A DNA stretch of 25,655 nucleotides, taken from contig CDMY01000739.1 of the NCBI GenBank assembly GCA_001179505.1, positions 1 through 25,655 of the forward strand, read 5' to 3'. Shown here in pieces: positions 1 to 25,655 of the stretch (position 1 is its first letter; each line of letters begins with the position of its first letter). Made by a program: the position numbers and the translations under genes. Source of the stretch: Vitrella brassicaformis CCMP3155. Lineage: Eukaryota; Protista; Chromerida. The notes under the pieces are model-generated. The model was given only the letters and a program-made list of their open reading frames with translations, made no database searches and had not been told where the DNA came from.

Positions 1-357
1 GGCTCTCGAGAGTAGCACTCCTCACTCCGCTGGTGAGGAGGGCCGCAGGCGGCCTCCTGCTCTTCTGACGATGGTTCTTGACTCGCTGTCTCACTGCAAA
101 TGCTACTGTGGGCCCAAAGGGAAGCCATTCATGCTGCTCCGCTGCTTGTTTGCTTCGCTGCTTCTCTTGTGCTTGCTTGGCCCCACTTTAGCGGCCCCGA
201 ACTCGGTTGTTTGTGGGTGTCTGACGGTGAAATTTGGTTCACAGTGATCAGTGAGGCACGCTGGACCACATGCAGGTCATTGCGACGGCTCACAATGAAT
301 AATGTCACCGGCTTGAAAAATGCACATGGTCAATTGCAACACGACAAGGAAGGGTCT

Positions 358-555
358 GGGCAAAAAGTTGACTTTCTCCAGCCGAAGCTAGCTTTTTGAG
401 CTTGCAGCTGTCGATCTGTGGCGAAAGGTGACTTTCTGGAGCAAAAAGACCGCTTTCTCCACCAAAAAGATGGCTTTTCGACAAAAAGCTGCCTCGCCAT
501 TGCAAAAAGATAGATCATCCATCAAAAAGATAGCTTTTTGACCCAAAAGGGTGAC
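358..555 (+). repeat. Left arm: degenerate CAAAAAGACAGCTTTCT-type repeat array
   Basis: Repeated (C)AAAAAGA(C/T)(A/C/G)GCTTT units; 358-470 is the inverse of the distal part of 6544-6750. Confidence 0.85.
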
Positions 556-1629
556 TCTGCTAAGCTCCGTGAATTAGGTTACATACCCTCACTCGTAGAG
601 CCCTGTCTGTACGTACATCCATCGAATGGTACTGTCGTTGCTCGTTTTGTAGATGACATGCGTGTAGCTGGCACAGAGCAGGCAATGGATGCATTTGAGC
701 GTGATTTCGGATCTGTTTTCAAAATAGAGCGTCGACATGGCTGCTTTTTGGGCCTCGACATCACTTACTCTGATGGCATTTTGCGCATCGGTCTGTCGTC
801 TTACATCGACAAACTGGCTGCCCGTTTTGGCCTTGCCTCCACCAAGCCTGTCTCCACTCCTCTGCCTTTGCGTGTCGACCTGTCCATTGACATGGACCAG
901 CCAGCGTCAGACCAGGCAACACTTTTCCGTGCAATGGTTGGATGTCTGAATTTTTGTGCTGTGACTGTGCGTCCCGATCTGTCTCTCACTGTCAGTCGAC
1001 TGTCTCGTGCATTGCATCATCCACAAGCACGTCACATCCATGCTGCGTTTCATGCACTCACTTATCTGTTCCATGCGCGGCAGAAATGCCTTATGTACCG
1101 ACCGACTTCTCTCTCATCTATCTCTGTTGGCGATCGTGATGTCATGGTTTTGCCTGTCCATGCGTACAGTGATGCCTCGTGGTCGGAGACAGAAATACAG
1201 CAAAGGGCGACGTCAGGTAGAGTGCTGTTTTTGGCCGACTGTCTTGTCATGTGGGGTTCACGTGCACAGTCAACACCTGCCAGAAGTGCTTTTGAAGCCG
1301 AGTTCACTGCTGTAGCTGCATGTGGCGCGAGTGTCCGATACATACAGAATGTAATGCGTGACTTTCTGCCTGTCAATGCTGGCTGTGTGCCTGCCATGTG
1401 CACCGTTTATAGTGACAATGACATTGCATTGAAGGAGCTGCGTGGCGATTTGAGAGCCACACAACGCACAAAGCACATTGATCGCGACTTTTGGACGTCT
1501 CATTTTGAGTACCAGGCAGGCCTGTACTCAGGCAGTGTGAATCCGGCTGACCTACTGACTAAGAGTCTTGACAGTGCAAAACACAAGCGCTTCACTTCTA
1601 TGCTGTTGAGTGATGCCTCTGATGCATGA
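538..1629 (+). pseudogene. Ty1/Copia pol 3' fragment (reverse transcriptase + RNase H), 5'-truncated
   Basis: Motifs LGY..SLVEPCLY, FVDDM, FLGLDI, RAMVGCLNF...RPDL, AYSDASW...RATSG, SRAQST.ARS..EAEF, RTKHID, NPADLLTK. Homology starts at ~556 in mid-RT; the ATG at 538 comes from the flanking repeat. Confidence 0.95.
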
Positions 1630-1653
1630 TTGTCCACCTCCCAGCTTCGCCGT

Positions 1654-1667
1654 GAGGTGAGAAGGGG
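1654..1667 (+). other. Polypurine tract of the Copia element
   Basis: GAGGTGAGAAGGGG lies immediately 5' of TGTTG, the LTR start. Confidence 0.8.
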
Positions 1668-1889
1668 TGTTGGGTTTTGACAGCAGGGTTTGTGCTTGCT
1701 TAGCTTGCAGAGCTGTCTCTCTATTTCGTGCATATCCGGTGAGCGTTGGCAGCTCTCGTGCGTGTGTTGCTTGGCGGGCTGGCCATGCCCATGATGGACT
1801 CGTGCGTTGCGTGCCTTGCCTGAAGGCTTGTACGGCAGAGATTGATCCTTCTGACCACGGTGTGTGTTCGGCACACAGCAACTTCAACA
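1668..1889 (+). repeat. 3' LTR of Copia element (222 bp)
   Basis: TGTTG...CAACA inverted termini directly after the PPT; identical copy at 2659-2880. Confidence 0.85.
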
Positions 1890-1895
1890 ACTGCC

Positions 1896-2195
1896 NNNNN
1901 NNNNNNNNNNNNNNNNNNNNNNNNNNNNNNNNNNNNNNNNNNNNNNNNNNNNNNNNNNNNNNNNNNNNNNNNNNNNNNNNNNNNNNNNNNNNNNNNNNNN
2001 NNNNNNNNNNNNNNNNNNNNNNNNNNNNNNNNNNNNNNNNNNNNNNNNNNNNNNNNNNNNNNNNNNNNNNNNNNNNNNNNNNNNNNNNNNNNNNNNNNNN
2101 NNNNNNNNNNNNNNNNNNNNNNNNNNNNNNNNNNNNNNNNNNNNNNNNNNNNNNNNNNNNNNNNNNNNNNNNNNNNNNNNNNNNNNNNNNNNNNN
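1896..2195. other. Assembly gap (300 N)
   Basis: N run of exactly 300. Confidence 0.99.
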
Positions 2196-2886
2196 GGGCG
2201 ACGTCAGGTAGAGTGCTGTTTTTGGCCGACTGTCTTGTCATGTGGGGTTCACGTGCACAGTCAACACCTGCCAGAAGTGCTTTTGAAGCCGAGTTCACTG
2301 CTGTAGCTGCATGTGGCGCGAGTGTCCGATACATACAGAATGTAATGCGTGACTTTCTGCCTGTCAATGCTGGCTGTGTGCCTGCCATGTGCACCGTTTA
2401 TAGTGACAATGACATTGCATTGAAGGAGCTGCGTGGCGATTTGAGAGCCACACAACGCACAAAGCACATTGATCGCGACTTTTGGACGTCTCATTTTGAG
2501 TACCAGGCAGGCCTGTACTCAGGCAGTGTGAATCCGGCTGACCTACTGACTAAGAGTCTTGACAGTGCAAAACACAAGCGCTTCACTTCTATGCTGTTGA
2601 GTGATGCCTCTGATGCATGATTGTCCACCTCCCAGCTTCGCCGTGAGGTGAGAAGGGGTGTTGGGTTTTGACAGCAGGGTTTGTGCTTGCTTAGCTTGCA
2701 GAGCTGTCTCTCTATTTCGTGCATATCCGGTGAGCGTTGGCAGCTCTCGTGCGTGTGTTGCTTGGCGGGCTGGCCATGCCCATGATGGACTCGTGCGTTG
2801 CGTGCCTTGCCTGAAGGCTTGTACGGCAGAGATTGATCCTTCTGACCACGGTGTGTGTTCGGCACACAGCAACTTCAACAACTGCC
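2196..2886 (+). repeat. Exact duplicate of 1205-1895 (Copia RNase H end, PPT, LTR 2659-2880); probable scaffolding overlap
   Basis: Offset 991 bp. The sequence reads identical on both sides of the N gap, including the post-LTR bases ACTGCC. Confidence 0.9.
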
Positions 2887-3050
2887 TCCACCAAAAAGAC
2901 AGCTTTCTCCACCAGAAAGACAGCTTTCTGGCCAAGCAGCCAACTTGCTGCTGCCGAAAGATGGCTTCTTGACCCAAACCGACAGCTTTCGAACCCAAAA
3001 AGACAGCTTTCTGAGGCACAATGACAGCCTTTTGACCAGCCTGACAGCTG
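2886..3050 (+). repeat. Continuation of the AAAGACAGCTTTCT repeat arm
   Basis: 2886-2984 is the reverse complement of the proximal part of 6544-6750; more GACAGC(T/C)TTT units run to ~3050. Confidence 0.85.
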
Positions 3051-3559
3051 CCCGGCCACAATCACACCTTTGCAATGAGAATGACGACTTTTGACCATCA
3101 CTACAAGCGCCACATGGCCAGAAAACTGACCCAGGGGGGTCGGAAACTGTGTTCTGTGCGGAAAACTGGGGCCCCACGCGGAAAACTGAGCACACCCCAT
3201 CTCTCCTTCCCCACCCTCCCTCTCACCCAGCTGAACGTGATGCACGATGGCGTGATCATCCACAAACACCGCAACAAACAAGACGAAAAGCAACTTGACG
3301 CTCCTGCATAATACAGGTTGAGTCAAGGACACACACGTGAGCACACTCCCACGCGAGCCAGGTTTGCGTGTATCCGTACGTACTCTTCCATCGACATGCC
3401 CTTGCTATGCTCCCCGTCGAACACCACAAAGAAACCTTCCTCGGGCTTCATACTTGCATCTGCACATGGGTTCACACGCATCAACACAGCTGTGTGCGTT
3501 CGGCCAGATTCGATTCCTCACCTTCTCCCAGACAGAGCCGACCCCCGTGGTGCGTGTGC

Positions 3560-4460
3560 ACTTTCTTTGATGCATGAGGGGAGGGGCTGCTGCCGGATTT
3601 GGCGGACGGCTCCTTCAGGGGATAGAACACCTCGTGCGTCAGTTGTGCCTCGGGTCCCTCCGTGATGATGCAGGGGTACTGGAGCTTGAGCGACTCCTCG
3701 TAGTCCCCTTCCGGTTCCAAGTGAAGGTTGAGCTGGTGGATCCCCTCACGGCGATCTTTGGCAGTCGGCCCACCCTGGCCGGCGGGACGGGGTGTGAACT
3801 CGGCATCGGCCATGAGCCTCGCGAGCTGATCCAAGTCCTGAAGGGATGCGCATACACACATGAGTGTCCGATGCCGCGATGCAGACACCCTCTCCCTGAC
3901 CCTCACCTCAGTCGCGTCATAGTCCTTCAGGCTTGTGGGCGTCTCTAAGAGGGCGTGCTTGACAACCGAACCTAATGAGGGGAAGAGAACAGGGAACATG
4001 ACACCCTTCCTCTAAGCACCCATATCCGGTGACTGACCGATGTGCTCTGGGTGTCCGATCAGAGGCTGCCAGCTCCCCCTCATTTGCAGCGAAGCCGACC
4101 CTGGCTTCTTCTGCATGCTCTCCACAAAATCGACTGCATCAAGAAGCACACAGCCGCGTCAGCTTGAGCTGTGCCTCAGCTGAGTCTAAATGCCACATAC
4201 GTACCTTTGCTTTTGTCTGGGTCATTCAGCATGTCCTGCAGCGACTGGATGCCCTTCTGCAGACGGGCAGCACGGTCGGCGAGCTGCTGTGGGCTGTCGA
4301 TCTGCTGCTGTGGCGTGGCTGACGCACGGGTGGCTGCCCTGCCGCGGGAATCTGTTGCAGAAGCCCAGCAACCGCTGAATCGTGGATCTGGTTGGCGGGG
4401 GTCCGGCCGAGAGCCCTTTGGAGGAGACGAACGAGCTGACCGGCTTCGCTGAGGAGGCAC
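3560..4460 (-). CDS. Spliced hypothetical gene inside the CACTA element (accessory ORF or captured gene); ends uncertain
   Basis: Exons ~4460-4205, 4133-4038, 3971-3907 and 3837-~3563 join in frame through canonical GT..AG introns (…DMLNDPDKSK/VDFVESMQKK…HPEHI/GSVVKHALLE…DATE/DLDQLARLMAD…). No family recognised. Confidence 0.55.
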
Positions 4461-4844
4461 ACACTGCTCCTGCGTCGACAAGTTGGCTCGCGTGCCTGCT
4501 GCCAAACGGCCTGTGTTCACCAAGGAGACGGGCATCAAGGGAGCAACACCGTGGCGTGAGATGCCATTCACCTTGCCAGTCGCTGACTCGGAGCACTGCG
4601 GCGTGTGCACTGACCGCCGACTGAGGCGAATGGTCACGTGCAGCAAATGGTGAGGTGAAGCAATGAGTGAGTGAGTGAGTGAAGGAATGAATGAATGCCA
4701 CTCTGTCTCTGTTGCCGTAGTTTTCATTCGTTCCATCGAGCGTGCGTCGGGATCGCTGCTAATGCCCCTTCATCGTCTACTCGCACCTTTGTCTGTCCGC
4801 CCTGCCGTGACTCGCGCCACACCGGGATCCTCAGTTGTGCCCTC

Positions 4845-5834
4845 GGCGATGTCATGCACAACGTCCTTGAGGGGATGCTGGAGTACGAGATGGAGAACAT
4901 CCTGAATGTCTGGATCGATCACGGGTGGCTGTCTCTTGCTGACCTAGGGGACGTGCATGGCCGCGTCCAGCACTGTGAGAAGTCGTCGAGGAATCGGGCG
5001 AGCAGGATCACGCCTGACAGCTGTGGGGCGACTGCAGCTGCACGCATGTACCTCGCCCCGCAGCTGCGCATCCTCCTGTTTGAGTCGCTGCCTCAGGAGG
5101 GGAGTGATGAGCGAGAGTGGGCACTGAAGCATTTTGAATGCTTCAAGACGCACTGTGAGATCATCAACATACTGCTGCAGAAGCAGATCTCTCTGCGTGA
5201 TCTCTGTTCCCTGGCTGAGAAGGTCGATGATTGGATGGGTACGTATCTGGGGCTGTACACTCGTGGTGTCCCAAAGCTGCATGCCTATGCCCATCTTCCA
5301 CTCGATGTATGGCGATTTGGGCCTGTGAGGGAGGAATGGTGTTTTGCGAGCGAGGCATGGCACGGTGTGGTGAAAGAATGGGTGAGAACTAGCAACTATC
5401 GCAATCTGGGTTTGTCTAACCTGCGATCGTATCTTCATCGCATATCGTTTCTACTGTCTGACACAGCTAGGCAGTTGCATGACGCCCCTCCTGCTGTGCC
5501 TCTGTTGGCAAATGAGGGGAAGAGGGGGCATGATGTGAAGGTCAATCGGTTACTTCGTCTTGGTGACTATCGTTTTGCTCTTGTGGTCAAGGAGGTAGAC
5601 AGACAGGAGGGAAGGATTGTGAGGGTGAGGGGAGACAAAGTGCCGCTTGTATGGCATGGCGGATGTGGCTGTGCATACGGTTCTATGTCCCTGACAGTCG
5701 GCCGTGAGGAGCACTCATATGAGACAGTCGCCTCTCTGCCTGCCGCAGCATATATGTACGTACCGAAGGGCCAGAGGGATACATTCTTTGTGGCTGACTT
5801 TTGCAACTCTCTCACTGACTTCAGAAAGCATTGA
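4845..5834 (+). pseudogene. CACTA/Mirage-type (CMC) transposase, C-terminal part only
   Basis: DVMHNVLEG (D.MH...EG) and PKLHAYAHLPLDVWRFGPVREEWCFASEAWH..VK (PK.H...H.....GP....W.F..E..H..K) are CMC transposase motifs. The N-terminal catalytic region is absent. Lies within ORF 4695-5834. Confidence 0.85.
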
Positions 5835-5871
5835 CTGGTGCGTGCTGCGTCCGATCTCGTGTTTATCTATT

Positions 5872-6278
5872 GGAAAACTGGCACATTCAACGGAAAACTG
5901 GCAAATTCATTGGAAAACTGGCACATTGAGTGGAAAACTGGGGTCAAACACAGGAAAACTGGCACATTCAGTGGAAAACTGGGGTACATTCAGTGGAAAA
6001 CTGGGGTCAGGCGATGGAAAACTGGGTGGAGACAGTGGAAAACTGGGGTCAGGCACTGGAAAACTGCGTACAGGCATCGGAAAACCAGTTTTCCGGGTCA
6101 GATCACCAGTTTTCCACGTCGGCGGTCAGTTTTCCAGTGCAAAAGGCCAGTTTTCCACGCAGGCGGTCAGTTTTCCACTGCAGAGCACCAGTTTTCCGGG
6201 CCCCTGGCTCAGTTTTCCGCGTGGGGCCCCAGTTTTCCGCACAGAACACAGTTTCCGACCCCCCTGGGTCAGTTTTCT
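5872..6278. repeat. Subterminal GGAAAACTG array of the CACTA element, bidirectional
   Basis: 10 exact forward copies (5872-6066), a pivot at ~6079-6094, then 8 exact and 2 variant reverse copies; spacing 19-22 bp. Confidence 0.95.
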
Positions 6279-6543
6279 GGCAATGTACCGCTTGTAGTGC
6301 AGCCTGGGTGACTCACGTCGAGAGAGAACCGACAGAATGAGCTGCAAACCGGATCATTGCGCGTATGAGATGCGTGGTTGGGCGCATGTCGCATGCCTCG
6401 ATTGCCGTCGAGCTTCCTGTGTCCTCTGTGTGCACACTGCCGGCCGCCCCGTACATGTTCTTTCCTGAGGGGCAGGGAGACCTTTTCTGCCTGCTGGATG
6501 GGTCGAATTCGGTTGATGACTTCAAGAAGCGGTTGTAGTCTTG

Positions 6544-6750
6544 TGTCGGTTTGGGTCAAGAAGCCATCTTTCGGCAGCAGCAAGTTGGCTGCTTGGCCAG
6601 AAAGCTGTCTTTCTGGTGGAGAAAGCTGTCTTTTTGATGGAGAAAGCGGTCTTTTTGCTCCAGAAAGTCACCTTTCGCCACAGATCGACAGCAGCGAGAG
6701 AGTCAACTTTAAAAAGCTAGCTTCGGCTGGAGAAAGTCCACTTTTTGCCC
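6544..6750 (-). repeat. Right arm, inverted copy of 358-470 plus 2886-2984
   Basis: Direct reverse-complement match read by eye. Confidence 0.85.
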
Positions 6751-6772
6751 GGAACGAGAAAGTTGCATTAAC

Positions 6773-6824
6773 CGTAACACTCGTCTGTGTGTCCGTGATG
6801 CTCATACAAATACAGTCCCATGAG
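6773..6824 (+). repeat. 52-bp dispersed repeat, copy 1
   Basis: CGTAACACTCGTCTGTGTGTCCGTGAT(G/A)CTCATACAAATAC(A/G)GTCCCATGAG; second copy at 17621-17672 with 2 mismatches. Confidence 0.9.
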
Positions 6825-6887
6825 CACGCAGAGTCAAACGCTCACGGGGAGGAGGGATCGATCCCCGCCCCATCAGCACACCCCAGT

Positions 6888-7187
6888 NNNNNNNNNNNNN
6901 NNNNNNNNNNNNNNNNNNNNNNNNNNNNNNNNNNNNNNNNNNNNNNNNNNNNNNNNNNNNNNNNNNNNNNNNNNNNNNNNNNNNNNNNNNNNNNNNNNNN
7001 NNNNNNNNNNNNNNNNNNNNNNNNNNNNNNNNNNNNNNNNNNNNNNNNNNNNNNNNNNNNNNNNNNNNNNNNNNNNNNNNNNNNNNNNNNNNNNNNNNNN
7101 NNNNNNNNNNNNNNNNNNNNNNNNNNNNNNNNNNNNNNNNNNNNNNNNNNNNNNNNNNNNNNNNNNNNNNNNNNNNNNNNNNNNNNN
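6888..7187. other. Assembly gap (300 N)
   Basis: N run of exactly 300; the 25-bp CCCCGCCCCATCAGCACACCCCAGT occurs on both sides. Confidence 0.99.
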
Positions 7188-7195
7188 CCTAGTTT

Positions 7196-7490
7196 CCCCG
7201 CCCCATCAGCACACCCCAGTCCCGCAAACCCTCCCCTCCCTCCCCCACGCAGACAGTAGCTAGTCGCACGCGCGATGGCGATAGACAAGCGAGAGCGAAT
7301 CCATCCAGACACATGACTAAATCCCCGACCCTTCCACCCCTCCTTCTCCAACAGCGCATGAGCCATGTGGGCGATGAACACGTTGGCATCGTGTCCCCAC
7401 ACACCGTCACACGTCACCACCAGAGGGCAGAAGGTCACGCGGGAGTCGCAGACGGCCGAGTGGTATTTCTTCTTCTTGGCCGGACCCTTC
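7196..7490 (-). mobile_element. CRE-type non-LTR retrotransposon 3' fragment (restriction-like endonuclease end)
   Basis: KKKKY…FCPLVVTCDGVWG.DA..FI.HMAHALLEK…FSHVSGWIRSRLSIAIARATSYCLRG…DGAG matches the C-terminal K..KY…F.P….G…RLS.A..R pattern of RLE-clade LINEs. Confidence 0.8.
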
Positions 7491-7542
7491 GTCGTGAAAT
7501 GGGACATTTCCCATACATGTATCGATTTTCTCATTTACGCAG

Positions 7543-9480
7543 GGTCCCATTTATCCGAAACCCACAGTACATGGACCAAGAACTTTCAAGGATAACAGCC
7601 GACGAAGAGATGGAATACATCGTGGCTGCAGCCAAAATGGGCTTCGAATATACGACCATTGACAACGGTTATCGACCGCCGGTTGAAACCGCGAGAAAGT
7701 CAACGAACAATGGTATCTCTGGGCGCGAACTTCTTAAAAGATGCATCAACTGACTGTTAACGCACGAAACGCGCCAGTTTGTGGTGGATGGGATGTTTCT
7801 CCTTTGTCCGGTCATGCAGCTGGTTGAGCTTGGTCTTTCTTGGGTGCCTTTTCGCAGGTCCCTCAGTGCCGCATCGACTGTCTGCTGCTTCTGGCGGTTA
7901 ACGAAAGATATCTCGCCGACTATCGTGCAGTGGACTTGGTAGTGGATATGCTTGCAAGACTCCTCTCTGCAAATGCGGTCACCATCGACTGTCTGCTGCT
8001 TCCCCGCTTGGCGCCGCAGCCTCTTCTCGCCACTCTCGGAGTCATCGAAGACGTGTAGGAGCGAATCGACTGTCGAGCCTGTACGGTGAGTGCCGCCAGA
8101 CACAGCCAATGTCTGCATTGCAGTTCAGCAGAACAAGCCTTCACGGCTTTCATGACGGTCTTGCCGGTGCCGTCCCCGCGGGTCAGGCACATGCGCAATG
8201 GCGCGATGTATTTGTTGTCCCTCAGGTCTTTGTAGTGGTTCAGCAACTGGCTGCAGATGATTTGGAACGCCCGCATCTGCTCTTCGTTCAATCGGTAACG
8301 GCTCGCCCACTCGGAGAAGGTCTTGTCGTCGACCGTCTCAGGCGGCTTGAATGCGGACACCGGCTGCACCAGCAGTCGAGTGAGGCTGGCAGCATCCATC
8401 GAGTGACCACCGTGTGTGAAGAGATTCGACTCGAAGAGAAGCTACTCAGGAGGCTTGCTTCATCTGACGTGCCGCGACTGTGGCCGATTTCACTTAGCTT
8501 GTTGCTTTGCTCGTGCAGGTCATCATTGTTGTTGCGTTGCTCGTGCAGGTCATCGTTGGGCTGATCCTGGCGGCTCACATTTGATTGACAAGCCGATTGA
8601 CAGTCATCGACGGCAGTCTTCGATAGCCCCTTCAACAGGCATATCCAATTTGTATCCAGCGATGCATTGATATACTTCGCGAAGCACGTCTTGAACACGG
8701 GCGCAGCAGGAGCGGCAACATGAGGGGTGCAGCCACTCTGAGTACCTGCATGTTATCGCCACGTCTGTCTTCGAGATCTGCATGTCTTTCAAGCTCCCGC
8801 CATTGTTGTCTGCATCTTTTTTTGAGACTCTCGCCATTGTTGCATGCGTCGGTGTGCTTCTCGCAAACCCTCGTGCTGTGCACGTCTCTGTGACGAATAA
8901 TTGAACCACCAATTCGCACGCTTTTCGACCCCCGCCCAATTCGCGGCCCGGGGTGCCCACGCAGTGGGTGCCCCTTACTCGGAATTCTCAATATAGCGAA
9001 TTCCGGTTGAAATGCAGTAACGTTTAACTGTTCCGACATCACGAACACGTCCATCCTTTGCCTGTGTCCAGGCTGGAAAAAATGGCAGCCTAAATCAACT
9101 ATCAATGAGGTCGCAGCCTTCGCACGACAGAATGGGATGGACGTGTTGGTCTGGAGCAACAGGGAAGGCTATTGATGACGAAAGCAATAATTACGAGAGT
9201 CTTAAACACTTTCTTGACTACGTGAAGGAGAGCGGGGCAGCCGGAGTGAAGATTGATTTCTTTGTTAGGTACAAGAAGGCCAGTTGAAAGATGGATATCC
9301 TGACTTTGGTGCAGCGAGGAGCGGGACACTGTTGAATGTGAGGAGGTGGTGATGCGAGAGGCTGCGAAACGAGAGCTCGTTCTCAGCCTACACGGCATTC
9401 AAAAACCGACCTGTGCATTCATGATCTCTGTCAAACCTTTATTTTGTGCCCATCGACGAACAGCGAGTCGCGCACATACC
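7543..9480 (+). pseudogene. Glycoside hydrolase family 97 (alpha-glucosidase/galactosidase-like) catalytic-domain fragment, spliced, frameshifted
   Basis: Exons 7543-7667, 9072-9268 and 9315-~9412 give ITADEEMEYIVAAAKMGFEYTTIDNG/WKKW…EVAAFARQNGMDVLVWSNR[+1 fs]KAI…FLDYVKESGAAGVKIDFFVS/EERDTV…REAAKRELVLSLHGIQKPT, then ESRTY at 9465. These are GH97 motifs. Confidence 0.8.
7750..8400 (-). mobile_element. Helitron-like PIF1 helicase remnant (degenerate), inside the GH97 intron
   Basis: LNEEQMRAFQIICSQL…PLRMCLTRGDGTGKT (Walker A), TGSTVDSLL, IVGEISFV (Walker B-like), DAALRDL; spread over shifted frames. Confidence 0.75.
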
Positions 9481-9649
9481 TGGCTCGCAACCTATTCATC
9501 AGTTTTGCCGCCTTTCCCATGTACGCCGGCTCCTATGGCCGAGTGGTACGCCACGGAGTCATAGTGAGCCGATCATCGTGGGTTCAATCCCTCCAGTAGA
9601 CCCATGGTGCAGGTTTCTGGCGGAGGGTCTAGACTAGCTACCCTAAGGA

Positions 9650-10240
9650 TCTCACTGACTGTCTGCAAAAAGATCTCACTGAACGCGCCGCGAGGACCAG
9701 CCGAGGAGTGGCACTGGGATGCGGAGGGTAGGTGCCGTGAAAGCGTGCAAAGGCTGGGGATACAGAGACACGCGGTCGGTCGATCCGTCCGTCTGTTCGT
9801 CGAAGCTCTCCCACTTGAGATGAAGCTACTCACCAGATGTGTCGACACCTGCACATTCCAGCCCGTCAGGCAGCTGGGGGAAGACGCCAAAGTGGCCGTG
9901 GAACGGTTGAGCAAAAAGCGTCCACACAGACGGGATGCGAACGAAGAAGAGCGACGCCGAAAGAACAAGACCTTCGAGAGCCCCTCGATGTGAGATAAAT
10001 GCACTTGAGCAACGACCTGACAGCAACGACAAAAGCAAGGCCAACCAATTGGATGCCTCAAGGCGAAGTGATGAGCCACAGCTGTCCATCGATGCCATTA
10101 GGGGAGACGTAACTGCTCTGAAGGAACAGATAGGCGCCATGAACAAGCAAGAAAAAGACAAGGCCTGCAGCACTAGCAAACAGGGACAGCAGGCAATGGA
10201 AAGGACGACCCGCATTCCTAGGCAGGAACCATTTCTGTGA
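9650..10240 (+). pseudogene. Possible degenerate retrotransposon gag-like fragment
   Basis: RGPAEEW…VRLFVEALPLEMK…TF followed by a coiled-coil-like tail in a shifted frame. The resemblance is weak. Confidence 0.3.
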
Positions 10241-10697
10241 CATAGCTCGACACAGATGGAGGGGTTGCAGGAGACGACCAGGCGGCGGGCTGCCTTGCCC
10301 AAGCCAGCCAACAGCCAGTGCGGAAGCTGAGAAAACGAACTCGTCCTTCCGGGCTCGAATCGATCAGTTGACGCCCTGTGCAGCACAGCCATGAATCCTG
10401 ACTGAGGATTCCCTGTTACTCTATGGGGGAGCTTTTTCATCTATGGACATCTACTGCAATGCCAGGATCTGAGCTACCTATCACACGACACTGGCCGATC
10501 TAAGTTAACAACAACTCACCACTGGATACATCGCATGTGCGAACCCACCATGACCGAAAACATCGAAACAATTCTTTCCAAAGGCACTCGGTGTGGTGGC
10601 CGGTCGATGTGGAAGACGCACGAACAGCCAAGTCCTTTTCGGTCAAGGATCTGTCACGAGCCTCTCTTCCCCTACCGCCATTCCCGTACTTTTCCCA

Positions 10698-11602
10698 TCA
10701 CAGCCGCTCTTGTGCTGTCAATGGAAGCACTTCATCCTCATCCTCAGCCTCATGCTCGTCCAGTGGTGTCACAATCGTTACACACCTGGCTGACTTCCCG
10801 TGGTTCGGAGTGTGTCTGTGTCCATGGTTGCCGTGGCAGCATGAAAGGCCCATGGCTGTGATGGCCTGGTGTGAGAGATAATTAGACGACAGCAGGCAGA
10901 CCGATCCCATCAGCCCCACCACCATGAGGATGATGTCCAGTTGCTCCAAATACACCAGCCACCCCCACAGCGCCGACGCAACCGACGCCGGTGCACTAGT
11001 GGTCGAATCATCGGCCATTTGTCCGTCGGCTGTCAGGAGAGTCACGTTTCCCAAATGGGGGTGGGTGTGTCCGTGGCCGTGTGCGTGGGCCTCTTGTGTG
11101 AACAGGGATGTGGCTGATATACAGCAGCGCCACGCCGAATGCCCCAAGAGCGAACAACCGCAGAATGCGGTGTCGCGTGTAGTTCATCAGCACCGACAGC
11201 CCGCCGATAGGCAGCAGAACCCAAAAGACAGCCTAAACCACAGGGAAAGAGAAGAAGACTCCTCATGAAGAGTCGAATCTGTGGGTCCTTGATGCATACC
11301 ACATCCACTGCCTGGTGTATCTGGTCGTTGGTGTGTTCGCCCACAACGCCGAGGAACGGTGCGATGGCCAGCAGTGGCGGGAGTATCACACACTCAATGG
11401 CGCAAAGCACCGACAGAACAGTCGTCGCAAGGATTGTGAACGACTGAATGCGCCGCAACAAAGGGGACAGAGGGGGTTTCAGGAACGCTGCCGACGATGA
11501 CAGACTGACAGATGGCGAGTGACATCCACTGTGACTTTCTTCCCTCTGTGTGGACCTCACACACGAGTGCGCGACGTCATGATGTTTGTGGTTGCAGCTC
11601 AT
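10698..11602 (-). CDS. MerC-domain membrane protein with His-rich segments (one apparent frameshift near 11110)
   Basis: SVLCAIECVILPPLLAIAPFLG, LPIGGLSVLMNYTRHR, LFALGAFGVALL and GSVCLLSSNYLSH follow the MerC helix pattern. Intron 11299-11233 (GTATGC..TTTAG). His-rich HAHGHGHTHPH and CCHGNHGHRH. Confidence 0.7.
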
Positions 11603-12010
11603 GTCGCTTTCGCAGTATGTAGCGATCGCGCGCCTGCGGGGGGTGGCACCTGGCAGAACCGGGGAGCAGCGCAGAAAGTATCAGAGAAAGGTTTGTCGGA
11701 AGCACACAAAGGTCCCCTTACCAATGTTTGTGCTTCCAATATCAATATTTAGTTGAGACGACGGTAGACGACAAGATAAGTTCGGACCGTTAACCATAAG
11801 TTCGGGCCGTTACATAGTCGGGGGAGTACGCGTGCACTAAATCGATCGATGGTACAACTGAGGGTGCGCAGAAACGGGCGCCTCATGACGGTCACACACA
11901 TAGACTTATCTGTGTGATCCGGTCTGCGGGTCTTGACGCATTTGATGTGTTCCATACATTTTGCCTGCGCAGCCGCTTGACTCACTGTCCGACAGTTTAC
12001 GACTGGCCGG

Positions 12011-12620
12011 CTAAAGCTCAGCTGAGCTTGATGAGTGAGCCCTCGGGAAGCCCTCCGTAAGGTCCCTGATTACACTCATCGCGTGCTGGCCTGCACGACC
12101 GGCGCCCGCTGTCCGTGGAGAGCCATAGATGTGTGGGCCGAGTGGGTAGAGGAGGGCTTCTGCATAGCGGTATCGACAGGTGAGTGCGCCTGTGACCTCG
12201 AAGATGAGTCGGTGTGATATGGTGTTGAGCTTCTCGACTGTGCTCAAAGGGCCATCGCCTACCAAAGCAAGTCAACCTGACTTCCTCTCTGCGTTTGTTA
12301 TACGTATTGCGACCTTAGTGTCTCGCACTCATCATTCAGCAGGTCGCTGACGCGGTAAACCCGTCGGCCGCAAATCACACCGGGCACGTAGGTAGAAAAC
12401 AAACACACGAGACATACGAGACATGAAAAGAGACCGGATGCATCGAGGCTCCACAACTTACCATGACATGTCTCTTGTGATCCACTGTTCGTTCGGCGAT
12501 AGTCGTCCATGAATACTGCAATGTCCTCAAGCGGCGACATGCTGTTGCTCGTCGTTCATATCCTTGCACTTACCTTGAGGCCACTCGTCGCCATAGCGGT
12601 CGCACATGCTCAACTTTTCG
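12011..12620 (-). CDS. 3' exons of a hypothetical spliced gene
   Basis: GTAAGT donors at 12573 and 12461. Exons 12541-12462 and 12258-12011 join in frame (MSPLEDIAVFMDDYRR…ETCH/GDGPLSTVEKL…RYAEALLYPLGPHIYG…). No family recognised. Confidence 0.4.
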
Positions 12621-13373
12621 TCCACATGGAGATGCTCTAATGTGTGACTCGCTGTAGGAGTTCCACGTGCTGACGCATCCTGTGTGTCATGCCCTCAATG
12701 ATTGATTTCGGGCAGGACTCGATTCGAGCGACAACAGTGGCCTGCAAAAAAGCAACTTCGGTCACGGGGCTCCGCTCACTCAAGCGCTGTTCTTTTGTTT
12801 ATTCGTCCGGGGCTCCTTACGTAGGTAACGAGAACCCTTCTGACCTGCCTCGCGGAGCTTCTGTCTGGAATCGTTTAGATAATGTAAAAGGATACAGTGC
12901 CGAACCCGCCGATTGGGCCATTGAGCATCACCACGAGAGGAGCATCCTCGAGAAAAAGAGGAACAACCACGCCGAGGTCAACTCTTTTTCTCTTATGGTG
13001 GGCGGTGAGGACATCGCGTCATCGCATTCCTCGGCCATGTTTGCGTGTATATCCTGGGCATAGGCCTGCCTCGGATTGTGTGTGTGTGTGTGTGTGAGAC
13101 TCCCGTCTGCAGGTTACAAATCTACTGTGAATAGGGTTTGTCGGCGGGTAGAAGCATTCAATCACCATCAAGCCACCAGCTATCTTTCGTCAAGGGATTG
13201 GAATGATCCTAAGCCCGATGCTTCCTAAGTTCATCGCAAGTGATACTTTCACTGCCTTCACTACGACTCACTCCTGGGGCTTCAAGCTTCAGCCCGTCAG
13301 ATGGCTGCAAGACAAAGCGGCTTCAGCCTGCCTTTCTCTGATGCCTTCTTTTCCAAAACACATTGTCGCTGTT

Positions 13374-16048
13374 TCATGTGTCTCGAACAGTGCGTTCCTT
13401 GCACGGCTTTGTCTGCACAACTGGCGATCGGCTCATTTCCTTGCCCTCTGCACCGAGAGCGATAGCCTGGAAGTACTGACACTTCTCGGCTCCATCAGGC
13501 ACCTCAACCCAGTGCTCAAACTGTGTCTTCTCGACATCCACCAGCACCTCAGTGGGCGGCGACCTTTCACTCTCCCCCGTGACGATCCGCCACTTCTTCA
13601 CTTCCGTGGCGCCGTTCCAGCTGAAGTGAAGCCGAAGGGCCTTCGCTGGGTTGTTATCATCCAAGAGGGCTTTGGGTGGCCAAGTGGGGGTCCCGATCCA
13701 GGGAGCCTTGACGGTGCGGTACGTAAATGTGTGAGGAGTTGTCCACTCCATCCGGATTAACTCTTCCCCGTCGATTGTTACCTCCATGTAGAACGGAATC
13801 CCTACTGTTCCGTTCTTGTTTTTTCTCAGACCCAGACAATACACACCGTTGCCGTTAGCCATCCGCCTGTAGCTGCCCATCGCGAAAGAGCGGATGCCGG
13901 TATCATATGCATTCACCAACCGTGCCTTGGTTGGACAACCGTCGGAATCGAACGACAATTGGTATTGGAGACCTCGAGCACTTCCGGAGCTCTTGTCATT
14001 CCTCACCGAGTTATCAAACATAGTAATCTGAGATTCCTCGATCTCTCTCACGTCATGTTGCCCCACGAACTGGCCTCTATTGTCGTTGATGATCCTGAAA
14101 CGAAACTCGGACTCGGATATCGGCACTTTGTGTCAATCACTTGCCATTACCTGAAGTCGCCACCCTTCCCTCCGAGACGCCACAGGACCTCTCCGGTATC
14201 TCTGTAGTGCACACGGAAATACACGAGTGATTATCCGGACGGCCTAGCTTTTTACACCTATGGATTTTTGCGACTTGGTTCATTCTCCTCATCCTGGAAA
14301 GACAGACACACACACACACACACATCTGCGCTATACCGATTGGGACCAAGCAAGACACAATTGCCGGTTACGAAAGGAGAATGCTGCCATTCTCAGCCTC
14401 TCCAAGTGCTATCGAATGCAAAGAATTCCAGCATTCGAAGTGATGTGCGTGCAAAAGATCTCGAGTCGCTCACAATTTGAGTGGAAAAGGTCCCACATCT
14501 CGTTAACAATAAGCATGTTTGTCTCCCAAAAAGCTAGGGGCAAATGATCCCATGACCGCCACTCCATTACCACATCACCTGCAGGTGAAGAAACGTTCAA
14601 ACCACTTTTACTCAATATGTTTGCGCGCGCACCTTCTGGCGTCACCTCTTGTATGATTGTCCCAATGGCACCTCTCGCGTCAGCACCGAGGCGCAGGTTC
14701 TTGGTATTCAACAATTGGAAATCCCATCTGCAACGGGGACAATATGAAATGTACAGATTATCTATTTGTCTTACACAAGCATCAGCGCCGTTCCTTCTTT
14801 AGTCGCATGGAATTCATGCCAATTCTTCCCTGTCATCCAATGAGATCCGAGTTCGGAAGCGCCAAGTGTTTTCAGGCGTTGCTTACTGAAGCCGTGTTTC
14901 GGGGAGTAGGTATGTCGCACCTCGTAGTCGGGACCGACAATCCTGCCTCCCCCCCTGTACAGCTGTCCTCTATGTGTAGGTGCGAAAGCGGCAGAACCGC
15001 CGCCCGCAAACTCATGATACACAGGGTCGCCCTGTCAAGGGGCACTTTTGCCGACGAATCGTTTATATCCTTGATATGTACCTGCGATGTCATTATGATG
15101 CTCGCCGTGCTCCAAACTGTGGTGAACACGTAGCCGGGCGCCAGTTTCTTCAGTTCGCCGGTTGTCACCTTCGCGCGGGGGTACGCAGATGGGAGGGTCC
15201 TGTACATATACACAAAGAGGTAGACTCTCCCTAACGCTTCACTGTGTGCACACATCATGGCTGCGTTTGCGTCCTCGCCTGTATGCGCAGTTCGGGGCGA
15301 AGTACTCGCTTTGCTTCGATGAAGAGTTTTTTCCATAACAATCGATTTCGTCTGCGTCGTTTACATCAGCAACATCAGCAAGGGAACCGTGAAAGGGGCT
15401 GATGCCCAGCAGGAGAAGGGCATCTTGAGCCTTGTCAAATAGGCGTATGGTTTCGTCTGATGAAGTGTCGTTGGTGGCGTTCCCGGGCCTCCGGCTCTTT
15501 ACTGCTCTGTTGCTCCATGAGACCTTGAAACGCCACTGCGATTCGGAGAGGGACGCATGGGTTTCATTGGTTTTTATCCCCTTCGCCACTTTTACGCTCA
15601 CAGTTTCCCCAGGCTCGAAGGCCGCGTCAGGTACGAAATAGATCGTTCTGTTGTCACTCAGTAGCCGCGTGTTTCCATCGTGGTCGCCCGACACGTCACC
15701 GCGGACGCTGATCTTTCCTCTAATGCTGTCTCTGTCCACCTTTTCTTTCGGCCTGAAGGCGATGGTTGTCAAAGGGGAGACGAGAATGGCTCCAGGCAGC
15801 GGATGGGCATAAACGAAGGGAGTCTCCTTCCGCAAAGCCTGCAGGCCGATAGAGGGCTCGGGGGGTTTCAGCAGGTCGCCCTCATCTCTGAGTTTCTCCT
15901 GATCTCTTTTGGGGTTCAAAGCCATTGCTTCCAGTTGACCTAGAAGCTGGTCAGTGTTACGTTCTGTCGCTTGCTCGTCAGTGAGGGCGACCCCCTGACG
16001 CCCCACCACAAAGAAGATACACAGGACAACGAGAACGCTGGGCGACAT
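13374..16048 (-). CDS. Secreted arylsulfotransferase (ASST-type) with N-terminal Ig-like domain, multi-exon
   Basis: Signal peptide MSPSVLVVLCIFFVVG; Ig-like PLPGA..VSP.T.I.FRP…FVPDAAFEPGETVSVKV; then HEFHATKEGTAL, IIQEVTP, VMEWRSWDH, WDLFHSN, TGEVLWRLGGKGGDF, QHDVR, FDNS, MGSYRRMANGN, TYR…W.G.P, SWNGATEV..W. Exons join through GT-AG introns. Confidence 0.9.
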
Positions 16049-16284
16049 AGTTATGCTATACAGATATACAACTTTACGAGGGGTGATATTGTAGGAACAC
16101 CCATTAATGCAGACCACTGCTTTTAGCGCTAAAATGACCACTGCTTCTCGCGAGGAATTTCCCCGCAGCGTGGGCTCGACCACCTTCGCATCCTCACTGC
16201 CATCCGAAAACTGGGCGTTCGCGACTAGGTGTGTCCGGGATTCGCTGAAGATGGTGGTGCGATACCACCGAGGAGTACGTGAAG

Positions 16285-16795
16285 AGGGAGAAGTACTTCA
16301 AGCGTTTCTGCGCTGGAGAATGGCAAGGACTGCTCGACGGGTCCAGGAATTTTACTCAGGTCGCCATGTTTTCGCTCCGCGTGGCGATGGACCTCGAGGA
16401 CGAAGTTGAGCGGCAGGGAGATTGATTCGTGAAACAAGGAGAGCTGTCGCGTCCGCCAAGGTCGCTCCCAGCGTCGCCTGCGACGCTCCAGCAGCTCAAA
16501 GGTCCATCCGGGCTTGGGACCTACAAAGCCGCAGCCCAGAACGGCCCGGACGGACCGCGCCTGCCTTTCTCGGTCCCTGCTGGCTGCCCTCAAGACGGCG
16601 CCGCGGGGTTCCGCAGCTGGCCCTACGGTTGGCGATATGAACATCTTCGTGCCTGCATGGGGGAGGATGATGCCACGGTACAAGACAGGACCGTCCCTCT
16701 GCCTTCCCTGGAAACATGCCGGAAAGTTGCACTGCGACTGATGAAAGACAACGGTGGGGTCCGGCCGATTGCTGTGGCTGATGTGCTTTGGATAT
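16285..16795 (+). mobile_element. CRE-type non-LTR retrotransposon fragment (region at and before the RT N-terminus), frameshifted
   Basis: KRFCAGEWQGLL, KQGELSR, LAALKTAPRGSAAGP/YGWRYEHLR and RKVALRLMKDNGGVRPIAVADVL match CRE RT domain 0-2 motifs. Confidence 0.8.
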
Positions 16796-16808
16796 CGGCG
16801 CGGCCTGC

Positions 16809-16896
16809 GCCGATGTAGGCGCCGATATAGGCGCGGATTCGCCGATGTAGACGCAGCCGCGCCGATGTAGGCGCGCCTATGTGGGCGACTATGTAG
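16809..16896 (+). repeat. GCCGATRTAG minisatellite
   Basis: Units at 16809, 16821, 16841, 16861 and degenerate units at 16875 and 16887. Confidence 0.8.
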
Positions 16897-17620
16897 GGAG
16901 GAGTCTCAATCCTCATTCTATCCCTCAGCGCGCAATTGCACCTCTCGGCCGTGCCTGCCTGCCTTTCGGCTTCGTCTGTAAAACAGATAGAAAAAACCAG
17001 CTTCAGTTCAATCGAGGCCTGATTGAGTTGTCCAAGATCGCATCATTCTCACCTGATTCGACGACTTCCAATTCGCAATTCCGAGAGAAATGAGCGTTCC
17101 TTACCTTCGTTTTCCTTTCTGTGGCCTTCCTGGTCATTCCCTCTGCTTATCATCACGATCGGTGGCCATCCCGGTCATCTCCACTGAGAACTGAGAGTGT
17201 TTCTCTCTCCGACCTTCCTGACCTTCATCACTTGCGTCATACCGAGTTACTTTCCCTGGCGACGAGTCGATTCTGCGTGGCTGCTGACGCGCCTCACTAC
17301 TACTGTGACTGACATCATGTGCGACACTGTGCGTGTTTGTGTGCGTGTGTCACCCCGTGCAAGCCTCCTCCCTTGGATTCGAAGTTTTTTAAAATTGCTC
17401 CCTTTCTTTAAATTTTATTTGCGAATTTTTAAATTACTCCTTCGATTTTTTGAGGGGTTTGGGACGTTTTAAAAAATGCGCGATCAGCGGAGGAGGCTTG
17501 CACGGGGTGGCGTGTGTGCGCGTGGTGCGTGTGGACAGACATTCGTGTATTACTCAAGTGAAAGCTGTTCCTCTTCTTTGTGTCTCCAAATCGTCGACCA
17601 ACCAGCAATTTTTTATTAAG

Positions 17621-17672
17621 CGTAACACTCGTCTGTGTGTCCGTGATACTCATACAAATACGGTCCCATGAG
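17621..17672 (+). repeat. 52-bp dispersed repeat, copy 2
   Basis: Matches 6773-6824 with 2 mismatches. Confidence 0.9.
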
Positions 17673-19552
17673 ACACAGCTCGTCTCATTCAACACAAAGA
17701 CAACCCATACACAGTCGAGCATACGTTTGTTATGCATCTCCTTCCGCTTTCGGGTACATTACTTTATCATTCACTGTCAAACGTACACAAAAGCACGAAG
17801 CTTCTTGATGCATTGCCGTGTCCATAGTATGTAGAAGCAACACGTCACGGCCACTGATTGCCTTCCTCTGTGATCAAACGTTTTCCGTTGTTCGGGGCAT
17901 TATTGAGTACCTATACCAGACGTCAAATCTACTGCTTGGAGCCCTTTTTTTCCCCTCTCCGGTTGGGGCTCCAGGAGTGCCCTGAATGTCACCTATCAAG
18001 GTTTACAACAACAACACACAAGAGCAACAACAACAACAACCAAACAAAAAAAAGGGGAGGAAGGGAGAGAGGGCAGAATACATAAGCTGAAACGGCGCAA
18101 TGTGCATGGTCTCGGTGAAAGGTTGGCGATGCTATTCTGTCAACCTGCGGAGACTGTACATGCAAGGATAGCGGCGACATGCACGAGCCAACACGCGGAC
18201 ATGATGCGAGCACACGTCGCGGCGACCATTCCTGGTAGCCGCCCCTCGAGAGCCCCCTCTCGAACCCCGCATTCTTGATCTTTTCGGTACAGCGATTCCA
18301 GCCATCCCCGTCCCTTTGCAATTCGTCTGACGATCGTGGACGGTGGACGTGCCTACTTGATTGTTCAAGGGGGAAGCCAAACCAACCAATCAAGACGTCA
18401 AGACGTGCCGAGGAGCAGACAGGGAGAGCTTTGTCGTGCATTGCGGCATCAATTAGCTGTCGCGACTGTGTGCGTCAGTCATGTCAGAGCCTTCCGTTGT
18501 CGACGGATGTGATTCAGTCCTGTGTGTGACTTCGTTGTCGTTGCATCGTGAGTGTCTCCATCCTAGTATCAATCAATAAGCACCAGTAGAGCACCGAGTA
18601 GCTTTTTCTTTCGTGAGCACCCTGGTGGAAGTAAAACAACCACAACAAAGCACGACAATACTACGGGTTTTTTTTTAACACGAACAGCGCTCATCCACCG
18701 CCGCAAGCAATGAGGGACATGCACACGAGGCACGTGGCTTGCGGTCACAATATCCTGCACGAGACACGTGTCACATGGTCTGTATCGGCTCATGGTGGAA
18801 GGACAGCTGAGGGAGAGTGCGAAAGGCTCAGTCTGCAGCATGAACCCTGAAAATCCGGCACAACCAAATAGAGTAAAAGCAACCCACGCAAAGAAGACAG
18901 CAAACAAGCGAAGGAGTGAAGAAGGAAGACTCAACAAGCGCCATCGGCATCGGCCAAAGCGGCACATGCTCTCGAAGGAAGCAGGAAGAGATGCAGCGGC
19001 TGCTCGAGCGGATGGAGGCCGCAGAGAAGGCGAGGATCCTGTGAGGCCATGGGTGCCGGCCAACAAGAACGCGCGGGAGTAGGTTGGTACAGGGGCATCA
19101 GTAGAGATGGCTTCTGGAACAGCGACATATCTGAAACAGCCAACAGACACACACACACACACACACGCCGACTGACCCGTGAAACTCACTGCGACGCTAA
19201 ACACACATACATATTCTGGAATACACAGCATTTTTTCAAATGGACATGTCCCAGAATGGAACACGTGGGAAGAAGAGAGAGCTCTTTACACACATCATGG
19301 AGAGAGGGGCCATTGCCGGTAGTTTCGTGGAGAGTCTTCACACGATACTGCGGTGGTTGGTCGTTAGCTCGAAAACAGGAGAACACAATAGGCACGTAGC
19401 AGGGTCTCTATCAAGAAGGATTTTACGATACAAACATGTGATCATAAGCCTATACGAATAATGGAATTCTCGACGATCAAACTGATAGTGTGGACAGTGA
19501 CTCCCCTTAGAGCAGTGGAGGACTACGTCTCAGGATGGGATGCGGAGTTGAT

Positions 19553-22500
19553 TCAGCCTTCGTCGGCGCAAAGCTGGTAGTGCCGAGCCCTTGAGTGTCC
19601 GCCAGTGCTCCCTATATAAGGCAGGATACCAACGCCAGTAGAATCCCTCCGCTCGCCATCAAGGTCCAAGGGGCGGTGGAACGTTCGCAAGCTCTCTTCA
19701 GTTCCTCGCATAGCGTAGCCTCCACTGATAAGCTGCGATCTGGCCATCTGACATGACAAACTCAAGCTCTTCTTCTTGCTCCTGCCGTCCTGGGTCGCCC
19801 TTTCAGATGGATCGGGCATGGGCAGGTCGAAGTCCCGGTCCTTCTGTTTTCTCTTCGACTGGGTGCGATTGCTCGGCGTGCAAACTACATTGTAGTAGTC
19901 ATGGTCGACCTGTCGCGTCTTCCAAGGTCGCATACTGCTGCCCATCAGACAAGCACCAGAGGTGAATGGCTGATGCAACTCTTGGTTCCAGGGCCATTGG
20001 GTCTTTTGCTGATACGAAAGCGCCGCGCTGGACGTATCCATTGCCACAGGTTTTGTCGCAACATGAGAATTGATTGGATACTCGCCGCCTCGAGATGCAA
20101 GAGACATCCTGGAAGGAACAAATGTGTAGACAAGAGCAGCGTGAAGGACAAACCCCATCCTCGTACTCCTTTTCACCTGTCAAGTCGAATTGTAAACCCT
20201 CCACCGATCCCCCCGTCTATTTCTTGCCCCCTGCAGGGACTTTCTACCCTTACGTAATGCGGAGGGGGAGGTGACGCCGCGCCGTGAGCGGCGGGAGGAA
20301 CATGACGGTTGTTGGCAATGCGACGAGGAGGCGTTTCGCCTGGGGAGCGATAGGACGGATTCTTGCGAGTACTGGAGCGCCGCTGGTCATACGACGACGG
20401 AGCCACAGCCTCCATACGCTGTTTATGTGCAAAAACAGTAGATACCGTTTATGACGCCACTGTCGTCTCTGGCCTACGTTGCCGTTGGCGTTAGCGGGGA
20501 GGTGGTCCTCCCTTCCATTCCTCAGATGCGGACGTCGACGGTTGCTACTTCCTCCTCCTGGTCCCGCTGACGGGGGACTTGGGCTTCTGAAAGCCAGACG
20601 CAGGCGAAAACCCGAAAGACGTCTTCGTGTCTCATGCGCTCCTGAGTTCCTGCTCGCCTTTGTTCAGGTGTTGGTGGGACATGGCAATGCGCACCACGAT
20701 TAAGGACAGTCGGTGAGCGCTGGTGGTAGCCGTGTGTGGGAGTCGCATGTAGGCTTTCAAAGCTGGGTCCGAGTGGCGGTTGGGCTGGGGACTGGCACAG
20801 TGTTTGGGACAGCACGGGCGACACCCTTGGAGGGCTTGCGCGGAAGGCGCCACAACCGCCAGATTGATGTGGCTATATGCGATAGGCAAGGCCTTGACAG
20901 TCGAATGTACAGTTGTGTCCTTGTGTGTGAAGAACCAACCTGTCTGGTCCCGGTCGTGGCCTTGGCCGATGCTGCGGACACCGTGCGACTTCGCGATTCT
21001 GAAAGGCGACAAATTACAACTTGGCAGAAGTGAGGGCCAGTCATTGTCCTGCACCATCCAAAAGGCTGTCACACATGACAGATTTGAACCAGGGATCTTT
21101 GAGAGCCTGCTGAGCTGCACAAGATCTTACATTCAGGCAAAGAAAGTGAGAGTGCATCCGCGGTCGCTTCCTCACCAGGGAGTCTCTGCGAGGGGTCCAT
21201 GGCAAGCATCCGCTTCATAAATGATAGGGCCTCAGCAGACGCTTTACCGCGATACCTTACACCAAAGCACCGACAGGCAAGTGACACTGCACTGGTTTTC
21301 TGGTCACAGTGCAACCCTCGCATACAGCGAACCGGCCACACCTCTTCTCAAGGGTCTCTGGGCCGCCAAGATCGGGAAACTGCATCCCAAAGAATCTTGG
21401 GTTTCGCTTGAAGCGGTCTTGCTGTGCCGGAGTCAGCGTCCCCATAACCTGAAAGAAAATGTGACTCAGTTCATGTCGCATTTGCAGATGTCTATACCTT
21501 TTGTATGATGAAAAGCTGATCCATCTCAGATTCACCCGGGAAGAGAGGGTTACCATCTATCAGTTCTCCCGTGATGCAACCTGAAATGGCATCAGTGGAA
21601 AACCGACCATGGTCGCCGACGTGTCCCCTCTTATTCTTCGCCTACCCACCGATGGCCCACAGATCGACCTCCTTTCCGTAGGTGGTGTCACCCAGCAAGA
21701 GCTCCGGGGCGCGGTACCTGGACAAAAGACGACTCATGGTGATTCTTTTCAGATACCGAAGAGGCCTACTGACCATCTTGTAGCGACATAGTCGGTCAGT
21801 GGTCCTGGCTTGAGGGGCATCTGACGAGCGAAACCGAAGTCGCAGAGCTTCAGCGTCAATGTGGAGCTACAAAGCAGTCAAAACGACAGAAGCACAAATG
21901 GGCACGCACTTGAGCGTATTCTGAGCCTACGGGTCGACGAGCAGGTTTTCGGGCTTGATATCGCGGTGAATGGTGTTGTGCTGATGGCAATATGCGATGG
22001 CATTGAGTAGCTGCCAAATGCAGTACTTCACCTTCTCCAGCTACATCAAACACAGCACACTCCGCTGGCTGCCTTCACTTCCCTCTTACCTCAAGCCCCT
22101 CCGGGTGCATTTCTAGGAACTCCAGCAGGTTCTTCTCGACGTACTCAAAGACAAGATAGAGTTTTCCCTTCCTTGAAGGGAGAGAGACGTAGAAGACCAT
22201 CTGTAGTGCCAGAATCCTTTTACCGCCAACCTGCGGAAAGCTTCCTTTAGCTCAACGATGTTCTCCTGCCGAAGCATCCGGAGAATCTTGACCTCGCGAA
22301 TCGTTGTCTTCTTCACCACATCGTCCTCTGCACAACATGGACACCTTTCAACCCCTTACACAAACAATATCATCACCACCTTCGCTCTCCTTGAACTTTT
22401 TAATTGCCACGACCTCTTGCGTTTCCTGCACACATGTCGCCACGTCGAGAAGGCCACACACTTATCAAACTTAGCGAAAGCCATTACCTTGTTTCGGCAT

Positions 22501-22559
22501 CGCAACACAACCCCATATGCCCCCTCACCAACAACTCCCAATACTTCATACTTATTCAT
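19553..22559 (-). CDS. CDKL5: CDKL5/LF5-like cyclin-dependent kinase-like protein, multi-exon; kinase domain ~22559-21090, 3' end uncertain
   Basis: [39 protein letters not shown]…[43 protein letters not shown]…[10 protein letters not shown]…[10 protein letters not shown]…[18 protein letters not shown]…ESEMDQL…RNPRF.G..FP…DPWF. TDY activation motif; the kinase exons splice in frame. Confidence 0.92.
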
Positions 22560-22728
22560 CACCCCGAGGAGATTGGGGAAGGGGGCTCCCTTGGGGCGCA
22601 ACACATGTGTGTTAAACTGCCGTCCCTAAACACAATACACTTTCTCAGGCCCGGTTGCAATATCCATAAGAAGAAGGGGTCAACCAACCAACACGATACC
22701 ACAAAACCTGGTGCTCCTCGAGAAGAAA
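22560..22728. promoter_or_regulatory. Putative bidirectional promoter/5'UTR interval (169 bp)
   Basis: Lies between divergent ATGs at 22559 (-) and 22729 (+). No specific motif identified. Confidence 0.45.
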
Positions 22729-22899
22729 ATGAAGCGGGCGGGTGAGGACTTCGGGGGCTTCCCGTCGGAGGAGACCATGACTGAACTGGAAAACAGTGAG
22801 CAGATCTAGCCCTGCGCCATCTCGAATCTGCATATGCCTTTTCTGTGTTGTGCCTCGCCTGTGTCTGTCAGTCCAGAAGGAGCTGTTCAAGCTGGTAGG

Positions 22900-24219
22900 T
22901 GTCAGACAGCCATCAGCCAGGCCCCATTTCATGACTTTATTGCTGCCCTGCTCAGCTATGCTGGTCATCGCACTCTCATTTCCAATGCGGGCCCCATTAG
23001 TGACGCTGTTTTGCGTGATCTTCATGTCGGCCTCACCAAGGCATACTACTCTGACACACTGGTCGCACGATGGGATTCGTCTATTCGCGCTAATCATGCC
23101 GTCTTGCGTGAAGCGCCATCTCTTCCTCCACCCCTCTCCCTTGCTCCACTGCCTCTGTGTCTGTTGCCGTGGCGGGGTTACACTAGGGCTACTGCTCGCA
23201 GTCGTGTTCTCTTCCTTGCACGACAATGCCTTTTCACTGCCTCAGCCTTCTTCAATCATCACTTCCCTCACACATTCCCGGTGGTTCGCCGGGTTTTTGC
23301 CTCTCGTAATCAGCGTTGCTCCCTTGATCGAAATTGTCTTGTCTATCTGCCTACATATGTGCCTGCATTCCTTCGTAATTTCATTCTTGAATCTGGTCAG
23401 GATTGGCTTCATCGTCTTATCCACCCCCTGTCCACCTTCCCGTGTTATTTTTCTCTACCCTCTGCTGAGCGCCGTGTGTTGTTTTCATTCCGCACCGGCA
23501 CCTATACTTGTGCTGTCACAGATGGCCGGCTGACTCATCGGCCTCGTCTTCTACGCTTCTGCCCATTCTGCGCTGCTACTTGTCCTCCCTCCAGCTGGCC
23601 CATGCCGGGGCTTGTGCCACCTGTTGAGGATGAGCTGCATGTGCTTTTCTATTGCCCGCTCTATAGCTCTCCACGTAGGGAGGTCTTCCGTGTTGTTCGC
23701 ATGTATGGTCTGACTGCACCGGATGGTGTGGTGTATTTTTGGTGGGATCTTGCTCATTGTGATGCCCTGGTGTTCGCATGGTCATTGCTTACTTCGCGCT
23801 CTCTCCCTGTGCAACGTGCGTTGGCTCAGTTTCTTCTGATGGCCGTGGCTTCTCGCAAGCGATGGCTTTCTTTGCACCCATCAGCTTAGTTTCCTTGATA
23901 TGACAAACGCTTTTATGGACAGAGCATCTGCCCTCAGGGGCCGGGACCTCGGTGTCCGTTAACGAACGAACGAACGAACGAACGAACGATGACTGCCAGT
24001 GATCGTGCGAGCTTGGACTCGGGACTTGGTTGTGATGCGCATTCATATCCTTTCGGGTCGAGTATAAGCTTGGACTCGGGACTTGGTTGTGATGCGCATT
24101 CATATCCTTTCGGGTCGATATAGAGTAGGATATGAATGCGCATCACAACCAAGCCCGAGTCCAAGCTCGCACGATCACTGGCAGTCACGAAATGGGGCCT
24201 GGCTGATGGCTGTCTGACA
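22900..24219. mobile_element. Foldback MITE (262 bp when empty), TGT...ACA termini, ~93-bp TIRs, 5-bp TSD GTAGG; interrupted by a LINE
   Basis: TSD GTAGG at 22895-22899 and 24220-24224. Left arm 22900-22936 plus 23995-24051 is the reverse complement of 24127-24219 (1 substitution, 1 indel). Internal 52-bp duplication at 24010-24061 and 24067-24118. Confidence 0.88.
22937..23988 (+). mobile_element. 5'-truncated LINE (RTEX/L2-like C-terminal CCHC region) with (AACG)n tail and 6-bp TSD ATGACT
   Basis: RRVLFSFRTGT…GRLTHRPRLLRFCPFC…VEDELHVLFYCPLYSSPR; stop at 23889; (AACG)7 tail at 23961-23988; ATGACT at 22931-22936 and 23989-23994. Confidence 0.9.
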
Positions 24220-24559
24220 GTAGGAACGACCGACACTCAGAGGATCACATGCATCTGATGGTTCGTGCCCTCCTCCAGGACGACGAGTGTGCCAAGGAGC
24301 AGATGGAAGTCCAGAAGAAATACGGTACGGTACGTGCACGACCCTCCGCTTTAGCCAATCCACGTGTGTCTTGGTATGGTTGCGTACACACCCCCCTGTC
24401 AGACAAACAGAAGAAGCCTGCAGTCGCGGTTTATCACCTCAATCACTTGCCCTGAATGAATGCCTCAGGGCAGGTACAGAGAAGCGATGCATGCAGACAT
24501 ATGACATTGAGCTCCTGTGTGTACCGAGGCACAGGCTTCATGTAGGCAAACGTGAGCGC

Positions 24560-24830
24560 CCATCATGAGCAAGGTTGTCTTGGTCGTCGTCTTTGCCATC
24601 GAGTGTCGCGCCCACTGATTATTCGCAGCAGATCCCTTACATATCGCCCCGCCAGTTTGAAGGTCTTTCGTCGTCCAGGACCAGCGTGAAGAGTGTGTCG
24701 ATGTACTCGGCGACATACAAACGGTCCCCGAGCCCCCTCTCACCAAGCGAGCGTCAGCAAAGCGTGGGTCCAGCGCAAATGTGTTTGCTTTGTACAGATC
24801 AGTTGTGAGTTACTGTTCATAGGGACAGAA
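24560..24830 (-). pseudogene. Possible degenerate DNA-transposase remnant
   Basis: LYKANTFALDPRF resembles the hAT-type A..LDPRF motif. Neighbouring frames are broken. Confidence 0.25.
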
Positions 24831-25232
24831 CTTTAAGAGATGTCGGCGCTCCTCTCGCTTTGCTTGTGTCGCACCAGCAGCGGTGGGACATTGGCGGTGT
24901 AGCATGTACCTCTCTCGAAAACTGGAGAGATTTTGAACATTCATTATGGCGCCTTTCATATTGTTCTTGAACTTCTTTTTTTCCCCTTTATTGTCGCCTG
25001 TCCCCCCATCCCTGTCTGTCTGTCCCCCTGCATGCCTCTCTTTATGCCTCACGTTCTATCGCCTATCACGCTCTATGTCTCCTTCCTTTCTCTGGTGTCG
25101 CCACGCAAGTGGAGAGTCTTTTCAACAGTTACCACGCTCATGTAAGGATACAAACCTTTCTGTACGCAATGAACGAGAGTGCTCCGGTCCTTCTGCTTGC
25201 CCGAAAGCGACGTTTTTCGCCAACTTTCCAAC

Positions 25233-25350
25233 GGAAGGCTGGCTTTCCGCCTGGAAAGCTGGCCTTCTGCACTGCAAAGCTGGCATTCCGTGGCGCTGGC
25301 TGGCTTTCTGAGTGTCTGTCCAGCTTTCTGAATGGAGGGCAGCTTTTGGC
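25233..25350 (+). repeat. A(A/G)GCTGGC(T/C/A)TT(C/T) array with ~20-bp spacing, resembling a transposon subterminal repeat
   Basis: Units near 25235, 25255, 25277 and 25297, then CAGCTTT units; core similar to the ACAGCTTTCT arms at 358-6750. Confidence 0.55.
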
Positions 25351-25655
25351 CGGGTAGTGGAGATCTGCAGATCTAGAGTCATACATGTATGACGCAGTTA
25401 AGTAGATACATGAACGGGCGACGAAGTTCGTCTAAGCATCAGTTCGCATCAAGCAAGCCGAGGGGAACAATACATGCAAAGACACTGGACAACGCTCGTT
25501 GACTGTAAAGAAATGCATGTCGCACGCTGCTAACAAGCGCGAGACACGCAACACGAGATACACATTCGCAAAATCCAGATGCAGCCAGCCACCTCACAGC
25601 CCCGGAGCGGGGCTGGTGTGTGGCCTGTATGGCCCGCGGCTGACGAAGTCCTCGG

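Follow-up and report, generated by a model that had tools for sequence, protein, structure and literature searches.

Introners are transposons that create introns when they insert, and often one of the two splice sites is derived from the target-site duplication (PMC9860276, PMC12130899). In the alveolate Amoebophrya there are elements flanked by terminal inverted repeats (TIRs) that have copia or gypsy homology (PMC12130899). The Ginger transposons have another signature, TGTNR ends and duplications of 4–5 bp, and their targets are CCGG/CCGT or RTATAY (PMC2836005). A literature search on palindromic or fold-back LTR insertions found no direct description of such elements. The insertion described here lies on the splice donor of a short intron in Vitrella brassicaformis CCMP3155, and we think it probable that it is a hairpin-shaped copy of a copia LTR that was inserted on the donor by chance and was later entered by a LINE. 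The window, i.e. the whole stretch of DNA that was analysed, is the complete scaffold C739 of 25,655 bp, and the searches covered the CCMP3155 assembly of 72,700,666 bp in 1064 scaffolds. The scaffold of the window ends in a repeat of ~255 bp, and 137 candidate sites were listed in the first search pass.

The sequence GTAGG is found on both sides of the insertion, at 22895-22899 and at 24220-24224, and the insertion between the two copies is 1320 bp. Its inverted ends (22900-22936 and 24183-24219) are 37 nt each and 97% complementary, and a 19-mer taken from the arm is present at two places in the window, as compared to 0.02 occurrences expected by chance. Exon 2 of the host gene ends at 22894 with the bases ...AAGCTG, and exon 3 starts at 24279, 59 nt past the second GTAGG. 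Both flanks of the insertion could be aligned to a paralog, C418:35570-35910, which is a diverged duplicate of the window region, and the two alignments overlap by exactly the GTAGG, which is single there (L079 1726-1730, within the aligned segment L079 1571-1910). Judged by this alignment, C418 is the empty paralogous site and the GTAGG in the window is a true 5-bp target-site duplication. The single GTAGG in C418 opens a 59-nt GT...AG intron that is identical at 57 of 59 positions to the window intron with the element taken out. The duplication equals intron positions +1 to +5; its left copy is the donor, and the rest of the original intron, with the polypyrimidine tract and the CAG acceptor, is found at 24225-24278 on the plus strand. 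A preliminary description of this DNA had pointed out that the duplication consists of the first five bases of the intron, and that the insertion leaves the donor intact with a second copy placed at 24220, 59 nt ahead of exon 3; the first point is borne out by both the window and the empty site in C418, and the second by the sequence of the window. Since the 59-nt intron is already present in the empty paralog, the insertion did not create an intron.

The host is a fragment of a NAP/SET-like gene on the plus strand, and the window holds exons 1–3 and about 20 nt of exon 4. Exon 1 (22729-22795, with its ATG at 22729 and the donor GTGAGC) is identical to C418 at 51 of 52 positions over 22744-22795. 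Exon 2 (22872-22894) has 8 codons and four differences to C418, and exon 3 (24279-24324, DDECAKEQMEVQKKY) has two, all of them synonymous. The homology to C418 ends with the remnant of exon 4 at 24403-24424, and at 24452-24454 there is a stop in frame. Altogether there are seven differences in the exons, six synonymous and one non-synonymous when the codons are read by eye, and this excess of 6:1 speaks against a long-dead pseudogene. The gene on C418 is intact and NAP/SET-like. Its later exons read like NAP, and exon 4 alone matches PF00956 with an E-value of 3.6e-5 and 23.6 bits, the cut-off for a whole protein being 28.6 bits. In a whole-genome profile search no match to PF00956 was found anywhere on the contig of the window, and when the assembly was searched with the DNA of the paralog, the missing 3' part of the gene was found in C418 alone. 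The host had earlier been called a NAP gene, which is correct in so far as the window carries a 5' fragment homologous to the intact C418 gene, but the full gene is absent.

We also considered whether the donor is a real one. When the 59-nt intron of C418 is read through a stop codon is met. In two other NAP genes a single exon without interruption is collinear, at the same spacing, with the peptides that exons 2 and 3 encode (23 residues, QK to KY). The reading of these sequences therefore indicates that the donor is genuine in the C418 paralog. The exons, 8 and 15 codons, are too short for single searches, and the junction between exons 2 and 3 was judged by eye from the collinearity.

The insertion changes the upstream donor from GTAGGA to GTAGGT, which is still canonical, and extends the intron from 59 to 1384 nt. 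The second GTAGG is preceded by ACA, not by CTG, and has no acceptor partner upstream, and exonisation or recursive splicing from it is a purely theoretical possibility. The RNA fold prediction has the outer arms paired with each other, and the inner arms likewise. Such pairing would draw the donor near the remaining 54 nt of the intron. It would also leave the donor at the base of a highly stable stem, and its recognition could equally be hindered. The preliminary description had suggested that splicing can remove the element cleanly and that the insertion is therefore potentially neutral. This is a weak argument, since the host copy is a truncated duplicate, and the survival of an insertion in a 5' fragment of a gene tells little about clean splicing.

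Without the LINE, the insertion is a 262-bp palindrome, and each arm corresponds to the 5' ~100 nt of a Ty1/copia LTR of 148 bp. The arms have 95–96.5% identity to the LTR (95.5% and 94.8% to that of the copy that we call copy B), and they are 97.9% identical to one another. By comparison with the LTRs, the left arm consists of two parts on the plus strand, LTR positions 1-37 with the 5' end of U3 and its TGTCAG start at 22900-22936, and LTR positions ~38-103 at 23995-24061. The right arm, at 24127-24219 on the minus strand, is the inverted LTR from ~95 to 1 and ends ...CTGACA. The palindrome turns round at 24119-24126, and both the LTR comparison and the folding place this centre on the natural 8-bp hairpin of the LTR, ATATCCTT / AAGGATAT. 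Beside the centre there is a 52-nt tandem duplicate, 24067-24118 on the plus strand, which is 100% identical to 24010-24061 and which we read as a later change. The right-hand 230 nt, folded as DNA, give -86.5 kcal/mol as compared to -31.5 in shuffles (z = -15.9), and an Rfam search of 22600-24500 gave sub-threshold matches to generic hairpins alone. The preliminary description took the element for a MITE. This classification cannot be kept, the arms being those of a Ty1/copia LTR and four fifths of the length being the nested LINE.

The LTR end sequence is also present as direct repeats ~6 kb apart on C359 and C817. The units there, 5.9–6.4 kb, have Retrotran_gag_2, Pol_BBD, rve, SH3_retrovirus and RVT_2 (E 3e-31) on one strand and in the copia order of gag, protease, integrase and an RVT_2-type reverse transcriptase; the copies are frameshifted. 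The LTR is 148 bp, begins with TGTCAG and ends with CTGACA. A purine tract (PPT) ending in GGGGG adjoins the 3' LTR, and a candidate primer binding site (PBS), TGGGCGC..., follows directly after the 5' LTR; a search of the genome with the complement of the PBS for a primer tRNA gave about 200 loose matches. Three LTR pairs could be put together, with 100%, 97.2% and 98.6% identity within pairs as compared to 87–93% between pairs, and they are flanked by the perfect 5-bp duplications CATTG, ACGGC and GGGCA on the plus strand of the contigs (CAATG, GCCGT and TGCCC in the orientation of the element). The partners of each pair lie on different scaffolds, C359/C494, C817/C359 and C630/C817, and evidently the assembly has joined three near-identical copia copies through their interiors. 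When the flanks of one of them, copy A, are rejoined, a 405-codon open frame runs across the insertion site. This supports the pairing of the LTRs and puts the insertion of copy A in a probable exon. Neither half of the frame had a match in Pfam.

Pattern and DNA searches of the whole genome revealed only two further palindromes, and all other matches in the genome are LTRs of full copia elements. The first, C491:39011-39251, is 241 bp and has LTR positions 1-97 joined to a full inverted LTR; its flanks are CTGAG and CTGAT, a duplication that agrees at four of the five bases. The second, C244:32927-33006, is 80 bp, is made from a diverged LTR, turns at a small natural inverted repeat near LTR position 40 and has the duplication TGATC. 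The centres differ among the three palindromes. The centre at C491, with an arm of 1-97 against a full LTR, is asymmetric and is not what a simple snap-back predicts. Matches to the 19-mer with two mismatches on C182, C434, C468, C504, C674, C732, C946 and C529 were found to be unrelated, or to belong to another repeat with homology across the supposed end, and they added no duplications.

It is conceivable that the palindrome is a low-copy, non-autonomous element which is still moving, with a copia integrase, or a Ginger-type transposase derived from an integrase, recognising the identical TGTCAG ends, so that the window and C491 represent two transpositions. The arms at these two loci are 96–98% alike and have differences from all three sampled LTR pairs in common, both loci have 5-bp duplications, and comparing the arms we see that a single palindromic ancestor, moving two times, could have given rise to both, instead of two separate accidents. 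The combination of TGTNR ends with duplications of 4–5 bp is the Ginger signature (PMC2836005), and the TIR-flanked elements of the related alveolate Amoebophrya have copia and gypsy homology (PMC12130899). Nevertheless, we regard a moving palindrome as unlikely. There are just two copies and one distant relative of 80 bp, their centres differ, and they have neither the PBS nor the PPT needed for retrotransposition. No transposase was seen, and the only coding relatives carry a reverse transcriptase. In addition, we know of no mechanism by which an integrase of the retroviral type excises DNA that has been integrated, and this also counts against such an element.

Another way to obtain the palindrome would be the insertion of a solo LTR or a full element that was then rearranged in place, as could happen when replication slips at the LTR hairpin. 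The palindrome has been altered in place since it was formed, as the 52-nt tandem duplication near the centre shows, and the hairpin of the LTR could promote template switching in DNA replication as well. However, the right-hand duplication adjoins the inverted start of U3 and not the end of U5, and U5 would have to be replaced exactly up to the duplication. The same event would also be needed at C491 and C244, with the 5-bp duplications kept. Since the right-hand duplication adjoins the inverted U3 start at each locus, rearrangement in place appears very unlikely.

A hairpin-shaped LTR copy that was made during reverse transcription, which we prefer, would give these ends directly. In retroviruses and retrotransposons, plus-strand strong-stop synthesis yields a DNA strand that begins at position 1 of the LTR. 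The copia family with the 148-bp LTRs may in this way have made an aberrant, LTR-only DNA that runs from position 1 to ~103, turns at the hairpin and returns from ~95 to 1. The strand would either fold back on the LTR hairpin and copy itself, or the polymerase would switch there onto the nascent strand. Such a snap-back product would have U3 ends at both termini, each with CA-3', which is the substrate that an integrase requires. Both ends of the observed palindrome are U3 ends finishing in CA-3', and integrase could therefore insert it. It would be inserted like normal cDNA and give the usual 5-bp duplication, and a 5-bp duplication is found at all three palindromes, in the window, at C491 and at C244, as expected of normal integration. 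The palindrome landed on the first five bases of the 59-nt intron, in what is a duplicated copy of the 5' part of the NAP/SET-like gene, and the duplication of GTAGG rebuilt the donor. Later a LINE that is prone to insert 14–19 nt from TGCGAGCT entered the left LTR arm 16 nt away from this word, adding 1053 bp.

The nested LINE is the 3' end of a 5'-truncated copy, 22937-23989 on the plus strand. Its reading frame is open as far as a stop codon at 23887-23889, and the (AACG)n tail is at ~23960-23989. Its duplication, TGACT, can be read at 22932-22936 and again at 23990-23994, and when 22937-23994 is taken out the LTR arm is unbroken. Over 40 matches to the LINE were found in the genome, and they have ragged 5' ends and a common 3' end. 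A Pfam search with the fragment in the window gave no domain. Longer copies extend upstream of the point where the window copy starts, and two of them, L036 and L037, carry RVT_1, with E-values of 4.5e-7 and 9.6e-7, one just over and one just under the Pfam cut-off. The insertion point is in the left LTR arm, 16 nt before the putative promoter word TGCGAGCT (24006-24013). In 7 of the 14 distinct 3' junctions examined, GCGAGCT or its complement starts 6–19 nt past the tail of the LINE, and in five of these seven the distance is 14–19 nt, where chance would give ~0.3% per junction. The frequency of the word near the tail suggests that the insertion of the LINE into the palindrome was probably targeted and not random. 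That insertions of this LINE family keep a set distance to TGCGAGCT supports the view that a factor bound there guides the integration.

The coincidence of the duplication with a donor raises the question of whether the element, or its integrase, prefers sequences at 5' splice sites, which the preliminary description had put forward as a possible strategy of the family, with the remark that a preference cannot be shown from one site. The duplication is exactly GTAGG, the start of the intron, GTAGG-type donors recur within the NAP/SET-like gene, and in one known group of transposons, the introners, a splice site can be supplied by the duplication (PMC9860276). When the other duplications of the copia family and its closest relative were tabulated (CATTG, ACGGC, GGGCA, CTGAG/CTGAT and TGATC), none of the five was found to begin with GT on either strand, and one of the sites lies inside the 405-codon open frame. 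This tabulation is the check that the preliminary description had proposed, and its outcome speaks against a preference. The tally rests on six duplications, and a weak bias is possible. Two of the other sites have a GT next to them, C244, where a G precedes TGATC, and C491, where the last G of the duplication is followed by T; a search for open frames around these two sites gave nothing convincing and no coding evidence. The intron is older than the insertion and none was created, and for introners the family would be much too small. We find such a preference highly improbable.

For Vitrella, 22,817 genes have been published, with a median intron number of 6; introns account for 16.4 Mb and intergenic DNA for 9.2 Mb (PMC4501334 and its supplement). 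From these totals the chance of an exact match to positions +1 to +5 is ~0.5% per non-exonic insertion and a few per cent for six insertions, and the coincidence with the donor was singled out in retrospect from a very large scan. Within the 59-nt intron the position at the donor is one of perhaps 40–55. An insertion whose duplication rebuilds the donor occupies one of the few harmless positions at the 5' edge of an intron. The match between duplication and donor looks like a coincidence, to which survivorship, or relaxed selection where only a gene fragment is left, may have contributed. Splice-site targeting, if true, would be a novel strategy among transposons, but our results give it no support.

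The element is, in our opinion, an unusual yet explicable by-product of a copia retrotransposon, with a nested LINE, in a truncated gene duplicate. Fold-back LTR insertions at several loci of one small, transposon-poor genome hint at a recurrent error of reverse transcription that is tolerated by the integrase. Tentatively, and with more doubt than conviction, we suggest that reverse transcription in the copia of Vitrella might recurrently give LTR DNAs that have snapped back at small natural hairpins, and that integrase might insert the resulting U3–U3 palindromes with normal duplications. If true, LTR retroelements would by this natural and repeatable route give rise to TIR-flanked elements with the looks of a MITE. 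The route might then also have a bearing on the TIR-flanked, copia- or gypsy-like introners of Amoebophrya, a link which is speculative. Every outward sign of a MITE, the long inverted ends, the duplication and the hairpin, can come from a by-product of an LTR retrotransposon, and this matters for the annotation of repeats in protists.

Compared to known classes, the element resembles the class II MITEs and foldback elements in its small size (262 bp without the LINE), its long TIRs (outer arms of 37 nt, or ~95 nt without the LINE), its duplication, its TGTCA ends and its hairpin-forming transcript. Unlike them it has no multi-copy family of like structure, as the whole-genome searches gave C491 and the distant C244 of 80 bp, and no matching DNA transposon with the same ends; the ends are those of the LTRs of elements with gag, integrase and RVT_2, and the source is a copia that encodes a reverse transcriptase. 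The TGTCA ends agree with the TGTNR of Ginger, a likeness that does not discriminate since LTR retrotransposons have it too, but the relatives encode a reverse transcriptase instead of having an integrase-like transposase without one, and the targets GTAGG, CATTG, ACGGC, GGGCA, CTGAG and TGATC fit neither CCGG/CCGT nor RTATAY. With the introners it shares a duplication that gives a working-looking GT donor beside an inverted-repeat element in a gene of an aquatic alveolate; it differs in that the 59-nt intron pre-exists in the empty paralog and that there are no repeated copies in genes. The nested piece is like other LINE insertions in its variable 5' truncation, common 3' end, (AACG)n tail and short duplication, with RVT_1 in the longer copies, and unlike them in that its family is associated with a fixed distance to TGCGAGCT. 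As to Ty1/copia and its solo LTRs, the element has LTR arms with TG...CA ends and a 5-bp duplication, the length typical of the integrase of the copia family, and the genome also contains full elements with direct LTRs and adjoining PBS and PPT. A solo LTR is one complete U3–U5 unit, whereas the element in the window consists of two partial LTR copies that are inverted relative to one another with U3 outward, lacking LTR positions ~104-148 with the U5 end and any internal region.

The comparison of the interrupted NAP-like gene fragment with its intact paralog on scaffold C418 showed that the intron carrying the insertion is by far the better preserved. Intron 2 is identical at 57 of 59 positions between the paralogs (22895-22899 joined to 24225-24278, against 1726-1784 of L079, the locus cut out of C418), whereas introns 1 and 3 reach just about 75% identity, with many gaps, and even in exon 2 the paralogs differ at 4 of 23 bases. 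This pattern points either to a constrained intronic element or to a short gene-conversion tract which ends at the insertion. Another of the intact gene's donors is GTAGGGTAGGG (L079 2020-2030), so donors of the GTAGG type are recurrent within this gene. The duplicated segment that the window shares with C418 (19034-22604 against C418:32522-35289) also takes in some minus-strand 5' exons, which belong to a protein-kinase-like gene. Aligned against its counterpart, either copy shows large insertions or deletions.

The centre of the palindrome is adjoined by a perfect 52-nt tandem duplication (24010-24061 and 24067-24118), which is a secondary change made after the insertion. On scaffold C244 there is an 80-bp, perfect-looking hairpin element (32927-33006; 528-607 of locus L071) with the duplication TGATC. 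It consists of the first ~40 nt of an LTR that has diverged to about 80% identity with the palindrome's LTR family; no source element was found for it.

The copia copies and ends were located at C359:72440-78319, C817:6537-12983, C630:350-496 and C494:1-78 (loci L065, L073, L066, L074, L068 and L069). LTR identity and 5-bp duplications pair ends lying on different scaffolds, and the assembly seems to misjoin three near-identical copies via their interiors. The flanks of one copy, once rejoined, give an open frame of 405 codons. The window scaffold itself terminates in a repeat of ~255 bp (25397-25655), for which a first-pass genome search listed 137 candidate sites; the 40 scored have 80-90% identity.

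Junctions of the LINE family nested in the palindrome were compared over the stretch from LINE tail to promoter word (23960-24013) with loci L039, L042, L043, L044, L059 and L062. The window has TGCGAGCT at 24006-24013, 16 nt from the LINE. Counting the window, GCGAGCT or its complement lies 6-19 nt past the (AACG)n tail at 7 of 14 distinct junctions, which suggests that the family inserts at a set distance from this Vitrella promoter word.
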